From: a virus
Direction: 5' to 3' (one strand)
Virus record (IMG/VR): IMGVR_UViG_3300037277_000110
Coordinates: 9,800-73,799 of that record
Length of the DNA: 64,000 nucleotides
In this document: positions 1-64,000 of the stretch, piece by piece
How the letters are laid out: each line of letters begins with the position of its first letter
Numbering within the stretch: position 1 is the stretch's first letter
Position numbers and translations under genes: made by a program
Notes under the pieces: model-generated
The model's input: only the letters and a program-made list of their open reading frames with translations
Databases searched by the model: none
What the model was told of the DNA's origin: nothing

Positions 1-56
1 ATAAGATAAGTAGGATAAGCGAACCAGTGAGTTCAAAAAAGTTCATAATACTATAT

Positions 57-1703
57 TTAGCGTAAGGTTATGTCAATAATTGCTTTTTTATGTTGCTCAA
101 AAAATAGTAATCTTTTATTTTCTACAATCGCTTTATTTCTTTGAGAAACTTCCGTTGAAACATAACCAAAATACATTTCTTTAAAATACTGTTGTGTGAT
201 AGGATTATAATCAATAAAAGATTGTGTTTTGCTTGGTATTGTTATAATTTGATTATTAGAAATAATATTAACAAAATCATTTACAGTACCATATTTCCCG
301 GCTGATACATCTTTTAAAGAAATTTTAGTTATAATTTGATTTGTTGGGTCTATATCTAATATGTCACCAGCATTAAATGGATACGCTAAAACGTGCCCTG
401 ACGGCAATAAAACTAATTGAAAAGATGAAGCATATTTGGTGCTGGTTGCGCCAAGATCGCCCCATAAAACTGATGTTTTTGCGATAGGATCTATATCTAA
501 AATTTGTGTAACATTTAGAGGTACACATAAAACATGACCATTTGCAAGTAAAATAGAACTATAATAAGCAGAAGCGGCAAATGTACCATAATTTTCAACA
601 GTTCCAGAAATTGGATGTATATTCGTAATAAACGTAGAATTTCTAGGGACACAACAAATTAGATCATCATTTATTTTTTGATAACTACCATATTTTGATG
701 CAACAGTTCCAATTGATCCATATTCTGTTAATTGATTTGTAACAGGATTAATATTAACAACCTTATTATATGTCTGAGGAATAGTTACTAATAAAGTATC
801 ATTAATATATACTAAATCAGTAAATTTATCAGTACCTGCCGTTAATGTTCCGAAAGTTGTTAAGGTATTAGTTAAATAATTATATTTTACAAAAGTATTA
901 ATTGTTCTTGGACATGTTATTACATCACCGTTAGTAAGTATAATAGGGTTTTTGCCTGTGAATCTTCCTTGCGCATTTGCACTAAAATCTCCGTAAAAAT
1001 TTACTGTTTTAGTAATAGGATCTATATCGCAAACACGAGTTTCATTATAGGGAAAACCTACTATATGTCCATTTGGAGTTAATACATGTTGAAAATATAG
1101 ACCTGTACTATTTCCAGTAATTGTTCCATAAGATTCAACAACTTTTGTTTCTATGTTATAATTATAAAAAGCATCAGGTTTGTCTGCTCCTAGCCCACAA
1201 ATAATATCACTATTTGGAATTTTAAAACCAGCAGTATAACCAAATGTTCCAGCAACTAATCCCCATTGAGTAATTTTATTAATCCTACTACCAACCCTAT
1301 CCAACACAACATTTAACACCGATCCTGTAATCTCTGTACTATAAATTAAAAATATCTTATTCGTGACATTTGAAAATATATAGTTATCAAGATACAGTTG
1401 GCTTAAATCAGATAACAACACTGTTTTTGCACTTGTGGCATTTGGATAAGTACCATTATAAAATTGCGCAAAACATCCCGCACTATTACAGGCTGTTTGT
1501 AATCTGGAATCTAAACTTAATGCAATAGAATCATTAGTGGTTGTTGTTGTTAAGGCTAATGCATTTAATCCTAACGGCCCAAAATCTTTAAAATAATTAG
1601 TCCCTGAAATATTTACAACCTCTAAATTTTGAAGATTCATCAATAAATTAGCAGTCGGAAAACTTTGAGGTCCTTTGATAATATTTGCTATAGCATTTAT
1701 CAT
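57..1703 (-). CDS. Repeat-rich (probable beta-propeller) protein, candidate tail/receptor-binding virion protein
   Basis: 548 aa; the C-terminal ~330 aa has ~41-aa repeats (KY..vl..nG.i..iP.n...i..idP.t.t...yG); Thr/Asn/Gly-rich; same strand as the virion genes. Confidence 0.5.
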   Translation of the reverse strand: MINAIANIIKGPQSFPTANLLMNLQNLEVVNISGTNYFKDFGPLGLNALALTTTTTNDSIALSLDSRLQTACNSAGCFAQFYNGTYPNATSAKTVLLSDLSQLYLDNYIFSNVTNKIFLIYSTEITGSVLNVVLDRVGSRINKITQWGLVAGTFGYTAGFKIPNSDIICGLGADKPDAFYNYNIETKVVESYGTITGNSTGLYFQHVLTPNGHIVGFPYNETRVCDIDPITKTVNFYGDFSANAQGRFTGKNPIILTNGDVITCPRTINTFVKYNYLTNTLTTFGTLTAGTDKFTDLVYINDTLLVTIPQTYNKVVNINPVTNQLTEYGSIGTVASKYGSYQKINDDLICCVPRNSTFITNIHPISGTVENYGTFAASAYYSSILLANGHVLCVPLNVTQILDIDPIAKTSVLWGDLGATSTKYASSFQLVLLPSGHVLAYPFNAGDILDIDPTNQIITKISLKDVSAGKYGTVNDFVNIISNNQIITIPSKTQSFIDYNPITQQYFKEMYFGYVSTEVSQRNKAIVENKRLLFFEQHKKAIIDITLR

Positions 1704-2242
1704 TATACAATCCCAAATAAAGATTCACCACCTTGATCAGTTCCGGTACTTAACACCCTCTTAACCAGCATCGGCTGATACCCTTTAGATACTTTAAATA
1801 TATGACTTGTATAAACCACTTTCTGATAAGCCGCCCAAATAGTGGTCCCGGTTTTAGGTATCCGATCAGCATTCCACTTTACCACCATAACTCCGGTCGT
1901 ATAATTAATAGTCCCGGTTCCATCTTCAATAAGATTCCCGGTTCCATCATCCTTGATAGTGTTAAATCCATCGGTTATCACAATAGACCCTTTTTTAATC
2001 TCTGCATTAGTTAAAGTCCCTGATCCTACGGTATTTGTAGTCCCATCACCAGTTGCCATATTCTGATTATACGATGTAAGTGTCTCAGGATCATCGACAA
2101 ATATAAGTGCCAAAGTCATGTCCCCGTTACAGTATAAGGCACAGTCCGCGCCGACATCAACTGTGTCTGAAGGTGTTATAGTAAAGGCTTTAGTAACTTG
2201 TAATCTTACTTCTTTATCGCCATGTGTGAGTAGTACGCCCAT
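1703..2242 (-). CDS. Putative structural protein
   Basis: Gly/Thr-rich beta motifs (DDGTGNL, GTGTINYTTG) typical of phage structural proteins. Start moved to ATG 2242 because the ORF-track TTG start overlaps a TATTTTTG promoter box (2264-2271, minus strand). Confidence 0.55.
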   Translation of the reverse strand: MGVLLTHGDKEVRLQVTKAFTITPSDTVDVGADCALYCNGDMTLALIFVDDPETLTSYNQNMATGDGTTNTVGSGTLTNAEIKKGSIVITDGFNTIKDDGTGNLIEDGTGTINYTTGVMVVKWNADRIPKTGTTIWAAYQKVVYTSHIFKVSKGYQPMLVKRVLSTGTDQGGESLFGIV

Positions 2243-2365
2243 AATTTTATATATTTTATTAGTCAAAAATAAGGTTTTTTTTAATGCATGTTTTCTAACA
2301 TATTTTTTGTATGAAAAATGTTTTGTATGTTTGTATCTACTTTTTTAAACTAAAATTTTAACACA

Positions 2366-2479
2366 ATGAAGAAAATAAATTGGTTATTTAATTACCCAGA
2401 TCCAACAGAGGATTTACCCGGAAAATTATTTCCTGAACCTCAAGACGATCCTACATTACCTCCTAATACGGGTAAGTAA
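2366..2479 (+). CDS. Small Pro/Asp-rich peptide (37 aa, MKKINWLFNYPDPTEDLPGKLFPEPQDDPTLPPNTGK)
   Basis: Read by hand; follows a TATGTTTG box (2326-2333) and an A-rich initiation region. Confidence 0.4.
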   Translation: MKKINWLFNYPDPTEDLPGKLFPEPQDDPTLPPNTGK

Positions 2480-2764
2480 TGTTATTAAAACTATCTGCTG
2501 AAGATAACAGTAAGGAAGATTTGATGTTCAGGTTTGACTCCTGACCTTATAGGTATGCTAAGATACTGTTGTTTATTGTAAGGTATGTAATGCCAAGCGA
2601 CAGACTTGTAATCTGCCAAGCCAAAACTGAACTGTAAAGAAAAGTGTGAATAAAAACGCACAAGAATCAACATAGAAATAAAATTTTGGTAATTTGGGAT
2701 ACTCGGCAACATTATATATTCCACTTAGAAATGGACAGATAGTTTTTTTATTAAAATATTTTAT

Positions 2765-2895
2765 TACCTTTGTACTAAGAAACAAAATAGATCATCAGGA
2801 GTGATCGAGTTAAGATAAACAGAAGAAATTCTGTCTGCCATTAGGCAAAGATATAACCCGTAGTTGCTCCTGACTTCTACGGGTTTTCTTTTTTG
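2765..2895 (+). promoter_or_regulatory. Promoter plus leader with terminator and 5'-to-loop pairing
   Basis: TACCTTTG box 2765-2772; stem AACCCGTAG 2855-2863 / CTACGGGTT 2877-2885 followed by a T-tract; the loop sequence TTGCTCCTGA is complementary to TCAGGAGTGA 2795-2804. Confidence 0.6.
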
Positions 2896-3143
2896 GCTGC
2901 GGAGTCTAATAAACCGGTCTACGAAAAGAGGGAGTAAACCTATAAAATCACTTAAATGATGGAAAAGGGTTTTCCAGACTTGTCACCCGCCATCAGCCAA
3001 AACGGACGAAGAACTCAAGGTCTCAAGCAAAAGGTGTGTGAAAACTGTCTATCTTCTACGGGGGTAGGGGGTAGACTTGTTTTTTCACACCTTCAAACTC
3101 AGAATCTAAAATCTAAGCAAGTTTAACAAAAAAAATAAAAACT

Positions 3144-3407
3144 ATGGAAGTAAGAAAAACAGAAATGAAACTTAGAGAAGTAGTAACTGAATGTTATTAC
3201 TTATGTGATAAGTGTGGTGAAAAAATAAGCACAGGAGCTTATGATGCTTTTGAATTTACTTTTGAGTATAAAACTGGTAGTGCTTATCCTGAAGGAGGTA
3301 ATGGAGATAAGAAAACTTTAGATTTATGTGAAAAATGTGCTCCTAAAGCCATTAAATTATTGGAAGATAATGGCTTTAAAGTACAGGAATCTGAATGGGA
3401 TATTTAA
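3144..3407 (+). CDS. Small zinc-binding hypothetical protein
   Basis: CDKC...DLCEKC, two CxxC pairs. Confidence 0.65.
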   Translation: MEVRKTEMKLREVVTECYYLCDKCGEKISTGAYDAFEFTFEYKTGSAYPEGGNGDKKTLDLCEKCAPKAIKLLEDNGFKVQESEWDI

Positions 3408-3443
3408 AAAATACAATATCCTTTTTTCTTGTAAATTTACAAC

Positions 3444-3827
3444 ATGATACTTAAAAAAATAATCATAGAATTTACCGATAATCCCGATGATATATCTAAT
3501 CATGGTATCGGAACTTATTATTATTTGCCTACTGGTGAACTTTTAGTCAGGACTTACATGAAGGATGAAAAAAGCCTTAATGAAGCTTGGTTAATTGCCA
3601 TGCATGAACTGGTTGAACAAAGATTGACTGAACAAAGAGGAATACCAGAACCGGTTATTGATACTTTTGACAGGATGTTGGATGAAAAAGGTGAAGATGC
3701 TGATTTTGGAGGGGATCATCCTGATTCACCTTATAAAAAAGAACACCGGTTTGCTGAAAATATTGAACGTCAATTAGCCCATGAATTAGGCATAGACTGG
3801 AATGAATACGATAACTACCAAATATAA
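3444..3827 (+). CDS. Putative metal-binding/hydrolase-like phage protein
   Basis: AMHELVE...PY..EH.FAE..ER motif set; stop overlaps the start of the ATP-grasp gene. Confidence 0.55.
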   Translation: MILKKIIIEFTDNPDDISNHGIGTYYYLPTGELLVRTYMKDEKSLNEAWLIAMHELVEQRLTEQRGIPEPVIDTFDRMLDEKGEDADFGGDHPDSPYKKEHRFAENIERQLAHELGIDWNEYDNYQI

Positions 3828-5107
3828 TGGATAAATTAAAAGAAAAAATAGCCTTAATAGTTGATTGCGGACTATACGTCAGTTTTGCTGTTAGACTATC
3901 AAAAGACTTTAAAAAGGTATATTATTTTTCACCTTGGAACTCTGGTGGATTTGCCATTAAAGAGCGTTCACAGCCCGGAGAAGGATATGACGAAATTGAA
4001 CGTATAAACTGGATGTTTAAATATTCTGACAAACCCGGCGAATACTCCTTTGATAAAGTTGATATTTTTATTTTCCCATTTATATACTTTTCCGATCTTC
4101 AGGACCATCTTGTACATTTAGGTAAACGTGTTTGGGGAGCAAGGTATGGTGACGAAATAGAACTTGACAGATTAGGGGTAAAGAAAATATTGAAAGATGC
4201 CCATTTAGCTGTAGGGGCCCATACTCCAATAAAAGGGACTTCAAGACTTAGAGAATATCTTAAATCTCATAGAGACAAATTCATTAAAATATCCCATTGG
4301 AGAGGCTTAATAGACACCTTTCATCACGATAACTATAAACTATCAGAACCTATTTTAGATTACATAGACAACGAGCTAGGGGCCTACAAAACAGAAATGG
4401 ACTTCATTATTGAAGACCCTATACAGTGTGATGTTGAATCCGGGATTGATACTTATATTATAGATGGTCAAATACCTGATAAAGTGATGATTGGGGTCGA
4501 GACAAAGGATGCAGGTTTTGTGGGTAAAGTATTTGATTATGATAAACTTCCAAAGGTTTTAAAGATGTCAACTACGAATTTGGCCAAGTATTTTAAGAAA
4601 AATAACTTCAGAGGATTCTATTCGGATGAACAACGAATTAAAGGTAATGTGCCTTATCCTATTGATTTTACACCTAGAATTCCACTTCCCCCAGGTGAAC
4701 TTTACGACTGCATGATTGAAAACTTGTCAGAAATAATCTGGTATGGTGCCGAGGGAATACTCGTTCAACCTAAATGGAAATATAAATGGGGAGCCGTAGT
4801 AATTATACTCTCAGAATGGGCCGAAAAACATGATCAGCCAATTTATTTTCCGGAAGAGATTAAGGAGTATGTTAAGCTCAGAAACTCATCTAAAATAAAA
4901 GGGACTTATTATGTCATCCCCCAAGAAGCTGAATTAAAAGAAATCGGTGGAGTAGTAGGAGTTGGTAACACCCAAGAAGAAGCTATTGAAATGTGTAAGG
5001 CTAATTGTGAACAAGTAAAGGGTTATGGGTTAGTACTTAAATCAGATGCCCTTGACGTTTCTTCTGAAGAATTAGAAAAGGTTGAACAACTTGGTATTAA
5101 GTTTTAA
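3827..5107 (+). CDS. ATP-grasp ligase, PurD/GAR-synthetase-like
   Basis: 426 aa; ELDR..K, FIK, FIIEDPI..ESG, FRGF, IDFTPR (compare the PurD EFNxR motif). Confidence 0.7.
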   Translation: MDKLKEKIALIVDCGLYVSFAVRLSKDFKKVYYFSPWNSGGFAIKERSQPGEGYDEIERINWMFKYSDKPGEYSFDKVDIFIFPFIYFSDLQDHLVHLGKRVWGARYGDEIELDRLGVKKILKDAHLAVGAHTPIKGTSRLREYLKSHRDKFIKISHWRGLIDTFHHDNYKLSEPILDYIDNELGAYKTEMDFIIEDPIQCDVESGIDTYIIDGQIPDKVMIGVETKDAGFVGKVFDYDKLPKVLKMSTTNLAKYFKKNNFRGFYSDEQRIKGNVPYPIDFTPRIPLPPGELYDCMIENLSEIIWYGAEGILVQPKWKYKWGAVVIILSEWAEKHDQPIYFPEEIKEYVKLRNSSKIKGTYYVIPQEAELKEIGGVVGVGNTQEEAIEMCKANCEQVKGYGLVLKSDALDVSSEELEKVEQLGIKF

Positions 5108-5405
5108 CCTTCCTACTTTTACCAGTAAAATAATCCAAAAGAACTTGTCTTAATTCCTCTTTATCAGCAAACGGAACTGAAGGTGTTGAAGCTAAGGCCC
5201 ATTCAGATGGCTTCATTACTACTATTGCCGATCCTTTATGTGGATAAACATCTGTATCATTAGTACATACTGCTACTGAATCATGATCTGAGTCTGATGA
5301 TGCTCCCACCATTTTAATCGAAGTTACATGTCCTTTGAAAATATCATAAGTTCTGATACCTTCTGTAAATGTTACATATCCCGTGTTATCTTGTATTGTT
5401 TTCAT
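5097..5405 (-). CDS. Hypothetical protein
   Basis: 102-aa ORF at the end of the minus-strand late unit. Confidence 0.55.
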   Translation of the reverse strand: MKTIQDNTGYVTFTEGIRTYDIFKGHVTSIKMVGASSDSDHDSVAVCTNDTDVYPHKGSAIVVMKPSEWALASTPSVPFADKEELRQVLLDYFTGKSRKVKT

Positions 5406-5446
5406 GTTGGTTTGAATAATGATGCCGGAGTTGAGCCCGGCATCCG

Positions 5447-5617
5447 TTACTTTTTCTTTTTAGATTTTCTTTGTTGAGCATAAGCGGAAGCTATAGCTTG
5501 ACTATCAGCGACCTTTTTCCCGTGTTTCTTTTTAGTTTTAACATAGGTTTTACCCGAATGAAACTCAGAAATATTTTTCGATCGTGTTTTGTCTGATTTA
5601 CCCTTTTTTAGTGGCAT
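5447..5617 (-). CDS. Small basic protein (56 aa, MPLKKGKS...NISE...QAIASAY family)
   Basis: Read by hand; matches the pattern of a widespread small Lys-rich phage family. Confidence 0.65.
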   Translation of the reverse strand: MPLKKGKSDKTRSKNISEFHSGKTYVKTKKKHGKKVADSQAIASAYAQQRKSKKKK

Positions 5618-5727
5618 TACTTACTGTGTTTAGTCGGTTTAGGTGGTGTAGCAACTTTACCTTTACCCTTTTTCCCTAAATAAGGGGATTTCTTCATAAT
5701 CTTTTTACCTTTTTTTACTTTTTTCAT
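5617..5727 (-). CDS. Very small Lys-rich protein (36 aa)
   Basis: Read by hand (MKKVKKGKKIMKKSPYLGKKGKGKVATPPKPTKHSK); TAATG overlap with the next gene; TAATTTTG box upstream at 5746-5753. Confidence 0.5.
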   Translation of the reverse strand: MKKVKKGKKIMKKSPYLGKKGKGKVATPPKPTKHSK

Positions 5728-5767
5728 GGCTTTAAATTTTTAATCAAAATTAATAAATTTTTAAATA

Positions 5768-8700
5768 TCAATCTTCTTCAGATATTTCCTTTTTCTCTTC
5801 ATCAAGTTCATCATGTGATTCTAAATATTTTTTATATATTTGTTTTACTTCATCAGATAATTCAAAGTCTTCATTTTTTATATAAGATTCAGAAAGTCTC
5901 TTCATATCTTTTGATATGTATTTTGCTAGTTTTTCTTTTTCTTTCTCCTTTTTAATTTCTTTTAATTCTGTTATGGCTTTTTGAAGGTTACTTATTTCAG
6001 AATTATTCCTTTTGTAATACGATAGGTCATCTTTTAAGTTATTATCCTTTAAATATTGTTTAAAGTCTTTATAAGACATTTCAGACATTTTTTTATTTGC
6101 ATCGGTATTTACTTTGTCCAGTTTATGAACTACTTCAGTATATCCTTCAAGAGTAGGTTTGTCAAACATCCCTTTACCAGTTATGCCCGAAGGATCATGC
6201 TTCATTTGAAATTGTTTAACCCGTTTTTCAACATCTCTCTGGTCAGGAGTAGGAACTTGTTCTCGTAACCACGGAAATCCCATTTTAAGTTGTTCGGCAA
6301 ATGTCTCTGGTTTCCGTTTTTCTTCCTTATCCATAAACCCGGCTATATCGCGACTTATTTGAGGGGTTAAAATAGAAGTCCCAAAGTTTTCTAAAAATTG
6401 ATTAAGTTTTTGTGGATTACTTATCATATCCATAGTCCTGTTATCAAGAAATGGAGTCTCATGAATAGTATTAAGTAGTATAGACTCCGCCGATGGAATA
6501 AAGTTATGCGTTCTTTTCCAAGTTTCCTGTTCATCAGGGTCCTTTATCCACTTAGGAACTTTACCAAATTCATTTTTAGCTTCAGCATAGAGTTTAAGTA
6601 CAAGTAAGTCTGGATGGTGAGTTAACCATTTAGGTATTTCCCAACCACCGATTTTAAACTTTTTCTTTTCATCAACCGACACCCAATTGGTAGATAATGC
6701 CATAATACCTAAAGCAGCCCCAGGTAATCCATTTTTAAAAGCTACCAATGCTTTATCAGCATCTTCCGGGGACATCTTTTCAAAACCACCTCTTATTCTC
6801 CATGCGAATTCTAGTAATCCACCCCAAGACCGAGCGGTCTTTATTGTGTAATTAGTCGGAACTCCAACAATAGGAAATAAAAATTTTGAAATATAATATC
6901 CTGCTTTTAAGTTAGGTCTCATCCATGCTTGTGTTACTTTTAACAGGGTAGACAATTTATTTTTATTCATCATAATCCTCTGATCTGCTTTTTCAGCAGC
7001 TTGAGCCTCGATTATTTTTTGAATCCCCGGATCAGATACATCCCTACCTTCTTTATTATAATAGTCAGTAAGTCGTTGAGCGTACTTATTAAAAGTAGAT
7101 CTCCATAAGGGATATTTTTCAGCGCCGTGAAGTTTCCCGAAATTAAGATTAAATTCAGCCATATCTTCTTTACCTCTTTTTGCAACTCCATAAAGTTCAT
7201 GGGTATGAGGATCAGAAGTAAGATACGATACAGCATCTTTATAAACTTGTGGTTCCAATAAAGTTTTAGCGTCTAATTTTAATGACTTTAAATTAAACTG
7301 ACCTTCAGTCATTGATTTTTTAGCAAGCTTTGGAAATAATAATTTAGCAATACCTGTCATTAGTACATCTTTAGGATTACTCCAAGCAAGTTCTAATACA
7401 GTATAATTAGCCAGTTTACCAAGCGTTTTTATCCCGGAAAGAAGAAATATTCCAGTTCTTATTTTAAGAAACTTATCTAAAAACTTTTCCCATCCCGGAC
7501 GTTTACTCATCATATCCCGGTATCTTTCAGTCTCCCATTTATTTTTTAGATTCTGATATTCTGCCTTGGCATCTTCCAAAGCTTTATTAGGTTTATATTC
7601 TGCTCTTTCAGGAGTAGTATAGTCTTTAGCCTCAATTTTAGCTTTTAATTTTGCACTCCTTTTTAACTGAGATATTAACTTACGTTCTTCAGGAACTACT
7701 TTCTTTTCTTGTTCAATATTATACTTTCCTAAATATTTTTCAACATCCTTAACTGTCCAGTTTGGATAAATGTCTTTTACTTCATCGAGTACATTACGAA
7801 CAACTTCATCAAGTTTAACAATTCCCTGGTAAACTTTCTCAGCAGCTATTTTACCTATTTCGCCCGCGATTTCAAGATCGATATTAAGAGGTAAACCAGC
7901 ACTGGCCTGTTCTTTTCTCAGTCCAGCTAATTCTTTTAAACGACTTTTATAATTTACAATACGTTCATTGGAATTAGCAATAGCTGTATCAGTTTTAAGG
8001 GCCCGATCTGCTTTTTTTTGTTCTTTAGATTTAGCGAGTAAATCCTGAAGTAACTTTTTTTGATCTACTTCTTTTTTTACCTGATCTTCAAGGTCCTTAA
8101 TTTTAATCTGAGCTTCTTTAAGTTTTTGATAAGTTTCTTTAACCTCTAACTTCTGTTCAGGAGTAAGTTCTTTTAATCCCCGACCAGACATAAATTGTTG
8201 TTCCATATTAAATATGGACATTTCACTATCAACATAAGCTTTACGTAGGTTAAATATATTAGATGCTTCACGGCCTATTTTAGCAGCAGCCAGATCGTTT
8301 TTAGCCATCTTATCGTATAGGGCCATCAACTCATCAGCATTCTTATTCTTAGCTTTCTCATCAGTTAATTCTCCTTTTTGTTTCAGAAGCTTTACTTCTT
8401 CATTTTTTAACTTCCCGCGATGATATAATAAAGCAGCTTCATCTTCCAAAGAGCCCGTGTTCTCTTTAATTATTCGATCAGTTACTTTATCCGGATCGAT
8501 CTCTCCTTTATCAACTTTTACCTTTACATCTTCAAAAGCTTTTTTAGTATCAGTATCCTGAAGAGCATCTTTCATTTTATCTAAAGCTTCAGTACCTTGT
8601 CTTTTATTTACTTCGTTATCGGCCACAGCTCTTTTTAACGAAGTAGTCTGTTCATCACTTGGCTTAGTTAAATTCCCTTCTTTGTCAAATTCAGTCCCAG

Positions 8701-11032
8701 TCTTATCAATTATATAACCATTTTCGGTTTTAGTTATACCGGCCATTTCTCCTTTTTTGACATTTTCAAAAGCAGCTTTAGCCAAAGCCTCTTCCTTGGA
8801 ACTAGCTTTTATTTCTTTAACCGGTATATCCTCCATGCCAGCTTCTTTAGCTGCATTGAATTTATTATGCCCTTCAACAATGTTTTTTTCTCCTGTTTCA
8901 GGATCTTTCCAGATAGTTACCGGATTTTCTTCAGTCGGTAAATCAGCTTTTACACCTTCAGTTTTACCAGTTTCCATATCTGATTCTGGCTTATATTGGA
9001 AAGATTCAGGATCGGTTACTAAATTGGTAACCTTTTCAGTTTCACCAGGGATATACTCGTCAATTTCATTTTCAGATTTAGCTTTTTTAGGGACTTTTAA
9101 TACATCCTTCAATTCTTTCTTAGCCTGTTCCTTTTCAGATTTATACACATCCTGATCCATCGGATCATCAATACCTTTTATCGTTTCATCAAAGAATTTT
9201 TGTTTTACTGCCTGGCGATCCTTAATAAGTGGAATAAGTTCTTTGTCAATTTCAGCTTTACGAGCTTTACCTTCAACCGGATCTAAACCATCACGTTCTT
9301 TCATTAATGATTTTAACTGTTCATCTTCCGGGAATGCTTTTTTAGGTTCCAATGTATTAAGTTCATTCTGAAGCTTTCCTATTTGTTCGATGTTTGGATT
9401 TTCTTTAGCTAGTTCTCCGTTTATCTCATTATTGAGTAATGAAATCTTTTCTTTTTCTACCCGTGGCTCAGTGATAAATTCTATTTTCTGCTTTATATCT
9501 TCAATTCGGTTTTTATTTACAGTCTGGAAAGATTCATCCAGACCTTCATTTTGTTTGGTCAAGTAATCTTTTTCAAGTACCATTCCGGTCGCGCGAGCTA
9601 TGTCATCAAAAGGAATGTTTTTAGGAACTTTCCCAATAGCTACATCTAAAGTTTGTTTGGCATTTTGAATGTCACCATAAATAGAAGTAGCCTTATCCAT
9701 AAGAGCCCATGTGATCCCAGCCTCATTTACCCCTTCCATTATATCTTTATTAGGGTTAGTCGTAGCTTGTTCGACTAAGTTATTAGATAGTTGAGTACTA
9801 GCTCCTATTGCGTATCCCTTTAACGCTGGTGAAGTAGCTTTAGCTAATGTTTCAGCACTATTTGTAAATAACGTCCCGTATGATTTTTCAAGTAATGATT
9901 TGGCCTGTTGTTCACCTTGTTCGGTAATTAATTTTTTGGCATTATTGATAATCTGATTACCTCCAATAGATCCAAGTGCGACAAAGTTTAAAGCTGACAT
10001 AATCCCAGAGTAAACTTTTGCAGCTTGGGAAGCATCGGAGTCTTTTATATCTTCCATTTTTTTAATACCCTCACCAAGGGCTAATCCCTGAATAACTTGA
10101 GTCCCTACACCAGCTTCGTTACCTACTGCCATAGAAATAAGAAGTGGAACTTGTTCGATAATATTTAAAGCAGCCTTACCACTTGCTGCCCCATAATTAC
10201 CTTCTTTTAAGCTTACATCTATGTCATCCTGAAAGTATTTAGCTTTTTGGGCGTATATCTGTTGTCCTTGCTGGTAATAATCACCTAATCCTAATTTATT
10301 GGAGTAAGGGATAACAGATTCAATAACCCTTGAAAGGTCAGCTCCAACTCCGGCAGCTCCGGCAGTTAAAGCATAATAAGCAGACTTTAAAAATGATTTA
10401 TCCTTTAATCCTTCTTCATTCTGAACTTCCTGAATGGCATCATCTAAATGTTTACCATATTTTTCAAGATCATTTTTAGGAACTACATACCTATCGCCTT
10501 GTTTAATAAGTCCATATTTGTTTGCTGATTCATCAAGTTCTTTCTGGTAATTTTCTGATAAAGCTTTTAAATCCTGATGAGGATTAGCTTTTATTAGTTC
10601 AGTATACTTACTATCTAGTAAGTTTTTCTGAGAATTTATATTATTGATTTTTTCATCGGGGGTTGGATAATTCTTAAACGTACCTGTAGCTCCCCATTTT
10701 TCTTTTGCCTTAGCAACAGCTTTTTGAGTAAATAATTCCTGTGCAGTAGGAGGTTTTGGTTTTGGAGCTTCCGGCGGAGCCTGTTGAATTTTACTATCAA
10801 AAGGCATAGGAGTTTCAGTCTGCCATCCGCTTTGGTCGTTTGTTTGTTGCCCGCTTGTCCCTACTGGTTGTGATTCTGATTGTGATGGTAAAGTTTGTTG
10901 ACTTTCGTTCCCACTTAATTGAGATCCATCTGAATTTAAACCATTTGAATCCGAAGAGTCTTTTTTTTTTACTTTAAACTCAGAAAATTCGTCTTCGTCC
11001 TTAACCTTAAATTGTGAAAATTCGTCTGGCAT
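5768..11032 (-). CDS. Large virion cargo/ejection protein with an internal ParB-like domain
   Basis: 1754 aa; repeated N-terminal DEFSxFKVK, Gly/Ala-rich amphipathic region, coiled coils; PVTIWKD...IVEGHNKFNAAKEAGMEDIPV motif; lies after the muzzle and smaller cargo genes. Confidence 0.65.
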   Translation of the reverse strand: MPDEFSQFKVKDEDEFSEFKVKKKDSSDSNGLNSDGSQLSGNESQQTLPSQSESQPVGTSGQQTNDQSGWQTETPMPFDSKIQQAPPEAPKPKPPTAQELFTQKAVAKAKEKWGATGTFKNYPTPDEKINNINSQKNLLDSKYTELIKANPHQDLKALSENYQKELDESANKYGLIKQGDRYVVPKNDLEKYGKHLDDAIQEVQNEEGLKDKSFLKSAYYALTAGAAGVGADLSRVIESVIPYSNKLGLGDYYQQGQQIYAQKAKYFQDDIDVSLKEGNYGAASGKAALNIIEQVPLLISMAVGNEAGVGTQVIQGLALGEGIKKMEDIKDSDASQAAKVYSGIMSALNFVALGSIGGNQIINNAKKLITEQGEQQAKSLLEKSYGTLFTNSAETLAKATSPALKGYAIGASTQLSNNLVEQATTNPNKDIMEGVNEAGITWALMDKATSIYGDIQNAKQTLDVAIGKVPKNIPFDDIARATGMVLEKDYLTKQNEGLDESFQTVNKNRIEDIKQKIEFITEPRVEKEKISLLNNEINGELAKENPNIEQIGKLQNELNTLEPKKAFPEDEQLKSLMKERDGLDPVEGKARKAEIDKELIPLIKDRQAVKQKFFDETIKGIDDPMDQDVYKSEKEQAKKELKDVLKVPKKAKSENEIDEYIPGETEKVTNLVTDPESFQYKPESDMETGKTEGVKADLPTEENPVTIWKDPETGEKNIVEGHNKFNAAKEAGMEDIPVKEIKASSKEEALAKAAFENVKKGEMAGITKTENGYIIDKTGTEFDKEGNLTKPSDEQTTSLKRAVADNEVNKRQGTEALDKMKDALQDTDTKKAFEDVKVKVDKGEIDPDKVTDRIIKENTGSLEDEAALLYHRGKLKNEEVKLLKQKGELTDEKAKNKNADELMALYDKMAKNDLAAAKIGREASNIFNLRKAYVDSEMSIFNMEQQFMSGRGLKELTPEQKLEVKETYQKLKEAQIKIKDLEDQVKKEVDQKKLLQDLLAKSKEQKKADRALKTDTAIANSNERIVNYKSRLKELAGLRKEQASAGLPLNIDLEIAGEIGKIAAEKVYQGIVKLDEVVRNVLDEVKDIYPNWTVKDVEKYLGKYNIEQEKKVVPEERKLISQLKRSAKLKAKIEAKDYTTPERAEYKPNKALEDAKAEYQNLKNKWETERYRDMMSKRPGWEKFLDKFLKIRTGIFLLSGIKTLGKLANYTVLELAWSNPKDVLMTGIAKLLFPKLAKKSMTEGQFNLKSLKLDAKTLLEPQVYKDAVSYLTSDPHTHELYGVAKRGKEDMAEFNLNFGKLHGAEKYPLWRSTFNKYAQRLTDYYNKEGRDVSDPGIQKIIEAQAAEKADQRIMMNKNKLSTLLKVTQAWMRPNLKAGYYISKFLFPIVGVPTNYTIKTARSWGGLLEFAWRIRGGFEKMSPEDADKALVAFKNGLPGAALGIMALSTNWVSVDEKKKFKIGGWEIPKWLTHHPDLLVLKLYAEAKNEFGKVPKWIKDPDEQETWKRTHNFIPSAESILLNTIHETPFLDNRTMDMISNPQKLNQFLENFGTSILTPQISRDIAGFMDKEEKRKPETFAEQLKMGFPWLREQVPTPDQRDVEKRVKQFQMKHDPSGITGKGMFDKPTLEGYTEVVHKLDKVNTDANKKMSEMSYKDFKQYLKDNNLKDDLSYYKRNNSEISNLQKAITELKEIKKEKEKEKLAKYISKDMKRLSESYIKNEDFELSDEVKQIYKKYLESHDELDEEKKEISEED

Positions 11033-12669
11033 TATTTTATTTTTTTAGCTTTTGGATATTTCTTTAAAAATTTATCTCTCATCTCTTTTTGTTCTGGGGG
11101 AAATTGATACTTTTCTCCGTTTACAATATAAGTTTCAAGACTTGTTGTTTTGGTTTCTTTAGTAGCTTCTTCCTTATAATCTGGATCTTGTTCCCCTTGA
11201 TCTATAGTTAATGGAATATCGTCAATATTAACAGCATCACCATTACTTGTTTTTATATCATGAACATTATTAGGAAATTTAGTCTTTAAAAGTCCTTTAG
11301 TTTCGTCATTAATAAGAAACTTTTTACCTGACTTTGTTTCTCCTGTTGCTCGTAATTGATAACCCTTTCTAACCTTACCGCCTTTTTCTAAATAAAATTT
11401 ATTAGATTCTCCATCTTCCGATCTATGAGGAATCATACCTTTACTATTATAAGGATAATATTTAATTAATAAATTAGATACATCAGTTGTAGATCCGGGA
11501 GATGTTTTTTTAATTTTACCAGTATTCTTATCAACTTCTTGACTTAAATGTAATGATCCTACCATCCCAGAAGCAAAAGAATATACTGTGCCTTCCGATT
11601 TTACATATCCTTTTTTATCTTCTCCCCCATAAGTCTTATTCCAATAAGCATTTTTATCAACAGGCTTACCGTTTTTATCTAAAACAGGCTTACCGTTTTT
11701 ATCTAATTCAGGTTCAAATGGCTTAGTAGGATATTCCCCTAAATTAATAGGTATTTCGTCTTCGGCACTTGAAGGGGTTCCTTGTATTTTATTTACTCTG
11801 TCTTTATTAAAAATCCATGCAGGAGGTGTTGGTTTAGTCTCATTACTTACCATGTTTTTTTGGTAATATTCATTATATTTATCCCAAACAAAATCTTTAA
11901 TAGCTTTACCTTGATCTTTTTCAGGATATTTGTCTAAGTATTTTTTCTTTTCATCATACGGTAATTTACCAAATTGATCAACAACTGTTGCATTTAACCT
12001 TATATCTTCATGTATAAGATATGTCATTTGGGCTTTTCTCTCTTCTTCAGTAGCCACACGTGTTATTTTATCAGTTGTGGTTTTCCCATTTTTATCTACA
12101 CTATTAGCCCACTCTTGTTTTTTCCCAGTTAAATCCTTACCAGCCTTTACAAAATACCCTTCTAGGCTATCATATTTTTTTGGCATTAATAAGTCTTCCG
12201 GAAGTTCTCCTGATTTATAAAAATCATGAGTTTTATTCCAGAATTCTACATCATCATAATCTCCCTTTAATTTATCTTTTCGGATTACACTATAAGCTTG
12301 TTTCCACTGTTCTTCATTGGACTTTATTTTATTCTGCCAAGAAACTAATGCGTTTCTGGCTTGTTGCATTTTTATTTTTGATTGGAGTCCGGGTTTATAG
12401 TTAGAGTCTCTATATTCCTTTCCAGCTAATTCTACAAATTGTTGAGTTTTATCACCTTGCATCTTCTGAAGTTCATTACTGATCATTTCTTCAGGTGGAA
12501 CATTTGTTAAATCTAAATATTCTTTTTCACGCTTTTGACGTTGAGCTTCATTATACCTCTGTTGTTCAAGATTAGAGTCATGAAATCTATTCTGCGAAGC
12601 AATGACAGACTGACCTAATTCACTCCAATCCTCCGCTGGACGTACTCCTTTAAAAACCGAAACTGGCAT
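11032..12669 (-). CDS. Virion cargo/ejection protein
   Basis: 545 aa; position between the pilot-like and large cargo genes; hydrophilic and helical. Confidence 0.55.
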   Translation of the reverse strand: MPVSVFKGVRPAEDWSELGQSVIASQNRFHDSNLEQQRYNEAQRQKREKEYLDLTNVPPEEMISNELQKMQGDKTQQFVELAGKEYRDSNYKPGLQSKIKMQQARNALVSWQNKIKSNEEQWKQAYSVIRKDKLKGDYDDVEFWNKTHDFYKSGELPEDLLMPKKYDSLEGYFVKAGKDLTGKKQEWANSVDKNGKTTTDKITRVATEEERKAQMTYLIHEDIRLNATVVDQFGKLPYDEKKKYLDKYPEKDQGKAIKDFVWDKYNEYYQKNMVSNETKPTPPAWIFNKDRVNKIQGTPSSAEDEIPINLGEYPTKPFEPELDKNGKPVLDKNGKPVDKNAYWNKTYGGEDKKGYVKSEGTVYSFASGMVGSLHLSQEVDKNTGKIKKTSPGSTTDVSNLLIKYYPYNSKGMIPHRSEDGESNKFYLEKGGKVRKGYQLRATGETKSGKKFLINDETKGLLKTKFPNNVHDIKTSNGDAVNIDDIPLTIDQGEQDPDYKEEATKETKTTSLETYIVNGEKYQFPPEQKEMRDKFLKKYPKAKKIK

Positions 12670-13388
12670 TAACCTGTAGTTTTATATGATGAATTATCAT
12701 TAGCATTATAATCAACCCCTTGTCCACTATTTAAGGCAGCACTGGTATCACTTTGTATCTGACCAGTATTAATACCGGAATTATTACCACCATTATTCCC
12801 ATTACCATACCAAGAAGAGAAATTCATATTACCTGCTCCATTAGCAGCTACAGCTCCCCCTTGTTGCATTAAACTTCTATTAGAACTCCATTCATTTATT
12901 TTACTCTGCATTTGTCTCTGCCAAGGAGCATTCTTATTGTATTCAAATTCCATGTCAGAATATTTAGCTGATTCATTCAATGCTTGAGATAATCTATCTT
13001 GATTGGCTTGGTAATATTGTTGTTGCTGAACCGCCAGATTGTTATAAGCGTTCATTTCACTTTTATATAGATCATTAGCAGCCCCCAATGAAGATGTTGG
13101 ATTATCCGACATATTTTGGATATTTCTTAACCCGGACTGACCAGCTTGCTGTATATTTTGTTCCATTTGACCCTGTCCCGGAAGCTGTCTACTGCCAGCA
13201 TTATTTTTAGCCAACTCCAACATTTGCTTTACTTCTTCAGGTCGGGTATAGACAGGCATATTCTTTTCAAGAGCCGAAATCTCTTTCTTATTTTTGTTGG
13301 CATGAATAGCCCCGTAGATGCTTCCAACCATCCCTACCCCACTCTGGATGAGTCCGCCCCACATCCCACTACCACCCATATCAGCCAT
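12669..13388 (-). CDS. DNA pilot/ejection-type cargo protein
   Basis: Gly-rich hydrophobic N-terminus followed by a Gln-rich coiled coil; directly after the muzzle gene. Confidence 0.6.
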   Translation of the reverse strand: MADMGGSGMWGGLIQSGVGMVGSIYGAIHANKNKKEISALEKNMPVYTRPEEVKQMLELAKNNAGSRQLPGQGQMEQNIQQAGQSGLRNIQNMSDNPTSSLGAANDLYKSEMNAYNNLAVQQQQYYQANQDRLSQALNESAKYSDMEFEYNKNAPWQRQMQSKINEWSSNRSLMQQGGAVAANGAGNMNFSSWYGNGNNGGNNSGINTGQIQSDTSAALNSGQGVDYNANDNSSYKTTG

Positions 13389-13443
13389 AATATTTAATAT
13401 TTAAATGTTACAACAAAATTAATGTTTTTTAGCATATATATTT

Positions 13444-16400
13444 TTAATAATTATTAGACACATCAAAACCTATTTGAACCCCAAGTAACCACGTTTCTTC
13501 ATCTTCTGAGTTTAATAGTTCGTGCTTAATATAAAATCCACGAAGTTCATCCCCATTTATTAAGTCAAGGTTTGATGGAGTTGATGAATGGGTAAACATG
13601 TTTTTTAGATACTCGGAGAACATATCACCTTCTTTTAACTTGAATCTACCGGCAGGTATTTTACTTAAAAACCCTCTAGGGTATGACTCATCAGCTTCAA
13701 TAGTTATGGTTGGTATCGACCAACGTTTATTAGTTTTAAGTCCAATATTTCGGAATAGCTTTTTAACAGCACCAGCTTTATTGAAAATAATGTTAATTCG
13801 TTGATCGTATTTTACATCATAGAAGTGACATCTTGATACACTGGTCGAATTGTGCTTCCAAATAGAATTATCCCCAATAAATGAAGAAAAGAAATTTCCC
13901 ATAGAAATATAATTTTGAGGAATAAACGAAAAAAAGCTAATCCAACGTGGACGTTCGCCTTCTAATTTAGGTTCTATAAATCCCAATGTTACTGGGGAGG
14001 CCCCGCCAATAAAACTGATCAGATACATATTGTTTTGCTGATCGTAACCTGCAATAACATCGGTATAATCGGTCATAGTTTTAAAGAAAGTCTTCATCAT
14101 GTATTCAGAAATAGGCTCCTGTCCATTAGGAGCTGACCGGATAACTTCTTTTCTTAATCCATCCCAATAGTACATATTCCGATCGTGGATAACAACTGAG
14201 TGAGAATTAGTTGTCCCTCGTAATTCATCTGCCCTATTTTGATTACCAAGAACTAAATTAGGATTAGCCATTAATAGTTTCTGTCCTCCGGCTGTATTTA
14301 CCTCTTCCTTGCCTACATAAATTGAAGTTTCTTTTTTATCTTGGATAACTTTTAAAACATCTCCAACTTCCCGAATAGAATTTATAGCTCCAAATTCAGA
14401 TTTTAAATTAGTAAAGTTATTTAAGAATTGATTTAAATTATTAGTTCTGGTATTTTCAATTAGAAGCTCACTATATCGCATAGCTGATTGATAGTTGGCT
14501 CTTTTGGCATTTATATCATAAAAATTAGGCCGACCAGTGCCATGAAAATTAGATGTATAATAGTCAGAATAGTTATCATCGGTACATGGATATACATATT
14601 TACAATCTCTTAATTTTAAATAAGTGTCTCCGGGATTACAATTTACAATTGCTGGAATACCAGATAAGTTATTTGGATTTTGATTTTGGATAAGCCCTGT
14701 ATGATATCGATTCGATAAACCCGGATTTCCAATTGGAAGAATAACAGATGGAAAATAAAATTGTTTTTCGATTACTTTTTTTGGCTTATATATTTCGAAT
14801 AAAAATGCTGGATTACTAAGTGAAGTCCAATTATATATCATATCATAAGTAATCGGAACTACAATGTAAGACGAAGCATCATCATTAATTTTATTATTTG
14901 ATGCATCAGTTAAATAAGCGGGCGTAGTAGCATTATCTTTTGCATATTGTAAATCACTAGATGGCCATTCCATAGCCTTTATTTCAACATCTATACTTGG
15001 TACGCCAAAATCAAAATCAGCAACTAGAGTTAACGGACTTGGATTCCCTGTTGAACCAAATGACCCGGTAGCTTGAAAACATAATCTATCTCCAATTTCA
15101 AATGTATAAGTACCTATATTTGAGAAGGAGTTAACGTCATGAGCATAATTAATTATATTATTTATTCTTAATCTAAGATAGCCATCCGTACCAAAAAAGA
15201 AGTCTTTAAACAAGACTCCTACTATATGCCAATAGGCCCCTCTGTTTATTCTTTGAGTAAAGTCTATTGAATAATAATATGCCCAATCAGGAGGTTGATT
15301 TTTAACCGATACATTAACAGTAGCATATTGAGGACCAAAACCTGGATCAGAAAATGAAAAAGGCTTAAAAACATTATTACTAACTGTTATTGGTAAGCTA
15401 AACTTATTTTCTGAGCCATATTGAAAGTTTTTATTATAATATTTTATTGATCCTAAATAAGTGTCTAAATGTTTCATTGTTTTGTATACCAACTTTGGAG
15501 CATACGTAAACATTAGGATGTTGGCCATTGGTATATCAGTTCCATTACTTGGAAATTGTATCCATAAATTGCCAGAACGACTAACTACGGTAGATGAAAT
15601 CCCTTTCATTGACATCTTATTAGCCAAATTATTTAAAATTGTCGTTGCGGTATCTGTAGATTTAGCTAAGTATCTTACATCTACATAAGATACTGTTCCT
15701 AATTGAAAAGTAAAAGTTCCAGTAGTCAAAGTTATATCAAGAACTATGATATAACTACTTCCTGTAATATATTTATTCCTTATTACTCCGACCCCATTAG
15801 CCGAATAAATAGAACTACCTATTGGTAAACTATTATAAATAGCAGCAGTTACGGATATTTCATGATTATTAGCAGTTCCTGTAAATGAAGTTGTTTTTAC
15901 AACCTTCATTAATTGTATTCCATACAACATATTTGGAAGATAACTACCAAATCTTATATAAATAACTGTTATAGGAGAAACTCCAAGGGGACCTATATAG
16001 TAAGTATTTAAATTAATATCCTGCAAAGGAACGGTAGTATATACTACCTCTGTATTTACATCAACAGCCACTGGATCAAACCCTTCAGTTATATTACCAT
16101 AGATTATCCTGTTTTTTTCTATTAATTCTTGATGTTTTGCTAATTGGGGTATAAAATCATAAGGACGAGATAGATCCGTTTGATCTGCTTGAATTCTTAA
16201 ATTTTTATCATCAAAAGTATAGGTAAAGCTTCCTGTTGGATTTAATACTGTGTCATATAACATCCAATTGGTAGTTTCGTTATCTCTAACATAAACCTCT
16301 ACAGAAGTAATATCATTATTAATTATGTCAATAGGAGCATATAATTGATAACTTACAATTCCTAAATCTCTTATAAATTCTCCATCAGGAAAGTTATAAT

Positions 16401-17064
16401 TGTCTGTAAAATAAATAGTTGTAAAATCAGAAAGAACACTTTTTTCTCCATCCACAAAAATATTACGATAAGCCCATTGATAAGATTTACCTCTTAATGC
16501 TTCTATTCCAGAAGAAGCAGCAACAGCAGTTACTTGAAATGGATATCCTGGCCTTTTATAAGCATCAGTTACACGTATATTCATATAAGTATAAGTATAA
16601 CTTGTACTTATGCCATTTGTGTAATTATAAGCCCTGATGTAATTTATTTTTTTGGGTTCAACAAAATTATCGGTCCAATACAATAAGTCTCCTACTACTT
16701 TAGGGTTATATATTGGATGGTTTGCATCAAAAGATAAGTTAATCCCAGATAGGATAATTCCTGAGTTCCCTGTAAATGGTTCATAATACTGGATGCTTTT
16801 TTGAATACTATCGTGCTGATCATCAATAAAAAACATGATTATTCTATTTCGAGCATTATCGGCGCATGAACCTAACATCGTTATAATCCCAATGTGTCCT
16901 TGAATAGTATATACTGATTCATTGCCAAGGCAATTAACAGATACCTTTCCACGGGAATCTAATGTAACCATAGTATTTAAGATAAAGTCCGACCCTTGCG
17001 TTGATTTAGGATCAGAATCAGTATCTAAAAAAAGATCACCTGTAGGTTGAAACTCTTTGTTCAT
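13444..17064 (-). CDS. Tail stabilization/muzzle protein (P22 gp10-like, crAss-like muzzle)
   Basis: 1206 aa; LYWTDNF.EPKKIN, AKHQELIE.NRIIYGN..EG, YYWDG.R, PISEY.M motifs; follows the ring genes. Confidence 0.75.
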   Translation of the reverse strand: MNKEFQPTGDLFLDTDSDPKSTQGSDFILNTMVTLDSRGKVSVNCLGNESVYTIQGHIGIITMLGSCADNARNRIIMFFIDDQHDSIQKSIQYYEPFTGNSGIILSGINLSFDANHPIYNPKVVGDLLYWTDNFVEPKKINYIRAYNYTNGISTSYTYTYMNIRVTDAYKRPGYPFQVTAVAASSGIEALRGKSYQWAYRNIFVDGEKSVLSDFTTIYFTDNYNFPDGEFIRDLGIVSYQLYAPIDIINNDITSVEVYVRDNETTNWMLYDTVLNPTGSFTYTFDDKNLRIQADQTDLSRPYDFIPQLAKHQELIEKNRIIYGNITEGFDPVAVDVNTEVVYTTVPLQDINLNTYYIGPLGVSPITVIYIRFGSYLPNMLYGIQLMKVVKTTSFTGTANNHEISVTAAIYNSLPIGSSIYSANGVGVIRNKYITGSSYIIVLDITLTTGTFTFQLGTVSYVDVRYLAKSTDTATTILNNLANKMSMKGISSTVVSRSGNLWIQFPSNGTDIPMANILMFTYAPKLVYKTMKHLDTYLGSIKYYNKNFQYGSENKFSLPITVSNNVFKPFSFSDPGFGPQYATVNVSVKNQPPDWAYYYSIDFTQRINRGAYWHIVGVLFKDFFFGTDGYLRLRINNIINYAHDVNSFSNIGTYTFEIGDRLCFQATGSFGSTGNPSPLTLVADFDFGVPSIDVEIKAMEWPSSDLQYAKDNATTPAYLTDASNNKINDDASSYIVVPITYDMIYNWTSLSNPAFLFEIYKPKKVIEKQFYFPSVILPIGNPGLSNRYHTGLIQNQNPNNLSGIPAIVNCNPGDTYLKLRDCKYVYPCTDDNYSDYYTSNFHGTGRPNFYDINAKRANYQSAMRYSELLIENTRTNNLNQFLNNFTNLKSEFGAINSIREVGDVLKVIQDKKETSIYVGKEEVNTAGGQKLLMANPNLVLGNQNRADELRGTTNSHSVVIHDRNMYYWDGLRKEVIRSAPNGQEPISEYMMKTFFKTMTDYTDVIAGYDQQNNMYLISFIGGASPVTLGFIEPKLEGERPRWISFFSFIPQNYISMGNFFSSFIGDNSIWKHNSTSVSRCHFYDVKYDQRINIIFNKAGAVKKLFRNIGLKTNKRWSIPTITIEADESYPRGFLSKIPAGRFKLKEGDMFSEYLKNMFTHSSTPSNLDLINGDELRGFYIKHELLNSEDEETWLLGVQIGFDVSNNY

Positions 17065-17768
17065 CGTTGCACAGTTTGTGAAGATACTTTAAGTAATGCA
17101 TCATAAATTTCATCTAAAGTTGGATCTTCAAAGGCTCTTAATTTATTTGCTTCCTGTTCGTATAAGTCTTTAAAAAAGTCAGCATCATTTTTATTTACCG
17201 GTTGACGAAGATTCATCTTCCAACGAACGTACATAGAAGCACACTCTAAGAACTTTATTGGTATAAGCGTATCTTTATCTTCAACCCCAGAAGAAATGTA
17301 ACCTAAGATCACATTTTTAGCATTAATGCCATTAATAATAATTCTTCGATTATTTTGATCATCGGTATAGTATAGCTCATTCTTACCTCCTTTAGATCCA
17401 TATCCACAAGAATCACCTGTATTTTCCTTTACTCCTTCTCCGGCAGTTGAATCTAATGTTTCCTGACCATTAACTAAAGTTGTAGTTGGAATTATTTTGT
17501 TATCCCTGGTTAAGGTCCAAATTTGACCATTTTTAGGTATACCCAAAAAGTCCATGCCAATATAATCGTCAGGCCAAGAAATAGTATTCGTCTGAGTATC
17601 AACTTCAACTTTAACTATTTTATGTTTGTCAGTATGAAACATGTGAATATCCCTTACAGCCTTGATAACAAACTGATATATGTAAGGCCAATCTTCCTGA
17701 GTATATCCAGACTCAAAGATGATTGTCTTTACCATTGTTTTTAGGGTTTGTACACCTGAAGTATCCAT
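17061..17768 (-). CDS. Tail ring/tube protein
   Basis: 235 aa; WPDDY, LGYIS, LIP motifs; one of four tandem ring-sized genes. Confidence 0.65.
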   Translation of the reverse strand: MDTSGVQTLKTMVKTIIFESGYTQEDWPYIYQFVIKAVRDIHMFHTDKHKIVKVEVDTQTNTISWPDDYIGMDFLGIPKNGQIWTLTRDNKIIPTTTLVNGQETLDSTAGEGVKENTGDSCGYGSKGGKNELYYTDDQNNRRIIINGINAKNVILGYISSGVEDKDTLIPIKFLECASMYVRWKMNLRQPVNKNDADFFKDLYEQEANKLRAFEDPTLDEIYDALLKVSSQTVQR

Positions 17769-18379
17769 TATGCAATTTCATTTTCGTTATTTAATAAATC
17801 AGTCGGTTTAATATCCGACTTGAGATATTGAGTTACCATATCCACTAATTCAATATCATGCCCGGATGGAATCGGAAAATCTTCTGTCATTCCCCATTCT
17901 GTAAAGTCAACGACCAAATCCATTCTTACGCTGGTTATATTTGGATCAAAATTGTAATATTCAACAATACCAGCTTTACGTATGTATTTAATAACATCAT
18001 CGATAAGGTCCGATTCGATCCCAAACATCATTTCATTGTCATCACTTTTCATCGGGACAAACATTACATCCTTCCCCTTCATTTCATTGATGTTCATTAT
18101 ACCGTCTGAAACTCTTGGGAATTGAACGACTTTGGCCGGCAAGGTAGAGAAGTAAATATCAGTATCCGGATCTTTAGTCACAGCTACATTTTTATATGTT
18201 TTAGAATAAGTATCAAGATTAGACTGATGCACTTTAAATGCCGTGTAAAATATGGTATTTAAAACAGCAGCAATAGCAAGCTCTATACGTCTAGGTTCAG
18301 CATTACGTAATCTATCTACCGACATACTACCTCCGGATATTCGCCCCCTTATTAATTCTATGAGTTTAGATTTTTGCAT
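17768..18379 (-). CDS. Tail ring protein
   Basis: 203 aa; STLP, EDFPIP motifs; ring gene array. Confidence 0.6.
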   Translation of the reverse strand: MQKSKLIELIRGRISGGSMSVDRLRNAEPRRIELAIAAVLNTIFYTAFKVHQSNLDTYSKTYKNVAVTKDPDTDIYFSTLPAKVVQFPRVSDGIMNINEMKGKDVMFVPMKSDDNEMMFGIESDLIDDVIKYIRKAGIVEYYNFDPNITSVRMDLVVDFTEWGMTEDFPIPSGHDIELVDMVTQYLKSDIKPTDLLNNENEIA

Positions 18380-18382
18380 GGC

Positions 18383-19132
18383 TTATCCTTGTTCTTGTTT
18401 AGCTTGGTTAATATATTGTTCTACCATTCCGTCTTTAAGATTAATTCCAACACGCGATAAAACTTCATTGCAAAATGCCACATGATATAGACTATCCCAA
18501 TCAAGTTCTACAGTAGTAGATGTAACTAATCCTGAAGTTTGACCGGCTGATCCAATTTCTCCTGATCCCAAAGTATGGCTTGCTCCAACTACTAAATAAA
18601 TTTCATTGGCATTTGCGTCTATATAATAATCATAGATTGGAGTTGCTGGAATCCGGTAAAAAGTAAAATTTATCTGGCTTATATTATTTGGAAGAATATC
18701 AATTTTAAATCCATCGAGTCTACACATAGGATATTCATCAATAGGTAATGCAAGTGAATTTGATTTCCGAATAGACCAATCACTGTCTGTCATTAAATCT
18801 ATTTTTCTGGTAATCCCATTGTAAATAGTTGTCATACTTGAGAAATAACCATAAATTGAAGTTAAATCACTTAAAGTTAATGTCCCTGGGACACCCAATG
18901 TTTGATCTTCAGATTTTATAAAATCCCGTAATTCAATAATACTACCTAAAGCTTCACTTAATGACACTTTATTTTGAATAGCAAATATCTGAGCTTTTTC
19001 AACCTTTTTATTAAACATATCAATACTTGCTGCTGGGAATATAACATTTACCTGTTCAGGTGTAAGTGTACCTCCTGAGTTCTCTTTTACACAGATGTAA
19101 TTTATGTAACTTCTTATTTGATCGAGTGTCAT
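18383..19132 (-). CDS. Tail ring protein (crAss gp73-like)
   Basis: 249 aa; FYRIP.TP, VELDW...YH motifs; paralogue of the next gene. Confidence 0.65.
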   Translation of the reverse strand: MTLDQIRSYINYICVKENSGGTLTPEQVNVIFPAASIDMFNKKVEKAQIFAIQNKVSLSEALGSIIELRDFIKSEDQTLGVPGTLTLSDLTSIYGYFSSMTTIYNGITRKIDLMTDSDWSIRKSNSLALPIDEYPMCRLDGFKIDILPNNISQINFTFYRIPATPIYDYYIDANANEIYLVVGASHTLGSGEIGSAGQTSGLVTSTTVELDWDSLYHVAFCNEVLSRVGINLKDGMVEQYINQAKQEQG

Positions 19133-19821
19133 ACGCCTTGTTGTTTCTTATTTTCAATGTATTGTGTTAAATTAATATCTTTTAATGATGGAGCTAAGTA
19201 TCCAATAAACATCCTTAATAAATCAGCATGATAAGCTTCTTTCCATTCAAATTCAACTGAATTAGTCGAGTCATAAACATCAATCCCATTTTCCTGTTTT
19301 ACGGTATAAACCGGAGTTGATGGAAGCCTTAAATATGTAAAATCAACATTCATTAAATCTTTAGGATAAGTCTGAATGTAAGTATTATAAAATACGCATA
19401 TAGGATACCTGTCCTCCGGAGCGGTAATTGCGTTACTTAATCTATCAGATAATTCAGCATGAGTTATTGGCTCAACCGGGACAAAATACGATCTAGCGTC
19501 TTCAACATACAAATACATAATATCTGAATAATGAACATAATTTGAGGGCAAGGTTATTTTACCATTTGAATCTACAGTCTGATCATTTACATACACGATA
19601 AAAGGTTCCAAAGCTTCGGTGTTAGCCATTGACACCTGCCATCCACGTGATGTTATAGGTTGTCCTGGTTGCCATTGTTCGGGTAATCCTGTCCAAAGTT
19701 TAAAATAATCCAAATTAACTAATTGTAAAAAAAGATTAATACGATCAGGCCCCATTTTAGTATTTGGAGCTTTATCATTAATTATAGCCGAAGCGGATTG
19801 TATGAATTGTTTTAAAGTCAT
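19129..19821 (-). CDS. Tail ring protein (crAss gp73-like)
   Basis: 230 aa; LPSNY, YLRLP.TP, VEFEW...YH motifs. Confidence 0.65.
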   Translation of the reverse strand: MTLKQFIQSASAIINDKAPNTKMGPDRINLFLQLVNLDYFKLWTGLPEQWQPGQPITSRGWQVSMANTEALEPFIVYVNDQTVDSNGKITLPSNYVHYSDIMYLYVEDARSYFVPVEPITHAELSDRLSNAITAPEDRYPICVFYNTYIQTYPKDLMNVDFTYLRLPSTPVYTVKQENGIDVYDSTNSVEFEWKEAYHADLLRMFIGYLAPSLKDINLTQYIENKKQQGV

Positions 19822-22800
19822 AATGCTGCTGGTTTATATTCTATAGTTCCAAACTTAGCTGTAAAAATTCCAATACTAGCTGTACCTGTAATTTTTAGAA
19901 TATTATCTATTGTCCAATTTTTACTAGTTAAATCAAATATATAATTATTTAATACATGTAGAGTCTTTATAGAACCTCTCAACGTAGAAGAAGAAGTTCT
20001 GATTAATTCAGCTTCAATAATAGTTCTACCTGTAATAGCTGTAAGACTACCAATACTTATACTTGTTCCAGCAAAATAAAAATTAATTAATCCTGTAGTT
20101 GTACTACTATCAACTGTAATATACACACTTAGTTTATCTCCATCTGATGCTAATACATTAGCTGGAACTGTATAACTATATAAATCAGTTTCGCCAGTTC
20201 CACTAGTAGAAACATCTGTATAAAAATCTTTTAATATTCGAGGTGCAATAATCCATGATCTAACTCCTACATCATCAGTAGTTAAAGTATATTTACCAAT
20301 ATTATAGGAACCTCCAGGAGTTGTAAAACTAGCTTCAGATGATATCGCATAAACATACGTAGAACTTTGATATATCCTACTATTACTTGTATCAGTTACA
20401 GTTACAGTATACAATCCAGCAAGTACTACTGCTTCAGTTTTATTTGTTGATGTAAAACCGTCAGGCCCAATCCAAGAATAAGTTAATGTATGACTAAGAG
20501 GATTGTAAACATCAACATCTATAAATGATACTATATCTACAGCTCCTCCTACTAATTCAGTAGTTCCTACAATAGCATTATTAAATGCTTGTACACTTAC
20601 TACTGAAGCACTTGTAGAAGTTAATACTTCGTTTCCTCCACTATATAATTTTGTTGCATATAAATATCCATCATAATTTAACCTATTAATAGCAGTTGGA
20701 TTAACTCCCCCTCCGTACATTTTACCAGAACTAGCAACTCCACCAGCTTCAGTTTTATCAGTATATGGCCTATAAGCTACAGTTCCTAAATCGAATTTTA
20801 ATAGTCCGTCAGTTGGGGTCACCCCTCCACTGCCACCAGCATGATATAATCCATCTTCTCCAAGAAAATTAGAAGCGGAACCTCCGGTATTTAAAATAGA
20901 TGCTTTATTCCATGTAGTTTTATTTGCTGCTGTAATAGTTGTTACAGCAGTGTAACTTGTAAAATCAGTTTTTAAAGCATATCCAGTTAAAGTTGTAAGC
21001 TGAGTAAGAGTTATAGGCGAACCTCCATTAGCGTTTGAGTCACGAAATTCTAAATCATTTCCTGACGTCCTATGAATATAAACATCTGAAGATCCAAAAG
21101 CTAGACGTTTTATCGTATTTACATAAACGTCAGCATTAAATGTAATTGACTGATTTAAAAAATCACCATAAACTAAAGGAGTAGCTGTATTTGAATTAGC
21201 AATGTAAAGTAAATTACTTCCAGCTTCTAAATCACCAGCGTTAGGGCCTATTAATAAATTTGAATTTTCGTATCTAAAAAAGTTACTATCGAAATTATTT
21301 GCTATAATATGTCCGACAACATCTAATTCGGCAGTAGGCACCGGTTGATTAATTCCAACCATATTAGCTCCTGTACCATAATTAATAGTTGCCCCCACTT
21401 GGGCCCAAAAGTTAGTTGCCCCACTTACAAGTTGAGAAAGAGTTTTGGTATAATGATGATCTTTAAGAACTAAATCATTGGCTGAACGATATAATTTTAC
21501 ATCTCCCCAATGTCTAAATCCTGAACCCGATCCTGATCCTGAAGTTCCAATAAAATCAATTTCATCAAAAATCTGAACTATTCCCGCAATCTGATGTTGA
21601 GTATATAAAGTACTGGTATACTTGTCATAAAGTAAATTATTACTTCCTTCTGTAGCGGCTCCATTTATAAATACTACTTGTTTGTCAGATGTATTATGTA
21701 ATGTTACATATTTATAATTACCATCATCGGCTAAAAATTGAGTCCCTAAACCAGAATTAATGACATTTGCAGCTGCACTTGATGTGCTTAATGCATCAGT
21801 TATACCATATCCTGATAAAGTCGTAGACTTACCGGTTATTTTAGTTGTCCAATCCCATGTTTTAGCATCGACTTGAGTTTTTGTATAGGCATCAGTTATA
21901 CCATAGCCTGAAATAGTCGTAGGGATACCAGTCGTTATTTTACTCCAATCTAAAGAAGGAATATCGGAAGCTGATAAGTCTACTCCTGAAGTTACAAGTC
22001 CTTTTGAATCATAAGTTATCTTAGTATGTGTAGCCCCTGTTATTACAGTATTGGCTATTACACTATTGGTAATTCCATATCCGGCTAAAGTTGTTGGTTT
22101 ATTGGTTAAATTATCAAAATGTACCTGAGCCTGACCTGAAGTCTGTAAATTAGTTTTTGTATATACATTTCCTACTAATCCATAAGCTGATTCCCAATGT
22201 GTTATATTTGTAGCTGTGATAGCTCTTACTGAATCAAAAGCTGTAAAATCTATTTTTAAAACATCACCTTGACCTGCCGTATGCCAATTACCATCACCTC
22301 CCATGTAATCTGTTACATTTCCGGAAAGTTGTTTCAGCATACCGCCACTTAAGGTTGTAGCTAATCCAAAACTTAATACTTGGTTAACATTTATTGTTGC
22401 CCCAAAAGCATAAGTTGGACTTATGGATACTGGTAAATGAGTTGTTCCAACCCCGTGTGAACTAAATGGAATAACCTCTTCAGGGAAAATCATTGTTATT
22501 ACATCATTTAGCTGGACAAGGATATCAACAGCCTTGTTATAAGCCGTAGCTAAATCATTATAATATATTGCTAAGTCATATTCTGAATAAGAAGCTCCAA
22601 TTAAAAGTAATCTATCTTTTAGTCGGTAAGCCTCATCCCTGTCTTTATCCAGAGCTGTAAAATATCGTAATCTTAATACTTCAATATATCCACGAATCTG
22701 ATTCATGTCTATATTAAAAGCGGTTATCGTTTGAGTGTCGGTTATACTTACATTGATAATAAGACCATCTCCCATTGTATAAACTAAAACAGAAGTTACA

Positions 22801-23330
22801 GTTGAAGCCCATTCACCAGACCAAATATTAGGAGAATAGTCTATTGTCTGGTTAGAATTTGATGTAGTCGAAAGTGGACTCCCGGATGGTGGAATTACTG
22901 TATGAGTTCTTATTAAACTTGTGTAAGTACCATAAACCGTATCATCCCGTGATTCAAAAGTACTGTTATACCCATCAGGAGTTTGAGTTATTATAACTTC
23001 TGGAACTATGAAACTATAAGTATAGTTATTAGTTTGGGTCGAGATAGTAGTTACATCTTGTACTGAATATTGAACCGAATAAGCTCCGGCCAAAATAAAT
23101 CCAGCCTGATTTTGAGGTAATGGAATCCAAGGAGAATATAAACTAGTTGCCGGAGTTACATCAGGAGTTGTATAAGTTTGTGTATTATAAACTACTCCAC
23201 GAGGGGTTGTTAGTTTCAGTATGCCCTTAACATTATTTATATCAATTCCCTGTCCAGCATAATTTGTTGTATCCTGAATTCGGAATTTTCTCTGATTAAT
23301 GTCAAAATATGTTATAAACGATAAAGTCAT
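19818..23330 (-). CDS. Tail hub/fibre protein
   Basis: 1170 aa; three (K)PTT(L/I)xGYGITD-type tail-fibre repeats; Ig/PKD-like YSWIGPDGF...AGLYTVTVTD segment; Thr/Ser/Gly-rich. Confidence 0.75.
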   Translation of the reverse strand: MTLSFITYFDINQRKFRIQDTTNYAGQGIDINNVKGILKLTTPRGVVYNTQTYTTPDVTPATSLYSPWIPLPQNQAGFILAGAYSVQYSVQDVTTISTQTNNYTYSFIVPEVIITQTPDGYNSTFESRDDTVYGTYTSLIRTHTVIPPSGSPLSTTSNSNQTIDYSPNIWSGEWASTVTSVLVYTMGDGLIINVSITDTQTITAFNIDMNQIRGYIEVLRLRYFTALDKDRDEAYRLKDRLLLIGASYSEYDLAIYYNDLATAYNKAVDILVQLNDVITMIFPEEVIPFSSHGVGTTHLPVSISPTYAFGATINVNQVLSFGLATTLSGGMLKQLSGNVTDYMGGDGNWHTAGQGDVLKIDFTAFDSVRAITATNITHWESAYGLVGNVYTKTNLQTSGQAQVHFDNLTNKPTTLAGYGITNSVIANTVITGATHTKITYDSKGLVTSGVDLSASDIPSLDWSKITTGIPTTISGYGITDAYTKTQVDAKTWDWTTKITGKSTTLSGYGITDALSTSSAAANVINSGLGTQFLADDGNYKYVTLHNTSDKQVVFINGAATEGSNNLLYDKYTSTLYTQHQIAGIVQIFDEIDFIGTSGSGSGSGFRHWGDVKLYRSANDLVLKDHHYTKTLSQLVSGATNFWAQVGATINYGTGANMVGINQPVPTAELDVVGHIIANNFDSNFFRYENSNLLIGPNAGDLEAGSNLLYIANSNTATPLVYGDFLNQSITFNADVYVNTIKRLAFGSSDVYIHRTSGNDLEFRDSNANGGSPITLTQLTTLTGYALKTDFTSYTAVTTITAANKTTWNKASILNTGGSASNFLGEDGLYHAGGSGGVTPTDGLLKFDLGTVAYRPYTDKTEAGGVASSGKMYGGGVNPTAINRLNYDGYLYATKLYSGGNEVLTSTSASVVSVQAFNNAIVGTTELVGGAVDIVSFIDVDVYNPLSHTLTYSWIGPDGFTSTNKTEAVVLAGLYTVTVTDTSNSRIYQSSTYVYAISSEASFTTPGGSYNIGKYTLTTDDVGVRSWIIAPRILKDFYTDVSTSGTGETDLYSYTVPANVLASDGDKLSVYITVDSSTTTGLINFYFAGTSISIGSLTAITGRTIIEAELIRTSSSTLRGSIKTLHVLNNYIFDLTSKNWTIDNILKITGTASIGIFTAKFGTIEYKPAAL

Positions 23331-23392
23331 TTTTCATGTATTACTATTCCAAAAATAAGTAAAATAGTAATACATGTTTTTTAACATAAAAC

Positions 23393-23641
23393 TTATTCGT
23401 TATCAATAATAAAAATAACTCCATCAATAGTTAATTTTTCTTTTGCCCAACGCCAAGCATGATAAGATTTTTTTCGACCAGTTATTTTGCTTATTTTATC
23501 CTTACAGAAATTTGACTTTGTTTTAAGATTTAAAATAACTCCAATATGTTCAAAAATTTGAATTAAATCTGAGTTTTCTAATTCCCCATTATGGATGCAT
23601 TCTATTAATCTTTCCTTTATCTGTTCTGATCTTTCAGGCAT
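23393..23641 (-). CDS. Small hypothetical protein, possibly DNA-binding
   Basis: 82-aa ORF with a good initiation context. Confidence 0.5.
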   Translation of the reverse strand: MPERSEQIKERLIECIHNGELENSDLIQIFEHIGVILNLKTKSNFCKDKISKITGRKKSYHAWRWAKEKLTIDGVIFIIDNE

Positions 23642-23684
23642 GTTAATTTTTTTTAATTGTTGTTATTAGGGTGTTATACACAAC

Positions 23685-24275
23685 CTAAAAGAGCGTCCGT
23701 GCTTTTCTTTCGACTGTGCAAATTGTGTCATTATGTTGCCCTCCATGAGCAACCGTGAGAATCTCAATAATTTCAAATCCTTTTGTCTTACCTATCCCGT
23801 TGGTATTCCATCCGAATGAAATTACTATGCCATCAGGTTTCGTTATTCGTGCTATTTCCTTTTTTAAGTTGCCCCAAAAACTGGATTGTGTCGTTTGCAT
23901 ATTTACAGTTTTGCCAAGTTTTTTATAGCACTCACTTACTTGTCTTGGGCTGTATGGTGGGTCGTATAAAACAAAATCCACGCTATTGTCGGAAAATTGT
24001 TTTAAAAAGTCCAAAGCATCCATGCAATAATCAGCCTTCATTTCAGGGTCTAAATCATTGGTTATTTTAGCAATCCTGTTTTTGTTTGCAAATGGGTCTA
24101 TGCTTTCAAATTCGGGCTTAAAATATTTATATATCAATTTGCCAATACATTTAATATCAAAAGTATTTGAATTAGGCATCTCCCAAATACGTGAAAATAA
24201 AGGCTGTGTATAACACGGTATATAACCAATAGCGGTTTCCGTGGTTTGTGTTTGTTCAGTTGTATCTATATTCAT
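23685..24275 (-). CDS. Adenine-specific DNA methyltransferase (small phage type)
   Basis: IDPFAN (SAM-binding) and YDPPYS (amino-methyltransferase catalytic) motifs. Confidence 0.75.
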   Translation of the reverse strand: MNIDTTEQTQTTETAIGYIPCYTQPLFSRIWEMPNSNTFDIKCIGKLIYKYFKPEFESIDPFANKNRIAKITNDLDPEMKADYCMDALDFLKQFSDNSVDFVLYDPPYSPRQVSECYKKLGKTVNMQTTQSSFWGNLKKEIARITKPDGIVISFGWNTNGIGKTKGFEIIEILTVAHGGQHNDTICTVERKARTLF

Positions 24276-24337
24276 TCTACTAATTTGATAAGTTATTACT
24301 ATTTATCCGCTACTGGTCATATACCCAACGTTATATC
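24208..24337. mobile_element. attC-like imperfect palindrome bounding a gene cassette
   Basis: GTATAAC-ACGGTATATAACCAATAGCGG ... CCGCTACTGGTCATATACC-CAAC-GTTATAT; the inverted partner of its end, GTGTTATACACAACC, lies at 23671-23685. Confidence 0.55.
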
Positions 24338-24457
24338 AGATACAAATATATTAATTATTTTTAACATTACAAAACTTTAACCTTAAATTTTATTAACAAA
24401 AAAGCCCGATCAGAATAAATCCAACCGGGCCAACCAACAAACCAAATCAACGGGAAA

Positions 24458-25483
24458 CTAGACTGGTATTCCTTTTTCAAGCATTTCAGCTTCAATTTCT
24501 GGTCTTTTTTTCCCGTGTGTTTTTATCCCATTATCAATGGCTTTGGCTATTACTTCTCTTGATGTCATGTGCGAATATGGAGTAGTTACCTGAATATTTC
24601 CACCAATACATTTTTCAAGTGTCTGGAATAATTCAGCATTCATTCTTAAATGTTCAAACAAAACATCATGTTTTTCATTGAGTTGAACTGGAAGTACTGG
24701 TACAATATAATCTGTATATTCGCCAGTTGCTGAATCCAACCAGAACCAAGCATTTTGCTGTGCGTTAAAAGCAATTACTTTTTTGTCGATAGCTTTTTGC
24801 ATTAATGCCCTGAACTTAGTTATGGTATTTCCGTTACCTCTTACTTCATCCACAAATTCTGTAATACCACGTTTGGTAATATCTACATTCCGGTTAGATT
24901 CGGTTACAACATCTTTTAAACGAAGTTTTAGCTGATTCATTCCTAATTGTTGAGCATTCGGAATATTCCATGAAGAAGCTATATCTCTTAGTTTTTGAGG
25001 TTCTTCAAGTAATGGGCTCATTTCACTGAACAAATAGAAATTCAAGGCTGATTCAGCACTTATTTCAGTGATGACTTTTTCAGCTTCCTGTTCCAGATCT
25101 TCCAGACCAAATCCTATTTTAAGAAGGTTAGAAACATAGATTAAGAAATAAACTTTATCAGTTTCCCTTACAGGATCTAAATAAAGTTCACCATTGGTAA
25201 TTAAAATAGATCGAGTGGAAAATTTTAATTCCCCATCAACCATATTGGGCCTATTTTTGGTATATACCCAAGTTTCGGACATTCCATCTCTTATAATAGA
25301 ACCTTTAGTCGAAATAGTATAAGATGGGATAGGTTCTTTTACGCCTGTAGGATTAATCCCCGGTGTAGAAAGTAATTTTATTTTTAAAGGATTGGACATT
25401 TTTTGAATCTTTTCAAACTCCTTTTTAAGCCATGTCCATTCTGGCTTTTTTAGATCTACTAATTCATCATTGACATACAACAT
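24458..25483 (-). CDS. Conserved capsid-module protein (position of crAss gene 75)
   Basis: 341 aa, downstream of the major capsid gene. Confidence 0.5.
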   Translation of the reverse strand: MLYVNDELVDLKKPEWTWLKKEFEKIQKMSNPLKIKLLSTPGINPTGVKEPIPSYTISTKGSIIRDGMSETWVYTKNRPNMVDGELKFSTRSILITNGELYLDPVRETDKVYFLIYVSNLLKIGFGLEDLEQEAEKVITEISAESALNFYLFSEMSPLLEEPQKLRDIASSWNIPNAQQLGMNQLKLRLKDVVTESNRNVDITKRGITEFVDEVRGNGNTITKFRALMQKAIDKKVIAFNAQQNAWFWLDSATGEYTDYIVPVLPVQLNEKHDVLFEHLRMNAELFQTLEKCIGGNIQVTTPYSHMTSREVIAKAIDNGIKTHGKKRPEIEAEMLEKGIPV

Positions 25484-25499
25484 AGTTTCCCGTTTTTAA

Positions 25500-25799
25500 T
25501 TATATTTCCTTAATAATATAAGTCATTCCTGATCTCTTAAATATTAAACATGGCTCATATTTTTTAATTAATTCCTTAGTTTCTGGATCATTAAATTCTT
25601 TAATAAAATCACACCCAACATCCTTAAAATTTTTCATATTATTTTTACTAAGTGGTATAATCCAAATAGTAGGTGAAATCCCATTTGAAATAAGTTCAAT
25701 ATTTTTTAAATCCCAAAATTCCTCCCATATTTTTTTATTGAATTCTTCCATTTCGATTTTTAATTTTTCTTTCATTTCGATTTTTAATTTTTCTTTCAT
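25500..25799 (-). CDS. Hypothetical protein with a 24-bp N-terminal duplication
   Basis: MKEKLKIE repeated twice. Confidence 0.5.
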   Translation of the reverse strand: MKEKLKIEMKEKLKIEMEEFNKKIWEEFWDLKNIELISNGISPTIWIIPLSKNNMKNFKDVGCDFIKEFNDPETKELIKKYEPCLIFKRSGMTYIIKEI

Positions 25800-25816
25800 T
25801 GCTGCTTTTAGTTTAA

Positions 25817-26077
25817 TTATTCACACTTATCTGGATTTTCTTTAGTAAATCCATAATTATCATATTTGACACACTTATAAAATTCTCGTGCAACATGACG
25901 AACATCCTTAAAATCAAATAGTTTTTTTTCTTCGATTTTATTACGTTCAACTATTAAATTACAGGCCATTTCTAAACATTTTATCCTAATGTTTCGTTCT
26001 TCGATAGATTTTCTATCAAAAAAACTAGATGACAGAAGAATCAATTTACCAAATAAAAAAACTTTATATCCTTTCAT
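25817..26077 (-). CDS. Hypothetical protein
   Basis: 86 aa; RIKCLEMA...AREFY, similar to 62015..62224. Confidence 0.5.
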   Translation of the reverse strand: MKGYKVFLFGKLILLSSSFFDRKSIEERNIRIKCLEMACNLIVERNKIEEKKLFDFKDVRHVAREFYKCVKYDNYGFTKENPDKCE

Positions 26078-26125
26078 TATTTCCCGTTTTTAGTTTGTTA
26101 AAAGGGGTATTTCTACCCCTTCATT

Positions 26126-27583
26126 TTATGCAGTTTTATTAATTAAAACCATTTGATTTACCTTAGTGGCTACAAGCATGTTTTCTGACAACATGTAGCC
26201 TTCAATAGCATCATAATCGTTCATAACAGGAGCGGATTGACCACTCATACCATTTACGACTCCGACAACTCTCTGACGATTTTCACCCTTATCATTCAGG
26301 TAGCCTAACATCAAGTTTCCTAATTTAGCAGGAGCCTGTTCATCACCGATGGTAACTTTATTTTCTCCCATAGGAATCATGAATCCCATCGAACGAAATA
26401 CATCATTGTAAGATGACAAACCATAAGTATTAGGATTACTTAAGTTAGCGAATTCTTTTACAAGATAACGGAAAGACTGTTTACGAATACCTTTGAATTC
26501 AACACCAACTTCATTAATTTTAGTCATGATGTCTGTTTTTGAGAATTCTTTGATAAAGTCGTAAGCTCCGTTTTCAATATCACGATACAGAAGATCACCA
26601 ACACCGAATAACACATCCTGGGCAGTTACTCCATTATTGATCATTAATGGTTTGATATCATCCAAATCAGCCACTTCGTATTTGTCGAAGTAATTCTGTT
26701 TCTGAGCAAGTAATTGCATCCATTCAAGTAAACCACGAGATGCTAATATAGCAACAGATTCACTGTATTTATTGGTGTCTACTAACGAAGTATTATCGTT
26801 AAACTCACCAGTCCACAATGAATGGTTGATCTTTTTATTTAACAGGAATTCTGCCTGAAGGAAAGCTCTGTTATATAATCCAGAACCACCCCCTTTTAAT
26901 GCATAATCCAGATAATTTTCCTGAGCTAACATACCACCTTCTAAAGCAAAGGTTTCTTTGTTTATACCTGAATAGAATGTACGTTGTAAAGAACCATAAG
27001 TAGTTCCTGATGGCTGGCGAGTACCAGTTCCATAAGAATCCCTGGTTACTGCAAGTTTAGTCCCAATAGGAACTGCGGTTGCAATTTGAGCTGCTGTAAA
27101 TGACGTACCTGTCTTATTGAATGGCATGGCTACGAAAGTAAGAGTATTAGTTGTACCACTTACTGACATTACACGATATTCATACTCCTTAGCAGTATTA
27201 GTCTGATATGCACGAGGAATAAGAATAGAATCACCAACTCTTAATGGAGGATTGTTGTTAGTATCGTAATCGGCAGTTGAAATCTTGAATGAAATAGTTG
27301 CACCAGCAGCACCGGTAGCAATACCTACGCCAGTACCAATATCGGCAAGGGTAATAGGTTTTTCAATAGCTGCTTGTTCAAATATTTTAAGATTACGTCC
27401 CTTAATATTCATGGTATTACCCATTAAATTAAGGAATTCAAAAAGATCAAAAGAATTACCATATATATAGAATACTTCTTTCCAGATCTGAGGGACAAGT
27501 TCGAAAGAATAAATCGACTGCCATGCTTGCGTCCACGCACCGCTATGTAAATAACTGGTTGCGGGTGTTAAATTTGTTGCCAT
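26126..27583 (-). CDS. Major capsid protein (crAss-like)
   Basis: 485 aa; size and position after the portal and scaffold-like genes; SLWTGE, RGLLEW motifs; codon usage of a highly expressed gene; followed by a hairpin. Confidence 0.75.
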   Translation of the reverse strand: MATNLTPATSYLHSGAWTQAWQSIYSFELVPQIWKEVFYIYGNSFDLFEFLNLMGNTMNIKGRNLKIFEQAAIEKPITLADIGTGVGIATGAAGATISFKISTADYDTNNNPPLRVGDSILIPRAYQTNTAKEYEYRVMSVSGTTNTLTFVAMPFNKTGTSFTAAQIATAVPIGTKLAVTRDSYGTGTRQPSGTTYGSLQRTFYSGINKETFALEGGMLAQENYLDYALKGGGSGLYNRAFLQAEFLLNKKINHSLWTGEFNDNTSLVDTNKYSESVAILASRGLLEWMQLLAQKQNYFDKYEVADLDDIKPLMINNGVTAQDVLFGVGDLLYRDIENGAYDFIKEFSKTDIMTKINEVGVEFKGIRKQSFRYLVKEFANLSNPNTYGLSSYNDVFRSMGFMIPMGENKVTIGDEQAPAKLGNLMLGYLNDKGENRQRVVGVVNGMSGQSAPVMNDYDAIEGYMLSENMLVATKVNQMVLINKTA

Positions 27584-27601
27584 TTTTTTTAATTTTTAAG
27601 T

Positions 27602-28744
27602 TTAACCATTTCGGATGGCACTAATCCAAGATTCGGTTTGTTTTTCGACATCACCAATAGGGGCTACTTTATCAGATAAAGGATTTGTATTGTTTACTTT
27701 TTGATGCCATTCATCATCTTTCTGGGTAGCTATTGAAAGACCATAAGATTTCATCATTTTTGGCAATTGTTGTAAAGCAAATTTTCCTTTTATCATATCA
27801 AGGGAATCTTTTACTGTTTTTTCATTGACTTGCTGGCCAGTGTATGCAAGATAGTTAACCATATCCTGCTTTATAGCTTTTCTGTCTTCATCAGTATATT
27901 CAACCTGATATTTATAAATTTCCTTTAAATCACCCTTTTCATCGGTATCGAAAATTGTTAGTTCCTTAAAGTCTTGTAGTGCTTTATCCATTAACGGACT
28001 CCATTCTTGTTTTACTTGTTCAATTTTGGCATTTTCACGTGAAATCAACTCTGATTTCATTTTTTCTACATCAATTGGAAGTTGTGGCTCAACTTTCTGA
28101 AGATTCTTAAACTCAGTCTTAACCTTGTTAGCCTCTTTAGAAATTTTGTTTTTAGTCAGTGTGTCCCAACTTGACTTGTCATCGACATCAATACCAAACT
28201 CTGATGCTAACAATTCCCTTGCTCCGGCTTCTCCGCCTTCTATGTTTGGGTTTTGTAACATCTCGTTTAAAACAAGTAAATCAAAATTGTCCGTTTTATC
28301 TATATCTAGTGTGCTAATTTTAGTCATTAAGGTAACATCCTTATCCGGATATTTCTTTAACATTAAGTTAGTATGATAAACATCATCATTAGCGAAGAAG
28401 TCTTTAGGATTAATATATTTCCCTACTTCTTCGTATTTTTTTTGTAAGTCTGATAGATCCAACTTAGCCTTTTCATACTCTGTCAACTTACCTTCGTATT
28501 CGGTAACTTTGCCTTGTAAATCAAAAAGAGACTTTATTTCATCAGCTTTTTTAAATTCCTTGCCAAAATGCTTATTAAAATGGTCAAGATTGAATTCTAC
28601 AGGAGGATCATTGGCCGGTGGTTGATTATTTGGTTCTGCTGGTGGATCGACAGGAGGATTTGTATCTGTTGAAGGTGTTACATCTCCGGCAGGATTATCT
28701 CCTTTAAGTGAATATTGTTTAAATACGTTGTCTAATGTGTCCAT
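27602..28744 (-). CDS. Scaffolding-like protein (position of crAss gene 77)
   Basis: 380 aa; acidic Pro-rich N-terminus and coiled coils; immediately upstream of the major capsid gene. Confidence 0.6.
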   Translation of the reverse strand: MDTLDNVFKQYSLKGDNPAGDVTPSTDTNPPVDPPAEPNNQPPANDPPVEFNLDHFNKHFGKEFKKADEIKSLFDLQGKVTEYEGKLTEYEKAKLDLSDLQKKYEEVGKYINPKDFFANDDVYHTNLMLKKYPDKDVTLMTKISTLDIDKTDNFDLLVLNEMLQNPNIEGGEAGARELLASEFGIDVDDKSSWDTLTKNKISKEANKVKTEFKNLQKVEPQLPIDVEKMKSELISRENAKIEQVKQEWSPLMDKALQDFKELTIFDTDEKGDLKEIYKYQVEYTDEDRKAIKQDMVNYLAYTGQQVNEKTVKDSLDMIKGKFALQQLPKMMKSYGLSIATQKDDEWHQKVNNTNPLSDKVAPIGDVEKQTESWISAIRNG

Positions 28745-28810
28745 AATATATTTTTTAGTTTCCCTGCGACAAAATTATGTAAAAAAATAATACATGTTTT
28801 TAAACATATT

Positions 28811-29704
28811 TTATTGGTCTTGATTGTTAGTTTGAGCATCTAATCTGGCTTTAGCAATTTTCTGTTCTTCACCTGATAGATCATTGATATTTACTGTTTC
28901 AGTTCCATATTGTGCTTTTATGTCACTAGGAGCCCCATTAACCCCGATCCATTTCCGATATTCTCCTTCGTGAATTTGACGTTTAGAACCATCGTCATAT
29001 TCCATATAAAAATTCATTGGATTTTTTTGCTTATCTGTCCATACAACCTTACCATCATTATTTGTAGTTGTTCCTTTATTTTCTTCACGATATATTCTTG
29101 ATACAGTCCTGGTATATTGTTGTGGTTTTTTATCTTGACTCTGTAAATCGGTGTCACTTTCTACATAAGGATCTTCTTGAGTAGGATCATAATTAACAGT
29201 ACGTGAATAGTTAAGCTCAGTCTTACCGGTAACCGAATTGTCTTTTTTAGACTGCCACGAAACAGGATTCAGAGCTACTGCGTGCCTAGCTCCAACTTTC
29301 CATGTTTCAGGTTTAGTAGCATCTTCATTAGCCCCGAATAATTTTAAGTCTTTACCGTAATTTTTCTTTAAATAAACATATTTATCATAGTCTTCACCTA
29401 AAATTGCTTTTTGTTCATCAACACCTAATGATTTATCAAAATTTCTACCACCTTGCTTTTTTATATAATTTTCAGAACCGGATATTCTTGTATTAGGAGC
29501 CAGAGGTTTTTGAGGATTATAGCCATACTCTTTAACTAATTTATCGTAATTTTCAGGATCTTTTTTTCTTAGTTCCTCATTTAATTTTTGAGTATAGTAA
29601 TATAATTCAGATTGTTCATTAAGAGTTTGTTTTATAGTTTTACCCTTATATTTTTTATTCTGACTTTCTAATCCTTTTACAAATTCTTCGTGTGTATTAG
29701 GCAT
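28811..29704 (-). CDS. Hypothetical protein
   Basis: 297 aa, overlaps the portal stop codon. Confidence 0.6.
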   Translation of the reverse strand: MPNTHEEFVKGLESQNKKYKGKTIKQTLNEQSELYYYTQKLNEELRKKDPENYDKLVKEYGYNPQKPLAPNTRISGSENYIKKQGGRNFDKSLGVDEQKAILGEDYDKYVYLKKNYGKDLKLFGANEDATKPETWKVGARHAVALNPVSWQSKKDNSVTGKTELNYSRTVNYDPTQEDPYVESDTDLQSQDKKPQQYTRTVSRIYREENKGTTTNNDGKVVWTDKQKNPMNFYMEYDDGSKRQIHEGEYRKWIGVNGAPSDIKAQYGTETVNINDLSGEEQKIAKARLDAQTNNQDQ

Positions 29705-32060
29705 TTTGATTAATTTGAGGGTTTTGTTGTGGTTGTTGCTGTTGTGCTTGCGATTGATGATCTATAATTCCATGATCACCATTATATTTAGCTTCCATCT
29801 GCTGCATTTCAGATGAATGTTTCCATGAGGCTTCATCCATATTATTCTGATGGCGTTGACGTTCTTTATCCATTTCAGCTTTTTGCTTCTGTTGTTCTAT
29901 CTTCTGAAGACCTTCATTCTGCATCTGGATAGCTTTTTCTTTTTCAGCCTGTTCTTGCTCCATTTTCTTCCTGATAGCATTAGAAAGATATAGTCTTATA
30001 TCCTTTAAATTAGCCCCACTTATAACCTTTTCAGTAATATACAGATATACATCTAAAGTTATCCCAGGTTTACCATTACGTCCATCTTCCATAGCTATTT
30101 CAGCAGCTCTCATAATATTCTGAATATCCTGAGTTGTCGGACGTGGCATTAATGATATTCCAAGTTCGGTCAAATCATAATCGTTTTCTTTTAAAGCCTG
30201 AACATCATTCTGCCCAATTATCCGAGCATACATTTTATAGCATTCATTATCTGTCTGAACTTTTAATCTTACTCCTTCAGCTATAAATTCAGCACTATTT
30301 TTCTTAACCTTAAATATAGAGTCAATCATCGGCTTTAGAACTTTTGTAGTCCCTTGCAATGCCATTTCAGTAGTTGCTTTTCCAGAGTTATTGTCTGGTT
30401 GAGCCCCTATAGCTACTGGATTTATACCAGTTATCATTTCAACCATATTAAGTGAATTCTGGAATAGAGTAATACAGTTATTGATAGAATTGATCAACTC
30501 TGAAGGAATTCTTTGAATTGGACTTACATTACCTCCTGGATATTTCCCGTTCATGGGAAGACTCCTGTATGGCAACATTCGGGTTTTTTTCATCAGACCA
30601 ATCAAATCCAAAATATCATAAGCCTTACCCTTAATCTTAACCCGATCAAATACAGTCTGATCAAGTAAGGTAACCCCATCAAATTCATCAGCTAGGTACT
30701 GTTGAAGTTTCAACCATGCTAACTGAAAATTATCGTAAATAGGTATTAATCTTCTAGTTATAGATTCTTCAGATCCTTTATAAAGGTGAAATGACATTAA
30801 AGGAGTCTTATTATACCTACTTCTTGTCTGAGCTACACTTAACCTATGGTCAAAGATCATTTGGGTTCCTACAATCCATTTAGCTTCATATTTCCTGCGA
30901 ATAGTAGTTGTCCGAGTCTTATTATTGGCTGAATTTCTTTGTTTACCAAACTCTTGATCATAAAGAGTTCTTATACCTCTTTTACTTACATTTTCTGTTT
31001 TATATTCAAGGTCAGAATCAATCCATTCAACATCCAATAAAGCACATTTATAGAAGTCATACACCCATTCACCATAAACATCCTGCTTATTATATTTATT
31101 CCAATCATCAATAATCGGATTACCGTTTATCCCTGACCAGTTCATAGCTATATGCTTTATGTCTTCTTCTTTATACCCTCGTTCTTCCAATTTCCTACGT
31201 ATCGAGGATATAGTCACAACATCAATATATCCAAAATATGAAGAGTCACTAAAATCTCTTTCATCTGAATATTGAGCAATCACTCTTGTTATATCGATAT
31301 ATTTTGATTTCCATTTACATTCTGTTTCGTCATAATAATCTCTTACGCCACATGAATTAAAGTCAATTATATCTTCGATAAGTCTTCGTTTTATTTCATA
31401 CCAGTCTGATATTTCATAAGTATGTTTACAAACTTTTTCAATGGCTTTAGAGATTCCGGTTTTAAATTCACCTATTTGTTCCATGAGTTCAAGTTCATCC
31501 AAATCCCTTGGATACATTGTCGGATTTTCAGTAGGTATTCCCGCTTTTTGCTTTACCTCATTTAAAAACTGCATATTCTGAGCTTCAGCAAATAACTCAG
31601 ACTTCTTTTTTTCTTGATCAGATGTACTGTGAGGGTCTATCGTGTCAGCAATAACTTCATAATCTGTTTCTTCAAATACCCCAAATATAGCCGTTTTAAC
31701 ACGTACAGCCAAGCCAACTATGTCCCATAATATATTACCATAACCTTTTCTTCTTGTCTTAATATTCGTCCATGAACCATCAAAATCAGTAACAACATCA
31801 TGAGGCTTACCGGTTTCTTCTTTACCCATTAACTGATCCATGTACTTATGTTCCGATTGTTTACCATTACTGTATCTACGAATTTCATCATAAATACTAA
31901 TAAATGAAAATGGGAATCCACATTTATCTCTTATGTAGGTTGAGTAAATAGATTCACACATCTTAATACCATATCCGGGTTGTAACTTTTTTTGTGGATC
32001 TATATTTCGACTTGGAAACAGAAACTCATCTGTTTTGTATTGTCCGTTAATGTCAGCCAT
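29697..32060 (-). CDS. Portal protein (crAss-like)
   Basis: ~787 aa; RRYSNGKQ...Y, LWDIV, YEAKWIVGT, ITGIN motifs; Gln-rich C-terminal coiled coil. Start moved to ATG 32060 because the ORF-track TTG lies inside the promoter box. Confidence 0.8.
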   Translation of the reverse strand: MADINGQYKTDEFLFPSRNIDPQKKLQPGYGIKMCESIYSTYIRDKCGFPFSFISIYDEIRRYSNGKQSEHKYMDQLMGKEETGKPHDVVTDFDGSWTNIKTRRKGYGNILWDIVGLAVRVKTAIFGVFEETDYEVIADTIDPHSTSDQEKKKSELFAEAQNMQFLNEVKQKAGIPTENPTMYPRDLDELELMEQIGEFKTGISKAIEKVCKHTYEISDWYEIKRRLIEDIIDFNSCGVRDYYDETECKWKSKYIDITRVIAQYSDERDFSDSSYFGYIDVVTISSIRRKLEERGYKEEDIKHIAMNWSGINGNPIIDDWNKYNKQDVYGEWVYDFYKCALLDVEWIDSDLEYKTENVSKRGIRTLYDQEFGKQRNSANNKTRTTTIRRKYEAKWIVGTQMIFDHRLSVAQTRSRYNKTPLMSFHLYKGSEESITRRLIPIYDNFQLAWLKLQQYLADEFDGVTLLDQTVFDRVKIKGKAYDILDLIGLMKKTRMLPYRSLPMNGKYPGGNVSPIQRIPSELINSINNCITLFQNSLNMVEMITGINPVAIGAQPDNNSGKATTEMALQGTTKVLKPMIDSIFKVKKNSAEFIAEGVRLKVQTDNECYKMYARIIGQNDVQALKENDYDLTELGISLMPRPTTQDIQNIMRAAEIAMEDGRNGKPGITLDVYLYITEKVISGANLKDIRLYLSNAIRKKMEQEQAEKEKAIQMQNEGLQKIEQQKQKAEMDKERQRHQNNMDEASWKHSSEMQQMEAKYNGDHGIIDHQSQAQQQQPQQNPQINQNA

Positions 32061-32222
32061 TAAATAATGTTTTATTGGCAAATTTAAATAAAAAAGAAAA
32101 GCATGTTTTTTAACATATTGAATACAGTTGTATTATTAAAATAGATGATGTTACTTTGACATTAAATAAATCTCACATAGGAAAAAAGTACTTGTGAGTA
32201 GTAATAACTAAAACTTATAAAA

Positions 32223-34334
32223 ATGATTGAATTCACAAAAGTAATTCAGGCACAATTTGATAAAATGTGCAGATCTGGCAAGTTGTTCAGAAGTTTTTTA
32301 ACTGGACAACAAGTTTGGGACATCTATATTAATGGATTTGAGAAAAAACATAATCCAATATTCAGAGACCCAGAAAGCTCTATGCACAATTGTAATTTGT
32401 GCAAAAATTTCATTCGTAGATATGGGAATATTGTATCTATTGATGAAGTATATAACATTATTACAATGTTTGATGTAATCGCACCAGAAGAATTTATTAC
32501 AGTAGTAAAATCTATTTCAGATTCACTTAAAAAAGCAAAAGTCTCAGAAGTTTTTTTAGAAACATTAAATGAGTTAAATTCTTTACCTTACGAAAGTTGT
32601 AATAAGAACAATGCTTTATTTAAATTAGGTATTGATAAGAATGTGAAAAGATACACCAAAGAAGAAGCTGAAAAATATGGAGTAGTTAAACCGGAAGAAA
32701 TAAAAACATTCAACCATTTACATTTAAAATTACCAAAGCAATTTGTAGATATGGGAAGTAAATCAATTGAAGCTATAATGGCTGATTACAGAGATGCTAA
32801 AAATGTATTTCAAAGAGCTATGGTAGAAATACCTTTAGATACGCTTAATTTGGTTAAAGACCTTATTAACCAAGGAAGTTTACTGGATGGACAAACTCAT
32901 TTATATAAAATTGAGCAGTTTATTCCTTTAAAAAAACAGTACGATGAAACCGAAAATAGCAAAAAAGATAATTGGTGCTGGGTGAATTCGTATAAGCTAC
33001 AATTTGCCAAGTTTAAAAATGAGCTTATTGGTGTATTGTGTACTGAACTTGCAGAAGGAAAGGAGTTAAACGAGGCTTGTCAAGCATGGAATAAAAGGGT
33101 TGATCCTGCTAATTACATGAAGGCTTCTGCTCCAATAACTAAAAAACAAATTGAAGAAGCCCGTAAATTCGTTGAGGAAAATGGATATTCAGAATCTTTT
33201 GACCGTAGATTTGCTAATATTGACGATATTAAAGCATCTGAGATAAAACATATCAATGTTGGCGATGGTAATTTAAAAAATGTTTCTATTTTCGATAATG
33301 TTAAATCAACTTCTACAAGACATAAAAGAAGCGAATTTGATGGAGTAGAAGAAGTACATATTGATAAATTTATGCAAGATATTTTACCAACCTGTACTTC
33401 AGTAGAGGTTTTTTTATCTAATAAACATGATGGCAATATGGTTTCTATTACTAATTCAAATATTAAAGAAAGCAAACCAATATTTAAATGGACAAACAAT
33501 TATTCTTGGACCTTCAATGGAAACTTAGCTGGAAAATCAATGATAAAAGAAGCTGTTAAAACTGCCGGAGGTAAAATTGATGGAATACTAAGATTTAGTA
33601 TTATGTGGGCAGGAGATAATATAGATGATTCTGATTTAGATGCACATTGTATTGAACCTGATAGAAATGAAATATATTTCTCTAACAAATTAAGTTATAT
33701 AACTAAAGGACACCTTGATATTGATATAATAAGACCATCACAACAAATGCCAAAAGGAGCTGTAGAAAACATTACATATCCTTCATTAAACAATATGATA
33801 GAAGGTACTTATAAATTATTTATTCGTCAATACAATGGAAGAAACTCTAAAGGGTTTAAAGCTGAAATAGAATTTAATGGAGAGTTATATTCTTATGAGT
33901 ATAATCAAGCTGTTCACGGAGACATACAAATAGCTGAAGTAACTCTTAATCGTGGAGAATTTATTATTAATCATTTATTACCTGAAAATTCATCTTCTAA
34001 AGAACTTTACGGATTACAAACTAATGAATTCCATAAAGTAAACTTAATTTGTCTAAGTCCTAATCACTGGGATGAAAACAATGTTGGAAATAAGTATTTT
34101 TTCTTTATGCTTCAAGGATGCAAAAACAAAACAAGTATTCGTAGTTTTCATAATGAAAATTTAATATCTGAATTAGCGCAACACAGGAAAGTACTTGAAG
34201 TTTTAGGAACTACCAATATGATTGAACCTGCCGAAAAGCAATTATCTGGGCTAGGCTTCAATGCAACCGTAAAAGATGAGCTAATAGTTAAATTAACTGG
34301 AAGCCACAAAAGAGTAATAAAAATAAAATTTTAA
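32223..34334 (+). CDS. Large accessory protein with a C-terminal YfaP/DUF2135-like domain
   Basis: 703 aa; HNCNLC near the N-terminus; LRFSIMW...DLDAHC..P...LDID...AVENI motif. Confidence 0.6.
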   Translation: MIEFTKVIQAQFDKMCRSGKLFRSFLTGQQVWDIYINGFEKKHNPIFRDPESSMHNCNLCKNFIRRYGNIVSIDEVYNIITMFDVIAPEEFITVVKSISDSLKKAKVSEVFLETLNELNSLPYESCNKNNALFKLGIDKNVKRYTKEEAEKYGVVKPEEIKTFNHLHLKLPKQFVDMGSKSIEAIMADYRDAKNVFQRAMVEIPLDTLNLVKDLINQGSLLDGQTHLYKIEQFIPLKKQYDETENSKKDNWCWVNSYKLQFAKFKNELIGVLCTELAEGKELNEACQAWNKRVDPANYMKASAPITKKQIEEARKFVEENGYSESFDRRFANIDDIKASEIKHINVGDGNLKNVSIFDNVKSTSTRHKRSEFDGVEEVHIDKFMQDILPTCTSVEVFLSNKHDGNMVSITNSNIKESKPIFKWTNNYSWTFNGNLAGKSMIKEAVKTAGGKIDGILRFSIMWAGDNIDDSDLDAHCIEPDRNEIYFSNKLSYITKGHLDIDIIRPSQQMPKGAVENITYPSLNNMIEGTYKLFIRQYNGRNSKGFKAEIEFNGELYSYEYNQAVHGDIQIAEVTLNRGEFIINHLLPENSSSKELYGLQTNEFHKVNLICLSPNHWDENNVGNKYFFFMLQGCKNKTSIRSFHNENLISELAQHRKVLEVLGTTNMIEPAEKQLSGLGFNATVKDELIVKLTGSHKRVIKIKF

Positions 34335-34352
34335 CAATTTAAATTCAAAATT

Positions 34353-34724
34353 ATGTATAAACAAACAAGTCAATTAAAATTAAGGTTTATAACTAACGTA
34401 GGTTTGTTATCTTCCGAACAACTTTGGGATTTAACCCAAAATCAATTATCTAATGCTATTAAAGCAGTTAAAAAAGTATTGAAAAAAAATGATGATGATG
34501 AATTGTCATTTCTTGAAGATACTAAAGAAGTTGATGTCGAAAATCAGCTTAGGTTTGATATTTTAAAAGATGTTTATCTTACTAAGAAAAAAGAAGCCGA
34601 TGAAATTAGGAATGCTGCTGATGTTAAGGCTAATAATCAAAAAATAGACTCTTTAATTGCTGAAAAACAAGAAGGTAAATTACGGGAAATGTCCATTGAG
34701 GATTTAGAAAAACTTCGTAAATAA
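34353..34724 (+). CDS. Coiled-coil partner protein of the preceding gene
   Basis: 123 aa; KLRF...GLLS.EQLWDL...SF...LRFDILK pattern seen in many phages. Confidence 0.6.
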   Translation: MYKQTSQLKLRFITNVGLLSSEQLWDLTQNQLSNAIKAVKKVLKKNDDDELSFLEDTKEVDVENQLRFDILKDVYLTKKKEADEIRNAADVKANNQKIDSLIAEKQEGKLREMSIEDLEKLRK

Positions 34725-34728
34725 AGTC

Positions 34729-34762
34729 AATAAAAAAGGGAGCATATACTCCCTTTTTTATT
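34729..34762. terminator. Bidirectional intrinsic terminator
   Basis: AATAAAAAAGGGAG / CTCCCTTTTTTATT between convergent genes. Confidence 0.85.
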
Positions 34763-37093
34763 TTATCCATCGGCTAAAGAAGCCCACCAACCGAAGTCAA
34801 CATCGTGATCTTCCATTGCCTCCAATATCTCTTTATGCCTTGATTTAGATCCTAAAAAACAACACCCGGCAGCAGCAGCCAAGTCACATTTATTCAAATC
34901 TTCAAACGATTTAAGTTTCTTCCACTCTTCAAGTAGATCGGAATGACATTCTTTATGGCTCCGATATTCAATGTAATTACGGGTTAAGTCAAATATGTCA
35001 TTCTTGCTATCGGTCAAATTATATACACCCGGTTTAAGCTTTAATTTTTTAGCTACTTCATCATATTCATATAAGAGATAACCTCCATATCCCTGTTCCT
35101 CAAAATATTCCCAAAGTGCCTCTACGTTTATTTCAGGAAATATCATGGCTCCATAATATCTACATGCCAGTAAACAATCTCTACAAAACTCTTTGGATGT
35201 AGCTGGCCGATGTCGATACGTACAAACAAACTGATACGATTGCCAGTCAAACATATTGTCCTTTGGGTCAAGTACTTTGTCCCTCTCCCAAAACACAGCA
35301 AATCCTCCATCGGACATGTACGATCCGGTAGTTTCTAAAAGAGCTTTATTACCATTATATTTAAATGGGTCACCTCCGGCAGTGAACTTGCCAGGATACA
35401 TTGGCATCCATTTTTCTCTCTCAGTAAAGTTTATAGAATCATAATCGTATGTTTTTTTCTTCAGATCAATCTCGCCCGGATTTAATTGTTTACTAACCTT
35501 AAATCTTCCATTTTCAGGATCAACCCTAAAATGTACCTTATTATGTATTTCAACAAAATTACCAATTACACATACCTCATTACGTCTTAATTCAGCCAGA
35601 CGTTTGTCAATCTTTTCAACATCAAAACCGACATCCCCAGAGGACATTTTAAAGCATTCCTCTAATTTAAATGGAAATTTAGCCACAAGCTCCCGATACC
35701 TTTTCATATCCTGTGGAGTTCCACCTTTTAAGTAAAGATCCCTTTGAGATTGTAAATGCATTCTGGAACCATAAGGTCGGTTAAACCCATTAAATATTTG
35801 TTGAGCTGTTGGTTTTTCCATGATAGGCATTCCAAACTTATCGGTAAATTCTTCCAGATTTTCATAAGCCGCAAAAAAAAGTGGAAATAACCCTGACTTA
35901 GTTTGTCCAGTAGTTGAGTTACGTTGATAAAAATTAGAGTCTTTTATTAAAGATTGATATTTTAATCCACCCATAGCAACCATATCTTCTACAGTTGAAG
36001 GATGTATTGAGTATCCACGTATACTAGCACCTTCTCCAATAGACATAGTCTGTTTTAACATAGACCATCTCTCTGAAACATCACATTCTATAGTCTTTCC
36101 AGATTCGTCTACCAATGCAAAGTCAATAGTATCACCATCATACTCAGAACCACGTGCCGAAGTTGCAAAATCTATCCTACTCCTCAACTCATCACCAATA
36201 ACTATATTTTTAGACCTATTAAACTTTATGACTGTTTCTTGATTGTATAACCCTTCAAATGTTGGCTTGAAAAAGAATGGCATCTTTTCCCAAGATTGTA
36301 CCAATATACCATTAAATAATTTGTAAGCATTTGGATTGTTTTGCGATAATATAGCTCCATGTTTACCATCCCGTTCGGTAACCACACAATACATGCAACA
36401 CTCCGACATATTTGTAGTCCCACCACGTCTATTTTTAGGCTGTACAATACCGTAAGATACCCGGTAAGGTAAATCGACCATTTCATAATTACCATCATTA
36501 TTCGGGATAGCAAACCCAGTTTTATCATCTATGTTTTTAAACGTTTCCTGGCAAGTATATCCGTAATACCAGAATAAAAAGTTTTTTCGATCACGATCAC
36601 GATATTCTGCATATTTACCTTTATACTTTGAGCTATACCACCAATTTAAATAAGTAAAATGCCAACCACATATGTAAGTTGGCTTGCCATTAGAGAAAAA
36701 CCAGTACCCGTAAATCCTATGATACCATTGTTTTTTTATAAAATCAATTTCAACCCTATAATGGTCCTTATTTTCATTTAATCTTTCCCATATTTCATCA
36801 ATAATTTTCTGTCCGTTAACCTTGTCACTTGCCCTTTCCTTGCTTTTTAAATCATATTCAACATTTTCCTGAAGTGAAATTAATGATTCAGGCATTTTTT
36901 GTCTACGGAAATATTGTTCTTCTGGAAGTAATCCATAACCATCAATAAATTCTAATTTTGGTGGAGTTGGTAGGGATATTCTAATAGGTGTTAAATCCGG
37001 ATCAGGATCGGTTCCTTCTGGATGACCTTGATTTATTACAAATGAAAGATCAGCAGGTAGGTATCTACTTACTATATTTTGGTCAACTTTCAT
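34763..37093 (-). CDS. terL: Terminase large subunit (crAss-like)
   Basis: 776 aa; KNRRGGTT Walker A variant, LVDESGK Walker B, HPST coupling motif, AGGDPF nuclease, PEIN, C-terminal DL. Confidence 0.9.
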   Translation of the reverse strand: MKVDQNIVSRYLPADLSFVINQGHPEGTDPDPDLTPIRISLPTPPKLEFIDGYGLLPEEQYFRRQKMPESLISLQENVEYDLKSKERASDKVNGQKIIDEIWERLNENKDHYRVEIDFIKKQWYHRIYGYWFFSNGKPTYICGWHFTYLNWWYSSKYKGKYAEYRDRDRKNFLFWYYGYTCQETFKNIDDKTGFAIPNNDGNYEMVDLPYRVSYGIVQPKNRRGGTTNMSECCMYCVVTERDGKHGAILSQNNPNAYKLFNGILVQSWEKMPFFFKPTFEGLYNQETVIKFNRSKNIVIGDELRSRIDFATSARGSEYDGDTIDFALVDESGKTIECDVSERWSMLKQTMSIGEGASIRGYSIHPSTVEDMVAMGGLKYQSLIKDSNFYQRNSTTGQTKSGLFPLFFAAYENLEEFTDKFGMPIMEKPTAQQIFNGFNRPYGSRMHLQSQRDLYLKGGTPQDMKRYRELVAKFPFKLEECFKMSSGDVGFDVEKIDKRLAELRRNEVCVIGNFVEIHNKVHFRVDPENGRFKVSKQLNPGEIDLKKKTYDYDSINFTEREKWMPMYPGKFTAGGDPFKYNGNKALLETTGSYMSDGGFAVFWERDKVLDPKDNMFDWQSYQFVCTYRHRPATSKEFCRDCLLACRYYGAMIFPEINVEALWEYFEEQGYGGYLLYEYDEVAKKLKLKPGVYNLTDSKNDIFDLTRNYIEYRSHKECHSDLLEEWKKLKSFEDLNKCDLAAAAGCCFLGSKSRHKEILEAMEDHDVDFGWWASLADG

Positions 37094-37761
37094 CGACTAG
37101 CCTTAAATTTTAAAGGTTCTGGATCGTAATTCCCATAAGGGTTACCGATTATTTCTTTTAACTTCTCAGGATCGTCCCTTACAGCAGCAATATCTTCTGG
37201 TCGACATTTAATACGTTCTTTTTCGATACCTTTATAAAGGGCCATACGCATATTAATAACCTCATGACCTCCAAATATAGCATCGGTTAATTCGGTAATC
37301 TCCGATTGAAGCTTTTTGATGTTATTAATAGTATCCTTGTAATCTTTTGAAGTGCTTATTTTGGCAGCATTTTTATACTCTGAAGCAAATATATTCCAAT
37401 ACATATTTAATGAAATATACTCAGGAGATCCAAAACTACGTATGTATACCGATACGGCATCATTAAATATCTCGTTTTCTCCAACCATCAAATCTTCATA
37501 CTTTTTTAAGAAAGTACCGTCTGAATTGGTCTTAAATTCAGCCAGTTTTGCAGCTTCAGTTTTCCGACTTATAAGCTCAGGGTATCTTATGCGTAAAGGA
37601 GTATTTAGATCGTAGAAAAGTATCAGGTAACTAATAGCTTGCTTCTTACTGACTCCAAATTCCTTGTTGAATTCCTCGTATTCTTCTTCCAATAACGAAA
37701 CCGTTTCAGAATCAAATGGATTGAACCTGAATAGCTTTACATCAATATTTTCTTTATTCAT
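37090..37761 (-). CDS. Putative terminase small subunit
   Basis: 223 aa, helical, overlaps the terL start. Confidence 0.45.
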   Translation of the reverse strand: MNKENIDVKLFRFNPFDSETVSLLEEEYEEFNKEFGVSKKQAISYLILFYDLNTPLRIRYPELISRKTEAAKLAEFKTNSDGTFLKKYEDLMVGENEIFNDAVSVYIRSFGSPEYISLNMYWNIFASEYKNAAKISTSKDYKDTINNIKKLQSEITELTDAIFGGHEVINMRMALYKGIEKERIKCRPEDIAAVRDDPEKLKEIIGNPYGNYDPEPLKFKASR

Positions 37762-37812
37762 TTTATTAGTTTCCCGTTAAAAAAATGAAGGGGGACTTAA
37801 CCCCCTTTTCGA

Positions 37813-38271
37813 TTAGCTTGGGCTCAAAGAAGCTGATCTTGAACTTGCACGGCTAATATCTTCAATAGTATGTGTCGTTAAAACACGGATATGAGGTCTG
37901 TTAGAACCTCTATCCAACCAGATATAACTATACCCGGAAATACCATTAACAGTTGTGTTTCTACCCTTAACTAAATGTTCAACGTTAATTCTCCGAATAC
38001 CTGTCCGGGTCTTACGATCCCATTCAATGTATTGAATATTAATCCACTGTTCATTTGCCACCTCTCGAATCCTGGCATGAAACTGAGCCTTGGTTAGCGA
38101 GGTAGTGTACCTAATATCCTTGTACCGTTGACCATCAGTATCCGAATAATAAAATACAGTTTGATTAGAAGAGTTTTGATAGAAGTCATGCACCTTATTG
38201 GAGCATAATAGTAAGTTATAGCTTACTGTGTCACCGCCCAATTTTACAATGGGAACAATTACTAAACTCAT
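37813..38271 (-). CDS. Hypothetical protein, first gene of the packaging operon
   Basis: 152 aa; promoter box and operator upstream, hairpin downstream. Confidence 0.55.
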   Translation of the reverse strand: MSLVIVPIVKLGGDTVSYNLLLCSNKVHDFYQNSSNQTVFYYSDTDGQRYKDIRYTTSLTKAQFHARIREVANEQWINIQYIEWDRKTRTGIRRINVEHLVKGRNTTVNGISGYSYIWLDRGSNRPHIRVLTTHTIEDISRASSRSASLSPS

Positions 38272-38343
38272 AGCATATATTTTTTAAAGTTATGCTACAA
38301 ATTTAATGTTTTATAACATATAGTTTTTTTAATATATTTTTAG

Positions 38344-38351
38344 TATGTTTG
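38344..38351 (+). promoter_or_regulatory. Bacteroidota -7 promoter box of the tRNA operon
   Basis: TATGTTTG matches TAnnTTTG; ends 4 nt before the leader ATG, implying a leaderless or near-leaderless mRNA. Confidence 0.7.
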
Positions 38352-38355
38352 CCTT

Positions 38356-38436
38356 ATGAAAACACAAACACTATATTGTCTCTATTTATCGTTGTCAAGT
38401 TACTTTAGTTTCTTGAAGAGGCAATATTATGTTTAA
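38356..38436 (+). CDS. Attenuator leader peptide of the tRNA operon (MKTQTLYCLYLSLSSYFSFLKRQYYV)
   Basis: Read by hand; codons 6-20 are all Leu/Tyr/Cys/Ser/Phe, the amino acids of the downstream tRNAs; contains the antiterminator strand. Confidence 0.8.
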   Translation: MKTQTLYCLYLSLSSYFSFLKRQYYV

Positions 38437-38455
38437 TTACATAAGACTAAACTAT

Positions 38456-38488
38456 AAAGCCTCTTGAAGAAATTTGAGAGGCTTTTTT
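38456..38488 (+). terminator. Attenuator terminator upstream of the tRNA array
   Basis: AAAGCCTCTTGAA-GAAA-TTTGAGAGGCTTT plus T-tract; 38459-38472 can alternatively pair with 38409-38422. Confidence 0.85.
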
Positions 38489-38494
38489 ATTTAT

Positions 38495-38574
38495 GTTCCC
38501 TTGGTGTAATTGGCAGCCACGGTAGGTTTAAGCCCTACTCCTTCGGGGTGAAAGTTCGAGTCTTTCAGGGAATA
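38495..38574 (+). tRNA. tRNA-Leu(UAA)
   Basis: Acceptor GTTCCCT/AGGGAAT; anticodon arm GTAGG-TTTAAGC-CCTAC; variable hairpin; T arm GAAAG-TTCGAGT-CTTTC. Confidence 0.85.
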
Positions 38575-38580
38575 CTAAAT

Positions 38581-38653
38581 GCTTGAGTAGAGAATTGGTA
38601 TATCGGTCTGACTTAGGATCAGACGCTTGTGGATTCGAATTCCACCTCAAGCA
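38581..38653 (+). tRNA. tRNA-Leu(UAG), short variable arm
   Basis: GCTTGAG/CTCAAGC; TCTGA-CTTAGGA-TCAGA; GTGGA-TTCGAAT-TCCAC. Confidence 0.85.
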
Positions 38654-38660
38654 CTAAAAT

Positions 38661-38733
38661 GGAGGTCAAGCTAATCTGGTGAAAGCACGGGTCTGAAAAA
38701 CCTGAGAGTTTGGATCGAAACCAAAGGTCTCCA
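38661..38733 (+). tRNA. tRNA-Phe(GAA)
   Basis: GGAGGTC/GGTCTCC; CGGGT-CTGAAAA-ACCTG; TTTGG-ATCGAAA-CCAAA. Confidence 0.85.
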
Positions 38734-38742
38734 CAAATATTT

Positions 38743-38826
38743 GGAAGGTTTGCTAGCGGCCTAGCAATCGGTCCTGAAAACCGAGATACAAGGTAACACT
38801 TGGGGAATCGACATCTCAACCTTCCG
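38743..38826 (+). tRNA. tRNA-Ser(UGA), with C33
   Basis: GGAAGGT/ACCTTCC, G discriminator; TCGGT-CCTGAAA-ACCGA; long variable arm. Confidence 0.75.
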
Positions 38827-38832
38827 CGATAT

Positions 38833-38903
38833 GGGATAAATACCAGGGCAGTAAGGACGGTCTGTAAAACCGAACCATGAACTTTCGAGTAGTTCTTATC
38901 CCA
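38833..38903 (+). tRNA. tRNA-Tyr(GUA), short variable arm
   Basis: GGGATAA/TTATCCC; CGGT-CTGTAAA-ACCG; GAACT-TTCGAGT-AGTTC. Confidence 0.75.
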
Positions 38904-38908
38904 CTAAT

Positions 38909-38977
38909 GTCTGGTTACACGGTACAAAGACAGTCCGCAAAACTGATTCCAGAGTGGTTCAACTCCACTACCAGACT
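38909..38977 (+). tRNA. tRNA-Cys(GCA), with C33 and a reduced D arm
   Basis: GTCTGGT/ACCAGAC, U discriminator; CAGT-CCGCAAA-ACTG; AGTGG-TTCAACT-CCACT. Confidence 0.75.
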
Positions 38978-38981
38978 CTAT

Positions 38982-39064
38982 GGAAAGCAAAACCGGAAGG
39001 CCCGGTAACTTCCTGCTAAGAATGTTGATCCGAAAGGGTTTGGGTTCGATTCCTATACTTTCCG
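38982..39064 (+). tRNA. tRNA-Ser(GCU)
   Basis: GGAAAG/CTTTCC, G discriminator; loop CTGCTAA with an imperfect stem; variable arm GATCC-GAAA-GGGTT; GGTTCGATTCC. Confidence 0.7.
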
Positions 39065-40624
39065 CTAATGTGGATAATTAGGCCAAGTCTCAATATATTT
39101 CCTTAACATATTAGCATCCATTGATTTTACCCGGTTTATTTCTGATATATTAATTAATTCATTGCCATTTTTATGTTTACTATCTATACCGATAAAATGA
39201 TCTAAATGATAAAGAAATCCTGATACATATCCCCATTTTAATCCTAAAGTTCGAATCCGATAAAATCTTTCTGCATCTTCAGGAGCATGAGAAATAAAAC
39301 CTTCATTTTCTCCACCTATTGATAAATATTCTTTTTTATTAAATATTACTGCTCCTCCATGACTTTTTTTACCATTAAATGACATATTGTGAAAAATTCC
39401 AAAAAAACTATTAAACAATAAAATATCTTGGTTTAGTTGTTCATAAAAACATCGACTCATGTGAATAAACGTTCCATCATAAGGATAAACAACTGCATAA
39501 CCTTCCCTAATCATTTTAACAGCTTCAAATATCTGATCAGGATTAACAAACACATCTGCATCCCAATTGATAACTATTGGAGTTTGTGTTAAAACGGTAA
39601 TATTATTTAACATCCTTGTTCGATGGAAATTAGGATACCCAAACCAGATATATTCATCCGAATCTACATCTGAAAAATCATGAGTTCCTTGCTCACCTAC
39701 TATTATATTGGTATTAAAATTAGCCCTGATAAACTTGATTGTTAATTCTAAATTTTCAACCCGATCCTGACTATCGTTTTTAACCGGTATAATAAATGTA
39801 ACATCCTTTAAATCCCTTTTACCTTTAAAATAAAGACTCTTTTGGTAAATTGATCTACTTTCCCACCTACCTGGGTAAAAGTCTTTACCAGTACACGTTT
39901 TAGCTAGTGGGCCGGCAAATAAACATTCGGGTCTGATCACTTTTACATCCTTATTGTAAATTTCAGCTATTTTAGCAGCCCACCAAGAGAATGTCGAATT
40001 GGCTATGATTAAATTATTAAACTGACTCATTAAAGCCAAGTGTTCAATATCTGAACAGCCTTCTACATATTCTACATTGTCATGATTTCCAAGCATTTTT
40101 TTAGCAATAGTATAATCATCAGTAAATACATAGAAAGTTTTCGTTTTATCCTTAAAAAATTCAATGTAATAACTCGGTTGTATCTGTACATAATTTTTGT
40201 TCCCAACATAATCACCTAATCGTAAATGGACGGCCCAATCATTTTTACCCGGTATAAAGTCTGTCCGTTCAAATATAGAGTCTAAAAATCCCTGTTTAAA
40301 TTTAAATTCGTTTTTAATTTCATCCCAAACATCTTCAAAATATTTTTCAGATTGCCAATAGCCTCTAATATCTGTATTAAGTGTAAAGTAATTTTGTATT
40401 GGCTGTAGAAACATAGGATGAAAATCAAAATTAAGTTCTCTTATCTCATCATTAATCTTTATGTCTGTATCTACATTCCAACTCATTTGGAAATATTTTA
40501 AATAATCCCATAATGGTAATGCCCATTGAGTATTATTTCGCTTTGATAACGACTTAATAAAAGCAATCTCAAACAAGTTATTACCTAATCTCCCGTATGG
40601 GAATTGTTTCATAAGTAAAGTCAT
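39065..40624 (-). CDS. Fusion of a GT11 alpha-1,2-fucosyltransferase-like domain and a GT2/GT7-like glycosyltransferase
   Basis: GRLGNNLF, GYWQSEKYF, HLRLGDY, IIANSTFSWWAA (GT11); then FIIPV, WDADV, GGENEGF...EDAER. Confidence 0.85.
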   Translation of the reverse strand: MTLLMKQFPYGRLGNNLFEIAFIKSLSKRNNTQWALPLWDYLKYFQMSWNVDTDIKINDEIRELNFDFHPMFLQPIQNYFTLNTDIRGYWQSEKYFEDVWDEIKNEFKFKQGFLDSIFERTDFIPGKNDWAVHLRLGDYVGNKNYVQIQPSYYIEFFKDKTKTFYVFTDDYTIAKKMLGNHDNVEYVEGCSDIEHLALMSQFNNLIIANSTFSWWAAKIAEIYNKDVKVIRPECLFAGPLAKTCTGKDFYPGRWESRSIYQKSLYFKGKRDLKDVTFIIPVKNDSQDRVENLELTIKFIRANFNTNIIVGEQGTHDFSDVDSDEYIWFGYPNFHRTRMLNNITVLTQTPIVINWDADVFVNPDQIFEAVKMIREGYAVVYPYDGTFIHMSRCFYEQLNQDILLFNSFFGIFHNMSFNGKKSHGGAVIFNKKEYLSIGGENEGFISHAPEDAERFYRIRTLGLKWGYVSGFLYHLDHFIGIDSKHKNGNELINISEINRVKSMDANMLRKYIETWPNYPH

Positions 40625-41301
40625 CGGATTACATCTTTTTTAGTGATAGCTATTATTTTAGGCTTCATTTGTTCTATTCCGTAAGTCACCCGTTCTGGCA
40701 TAGTTTCAGGCATACAGTATTCAGGAGTTAAGATCACATCCGGCGGATTTAATGCATAATACCTTTGAATATAAGATTCATCATGAAATATAGGTGTGTG
40801 TCCATACTTTTGATCGGTATCTATCCACAGTGTTATTTGGCCAGCCATTTTAAGATAATCCGATCCACCGTTAAACCCACCAGCGAAGTAATACTGGATC
40901 TTATTTATCGACACAAAAGACTGAGCTAAAAACTTTTTATCAAGTATAAAACCTAGTTTTGGACGATTAAAAAACCCAGGGTGTCTTGTGGCTACTAATT
41001 TACCTAATATTTCATCACCTACAGTATCAACTATTAACGAGTCACTATCAAGATAATAATAATAATCACATTCTCCTTCAAATCCATTGGTTATGATGTG
41101 GTAACGATATAAAGTAGGGAAAGGCCAAGGTTTATGTTCCTGATAAATTTTAGTTACACCATCAATTTTTTTATCCGAATCCGTAAATAGATAAATAGTC
41201 TTTTCGTGATTGGTCAGGAAATATTTATTTATCCCTTTGACGAGTTCGGGAATAAAATCAACATATTTATTGGTAGCTATTAGAAATATGGCTATTTTCA
41301 T
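40621..41301 (-). CDS. GT6 family glycosyltransferase (ABO-transferase-like)
   Basis: IATNKY, YLFTD, WP..TLYRY, YLDSD, HPG, YFAGGFNGG, HDESY. Confidence 0.85.
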   Translation of the reverse strand: MKIAIFLIATNKYVDFIPELVKGINKYFLTNHEKTIYLFTDSDKKIDGVTKIYQEHKPWPFPTLYRYHIITNGFEGECDYYYYLDSDSLIVDTVGDEILGKLVATRHPGFFNRPKLGFILDKKFLAQSFVSINKIQYYFAGGFNGGSDYLKMAGQITLWIDTDQKYGHTPIFHDESYIQRYYALNPPDVILTPEYCMPETMPERVTYGIEQMKPKIIAITKKDVIR

Positions 41302-42050
41302 AATTTAGTATGTAAATCAAACCAGCTACCTTGATCTAAAGATTCGCCACAACAATTCGGTTTCCCGTAGAAATAGTGAATATACTGAAGTAATATCTCG
41401 TCAACTCCTACCCATTTATCTGGAAGTTCTTTGCCAAATAAACCTGAACAATATCCATCGAATTTATAATCAACGTATTCACCTTCGAGAGCTGGATTCG
41501 AACATTTAGTCAAATGATTCTTTCCCTGGTCCACTATTTGGAATTTAGTATAACCTATTTCTAAAAAAGCATGAATTACATCCAGTGGGTTTGCAGTACC
41601 ATCAACTAAGTTATTAGGAGTAAGCAATTCAGCACTCATATATTGTGGTAGCTTCATACTTTTAAACTGACGTATACACATTGCATCTTGACCTTCCACA
41701 TCTATCTTGACGTAATATACATCCTGCCCGAACATACAATAATGGGTATACATTGAACATCCGTCAACCAATATTTCTTCGATTTCATCCGGATATTTAC
41801 TATTCCAATTTGGGTTAACTGAAGCCCAATCAGTATGAATTTTATGTATCCATAAAGATAATTCATTTTCGTCAGAGACAGCATACTCTCTTAAAATGAG
41901 TTGACCCGAATCAAGATAAGACCCTAGCCTTTTTATAATTTCATGGCAACTATGTGGATTCGGCTCAATAGCTATGACCTGAAATCCCTTTTTTAGATAA
42001 AATTCGGTATCCGATCCGTTATGTGCCCCAATGTCGTATATTAGTTTCAT
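41298..42050 (-). CDS. FkbM family methyltransferase
   Basis: YDIGAHNG, IAIEPNP, VKIDVEG. Confidence 0.85.
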   Translation of the reverse strand: MKLIYDIGAHNGSDTEFYLKKGFQVIAIEPNPHSCHEIIKRLGSYLDSGQLILREYAVSDENELSLWIHKIHTDWASVNPNWNSKYPDEIEEILVDGCSMYTHYCMFGQDVYYVKIDVEGQDAMCIRQFKSMKLPQYMSAELLTPNNLVDGTANPLDVIHAFLEIGYTKFQIVDQGKNHLTKCSNPALEGEYVDYKFDGYCSGLFGKELPDKWVGVDEILLQYIHYFYGKPNCCGESLDQGSWFDLHTKL

Positions 42051-42190
42051 GCTCGTGATATTTTACTTAAAGTATTATTCAACTTGTCGATAGCTTCTTT
42101 TTCCGAATCCCCTAATTCAAAATAATCATACCCTTTAAAAGTTATACAAGCAGTCCATTTATTTTGATGTTTTAAAAATTGTGTTTTCAT
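42047..42190 (-). CDS. Small hypothetical protein (47 aa)
   Basis: Read by hand; fills the gap with an ATGA overlap to the next gene. Confidence 0.55.
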   Translation of the reverse strand: MKTQFLKHQNKWTACITFKGYDYFELGDSEKEAIDKLNNTLSKISRA

Positions 42191-42192
42191 AC

Positions 42193-42456
42193 TTAAATTT
42201 TTACATATCCTTCTTCAAATTCAATAGCAGGAGACCATGATTGATATCCACCTTTATAAACAACATAATATCCACCTTCCTTTGGTTTATGTTTATTTAC
42301 ATATTCAGGATCAACTGTGAATGAGTTATAATTTTCATCTTCTGGGAAAATTGTTGCATCTCCTAAGTCTGGATGAAAAACTATTGATTTAATCTTCAAT
42401 GCCCATACTTCTTTATGGCATTTATACTTTGGCATTTCTCTACCAGTTGTTATCAT
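42193..42456 (-). CDS. Small conserved phage protein (GYYVVY.GGYQSWSP..FEEGY family)
   Basis: Y.CHKEV.A.KI and YQSWSP motifs. Confidence 0.65.
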   Translation of the reverse strand: MITTGREMPKYKCHKEVWALKIKSIVFHPDLGDATIFPEDENYNSFTVDPEYVNKHKPKEGGYYVVYKGGYQSWSPAIEFEEGYVKI

Positions 42457-42474
42457 ATTTTTTAGTTTTTAAAA

Positions 42475-43170
42475 TTATCGCATACGTTTTAAGAGCATTT
42501 GGTACTGATCTTCAATAATATCGAAGCCATTAGCCAGAAATACCCCGATTGAATACTTAGCTTTCCCAAAGCAGCTTTTTTCTCCATATTCAACTATCGG
42601 AACCGGGCATCTAACGTCATCAATAAGAACATATCCGCCTACCTTTACAAGGTTATTCCGAATAATTACTTCAGCATCCCGTTTGTGCAACATGGCTGAT
42701 TCTTCCAAAGGAGTTACATCACCTACATCCATATAAATTAAGTCAGCAGGTTCTTCCATGTTTTGAAGGAATATTGCACTGTCAGATACATGATACATAA
42801 CATTTTGGAATTCCTTAGTTATTGTCCTGCATACTTCGATATGATTTGAATTTATATCAACCGTGTGAATAAATGAATTTGGAAGTATTTCGGCAAATAC
42901 ACGAGTAAAACAACCTGCTCCCCAATCCCATGATTCTGGATTGTCAAGTTTCCAATATTTTTTATCATAACTCATACAACCTTCAAGTCCGCCATTAACG
43001 TATGACCGGGTTGTGCCAAGTTCAATAATAATCGGATGAGACGTATATAAATCCAGTATGATTTCATTAATAACTTTTATAAAAGTATGCGCTCGTGACA
43101 ATCTTTTTCGTATATCATGACTATAATCATACTGACAACCTTTGTCTAAGAATTCAAAATATTTATCCAT
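42475..43170 (-). CDS. Class I SAM-dependent methyltransferase
   Basis: IIELGT, HTVDIN, DS..FL, DLIYMD, VLIDD. Confidence 0.75.
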   Translation of the reverse strand: MDKYFEFLDKGCQYDYSHDIRKRLSRAHTFIKVINEIILDLYTSHPIIIELGTTRSYVNGGLEGCMSYDKKYWKLDNPESWDWGAGCFTRVFAEILPNSFIHTVDINSNHIEVCRTITKEFQNVMYHVSDSAIFLQNMEEPADLIYMDVGDVTPLEESAMLHKRDAEVIIRNNLVKVGGYVLIDDVRCPVPIVEYGEKSCFGKAKYSIGVFLANGFDIIEDQYQMLLKRMR

Positions 43171-44210
43171 TTTTGTTGGTTTTGATTAAATAATTCTTCT
43201 GCTTGTTGGTATACTTCATCGGTGTTTATATCAATTGAATGTAGTTCTTCGAATGAACTAAAATACTTGATAAATTTACTATTTTTTTCTCTATAAAATT
43301 CGCATAATCCTAAATTATCTTCACAATAACTCATGTTCTGAAACCAGTAATCTTTCTTTTTTAAAAGATTATGCATGAATTCTTTAGAAGGGACATAGTA
43401 AGCCACTCCGCAAGATAATGCATCCCAAAGAGCTATTGAATTCCATGTGTAAGGAAGGTGAATTACTGCCTTAAAATGAGCTAAAGCATCTTTATCTTTA
43501 TACCTACCCGTTTTAACGTCTATACCTTTATTTAAGCATAAGTCTCGTAGATGACATATAGCGTCATTAGTGTATGTCGGGACATAGTACCCAGATTTAT
43601 TATTTATAATATTTCCTTTAATCATAGACCAACGTCTTTTAGTATATTCCCCTGCCATATGCCCTTCTTCATCAAACAACATGAAATTTACTTTTTCTCC
43701 ATCATAAGACGATTCGGTTGGGTTAGTAAAATCTACCATACTATAATATGGTTTACTCACCGGATTTATTATAGTATGAACAACCGTTCCTTTGCCCATT
43801 GCATATACTGATTCAAAAATGTTATTAGCTACAATCCAAACGTTTTTTTCAGTCGCGGACCATTTCATGAGTTCATAATATTCTTTATCGGGAAACGGAT
43901 TTAGGATATCTAAAGAATCGCCATAGTCAAACCGATTACAGATATAAACTATAATTTTACCTTTAAATCCATTTTGTAAAAATATCCGGGATAAAGGAGC
44001 TGTATCGGAAGTAATGATCACATCAAAAGTGTTGTAAAAATCCTTGTGTTCTTCCCATGCTTCAGTGGCCCGATCCTTGGTCATATTGTAAAAATAACCA
44101 TCTTCTCCTGAAGTGACTATTTTAGTTGTTAATTCGATGTTAGGTAGATCTAGTACACTTTGGATGGCATTACTACACCCAATATGGAACGTTAAATGAA
44201 GTATTTTCAT
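43146..44210 (-). CDS. Putative GT-B glycosyltransferase
   Basis: FDVIITSDT, FKAVIHLPY, WDALSCG..YYVPS; cluster context. Confidence 0.55.
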   Translation of the reverse strand: MKILHLTFHIGCSNAIQSVLDLPNIELTTKIVTSGEDGYFYNMTKDRATEAWEEHKDFYNTFDVIITSDTAPLSRIFLQNGFKGKIIVYICNRFDYGDSLDILNPFPDKEYYELMKWSATEKNVWIVANNIFESVYAMGKGTVVHTIINPVSKPYYSMVDFTNPTESSYDGEKVNFMLFDEEGHMAGEYTKRRWSMIKGNIINNKSGYYVPTYTNDAICHLRDLCLNKGIDVKTGRYKDKDALAHFKAVIHLPYTWNSIALWDALSCGVAYYVPSKEFMHNLLKKKDYWFQNMSYCEDNLGLCEFYREKNSKFIKYFSSFEELHSIDINTDEVYQQAEELFNQNQQKWINILNS

Positions 44211-44386
44211 ATTATTTTACCACTTGCCTGAAGAATAATAGCAGATAAACAAGTTAATAATATGGAAATCCACCATTCTTTAGTAAACATTAGTAATTTA
44301 CTATTTTTATCACGCTTGAAATCAATAGCACATCTCATTACAAATATACCTATTATTGTTAATACAAATTGAATTAATATTCTCAT
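44207..44386 (-). CDS. Small two-transmembrane protein (59 aa)
   Basis: Read by hand: MRILIQFVLTIIGIFVMRCAIDFKRDKNSKLLMFTKEWWISILLTCLSAIILQASGKII; ATGA overlaps at both ends. Confidence 0.6.
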   Translation of the reverse strand: MRILIQFVLTIIGIFVMRCAIDFKRDKNSKLLMFTKEWWISILLTCLSAIILQASGKII

Positions 44387-45273
44387 ATCATTTTCATTAT
44401 TGCGTTTATATTATTGATATATGTATGTTTCTCACAAACAAAATTAAATAACCACTTCTTCCGTTCTACTTCTTCCTTCCGATCTTCAGCCTCATAATAA
44501 AGCATATAAGCGTCTGGATTGTATATCACATTATGATCAAAAAACTCATAAGCCAAAGAATTTGTAGTTAATCCATCCAATCCATAAGATATAGCCTTAA
44601 ATAATCTACAAGGGAGCATTTGATTGCCCATTTGATTTGGGCCTTGGATAGCCGGAGCCATATATCCGTTCCGTAAATACATGGCCTCATCTTCAATACT
44701 AATCCAACCCTTTAAATGATTCAAACCATCACCTCTACTTCCTGGGCTATAACCTCCACCTGCATATACTGGATGCCCATTTTCCAAACAAGCCCTCTGG
44801 AATTCAAGTAATGGTTGGTAATTACCGTTTTCTTCAGGATTATTTACAGTTCCTAAGTAATAAACTAGTGAATTACGAAGTTTAGTTACATCGTTGATAT
44901 TAAACTCGTGTGGAAGTAATGGTGATCCCCAAGGGAAGAAGAGACAATCATCCTGTACGGCAATTCCATGAGCCACATGTTCCATTTTTAAACAACCCCT
45001 CTGATAGTATTGGATATTTATGTGTCTACCGATTCCTTCAAGTTTAGGACAGTTATGAAGGATATAAGTACAATCTTTTCGTAAAGGCATATTTTTGCAA
45101 ACTTGGCCTTCAGTAAGTATTATACTGTCACTAAAATTAACACTACTTATATCATCATTATCGTCCAACCAATATGTTTCAAATCCTAAAAACTCAAACG
45201 CTCTATAAAATCCGTAGTGGATAAAACTATGAGAATGAGAATATAACTTATGTCCGTAAATGAAAACTTTCAT
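44383..45273 (-). CDS. Putative GT-B glycosyltransferase
   Basis: HSHSFIH, PCRLFKAISYG, EKHTY..N motifs. Confidence 0.6.
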   Translation of the reverse strand: MKVFIYGHKLYSHSHSFIHYGFYRAFEFLGFETYWLDDNDDISSVNFSDSIILTEGQVCKNMPLRKDCTYILHNCPKLEGIGRHINIQYYQRGCLKMEHVAHGIAVQDDCLFFPWGSPLLPHEFNINDVTKLRNSLVYYLGTVNNPEENGNYQPLLEFQRACLENGHPVYAGGGYSPGSRGDGLNHLKGWISIEDEAMYLRNGYMAPAIQGPNQMGNQMLPCRLFKAISYGLDGLTTNSLAYEFFDHNVIYNPDAYMLYYEAEDRKEEVERKKWLFNFVCEKHTYINNINAIMKMI

Positions 45274-45935
45274 TTGAGTCCTTTTTGTGCAAGTTTCTTA
45301 TAATACTCTGTATTTTGATGTAGTTCACTCAACATAGAATCTGACCTTTCGGTATGCCTATAAATAACTTCATCTATGTATTTAAACTTAGCTCCAATCT
45401 TAAATAGCTTACATATTAAATTGTAATCTTCGTAATGTGAACCACTTAATACAGTATAACAACCTGCTTTTTCTACTGTTGACTTTCTGAAAAGAGAAGT
45501 ACACCAAACTTGGTTATCCCTTAACAATCCTTTCCTTGTAACAGAATAAGATCCCGGTGGGCGATGAATAACACCATCATTTTTAGCAGTAAGATTACCA
45601 AATACTACATCATTATCTCCCATTGCATTCATCATTTTACCCAATACATCATGATATAGCCAATCGTCAACATCGAGTGGTAAAATATAATCGTATTTAG
45701 CTAATTCTATTCCATGATTCCGTGTTGCAGCTAATCCAATATTTTCTTTTTGAACAATATATTGATTAACCATTGCAAAAATAAGTTTGAATGTTTCTAC
45801 ATCCGGTAATTTTGTAGATCCATCATCAATTACAATAATTTCTATCGGAAAATCCTGAAGTAAACAACTAGCCAAAGCCTTTGGAAGATATTGACTATCA
45901 TTAAAAAATGGGATGATTATTGATACTCCGTTCAT
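45270..45935 (-). CDS. GT2 family glycosyltransferase
   Basis: SIIIP.FN, IDDGST, N.GLAATRN.GI, LDVDD, EDY. Confidence 0.9.
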   Translation of the reverse strand: MNGVSIIIPFFNDSQYLPKALASCLLQDFPIEIIVIDDGSTKLPDVETFKLIFAMVNQYIVQKENIGLAATRNHGIELAKYDYILPLDVDDWLYHDVLGKMMNAMGDNDVVFGNLTAKNDGVIHRPPGSYSVTRKGLLRDNQVWCTSLFRKSTVEKAGCYTVLSGSHYEDYNLICKLFKIGAKFKYIDEVIYRHTERSDSMLSELHQNTEYYKKLAQKGLK

Positions 45936-46564
45936 ATTTTATGGTGTTTATTTGAAGTAAAAAGTGCATTTGCTTGCCATTTACCCAACTCATCACAGCC
46001 GTTCGGTTCAATAAATACCTGTTCAAATCCATGACTTGTTAATAAGTTGTTAATATCATCGTATTTTGATGTTCCTTTACGGAATTCCTGGTAATTAATC
46101 TCTGTGTAGATATATTTTATTTTGTCTAATGGAGAGTGTTGAAGAATGTAATACTCAAATCCCTCTACGTCTAACCACAAAAAGTCAATTGAAAGAATCA
46201 TAAATTCATTCATAAATGTATCCATTCGTATTGTTCCGACTATAGTTTCTTTTTCTTCACCTACATACTGTTTAAAAAAATCACTGGCCGGAAGTAAAGA
46301 ACTAGCACCACCATCACCATTTTCCTCAAGATAGAAATTAGCCTCACCATTTTTATCCGATAAAGCATACGGGATTACAGTGATATTTTCAACATCCTTA
46401 ACCAAATTTCGAAGTTTTAAGAATAGATCATCAGTAGGTTCAAAGGTGTATATCTTAGCTTCAGGAAACATTTTATGGAGTTGGATAGTATCTTCTCCAA
46501 GATGTCCCCCGGCTTCAACTATAGTGCTTAAATTAAGCTTTTTTAGCTCTTCGTAGATTCTCAT
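45932..46564 (-). CDS. FkbM family methyltransferase
   Basis: VEAGGHLG, FEP, ALSD, LWLDVEGFE. Confidence 0.85.
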   Translation of the reverse strand: MRIYEELKKLNLSTIVEAGGHLGEDTIQLHKMFPEAKIYTFEPTDDLFLKLRNLVKDVENITVIPYALSDKNGEANFYLEENGDGGASSLLPASDFFKQYVGEEKETIVGTIRMDTFMNEFMILSIDFLWLDVEGFEYYILQHSPLDKIKYIYTEINYQEFRKGTSKYDDINNLLTSHGFEQVFIEPNGCDELGKWQANALFTSNKHHKI

Positions 46565-47325
46565 AGTTGTAAAAGTTTTTTAATGAAATCCTGTTTTTTA
46601 TTGTGATATTCTTGAGGTTTATTATCCCAATTACTACCTCCACGGTAATGTAACCAACAATCCTCGAATATTTCCATTCCTAGATCTAATGTATAAAATG
46701 GCTGGGCATGTTCCGGAAATAAGGATATAAATTCATTAACTATAATACTGGTATTGGTTATTTTTCTCCATCGACAAGATGGGTTGTTCTGAAGGTAATA
46801 ATACGTAAAACCTCCAACATCCAAAGGGGCCTTCCAAATCATACCCGGTCCAACATCAAAATTTCGAATATTTGGCATCGTATCATTATCAAATATCATG
46901 AAGCAATTCCAAATGTATTCGATAATCTTATATCCACCATCCCTTGATTGTGCAATACCCGCCAAATCATATCCTTGTATAAACTCATTAAAACTAAAGT
47001 CTTTGAAAAGAATAAGATCAGAATCGACTATTACCGAAATGCAATTTGAATCCTTGGATATTATTTCATCTATACACCATTGTAAAGGAACAGCACAAGA
47101 AAAACAAGCATGAGAAAAGTCTTTTTTTCCTGCGTCAATGCTTTTAATATTTAAATGCTCACATTGGTACTCTATATTTATGTAAAGTGCTTCAGAACTG
47201 GCATTATTAACAACTATAAACTCAAAGTCATCCTTAATGAACTTATGAAAAGAATAGTTTTGCCATTCAATAAACTGAGGTGATTTGTCGGCAAACGTGT
47301 ATATTTTTACTGGTTTAAAGCTCAT
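46561..47325 (-). CDS. Putative GT-A glycosyltransferase
   Basis: VIVDSDL DxD motif, LDVGG, LHYRGGSNW. Confidence 0.6.
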   Translation of the reverse strand: MSFKPVKIYTFADKSPQFIEWQNYSFHKFIKDDFEFIVVNNASSEALYINIEYQCEHLNIKSIDAGKKDFSHACFSCAVPLQWCIDEIISKDSNCISVIVDSDLILFKDFSFNEFIQGYDLAGIAQSRDGGYKIIEYIWNCFMIFDNDTMPNIRNFDVGPGMIWKAPLDVGGFTYYYLQNNPSCRWRKITNTSIIVNEFISLFPEHAQPFYTLDLGMEIFEDCWLHYRGGSNWDNKPQEYHNKKQDFIKKLLQL

Positions 47326-48148
47326 ATTTAGATTTGTTAGGGAACCGGTTCATAATCCATTCTTTCAAGTATTGTTTACCAGATAAGTCCGTAGCCATCA
47401 AATTAAGTCCCATGTCATTGTAGTTTACCCAAGTTTTATTTTGTACGGCCTTTTCTATTTCTTCAAGGGAATTTGACATGTATGAGGCTACTTTACCATG
47501 ATCAAAGTAAAAACCGGCTTTGTAATCCTTTATCCTTAATACATCAGGATTAGCTTCTTCAGTAAAATAATTAAAATACATGGTAGCTAAAGCGTATGGA
47601 ACACTTAAATTCCCAAAAGGAAATTGAGTAAATAAATAAACTAACTTAACACTACTATAAATACGTGGTAAATGAGTTTCAAAATTATACAATCGTTCAG
47701 TTATCACATACTTTTCATGGAGTATATCTATTGAAGTATTTATAGTTCGACCATGCTTATCAAAATTACGAACTTGATAAAAACTACCATCTTCAATTTC
47801 TAATGGTATATTAGGAATACTTCTAACATTTAATTCCTTTAAAAGCAAAACATCATCATACATATAAACAAAATATCCTTGATTATCTGAAGCAAAAGTT
47901 TTTACTTTATTCAATGTATCAAAGAAATTCTCGTAATCCAATTTACCGTTATTCTTTTTATTCAACCATTCCGGGTAATACCGTTCTGCCGGATGTACCA
48001 TTACATTAGTTAACCATTCTGGAACCACATTGCCATAAATATGTATTTCATAGTCCCCTTTGAGATTTTCATCAAGGGATCGTAGACAATAACGAAGTTC
48101 ATTGTTATCCCAATTACTACCAGTGCCAAGCGGTATGAGTATCTTCAT
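47315..48148 (-). CDS. Stealth-like (sugar-phosphate transferase-like) protein
   Basis: ELRYCLRSL, PEWL, FVYMYDD, ETHLP. Confidence 0.6.
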   Translation of the reverse strand: MKILIPLGTGSNWDNNELRYCLRSLDENLKGDYEIHIYGNVVPEWLTNVMVHPAERYYPEWLNKKNNGKLDYENFFDTLNKVKTFASDNQGYFVYMYDDVLLLKELNVRSIPNIPLEIEDGSFYQVRNFDKHGRTINTSIDILHEKYVITERLYNFETHLPRIYSSVKLVYLFTQFPFGNLSVPYALATMYFNYFTEEANPDVLRIKDYKAGFYFDHGKVASYMSNSLEEIEKAVQNKTWVNYNDMGLNLMATDLSGKQYLKEWIMNRFPNKSKYEL

Positions 48149-48152
48149 TTGA

Positions 48153-48890
48153 TTAGTTTAAAATTCCCAATATATCTGTCCTCTGTTGATATCTTAATGG
48201 CACATCACTAAAAATACGATGCATGTCATTTTCAAGTAAATTATTCACCTGATTACGGAAAATAACTTTATCGTTAATCTGAATATCCATGTCATCATAT
48301 TTCTTTTTATTTTTGTAAGATTTATTTTTATTTCCGACAAACCTAGTAATTCCAACCTGTTTGTCGATATGCTCAAATGGTAGGATTAATTTTGTTTTTG
48401 GAAGGTTGGATATTTCTTCAAAAAGACAGTAACCGTTTAAAGGAATAATTTCATCTCCTGAAAATCCTTTTTCATTTAAATCAAATGAATTCCAATCAAT
48501 TCTTTTTGCCACAATCAAATTCTGATAATCCATTATTCTATATTCCTTATCTTCAACCTGAATGATAGGACAATGTAGTCCTGAATGGAAATCAAACCAA
48601 ACCATATCTCCATATTTTAGTTCCATGTCGGTTTCCCAATCCATCTTTTTACAGTTTAAACTTTCAGGAGTTTTCCTAACTATCCCATACCGGTCTAAAT
48701 GAGCTGATTGATCTGTAGCTTCAATTCCATCCTTATCCTTACAAACAAAAAACTCAGGGTCCTTAACGATAATGAGTCCAGATGGTCTTACTTCTTCTTT
48801 AGGTATAACGCATTCAATTATAACATTATTACCTATAGGTTTTAATCGGTCAAATTCTTTTGCTGTTAGTTGTATGTAATCGTGTGGCAT
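48153..48890 (-). CDS. Tandem GroES-like co-chaperonin
   Basis: LKPIGNNVIIE..SGLII..GIV..GDMVWF and a second IPLNGYCL..GI..VG..NDKVIF..DILGIL repeat. Confidence 0.75.
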   Translation of the reverse strand: MPHDYIQLTAKEFDRLKPIGNNVIIECVIPKEEVRPSGLIIVKDPEFFVCKDKDGIEATDQSAHLDRYGIVRKTPESLNCKKMDWETDMELKYGDMVWFDFHSGLHCPIIQVEDKEYRIMDYQNLIVAKRIDWNSFDLNEKGFSGDEIIPLNGYCLFEEISNLPKTKLILPFEHIDKQVGITRFVGNKNKSYKNKKKYDDMDIQINDKVIFRNQVNNLLENDMHRIFSDVPLRYQQRTDILGILN

Positions 48891-48894
48891 ATAA

Positions 48895-49128
48895 TTATTT
48901 TAGTTTTCTCATTACTCGGTTAATATCAGACACTTCTTCATCCCTACCATCCGTATAGCATATTAAGAAGGTTCTTTGGCCGTTTTCTATTTTCTCACTT
49001 ATTGCATTTACGGTCTTATCTTCACCTCCAAACTCATCTTGATAAGTCTCTCCAAGGGCTTTTACTTTACAAAAGTTACCTTGAGGTGTTACTTCTTTGT
49101 CGTATTCTATTATTTCTATAATTTTCAT
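48895..49128 (-). CDS. Hypothetical protein
   Basis: 77-aa ORF in operon. Confidence 0.55.
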   Translation of the reverse strand: MKIIEIIEYDKEVTPQGNFCKVKALGETYQDEFGGEDKTVNAISEKIENGQRTFLICYTDGRDEEVSDINRVMRKLK

Positions 49129-49251
49129 TGAGTTTGATTTATAAAAAAGGCCCGACGAGTATCACTACTTTGTCGGACCGTAAACCTAAATGTGTTTCAT
49201 GAGTAAAAACTTTTTAACCAAAAATCTTAAACAAAGGAAGTGTCTTATTTT

Positions 49252-49557
49252 TTATCCTGCAACTTTTATCTTATGTTTTCTAACATGTTCTTTATACATT
49301 TGATCTCGTAGTAAGTCAAGTTGAATATTAAAGTCATTGATTATAACCTTTCTAACAGACTCTTTAGCTTGTTTAAATGTTTTTACAGCTTTAGTCCAAC
49401 CCATTTGATATCCTTTTTCTAAACTATCTGAGTCATAACAATTAGGATTAGGTTTTGAGGTTGTAATAGTAGGTGTACTATCCTTTTCATTTGTCATGAT
49501 AGGATATTGTCTAATTTTATAGTTTAGACCAGTAGGATTTGCTAGATACCTTTTCAT
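49252..49557 (-). CDS. Hypothetical protein
   Basis: 101 aa; first gene left of the divergent promoter region. Confidence 0.5.
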   Translation of the reverse strand: MKRYLANPTGLNYKIRQYPIMTNEKDSTPTITTSKPNPNCYDSDSLEKGYQMGWTKAVKTFKQAKESVRKVIINDFNIQLDLLRDQMYKEHVRKHKIKVAG

Positions 49558-49659
49558 GTTTTTTTGCGAAATTTAATAAAAAATGTTTAATAACATAACA
49601 AAATTTTATTAACTTTAATATTTAAAATATTATTTTTGACCGATGATTAATTAATCAAT

Positions 49660-49896
49660 ATGGAAGAACAAGAAGAAATCGATTTACTCCCATTCTTATC
49701 TAAACTAAATAATCATCTCGGAAGAATAATGTACAAAGTTGACCACAAAATAGAACTTTCGGTAGATGAAGACGAACTCATAAAAGAGCTTTATATATGT
49801 TACAGAGAAAATAATTTACAAACCCTTAATAATTTCAATAATAATAAAACAAGAAATGGAAAAAGTAAAATTAAATTTGAACCAGGAGATTCTTAG
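49660..49896 (+). CDS. Hypothetical protein
   Basis: First gene of the plus-strand arm. Confidence 0.5.
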   Translation: MEEQEEIDLLPFLSKLNNHLGRIMYKVDHKIELSVDEDELIKELYICYRENNLQTLNNFNNNKTRNGKSKIKFEPGDS

Positions 49897-50152
49897 TATT
49901 AGTGGTAAACCGTTCCCTTATCCAGAAGGCAATCTTACTATCAAAATGGCTATCAAAATAGCTATTATAAATGCTGACATGGATAAAAAAGCTCCTGATG
50001 AAAAGTACAATGCGTATAAGACCGCCATGCGTATCGAAAAAGGAGAAACTGACTTTCTACCTGAAGAATGGTCTAGTTTTAAAAGAGCCGTAGGTCTTAT
50101 TTTTGGACCTGAAATAGTCGGTTTTGTTTGGGACGCAATAGCTAAGGTATGA
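49856..50152 (+). CDS. Hypothetical protein
   Basis: 98 aa in operon. Confidence 0.6.
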   Translation: MEKVKLNLNQEILSISGKPFPYPEGNLTIKMAIKIAIINADMDKKAPDEKYNAYKTAMRIEKGETDFLPEEWSSFKRAVGLIFGPEIVGFVWDAIAKV

Positions 50153-50430
50153 GACGGGCTCATATAAGATTATTGACCAGAAGAACTAAAAAAGTCCTTA
50201 ATATTTCTTTTGAAATTATAACCGGATATCACCCAAGGGATGAAAAAGAAATCCGAAAAGAGAATATTAAATACATATTTTCTAACACACTACAACTTAT
50301 GGAAGACGTAATAAGGGAATATGATTCTTGTACAAGTATTATTAGAGACCAAGAACAGGCTAAGTTAATTACACTTCAAAAACTATCAATGCCTAGTGAA
50401 CAAGAAAAGCTGTTGAAAAGGCAGATATGA
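50149..50430 (+). CDS. Hypothetical protein
   Basis: ATGA overlap with the preceding gene. Confidence 0.55.
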   Translation: MRRAHIRLLTRRTKKVLNISFEIITGYHPRDEKEIRKENIKYIFSNTLQLMEDVIREYDSCTSIIRDQEQAKLITLQKLSMPSEQEKLLKRQI

Positions 50431-50479
50431 TTTTGAGATTATACAATCAAGATATTCATAAACTAACAAACAGTTTAAT

Positions 50480-50707
50480 ATGAACACTAATCCACTAGAA
50501 GGAGTGTCCAAAGAGGACTTTGAATATATAAAAAATTACGACAAACGTCCAGAAAATATGTCCTTTGAACTATTTAAAAAGCTTCAACGGTTAATCAAAA
50601 AGTTAAATAGAAAACGTAAAGGTCAACTTGTTTTTAGTAGTGATTCGGACACTAAGTTTGGACCCGGGAAAACCTACAGAAAAAATGATATCACAAAAAA
50701 TACGTAG
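50480..50707 (+). CDS. Small basic hypothetical protein
   Basis: RPENMSFE...GKTY motif. Confidence 0.55.
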   Translation: MNTNPLEGVSKEDFEYIKNYDKRPENMSFELFKKLQRLIKKLNRKRKGQLVFSSDSDTKFGPGKTYRKNDITKNT

Positions 50708-50960
50708 ACAAATCTACAAAAAGTATGACGGTAAATGCGTATACTGTCATTGTGATGTCACTTTTGAGGAAGCTACTATTGATCACCGATTTCCAAAATC
50801 AAAAGGCGGTGGTGATTATAAGTACAACTACTTTTTAGCTTGTAAAACATGTAACCAGTATAAATCAAATGACATATTGGAACCACTGGCTAAAGATTAT
50901 ATCAAAAACAGGAAACAACAATTACTTGATAAATATCCATACTTAAAATTTAAAACATGA
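50685..50960 (+). CDS. HNH endonuclease
   Basis: CVYC...TIDHRFPKSKGG...ACKTCNQYK; ATG start at 50685. Confidence 0.85.
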   Translation: MISQKIRRQIYKKYDGKCVYCHCDVTFEEATIDHRFPKSKGGGDYKYNYFLACKTCNQYKSNDILEPLAKDYIKNRKQQLLDKYPYLKFKT

Positions 50961-51232
50961 AAGTAATAATAACAAAAACTATATCAGAGAATGAAGAAAT
51001 TGATTTAAAAATTCCTTCATTTTGGAAAGAAGGATCATTCTTCTACTCAAAAATTATCGATGGATTTAATCAGATTAGAGTCGATGATTATGGAGATGAT
51101 TATTTTTCTGAAAAATTATCTCAAATAGCATTTCACAGGATTAGTGTAATAAATTTTGATAATGCAATTGAAATATCCGAAGGGGAATATAAAGCTGCTT
51201 TCGAAAAAGTTAATAACAAACTAAAATCATAA
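50957..51232 (+). CDS. Hypothetical protein
   Basis: 91 aa in operon. Confidence 0.55.
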   Translation: MKVIITKTISENEEIDLKIPSFWKEGSFFYSKIIDGFNQIRVDDYGDDYFSEKLSQIAFHRISVINFDNAIEISEGEYKAAFEKVNNKLKS

Positions 51233-51235
51233 TTT

Positions 51236-52015
51236 ATGGAAAACAATGTAAAACAAGCATTATTAAAAGAGTTCAAAAAAGCTAATATTGAACGAAAAGA
51301 AAAATTAGCTAAAAAGTTCGGATATAATTCGGCTTGGGAATACCTTGCCTATTTAGAAGGCAATGACAAGTCTACTAAAACTAAACCCAAGGTTAAACCT
51401 GTAATCCATAATGTATTTATCATGGATGCATCATCAAGTATGCAAGGAGAGAAGTATAATAATGGGGTTAAAGGTATTGAAGAGTTATTAGAATCAATAA
51501 ATAAAGATACCTTTAGTATAAATACCGTCACACTTATCGAATTTAATACATGGTTACCATCATACACAAAACAACATTCTTGGCTAAGTGATATTAAGAG
51601 CTTTTCTCCAATGGGAGCCCATGGATGTACTCCATTATACAGAGTTCTTGGAAACATTATTGACCGACTTTTATTTGAGGACAAAATAAATAAACAAGAT
51701 AAGGTTTTGTTAAACATTGTGACGGACGGGGACGACACTGAAGGTTGGGGAGAATATAGAAATCTTCCTGATACATTAAAACGGGTTCAAAAAGAAAACA
51801 ATTTCACTGTAACCTTTGTAGGTACAGAATATGATGTACAAAGATGTATTAACAATCTTAACATTGACAGGTCCAATACTCTTGTTCATGACAATACCGG
51901 AGAAGGAGTAAGATCAGCATACGCAACTACAGTAAGTTCAAGAACAGCTTACTCTAAATCTGCCTCACAAGGCGAAGATGTAACATTAGGATTTTACAAA
52001 AAATTAATCAACTAA
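51236..52015 (+). CDS. vWA domain protein
   Basis: MIDAS motif DASSSM, TPLY, IVTDG. Confidence 0.85.
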   Translation: MENNVKQALLKEFKKANIERKEKLAKKFGYNSAWEYLAYLEGNDKSTKTKPKVKPVIHNVFIMDASSSMQGEKYNNGVKGIEELLESINKDTFSINTVTLIEFNTWLPSYTKQHSWLSDIKSFSPMGAHGCTPLYRVLGNIIDRLLFEDKINKQDKVLLNIVTDGDDTEGWGEYRNLPDTLKRVQKENNFTVTFVGTEYDVQRCINNLNIDRSNTLVHDNTGEGVRSAYATTVSSRTAYSKSASQGEDVTLGFYKKLIN

Positions 52016-52025
52016 TACCAAAACA

Positions 52026-52559
52026 ATGAAAATAGAAAAAGGTCAAATTTTAAGTGAAGCTAACTTCTATACTGTAGAAGCACAAGATTCCAAAAAAGTT
52101 ATCCTAGTGGCTGATAATGGCCAAAAAATTGAAGTGTCCAGACAATATGCCGATCAAATGTTATCCTCAGCTCATGACTTCGCCAAGGAAGAAAAAATCA
52201 CCAAAACCGAATTGGCTAATATTTTTATTTCAAGTTCCCGTGTAGCTATGACTGTTTGCTTTTACAAACAAGTTAAAGAAACTGATGTTGTAAAAGAAAT
52301 AAGCGATGCTGTTGCAAGTGCTAAGATAGCCGAGATTGAAAAAGCCATTAAGAAAGGTGTTAAAAAGGCTATTATCGGTGAAGAACGAGTAATGAAAGGA
52401 AGGCATTACGGATCAATGGACGAATTCGGCAGAATTAACTTTGTAGATATGGAAATACCAAAGGACACTACTAAATCTTACGATGTAAGAATGAGACTTG
52501 TTGATCCTCGAACTATTTCGTATCTTGTTGTGAATAACATTAAGTACAGTGTAAAATGA
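52026..52559 (+). CDS. Conserved hypothetical phage protein
   Basis: 177 aa; MTVCF.K, GEERVM.G, RLVDPRTI. Confidence 0.6.
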   Translation: MKIEKGQILSEANFYTVEAQDSKKVILVADNGQKIEVSRQYADQMLSSAHDFAKEEKITKTELANIFISSSRVAMTVCFYKQVKETDVVKEISDAVASAKIAEIEKAIKKGVKKAIIGEERVMKGRHYGSMDEFGRINFVDMEIPKDTTKSYDVRMRLVDPRTISYLVVNNIKYSVK

Positions 52560-52753
52560 GTTACATTGATGAAGATTTAATACCTGAGCCGGGGGTTTAT
52601 TTTCCTCCGGCCAATACTATGGAACCAGAATTATGTGTCCTTTGTAAACGTTTTATTTATGAATACGATGAAAAGATGTTTCTCCAAACAGGAGATCCGG
52701 CACATAAAGATTGTGTAAAACAAAATCATAAAAATAAATTATTAATCCACTAA
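52556..52753 (+). CDS. Small zinc-finger-like protein
   Basis: CVLC...HKDC. Confidence 0.5.
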   Translation: MSYIDEDLIPEPGVYFPPANTMEPELCVLCKRFIYEYDEKMFLQTGDPAHKDCVKQNHKNKLLIH

Positions 52754-52764
52754 AATTTAAAACT

Positions 52765-53439
52765 ATGGGATTCAATTCCGGCGGCGGCCAAAAAACGTAC
52801 TTAAAAATATCTGACGGTAAAATATCTGTCAAGGTAAATGAAGGCACTGAAAATGCAGTAAAATGCACTAATAAAGATGGTTCAAAAACATGGTGGGAGC
52901 GTAGGTATCCATCCTTTACCGGTAAAATAACCGGCATCAGAAAACGAGTTACTGATTGGGGAGCCGATCTTTGTATTGACATTGATGATGTAGGAGAAGA
53001 ATATGAGCTACAGATGCCTTGGAGTTCCGGTTATTCATCTGGATTTTTTCTTGCTATGCCTAATATTAAGTTTGACAACGAAGTCACATTCAGTCCTTGG
53101 ATGAAAGTTGTTGATGATAAAAAGAAAACATCTCTTTTCATTCATAACTTTGGCGAAAAAGATAGTGTTAAATGGGCTTGGACCAAAGATGCTCCTGGCG
53201 ATTTGCCTCCAATGGTACAGCTAAAAGTAAAGGGTAAAGATGTTTGGGATGATACCGAACGTCAGGAATACTTTGAAAAGTATATTGCTGAAAAAATTAA
53301 TCCTAAATTAGGAGTTACTTCACCTGTGGCTAAATATGAAGTTGGCAACGGACCGGCTCCAATTAATTCATCAGAACCTACAGGAGAAAGTGACTTGCCG
53401 TGGGATACTCAACCACCTGACGAAAAAGCACCTTACTAA
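52765..53439 (+). CDS. Putative single-stranded DNA-binding protein
   Basis: Aromatic beta-rich core, Pro/acidic tail (DLPWD..PY); adjacent to the nuclease gene. Confidence 0.5.
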   Translation: MGFNSGGGQKTYLKISDGKISVKVNEGTENAVKCTNKDGSKTWWERRYPSFTGKITGIRKRVTDWGADLCIDIDDVGEEYELQMPWSSGYSSGFFLAMPNIKFDNEVTFSPWMKVVDDKKKTSLFIHNFGEKDSVKWAWTKDAPGDLPPMVQLKVKGKDVWDDTERQEYFEKYIAEKINPKLGVTSPVAKYEVGNGPAPINSSEPTGESDLPWDTQPPDEKAPY

Positions 53440-54416
53440 TGGAAAGTAACATTCAAGACATTGAAAAAATAGAGAATCTTCTCAAAATAGGTTCCTATAA
53501 CAAAATATACCGAATAAACTTCAATGGCCAGAGAATTTATGTGCAGGAGGAACCTTTTGCACATTATTCTGGCCTTACAGGAGCTTTATCAGCGGCTACA
53601 TTTAAAGGAGATCAGGATGCAAAAAGACTATCAAGCTGGCGTAATTCAATGATCGATAGTTTTGGGGAAGCTAATACTGAAAACTATGTATCCATGACGG
53701 CTGACTTTGGTACACTCCTTCACATGGCTATGGTTACTATAAAAGACAAAGGACTTATTAAATGGGATGAAGAACGAGACAAAGCTTATGACTACTTTGT
53801 TAATTGTTATAAAGTTAAGAGTCTTGATCCTGACCTAAAAACCATTAAAAAAATAGTCTATGAGTACCAAAAGCATGTAGCCTCATTACTTCAATGGGTT
53901 TATGAACGGGTACAAGAGATATATGCGATTGAGGTCCCGGTTAAATGGGAAGCTCTGAAAATAGCAACGCCCATTGATATTTTTTGTTCCTGTAGACAAA
54001 CTGAAAAAGGTCCATTTGCAAATACCACAGTAAACATTAAAACCTCGTCCCAGATATCCAATCATCAACTTGAACAGATTTCCTGTGAGATGCACATGTG
54101 GAATCAAACTTATGGGGGAGAATTTTTGGATGACATTAAAAACACAGCCGAATTTACTGGTATTATTCGTACTAAAGATTGGAATGAAAGTAAATCACCG
54201 ACTTACGAATATAAATATCTTGCTTTTGAACAGGCTAAAATTTACTGGGAAGCTGCCAAAGCCAGACTACAACTTTGCTTAAATAGTTCGGCTTCGTATT
54301 TTCCTTCACCGGTTAATAAATCATTTAAAGGAGAGACTAAGATCGGAGAAATGCCAGTGATTGAAAGTACTACTTTGGAAGAAGAATGGAATTCAATTTT
54401 AACTGAAGCGGTATGA
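53439..54416 (+). CDS. PD-(D/E)XK-like recombination exonuclease
   Basis: ADFGTLLH, AIE, TPID, VNIKTS, QI motifs. Confidence 0.6.
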   Translation: MESNIQDIEKIENLLKIGSYNKIYRINFNGQRIYVQEEPFAHYSGLTGALSAATFKGDQDAKRLSSWRNSMIDSFGEANTENYVSMTADFGTLLHMAMVTIKDKGLIKWDEERDKAYDYFVNCYKVKSLDPDLKTIKKIVYEYQKHVASLLQWVYERVQEIYAIEVPVKWEALKIATPIDIFCSCRQTEKGPFANTTVNIKTSSQISNHQLEQISCEMHMWNQTYGGEFLDDIKNTAEFTGIIRTKDWNESKSPTYEYKYLAFEQAKIYWEAAKARLQLCLNSSASYFPSPVNKSFKGETKIGEMPVIESTTLEEEWNSILTEAV

Positions 54417-54853
54417 GAGAGATTAAATTTAAAGGTAAAAGTATAAATACTGGCGAATGGTGCGAAAGTATGACCATCTCTAACGGTACGATAAAACGTA
54501 AAAGAGATGATTTATTTATGGAAACAAACGAAGGTAAATGGTTAGGAATAGATCCTAAAACATTAGGACAATTCACCGGGGTTAAAGATAAAAACAATAA
54601 AGATATTTTTGAAGGTGACATTGTTAGAATTTTATATACGGATTGGTGTAGTAAATCATCATCAGACCAAAGAACCTTAGCACAATATTTAATTGATATA
54701 GCTAAAATTGGATACATTACTTTTATTGGCGATAGATATTATGTTGTGTTTAAAAATAAATATAAAGAGGATTATTATGATTCATTTTTCCCCGGTGAGC
54801 ATGGATATATTGAAGTAATAGGAAATATTTATGACAATCCAGAAATATTATGA
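54413..54853 (+). CDS. YopX family protein
   Basis: MREIKFKG, GQFTGVKDKN.KDIFEGDIV, EVIGNIYDNPE. Confidence 0.9.
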   Translation: MREIKFKGKSINTGEWCESMTISNGTIKRKRDDLFMETNEGKWLGIDPKTLGQFTGVKDKNNKDIFEGDIVRILYTDWCSKSSSDQRTLAQYLIDIAKIGYITFIGDRYYVVFKNKYKEDYYDSFFPGEHGYIEVIGNIYDNPEIL

Positions 54854-55332
54854 AATACGATCTAAAACAACAGTTTAAAGTTCAAGGAGCCCAAGAATAT
54901 TTTGCTAAACTTATTGAAAAAAAAGCTTTTATTGAACTTAGAGAGGTTAAACTCAAGCGTTCCTTAGATCAGAACGGACTTTACTGGTTATGGCTTGGAG
55001 TAATTGAAACCGAAATGGGATTGGATAGAAATGAATGTCACCTACTTTACCGGGCCATGTATTTACCAAAAGAAGATCACATGATTGAGTCTATTATTAG
55101 AACTGATCTTTGGAGAAGGCTTAAACCACGGATTGAACAATTTAGCTATTTCAAAGGGTTAGATCAGATAATTGATGTGATCGCTCATTCAACTACTGAA
55201 CAGGATAGTATTCAGTTTACCAATTATTTAAATAAAGTTCGGGAACATGTCCGAGTAAATATGAATCTAATTCTACTAACACTGGAAGATAAGGAATTTG
55301 AAACTTTCTATGCGGAGTACGGCTTTAGATAA
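54850..55332 (+). CDS. NinB/Orf-like recombination protein
   Basis: KRSLDQNGLYW.WL...STT...F..YL. Confidence 0.65.
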   Translation: MKYDLKQQFKVQGAQEYFAKLIEKKAFIELREVKLKRSLDQNGLYWLWLGVIETEMGLDRNECHLLYRAMYLPKEDHMIESIIRTDLWRRLKPRIEQFSYFKGLDQIIDVIAHSTTEQDSIQFTNYLNKVREHVRVNMNLILLTLEDKEFETFYAEYGFR

Positions 55333-55371
55333 TTTTTATTAAAATTTTGTAAAAAATATCTAATTTTTAAT

Positions 55372-55501
55372 TATATTTGTATCGCTTAGGTTACCAAACG
55401 AAACTACAATGAAAACGAATTCTGATTTAACAATCTCAATAAAATCCCCGGACGATCGTAGTTTCGTAGGCCCTAAGCAAGCTTCCGGGGATTCTTCTTT
55501 T
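55372..55501 (+). promoter_or_regulatory. Promoter plus structured leader (terminator with 5'-to-loop pairing; leader ORF 55409-55531)
   Basis: TATATTTG 55372-55379; stem 55443-55452/55484-55493; loop segments complementary to 55384-55390 and 55398-55407. Confidence 0.65.
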
Positions 55502-55527
55502 GTATTTACTCACCAAATTTTATATAA

Positions 55528-55914
55528 ATGAAAAAACAAGAAACACTTAAAGGTTCGGCTGATAAAGTCGAAATGTTCAACCACTACGTTCAGGCTACTG
55601 AAGATGAACTGGCCGAAAAACGGACTTTTTTGTCCGATGAGATGATCAAGGCTGATGCTTTGGAACAAGAATTCAAAGTTGTCAAAGATGCTCACAAAGA
55701 AAAAATGAAACCTATTGAAAAGAAAATAGGCGGGTTACTAACTTTTATCCGAGACAAAGGTGAAATGGTTAATGAAGAATGCTACATCTATTACGAAGGT
55801 GAGTATGCAGTTTACCATGACGGTCAAGGAACCGAAGTTTACAGACGGCCACTTATGCCAGATGAACGTCAGAAAACAATCCAAATGGCACTACGCGAAG
55901 GTACTAACGACTAA
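55528..55914 (+). CDS. Hypothetical coiled-coil protein
   Basis: 128 aa; YRRPL.PDERQ motif. Confidence 0.65.
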   Translation: MKKQETLKGSADKVEMFNHYVQATEDELAEKRTFLSDEMIKADALEQEFKVVKDAHKEKMKPIEKKIGGLLTFIRDKGEMVNEECYIYYEGEYAVYHDGQGTEVYRRPLMPDERQKTIQMALREGTND

Positions 55915-55924
55915 AAACTAAACT

Positions 55925-56641
55925 ATGGAAAATAAATTTGAAATTACAGTTGAAAACGGAGTAAAAGAACTTGTTATACGACAAGGAGAACCATTACCGG
56001 TTCCAAAATTAAGAGAAATTAACATAACCGGTAATATCGATTCGCCTTTACAGTTTTTATTGAAGCGCAAGGATGTTGTCGATCTTTTAAAATCATCGGT
56101 TATTGTTTACCGAGAAGGATTGGCTATAGTTTTAAAAACTGACGAACACAATGAAACCGACAAAGGAGAAACTATTACTGGAAATCTTTCCAAAACTAAG
56201 GAATTTGAATCTTTTGGAATCAATACCGGTAAAAATTGGCTATCCCGTGATCTTGGTCAATTTATTAAGATGAACCGGACATGTTTTGAATCCAAAGATG
56301 CTGCCAATGAATTAGCCGCCAAACTTAGTGATTTTAAAGCCAAAATTGATAAGGAATTGGAAGCTGCCGATGATCATAGAGGTAACCAACGGATACTCAA
56401 AGATCAGAAGATTAAGAGCTGTAACATCCCTGAAAAATTTAGCTTATCGATTCCAATTTTCAAGGGAGCTAAAAAAGCTACTTTCGAGGTTGAGATTTAC
56501 ATCAACGCCGATGATCTTACTATCACACTTGTATCTCCTGACGCCAATGATATTATTGCACAAGTACGCGATGAATCTATTGATACTGTTCTGGATGAGA
56601 TAAAAATGCTTTGTCCAACACTAGTTATCATTGAACAATAA
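55925..56641 (+). CDS. Conserved phage protein, possibly DUF2303/YfdQ-like
   Basis: IPEKFSLSIPIFKG motif. Confidence 0.5.
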   Translation: MENKFEITVENGVKELVIRQGEPLPVPKLREINITGNIDSPLQFLLKRKDVVDLLKSSVIVYREGLAIVLKTDEHNETDKGETITGNLSKTKEFESFGINTGKNWLSRDLGQFIKMNRTCFESKDAANELAAKLSDFKAKIDKELEAADDHRGNQRILKDQKIKSCNIPEKFSLSIPIFKGAKKATFEVEIYINADDLTITLVSPDANDIIAQVRDESIDTVLDEIKMLCPTLVIIEQ

Positions 56642-56728
56642 AATATTTAAGAAGCATGTCAAGGTAGCGCCTTGCTGAACTTGGGAAATTCGAGGTAGTC
56701 CAAGAAAGATTGAAGTAATCCTCGACCA

Positions 56729-56813
56729 GGGTCTCTAGTTTAACGGTAGAACGATTATTATCGCAGACGAATGGCGAGGTATATTGATATAGGTTCGACT
56801 CCTATAAGATCCA
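56729..56813 (+). ncRNA. tRNA-like RNA with an expanded anticodon arm
   Basis: GGGTCT/AGATCC acceptor; TA-GTTT-AACGGTA-GAAC D arm; ATAGG-TTCGACT-CCTAT T arm; ~22-nt insert in place of a 7-nt anticodon loop. Confidence 0.7.
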
Positions 56814-56829
56814 CTAAATAACTAACATC

Positions 56830-57009
56830 ATGTGTCTATCTAAACGTAAGAAGGATGATTGTGTCGTATATCGGCGTAAAGGATGCTCATTAGCTGATGG
56901 GATACTTTGTAAATACGACACTTGTAAGAGACGGAATGAAGCCGGGATTCATATTGTGGAAAAGAATTTGTATATTCCGGAAGAGGAAAAATTGTTTTAT
57001 AAAAACTAA
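56830..57009 (+). CDS. Small Cys-rich protein (59 aa)
   Basis: Read by hand: MCLSKRKKDDCVVYRRKGCSLADGILCKYDTCKRRNEAGIHIVEKNLYIPEEEKLFYKN. Confidence 0.5.
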   Translation: MCLSKRKKDDCVVYRRKGCSLADGILCKYDTCKRRNEAGIHIVEKNLYIPEEEKLFYKN

Positions 57010-57028
57010 CCAACCAATACGGTAATAA

Positions 57029-57739
57029 ATGGAAGGATGGGTTAAATTTCATCGTAAATCTTACGAAAACTTTCTTTATAGGGAAAATAGACCTCATACG
57101 CGAAGGGAAGCTTGGGAGGATATAATAGCCTTAGTTAACCATGAAGATAGTTTCTGTCTTATTGGTAATGAAAAGATTACATGTAATCGTGGACAAAGTA
57201 TTAGGTCATTAGAGGGATGGGGAAAGTTGTTTAGGTGGGATAAGAGCAAGGTAAGGAGATTCCTTGATTTGTTAAATAAAGAGGAAATGGTCTTAATTGA
57301 AAATTTACATAAAACGACACGGATAACTGTTTGTAATTATGAAACTTACCAGAGTGACCAAAACGCATCTGAAACGCATCTGAAACGCAAACGACACGCA
57401 AACGACACGCGTCCGACACCAAACAAGAATGATAAGAATGATAAGAATAAAGAAACGTTTGATGCGTTTAGAAATAAATATCTCGGAACTAAACGCGGAC
57501 TAGACACTGAATTTGAAAACTTCCAAAAGCACGGCGATTGGCTTAATATACTTCCAGTTTTAGAGATAAAATTGTCCGGCCAAATTCAAGCGAGAGAACG
57601 CCAAAAGCAAAAAGGAGAATTTGTTCCTCATTGGAAAAACCTCAAGACGTGGATAAATCAAAGATGTTGGGAGGAAGAAATTGGCACAGAGTTAAGTTTA
57701 TTCCCTGTAAATCAAACTAAAAAAACTATTTTAAAATGA
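57029..57739 (+). CDS. Replication initiator (lambda O/DnaD-like)
   Basis: GWVKFHRK, RGQ...S, ITVCNYETYQ, TWINQRCWEEE; internal iterons; overlaps the dnaB-like gene. Confidence 0.8.
   Translation: MEGWVKFHRKSYENFLYRENRPHTRREAWEDIIALVNHEDSFCLIGNEKITCNRGQSIRSLEGWGKLFRWDKSKVRRFLDLLNKEEMVLIENLHKTTRITVCNYETYQSDQNASETHLKRKRHANDTRPTPNKNDKNDKNKETFDAFRNKYLGTKRGLDTEFENFQKHGDWLNILPVLEIKLSGQIQARERQKQKGEFVPHWKNLKTWINQRCWEEEIGTELSLFPVNQTKKTILK
57361..57448 (+). repeat. Iteron-like repeats, probable replication origin
   Basis: AAACGCATCTG x2, AAACGC, AAACGACACGC x2, then AAGAATGAT repeats, all inside the initiator gene. Confidence 0.65.
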
Positions 57740-59154
57740 AAAACAATATCGATTGTTATGGTAAAGTTCCCCCTCAGTGCGTTGACATAGAGGAAATGAT
57801 ATTAGGATCTTTACTCATAGAAGGCCAATCAATTGAGAAAATAAACATAAAACCCGAATATTTTTACAAAGACAATCACCAAAAGATTTTTGATGCCATT
57901 AAAAAATTAGACTTAAAAAACCAAGTTATAGATCAATTAACAGTATGCGAACAGCTAAGAAAAGATAATAATTTAGATGAAATTGGAGGTCCTTACTATA
58001 TTTCTACACTTACACTCAAGGTAGCATCTGCTTCACATATTGAATATCATTGTTTAATACTTGAAGATAAATTCATAAAGAGAGAATTTATAAGGATTTC
58101 TTCGGAAATAATGGATAAGTCATTTGATGACACTATAGATACTCAAGATGTTATTGATTTTGCTAACGATAGCATTGATAAAATATCATCAGTTACTAAT
58201 TCATCAGAATTTAAAAACTTTTCTGAAGTTTTAAAAGAGACTATTAATCAACTTAAAATTAGAGAAAAATTATATCGGGAAGGAAAAACAATAGGAATAA
58301 AAACTCCTGTTAAAAAATTAACCAAATATACTGGTGGATGGCAAAAAAAGGATTTAGTACTTATAGCTTCTAGACCATCTATGGGTAAAACGGCTTTAGC
58401 ATTAGAGGTACTTAAACATGCTGCCGAAGAAGGATATAATCCATGTATATTTTCTCTTGAAATGGATGCTGTTAGAATGGCGAATAGAATTATAATTGGA
58501 GATTCTGGTATTGATGCTGATAGCTTTAAATTTGGTTGTATTAATCATGAAGATTGGACAGCATTAGAAAAAAGTCTTACAAGATTATTGAAGTTAAATA
58601 TAACCATAGAAGATAGACCTGTTTCAATAAACCACATAAAAAACAGAGCCAGACAGCTTAAGAAGAAAGGGAAATGTGATTTAATAGTTATTGATTATCT
58701 TCAGTTAATGTCGTCTGATGTTAAAAACACTAACAGAGAACAAGAGGTCGCTTCAATATCAAGAAAATGTAAGCTTATAGCTATGGAGTTAGATCTTCCT
58801 GTGATATTACTTTCACAACTTAACCGGGATGTGGAAAAAAGATCTGACAAACGTCCTCAGTTATCAGATTTACGTGAATCCGGAGCTATTGAACAAGATG
58901 CAGACATTGTAATGTTTATTCATAGACCTGAATACTATGGAATTACAGAAGATGAACAAGGTAATCCACTTAATGGAAAATCATTTTTAATACTTGCTAA
59001 AAACCGGGATGGCCGGATTGGAGATATTGAATGTAGGTTCAATAAATCAATAACCGAAATATACGATTGGGACGATGATTATAATAATCAAGAAGTAGAT
59101 GTAAATATTAGGATTGAAGCAAATAAAGATTTTGATAATGAAAGACCTTTCTGA
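57736..59154 (+). CDS. dnaB: Replicative DNA helicase, DnaB family
   Basis: ASRPSMGKT, FSLEM, IVIDYLQLM, LSQLNR, RPQLSDLRESGAIEQDAD, AKNRDG. Confidence 0.95.
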   Translation: MKNNIDCYGKVPPQCVDIEEMILGSLLIEGQSIEKINIKPEYFYKDNHQKIFDAIKKLDLKNQVIDQLTVCEQLRKDNNLDEIGGPYYISTLTLKVASASHIEYHCLILEDKFIKREFIRISSEIMDKSFDDTIDTQDVIDFANDSIDKISSVTNSSEFKNFSEVLKETINQLKIREKLYREGKTIGIKTPVKKLTKYTGGWQKKDLVLIASRPSMGKTALALEVLKHAAEEGYNPCIFSLEMDAVRMANRIIIGDSGIDADSFKFGCINHEDWTALEKSLTRLLKLNITIEDRPVSINHIKNRARQLKKKGKCDLIVIDYLQLMSSDVKNTNREQEVASISRKCKLIAMELDLPVILLSQLNRDVEKRSDKRPQLSDLRESGAIEQDADIVMFIHRPEYYGITEDEQGNPLNGKSFLILAKNRDGRIGDIECRFNKSITEIYDWDDDYNNQEVDVNIRIEANKDFDNERPF

Positions 59155-59309
59155 TACTCCTAAATATTCCTACAAATATAACGGCAATTACACTAATGAG
59201 ATGTGTAAATTTAAGGATGTCGCCATTGGGAGTTTAAAATGTAAGACCTGTGAATCATGCCAGGGATTTAGTACTGTACATAGTTGGATAAAATGTAAAA
59301 GAATGAAAA

Positions 59310-59642
59310 ATGAGTAAGACACATTATCACACAAGTGACGGTCAGACATTTAATAATGACCAAATAAAAAAAATGGTTTCAAAAGCTAAGGAAGAAAAGC
59401 TTAGTGAACAGCTAAACGAGTACGCATTTAATTTTTGTGTTAAATGCCAAAATGAAGTGTTTGAGTTTTGTGAATGGGATGATTTGGAATACGGTATTTT
59501 AGATTGTTCCCATATCATAAGCGTAAAAGAAGCTAAGGAATCGGGCCGATCAGAACTTTGTTGGGATAAGGATAATATTCAGATTATTTGCCGTCATCAC
59601 CATAAGGAATTTGATAATAACCAACTAAAATTCAAAAAATGA
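59310..59642 (+). CDS. HNH/NinG-like nuclease
   Basis: CVKC, DCSHIIS, WDKDNIQIICRHHH. Confidence 0.6.
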   Translation: MSKTHYHTSDGQTFNNDQIKKMVSKAKEEKLSEQLNEYAFNFCVKCQNEVFEFCEWDDLEYGILDCSHIISVKEAKESGRSELCWDKDNIQIICRHHHKEFDNNQLKFKK

Positions 59643-60049
59643 TATACATAGGAATAGATCCAGACGTAACTAAATCGGGCGTAGCCTGTTGGAACAAATC
59701 AACTATGACCCTAACTGTTCAATGTTTAAAATTCTTTGAACTTTTTACCTATTTAAAAGACGTAGGCGGGCCGAATAAGATAATTATAGAGGCTGGGTGG
59801 CTTAATAAGAAATCTAATTACCACGGGGCTAAAAACCGGCAATACGGGGAATTAATCGCAAAACATGTTGGAAGAAATCATGAAGTAGGAATGAAAATTG
59901 CAGAAATGTGTGAATTTTTAGGTTTAAAATACGAGTTGTATAAACCGGATTCAGCTAAGACTTCGCCGGAGTATTTTGAAAGATTGACCGGGATTAAGAC
60001 TAAGAACCAAGAAAAAATTGATGCAGCAATGTTAGTATTTCAAAGATGA
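59639..60049 (+). CDS. RuvC-like Holliday junction resolvase
   Basis: IGIDPD..KSG, IIEAGW, EKIDAAML. Confidence 0.75.
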   Translation: MIYIGIDPDVTKSGVACWNKSTMTLTVQCLKFFELFTYLKDVGGPNKIIIEAGWLNKKSNYHGAKNRQYGELIAKHVGRNHEVGMKIAEMCEFLGLKYELYKPDSAKTSPEYFERLTGIKTKNQEKIDAAMLVFQR

Positions 60050-60187
60050 AATTTTGGTATCAAATAAACAGATGGCGCTATCGGATCGGTGAAATAACCG
60101 ATTACTACGGATTGTACGTAGAACTCAAAGACTCGGAAACGGGTGAATATGTGATTAAACATTGGACATTAATAGAACCAATTTAAT

Positions 60188-60379
60188 ATGGATGAATTTG
60201 GATTAATTAGATTAGAATGGAATAACTATAATGGGTTTATATTTCATTTATTACATTTTGAATGGAGTTCAGATAGTCACCAGTTTGAAGGCTCTTTATT
60301 AGGGTTTCATTGTTCAAGAACTCATTTAATATTTGAAATATTTTTTATATGGATTGAAATAAAAAGTCCATTTATCTAA
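60188..60379 (+). CDS. Small hydrophobic hypothetical protein
   Basis: 63 aa, aromatic-rich. Confidence 0.45.
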   Translation: MDEFGLIRLEWNNYNGFIFHLLHFEWSSDSHQFEGSLLGFHCSRTHLIFEIFFIWIEIKSPFI

Positions 60380-60389
60380 ATACAAAACT

Positions 60390-61091
60390 ATGCAGACACT
60401 AATTAAATCAGACGAGATAGATATTTCTCAGTTTATTGAGATAAGAAAAGCGAAGTCAGTAAAAATAATTAAAATGACAACTCCTAAACCTATATTTAAA
60501 AATAAGATTCCTAAAAAGGCTAGATTATCCGAAAGCGTTTACAGGATAGAGAAGATAAAAGCCGATCGTATTATTGATTTAGTTTGTAATTTCTATAAAG
60601 TAAGTAAATTAAATATAACTAACGAAGCTAATATTCATGGGGTTTTAATTGTCAAAGCCAAACATCAGGCTATGTATTTAATTTACGAATTAACGCAACT
60701 TGGAGAACCATCTATTGCATATATATTTAACCGAACTCACTGTACAGTTAGCCATGCTAAAAAAAGTGTTAATAATAGTATGTTATATCCCAAATACAAA
60801 AAAGAGTTTGAAGAATTAAAAGAAAAAGTCAATAAAACTATGAAAAATATAACCGTACACAAACTAAAAACTTGGCCGGTATACTTTGATGATATATTTA
60901 AAGGCCGTAAAAACTTTGATATCCGTAAGAATGATCGGGATTTTAAAGTAGGAGACGACTTGTTGCTTGAAGAATGGAACCCTGATATTCAAAAGTACAC
61001 TGGTAGACATTGCCACCGGGAAATAACTTACATCCTTAATGATAATCCATTCATAGAATTAGGAGAAAATGTCATCTTGTCTATTGTTTAA
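60390..61091 (+). CDS. DnaA C-terminal-like HTH domain fused to an ASCH/DUF3850 domain
   Basis: IIDLVCNFY...AKHQAMYL...IAYIFNRTHCTVSHA; then HKLKTWP.YF....GRKNFDIRKNDRDFKVGD.L.LEEW. Confidence 0.75.
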   Translation: MQTLIKSDEIDISQFIEIRKAKSVKIIKMTTPKPIFKNKIPKKARLSESVYRIEKIKADRIIDLVCNFYKVSKLNITNEANIHGVLIVKAKHQAMYLIYELTQLGEPSIAYIFNRTHCTVSHAKKSVNNSMLYPKYKKEFEELKEKVNKTMKNITVHKLKTWPVYFDDIFKGRKNFDIRKNDRDFKVGDDLLLEEWNPDIQKYTGRHCHREITYILNDNPFIELGENVILSIV

Positions 61092-61321
61092 TTTAAAAAT
61101 ATTACTATATTTGAGCCGTAAATATTTTTATTTATGTCTAATAATGAAACAAGTACCGGTTATATCAATCCGGAAGGTATCCAAAAAAACCTTCCATGTT
61201 CGTCTTAAAATAACCCGTGACGGAAAACCAGAAGAATTTGTGGTACTGCCTTCTAGCCTTTATACTGAAGTAAAAGATAATAAAAAACTTAAATCTCATA
61301 TCTTAACTTATATCGAATAAC

Positions 61322-61870
61322 ATGAACCAAAACGACATTCAAACGGGAGACACACTACTAATCAGAAACAAAAAAGACTTCATTAGCCGGACTATATGTG
61401 CTGTAATGAAGAAATGGGGAACTAAAAAAGGACTTCCTACCGATAAAATTTACTCTCACGCCGGTAGATTTGTCTGGATCGCCGGTAAACTTTACGTTTA
61501 TGGATCAATAGATTCAGGATACAAGCCTTGGTTATTTGACCTTCACTACAAATGGGATGATGATTTAATGGTTATGAGACGCAAAACTCCATTGTCTCTA
61601 CCTGAAATGGACCAGACTACTAATTTTTGCCTCCATCTTGTCACTATTTCCCGGATGTACCAGTACCTTAACTTCATCAAATGGTTAACATTAGTTTACC
61701 TGGGACTCAATATTTTTGGCAAGGAAAATGATCATGTGATGTACTGTTACGAATCGGAGCACCTGTGCCGAAAGAATCTAAACCCAGATAACTACGGCGA
61801 TATTTCTCAAACCGATATATTCCAGTTAGTTTATGATCCTAATTACGAAATAATATGGACAAACCAATAA
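61322..61870 (+). CDS. Permuted papain-like (NlpC/P60 YiiX/YebB-type) protein
   Basis: GDTLLIR...YSHAG...Y...YCYE, with His before Cys. Confidence 0.6.
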   Translation: MNQNDIQTGDTLLIRNKKDFISRTICAVMKKWGTKKGLPTDKIYSHAGRFVWIAGKLYVYGSIDSGYKPWLFDLHYKWDDDLMVMRRKTPLSLPEMDQTTNFCLHLVTISRMYQYLNFIKWLTLVYLGLNIFGKENDHVMYCYESEHLCRKNLNPDNYGDISQTDIFQLVYDPNYEIIWTNQ

Positions 61871-62014
61871 ATAACAACTGGCCTAAATATCCTGGTGAAG
61901 ATTCGGTTTTCATTAGGGAAGCTACTGAACAAGAATTAATGGACGATGCCAATAACAAAACCGGTGGAATCCAAAGCTGGTATACTAAAAAAGAATTAAC
62001 TAAAACGGGGAACT

Positions 62015-62224
62015 ATGACAGACGATTTAACAAAACAACTCGAACAACAAATGCAGTTAGACAAACAGGCTATCAAAATTAGATGCCTGGAACTGGCAAG
62101 CGATAAAACTATCGAAATACCAGTTCCACAAAATGGTAAATATAATTATTTAGCCAGCCGGGATCTAACAGCCGAAGAAATGATCAACTACGCCCAAAAA
62201 CTTTACGATTTTATAACATCTTAG
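62015..62224 (+). CDS. Hypothetical protein
   Basis: IRCLELA...AQKLYDFI. Confidence 0.55.
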   Translation: MTDDLTKQLEQQMQLDKQAIKIRCLELASDKTIEIPVPQNGKYNYLASRDLTAEEMINYAQKLYDFITS

Positions 62225-62245
62225 GAAAGGTTTGTTATTATGGTC

Positions 62246-62318
62246 GCCCTTGAAGCTCAATTGGCAGAGCAGATGATTTGTATTCATCGTGTTGAAGGTT
62301 CGACTCCTTCCTAGGGCT
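62246..62318 (+). tRNA. tRNA-Thr(UGU)
   Basis: GCCCTTG/CTAGGGC; GCTC-AATTGGCA-GAGC; GATGA-TTTGTAT-TCATC; GAAGG-TTCGACT-CCTTC. Confidence 0.9.
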
Positions 62319-62440
62319 CAGATTTGTATTCATAAAGTGTATTTTACCTAACCCTATTGCGAAATCCGGTTAGGTTTTTTCATTAAAAAAAAGACCATTT
62401 TTAAGCCCTCCATTAAACGATAAGTAAAAACTAATACTAA

Positions 62441-62665
62441 CTACAGTCCTAATTCATTAAGTAAATCCTTAATTAATTTAACAGGTAAATACATCCGTTC
62501 CTGCCCCCTCCCTCCATAATCATAATCCCATTCAAATTCTATTTCAATATCATCTCCCTGCTTTAAAGTTATTTTAAATTCCTCTTGCCTACGTTTATCC
62601 GTAATCCATATTTCGTTAGGCCATGTAGGTTGCCAATTTAATCTATCTATTTTTAACTCATTCAT
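62441..62665 (-). CDS. Hypothetical protein
   Basis: 74-aa ORF downstream of the HTH gene. Confidence 0.55.
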   Translation of the reverse strand: MNELKIDRLNWQPTWPNEIWITDKRRQEEFKITLKQGDDIEIEFEWDYDYGGRGQERMYLPVKLIKDLLNELGL

Positions 62666-62688
62666 TGTATCATCAGTTTAAGTTCATA

Positions 62689-62952
62689 CTATTTTACCCC
62701 TATTTTTGTTTCCCATAACTTAACACCTCCTATCCATTCTACGCGTAACTTAACCATAAGTTTTTCACAATATTTATCCTGCATCTCTGAACTTATTTTT
62801 CTTGTTCCTTTCTCATATTTATTCATAGTACTCTTGGATATTTTTAAATACTCTGACATTTCTTTCTGAGAAATCCTAATATAATTTCTTAATTCGACCA
62901 ATAATTCAAAAGTTGACATCTTGCCGGCGTTTTTCGTTATTTTATACGCCAA
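62689..62952 (-). CDS. XRE-family helix-turn-helix regulator
   Basis: LR....ISQKEMSEYLKISKSTMNKYEKG. Confidence 0.85.
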   Translation of the reverse strand: MAYKITKNAGKMSTFELLVELRNYIRISQKEMSEYLKISKSTMNKYEKGTRKISSEMQDKYCEKLMVKLRVEWIGGVKLWETKIGVK

Positions 62953-63692
62953 ATGTATAACTTTAATTCGACATATCCAAATTATTATAATAGGATGGAT
63001 GTTTAATAGTGCAGTTCGCTATATTAAAACCGGGGTATATCTCCCGCCCCCAAACTCAAATCTGCGAACCCCACCCCCCCCCATGATACATTTACTTTAC
63101 AACACATAATGCAATTGTGTTGGCTGTCACTGTTGATATACAAAGCGATTGTAAATGTACAATGTATTGTGTATTGTATGGCAGACAGGTATTAAAATTG
63201 AATTGTACAATCAATGTGAGGGCTGTAATGTGTTGAATGAAGATCAACGTTAATGATATCAATGTGAACAAACAGTAAAACAAAGTCTATTTAACATAAT
63301 GTAAATTATATAACAATGATGCTATCATTGGGCTACATGTATGGGTATTTTGGCTGATTCTTACAACCCTTATAAACACTGGGTTTTAAAATTGGGCCTA
63401 AATTATCGGATTATTTTATCTAAACATGAGTATTTGCGTGGGTTTAGTGTGTGTTTCGGGTTGTGCTAACTCCAAAATACTTACTAACTAGTAAGTAAAA
63501 TTGTGGTATTTTTTGACTATTTTAAACTGTTTCGCACCCTATTTTGATGTTTTTATGGTTATGTGTAAAATTATTTAAGTGATTTAATGTACGTTGCAAT
63601 GTTTATGTTTTTTAACATACAATTAAATTTTGCACATTTTTAAGATTAGTTTATATTTGTAGTGTGTTTAATGAGTACTAAAAATCTGAAGT

Positions 63693-63884
63693 ATGTTTGA
63701 CAGGAAAGAAATAATAGAAATGATCACAAGACAATATAATGTGTCTGAGAGTGCAAAGAAGTATGTACAGAACAAAATAAGTGTTACGTCTGACACTGAA
63801 GAGCTAATAAGGGAGTTTAATAAAGCAAGTTTAGGGAGTAAGTTAATGCCTTGTGGGTATAATAGATTTCAAATAACGTTTTAA
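63693..63884 (+). CDS. Small early-type hypothetical protein
   Basis: Follows a TATATTTG box (63652-63659); a further ORF starting at 63916 runs off the window. Confidence 0.5.
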   Translation: MFDRKEIIEMITRQYNVSESAKKYVQNKISVTSDTEELIREFNKASLGSKLMPCGYNRFQITF

Positions 63885-64000
63885 TACTATATTGTTTAAC
63901 CAAAAATCAAAAGTCATGAGTAAAAATGAATTAAAATTACGGACTCTTCAATTAAAGAAGAAAAGAGAAGCTAAGAAAGCTATGGTTTATGTGTATGCTT

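Follow-up and report, generated by a model that had tools for sequence, protein, structure and literature searches.

A putative ribosome-read attenuator in front of a tRNA block in an uncultured peat phage

The tRNA block of an uncultured peat phage lies behind a short leader whose RNA can form three mutually exclusive helices, a wiring that is clearly non-random. The leader is tentatively read here as a transcription attenuator of the leader-peptide type, in which a translating ribosome would gate a block of phage-acquired tRNA genes; this reading, which supposes that the short open reading frame (ORF) of the leader is translated, falls somewhat short of probable. The more specific proposal, that a leaderless attenuator gauges the decoding speed of Leu, Tyr and Cys codons and turns on the phage's own replacement tRNAs when decoding slows, is doubtful. 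The phage has a genome of 73.8 kb and its host is probably a member of the Bacteroidota. Positions given below are those of the window, the stretch of 64,000 nucleotides of this genome that was analysed.

Organisation of the cassette

On the plus strand, the cassette runs from a TAnnTTTG box through a 26-codon ORF and an intrinsic terminator to a series of tRNA-shaped units that ends at 39065. To its left lies the divergent gene p152, whose own promoter box ends 26 nt before its ATG (the range in nine genes of this genome is 18–28 nt), and to its right the 3′ end of the array abuts the stop codon of the convergent gene GT519, the GT operon being on the minus strand. The features are as follows.

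37813–38271, minus strand: gene p152, divergent from the cassette
38298–38305, minus strand: −7 box of p152, TAAATTTG, at the left edge of the cassette and outside the switch
38344–38351, plus strand: −7 box of the Bacteroidota sigma-A type, TATGTTTG, an exact match to TAnnTTTG
38356–38436, plus strand: leader ORF, 26 codons and TAA, with no other plus-strand ORF of 20 codons or more in the leader
38366–38383, plus strand: segment 1, 5′ arm of the anti-antiterminator hairpin (codons 4–10), from the minimum free energy (MFE) fold and inverted repeat I2
38396–38434, plus strand: segment 2, of which ~38412–38434 pairs with segment 1 and ~38396–38423 pairs with the terminator as antiterminator
38456–38494, plus strand: intrinsic terminator, with a 13-bp stem at 38456–38485, a 4-nt loop and a T-run to 38494 that adjoins the first tRNA
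38495–38575, plus strand: tRNA-Leu (UAA), called by ARAGORN; Rfam 44.9 bits
38581–38654, plus strand: tRNA-Leu (UAG) whose variable loop is short and of class-I type, called by ARAGORN and seen in the cloverleaf drawing; Rfam 49.8 bits
38661–38734, plus strand: tRNA-Phe (GAA), Rfam 48.3 bits; called by ARAGORN only at a relaxed threshold
38743–38826, plus strand: Ser-like, tRNA-shaped unit whose anticodon is UGA and whose loop, CCUGAAA, has C33; called by no detector
38833–38904, plus strand: marginal tRNA-Tyr (GUA), short in the variable loop and weak in the D arm, from ARAGORN only at ps90 and the drawing; no Rfam match
38909–38978, plus strand: marginal tRNA-Cys (GCA) with the D stem nearly absent, from ARAGORN only at ps80 and the drawing
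38982–39065, plus strand: marginal tRNA-Ser (GCU) whose anticodon stem is mismatched, from ARAGORN only at ps90; Rfam tRNA-Sec at 38981–39064, 23.8 bits against a threshold of 47

The box named in the sequence-only reading is present exactly where it was placed, and no other exact box lies on the plus strand from p152 to the last unit of the array. In F. psychrophilum this box spans positions −12 to −5 (PMC9723704), a spacing that sets the predicted +1 here at 38356, the A of the leader ATG, and the leader mRNA is predicted from these letters to be leaderless. Leaderless mRNAs are a minority class in Bacteroidota, with just 3.7% of the 5′ UTRs of B. thetaiotaomicron being shorter than 10 nt (PMC7366714) and leaderless mRNAs making up 5.5% in F. 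psychrophilum (PMC9723704), and this counts against the proposed attenuator. No TTTG motif was seen, on reading the sequence, at −33 of the predicted start. The geometry of a box followed by 4 nt and an ATG is found at three sites in the window against 2.1 expected, and the other two (2839, minus strand; 49631, plus strand) are unrelated to the leader.

The same reading had counted seven tRNAs in the array. Three of them, Leu-UAA, Leu-UAG and Phe-GAA, pass the Rfam tRNA model (RF00005) at 44.9–49.8 bits and can be kept as such, but Tyr, Cys and Ser-GCU are called by relaxed ARAGORN only, and Ser-UGA by neither program. In total, ARAGORN finds two units at its default setting and six of the seven when relaxed, while in Rfam one further unit has the sub-threshold tRNA-Sec match and three have none. 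Although the UGA unit escapes ARAGORN even at ps70 and Rfam at E ≤ 10, it adopts a class-II cloverleaf when folded on its own (z = −3.8). The first tRNA begins 6–9 nt past the terminator stem without a promoter of its own; therefore, the array depends on read-through of the terminator.

Competing helices in the leader

The terminator hairpin proposed from the sequence is confirmed, its 13 pairs and 4-nt loop being followed by TTTTTTATTTAT. When 38356–38494 is folded as a whole, it forms this terminator together with an upstream hairpin between segments 1 and 2 (hairpin 1:2), at −36.9 kcal/mol and z = −5.7; taken singly, hairpin 1:2 reaches −19.8 kcal/mol and the terminator −16 kcal/mol. Hairpin 1:2 is the MFE structure also before segment 4 has been synthesised, and the leader without its terminator gives z = −2.05. 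The complementarity of 38409–38422 to 38459–38472, claimed at 13 of 14 positions, holds and extends to an antiterminator of ~23 pairs that spans the whole terminator. The leader–terminator duplex has an energy of −27.5 kcal/mol, compared with −11.2 ± 2.5 in shuffled sequences, none of which (0/2000) matches it. Pairing of the terminator with its upstream 100 nt gives z = −7.1 here and −0.9 to +0.9 at the other eight of the nine terminator-like hairpins of the genome. Folds in which the stretch covered by a ribosome is masked pass from the terminator (no ribosome) to the antiterminator (codons 6, 8 and 10) and back to the terminator (stop codon), an order that no shuffled leader reproduced (0/1500).

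The model that we propose on these grounds is the following. Transcription would start at A38356, so that the RNA opens with AUG as a leaderless mRNA. With no ribosome on it, segments 1 (38366–38383) and 2 would pair with each other, leaving the terminator at 38456–38485 to form and to stop transcription 6–9 nt before tRNA-Leu. If the ORF is translated, and if translation is coupled to transcription, a ribosome that reaches the TAA at 38434 would mask segment 2, and the terminator would form again. A ribosome whose A site is held at about codons 5–11 (ACA, CTA, TAT, TGT, CTC, TAT, TTA) would instead open hairpin 1:2 and leave segment 2 free to pair with the whole terminator (−27 kcal/mol), allowing the RNA polymerase to read into the tRNAs. 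The array would thus be made when codons for Tyr, Cys and Leu (CTA/CTC, TTA) are slow to be decoded, and some of the tRNAs controlled by the leader would feed back on it, provided that the tRNAs for these codons are the ones that limit decoding. Such a self-regulating tRNA supply, if true, could be useful, for example, in a host with a poor tRNA pool or when tRNAs are cut by a defence nuclease, a link to host tRNA-cleaving defences being purely conjectural.

A role of the hairpin as a mere minus-strand terminator of the GT operon was also considered and set aside, since the polarity of the T-run favours the plus strand. The T-run is strong on that strand; the tail on the minus strand is TTTATAGTTTAG, and no terminator was called there in the scan.

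The codon run and the stall window

The leader ORF at 38356–38436 has the peptide and the codons that were claimed for it, and its limits match exactly the predicted +1 and the 3′ end of hairpin 1:2. Its codons 6–20 encode exclusively Leu, Tyr, Cys, Ser and Phe, and this run of 15 is the longest of the genome (six frames, 73.8 kb), the runner-up having 12. The chance of such a run had been put at 1e-8, a value that has to be given up: P is ~1e-4 when the T-rich intergenic region is subjected to dinucleotide shuffling, and ~1e-3 by a hand calculation that assumes 53% T. Since leaders of this kind are often suggested in a scan of very many windows, the codon statistic also calls for some look-elsewhere discount.

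The position of a stall matters more than the number of matched codons. A partition-function scan puts the probability of the terminator at 0.03–0.29 for A-site codons 4/5–10 and at 0.9 or higher once the A site has reached codon 12/13. Opening of the terminator is confined to stalls at codons 4/5 to 11/12 (CAA and the seven codons listed above, with TCG borderline); stalls at codons 14–20 (Phe, AGT, TCA, TAC) leave it closed. Codons 6–11 (Leu, Tyr, Cys, Leu, Tyr, Leu) fall inside this window, and Phe and Ser-GCU are therefore not inputs. As half of the run (codons 14–20, with both Phe and both AGT codons) lies outside the window, that part of the match between leader and array cannot be design, and its bias may reflect the pyrimidine-rich hairpin arm, which is 53% T. 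Two of the four tRNAs that would be sensed, Tyr and Cys, are marginal calls.

It had been argued that the leader calls on every anticodon of the array, which is so for the ORF as a whole but not for the codons at which a stall matters. The seven-input OR gate built on this argument is overstated, given that Phe, AGT, TCA and TAC stalls leave the terminator closed and that four of the seven tRNAs are non-canonical. The trp-type switch itself fares better, its anatomy fitting more closely than had been claimed, with hairpin 1:2, an antiterminator of ~23 pairs, the classical order of the masked folds and a +1 on the ATG.

Relatives, alternatives and known systems

The closest terminase homologues (P0001–P0005) are 97, 76, 71, 69 and 67% identical to that of this phage. 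Scans of terminase alignments found no tRNA within 7 kb of the terminase at any of 27 viral and 55 metagenome loci, and the three complete relatives have no tRNAs. As none of these relatives carries the array, the ORF and the helices are represented by a single sequence, which counts against the attenuator reading. Single-protein scans of IMG/VR with p152 and with the terminase gave no match, and the exact terminator 30-mer and two 20-mers from tRNA anticodon arms are absent from that database. The stretch is contained in 24 peat metagenome runs, among which no RNA runs are listed; contigs from four peat runs have an identical leader and a single difference, at 38165, so that they provide no variants, starts or ends. 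A further comparison is with the relative L029 (69% terminase identity), which has the same gene order, is tRNA-free and conserves the p152 promoter block. Its junction holds a structured hairpin and a plus-oriented terminator (z = −4.1), and this hairpin has no antiterminator complementarity (P = 0.31).

It could be that the switch is real and that its trigger is something other than a shortage of array tRNAs, either general translation activity, with any ribosome that slows down or loads at the 5′ end, or a protein or trans-acting RNA that sequesters segment 1, the codon bias being a by-product of the T/C-rich 5′ arm. The structural evidence would accommodate this, as it is independent of codon identity and hinges only on the masking of 38366–38383; codons 14–20 are functionally misplaced, the run region is rich in T, and the start context is poor, standing at the 9th percentile of phage genes (the 88th of all ATGs). 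It lacks the A that genes of this phage typically have at −3, −6 and −10 to −13, which also counts against the attenuator reading. We nevertheless regard it as rather unlikely, because the 15-codon run over five amino acids is rare by either estimate, the limits of the ORF agree precisely with the predicted +1 and hairpin 1:2, and neither a binding motif nor a known riboswitch was found in the leader. The T-box covariance model gave no match in Rfam at E ≤ 10, and the leader families that came up, Phe_leader (RF01859, 24.6 against 55 bits) and His_leader (RF00514, 21.7 against 49 bits), remain below threshold with matches that rest on the terminator.

Two further explanations do without a switch. 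In one, improbable in our judgement, the stretch from promoter to terminator, ~135 nt with two hairpins, is a gene for a small RNA in its own right, or what is left of such a gene; the tRNAs would be made by leakage through the terminator, and the competing pairings would stem from a local duplication and have no regulatory role. Such an origin of the pairings could follow from the direct repeats that the two hairpins share; the repeats seen are AGAGGCAATATTAT / AGAGGCTTTTTTAT, TCTTGAAGA twice, and 38300–38320 / 38423–38443. The stem core GCCTCT...AGAGGC does not recur as an element in the genome. The tRNA-free junction of L029, with its hairpin and terminator, also agrees with a small RNA gene, and a leader of the attenuator type can also serve as an sRNA (rnTrpL; PMC6614838). 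Yet the leader and hairpin of L029 are unalignable with those described here beyond the p152 promoter block, no TTTG was seen by eye on the same strand, the antiterminator complementarity is missing there, and an array whose first tRNA lacks a promoter needs read-through. The other explanation, more improbable still, is chance combined with an ordinary function, the hairpin being a plain terminator between convergent or tandem units (the minus-strand GT operon and a weak plus-strand promoter) and the ORF, run and pairings being coincidental. ORFs of 26 codons are indeed common in AT-rich DNA (~10% per frame, a hand estimate from composition), TAnnTTTG boxes occur genome-wide near chance frequency (126 against 102 expected), and the other tRNAs of the genome (a tRNA-Thr at 62246 and an odd tRNA at 56729) have no leader. 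Coincidence has more difficulty with the fits that go beyond the features by which the site was selected in the sequence-only reading (hairpin 1:2, an antiterminator over the whole terminator, the order of the stall window, a +1 on the AUG), with a complementarity that is unique among the terminators of the genome and absent from L029, and with the T-run polarity.

If the leader is an attenuator, it has several known counterparts. Leader-peptide attenuators control amino-acid operons, as in trpL, hisL, pheL and leuL and in the multivalent thrL and ilvL. They resemble the present leader in having a short ORF in which regulatory codons follow one another, a terminator just before the regulated genes, four RNA segments that form exclusive 1:2, 2:3 and 3:4 helices, regulatory codons in segment 1 and a stop codon at the end of segment 2. 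Unlike them, the phage leader would act on tRNAs, not on biosynthetic enzymes or synthetases, mixes several amino acids, and belongs to a predicted leaderless mRNA in a phage, without similarity to Rfam leader families. With tRNAs as its targets, such a switch would sense its own product. In pheM/pheST of E. coli, ribosome-read attenuation also controls a component of the decoding machinery; this system differs in controlling a synthetase, in its single amino-acid input and in its proteobacterial, Shine-Dalgarno-led mRNA. T-box leaders, of 200–300 nt, bind uncharged tRNA directly through a specifier loop and control synthetase or amino-acid genes. They share with the proposed switch a choice between terminator and antiterminator that is set by tRNA status, but the leader here has only ~100 nt. 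Candidate leader-peptide attenuators have been reported for amino-acid operons of Flavobacterium (PMC9723704). The trn operon (L-array) of Anabaena sp. PCC 7120 is induced under translational stress (PMC8421152, PMC10272220), and is likewise an accessory tRNA array kept off and turned on when translation is impaired; it is, however, cellular and controlled at its promoter, where the repressor TrcR binds direct repeats, and those two papers make no mention of a leader, attenuator or terminator.

Two other phages were compared. The tRNA cluster of crAss001 (MH675552), also a Bacteroidota phage, is a co-directional block behind a TAnnTTTG box, a plain one lying ~27 nt before the first tRNA, and upstream of that tRNA there is no leader ORF, terminator or set of competing helices; a structured leader of 139 nt is therefore not a default feature. 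In the uncultured phage LR756511, whose 35 tRNAs are spread over ~15 blocks, neither matched leaders nor terminators ahead of the blocks are clearly present. As both are unrelated to this phage, they show only that the design is not general. Phage tRNA genes are usually viewed as constitutively co-transcribed, serving as codon-usage helpers or as decoys against tRNA-cutting defences (PMC10264068, PMC11464382), and our literature search found no paper describing tRNA genes under ribosome-read attenuation with product feedback. If the leader works as read, tRNA genes can be controlled in the manner of the trp and his operons by an attenuator that senses the very molecule it delivers, so that the product would regulate how much of it is made, and leaderless translation would serve regulation in a Bacteroidota system. 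The case is a compact, single-cassette one in a 74 kb phage with tRNA-free relatives, and the element, at ~150 nt, is short enough for direct assay in a reporter construct in either Bacteroides or Flavobacterium.

Genomic setting, host and predicted start of the leader

The stretch comprises bases 9800-73799 of a complete IMG/VR virus genome of 73.8 kb and is present in 24 peat metagenome runs, with no RNA run among the listed matches; in contigs from peat runs the leader sequence is identical. A late block of ~50 kb on the minus strand holds the terminase (34763-37093), structural and glycosyltransferase genes, and a plus-strand block begins after it at 49856. The cassette of promoter, leader and tRNA-shaped units lies on the plus strand, in a 794-bp gap between two minus-strand genes, and its predicted leader (38356-38494) consists of a 26-codon ORF (38356-38436) and an intrinsic terminator.

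Features of the cassette and its flanks
37813-38271, minus strand: p152, gene flanking the gap
38366-38383 with 38412-38434, plus strand: 1:2 (anti-antiterminator) hairpin, -19.8 kcal/mol by folding
39065-40624, minus strand: glycosyltransferase of 519 aa (GT519), gene flanking the gap

The host is likely a member of the Bacteroidota, because across the whole genome a TAnnTTTG box ends 18-28 nt upstream of the ATG in nine genes and gene starts carry A at -3, -6 and -10 to -13 (the Bacteroidota 'Kozak-like' pattern), because SD-like cores are rare (3/64 genes), and because the terminase has distant kin (25-27% identity) in Flavobacterium and Cellulophaga phages. Such boxes and start-codon pattern offer a usable host-phylum signature for an uncultured peat phage.

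The only exact plus-strand box from p152 to the end of the array is TATGTTTG, so that the tRNAs would depend on read-through of the terminator. If this box is placed at -12 to -5, as the sigma-A box is in F. psychrophilum (PMC9723704), +1 falls on A38356, the A of the ATG, and the mRNA is predicted to be leaderless. Only a minority of mRNAs in Bacteroidota are of this kind: 5.5% are leaderless in F. psychrophilum (PMC9723704), and 5' UTRs of <10 nt make up 3.7% in B. thetaiotaomicron (PMC7366714). A leaderless start at A38356 fits the attenuator model and is not significant by itself; the arrangement of box, 4 nt and ATG occurs three times in the window, where 2.1 occurrences would be expected, and the remaining two sites are unrelated. 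The A-rich upstream signature of the phage's genes was not found before the leader ATG, whose start context scores at the 9th percentile among phage genes and the 88th among all ATGs. A second TAnnTTTG + 4 nt + ATG site (TATCTTTGCCTAATG; 2780-2853, minus strand) lies immediately 3' of a hairpin and opens an ORF of 25 codons. It has TTTGCCTNATG in common with the leader of the tRNA array and could represent a further small gene without a 5' UTR.

Alternative folds of the leader

RNA structure is the strongest evidence, and consists mostly of features that the sequence-only reading had not used. The features which that reading had described were recovered exactly: the box, the ORF (peptide and codons), the hairpin and T-run, and a 13/14 complementarity. 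The fold of 38356-38494 gives two hairpins (-36.9 kcal/mol, z = -5.7), and the stability of the terminator hairpin is -16 kcal/mol. Alternatively, segment 2 (38396-38434) can pair with the entire terminator through ~23 pairs, a duplex of -27.5 kcal/mol vs -11.2 +/- 2.5 in shuffled leaders, none of 2000 being as strong. Since 1:2 stays the best fold before segment 4 is transcribed, termination would be the default.

When the ribosome footprint was simulated by masking leader bases before folding, the antiterminator formed with the A site at codons 6, 8 and 10, and the terminator formed both when no ribosome was present and when it sat on the stop codon; this terminator/antiterminator/terminator order arose in 0/1500 shuffled leaders. 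As a natural control, each of the genome's nine stringent terminator-like hairpins was compared with its own upstream 100 nt, and upstream complementarity was found only at the tRNA-leader terminator (z = -7.1; others -0.9 to +0.9). The p152 promoter block (38300-38320) and the region at the leader ORF's 3' end (38423-38443) share a direct repeat of 21 nt with 81% identity, which hints that the leader may have been partly built by local duplication.

Stall window, codon run and tRNA-shaped units

In a partition-function scan the terminator opens only for A-site codons 4/5 to 11/12 (CAA, ACA, CTA, TAT, TGT, CTC, TAT, TTA; TCG borderline), and P(terminator) is >= 0.9 from codon 13 onward. This leaves Leu-UAG, Tyr, Cys and Leu-UAA, perhaps with Ser-UGA, as possible inputs. 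It had been argued that depletion of any of seven tRNAs would open the block, as in a seven-input OR gate, and this is unsupported: stalls at the codons for Phe (17, 19), AGT (15, 18), TCA (14) and TAC (16) would, in the model, promote termination, the reverse of that logic. The accompanying caveat, that stalls at the last codons may partly mask the antiterminator, thus applies to a much wider stretch than was allowed for. About half of the codon run lies outside the stall window and is thus not explicable as sensor design. The run itself is unusual, its 15 successive Leu/Tyr/Cys/Ser/Phe codons being the genome's longest in all six frames (runner-up, 12), but the chance figure of 1e-8 first attached to it presupposes that all codons are used equally; dinucleotide shuffling of the T-rich sequence between the genes yields P ~1e-4, and a hand estimate for a tract at the run's own 53% T gives ~1e-3. 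Because leaders of this kind are proposed often, these values also need a look-elsewhere discount.

The 'seven tRNAs' are seven tRNA-shaped units, spaced 3-8 nt apart, of which Rfam, ARAGORN and folding together find three canonical and four deviant. Leu-UAA, Leu-UAG and Phe-GAA stand above the Rfam threshold (44.9-49.8 bits). Tyr-GUA, Cys-GCA and Ser-GCU are called by ARAGORN only with its threshold lowered to 90-80%; in this group D arms are weak, Tyr has a class-I shape and the anticodon stem of Ser-GCU is mismatched. The Ser-UGA unit (38743-38826) is called by no detector; folded alone it forms a class-II cloverleaf (z = -3.8), with C at position 33 of its anticodon loop (CCUGAAA) and without a canonical T loop. 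Bacterial Leu and Tyr tRNAs are as a rule class II; here Leu-UAG (38581-38654) and Tyr (38833-38904) have short class-I variable loops. Such deviant shapes may be linked to anticodon-nuclease evasion (compare PMC10264068) or may mark decaying copies. The anticodons of the array (38495-39065) are nearly all of the NNA type for T-first codons (GAA, GUA, GCA, UAA, UGA), with UAG and GCU; because the phage's commonest codons (AAA, GAA, AAT, GAT) have no matching tRNA in the array and Cys makes up just 1.0% of its codons, codon-usage compensation does not account for the set. Elsewhere, a tRNA gene of 85 nt at 56729-56814 (Rfam, 38.3 bits; ARAGORN anticodon undetermined, 'at') may contain an insertion or an unusual anticodon loop.

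Relatives, known systems and competing readings

Terminase homologues range from 97% identity downward. Alignment-based scans found no tRNAs near the terminase in 82 loci, and three complete relatives have none anywhere. The best usable relative, the tRNA-free phage locus L029 (terminase 69% identical), keeps the gene order GT226-GT519-p152-p223-terminase, with a tRNA-free GT519-p152 junction of ~200 bp in which the p152 promoter block alone can be aligned. This junction has a structured hairpin and a terminator in plus orientation, and antiterminator complementarity was not found there (P = 0.31). The promoter-leader-terminator-tRNA cassette, switch wiring included, thus appears to be a lineage-specific acquisition. 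As to the junction itself (L029:5632-5840, locus minus strand, equal to window plus strand), 160 nt are strongly structured (z = -4.1), with a long hairpin and, where GT519 stops, a 12-bp hairpin followed by a T-run, in antisense orientation to the genes on either side; by eye, the strand has zero TTTG.

The leader design is not general among phage tRNA genes: crAss001 has a plain box ~27 nt ahead of the first of its 23 tRNAs, without leader or terminator, no clear matched leaders were seen in the 595-kb phage LR756511, and no leader was found for the other two tRNAs of the same genome. With leader-peptide attenuators the leader shares the ORF, the terminator and both the 1:2 and the 2:3 helix, and its segment 1 carries putative regulatory codons; by their membership criteria it falls outside the Rfam leader families and the T-box. 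Leader-peptide attenuation of tRNA genes was not found in the literature searched. The closest published functional parallel is the trn operon of Anabaena, whose tRNA array is induced under translational stress; control there is by the repressor TrcR acting at promoter repeats, and not by attenuation (PMC8421152, PMC10272220).

The observation behind the sequence-only reading is therefore largely right and its mechanism plausible, while its strongest claims are overstated. That a ribosome-read attenuator gates the tRNA block, with Leu, Tyr and Cys codons within the stall window, is the reading we tentatively favour, at somewhat less than even confidence; if true, it would depart from known attenuators as a new form of a known type of regulation, on tRNA genes. 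A genuine RNA switch with a trigger other than tRNA shortage, or a non-specific one, is unlikely but deserves weight. An independent small RNA, or a by-product of local duplication, to which the direct repeats lend some support, is rather improbable, and pure chance is the least probable source of the arrangement.

Several terminase homologues (P0034, P0065, P0068, P0078, P0092, P0094 and P0099) have lengths of 1108-1188 aa and contain Pfam domains of homing endonucleases and inteins (PF05204, PF05203, PF14528), which points to intein-bearing terminases in this phage group.
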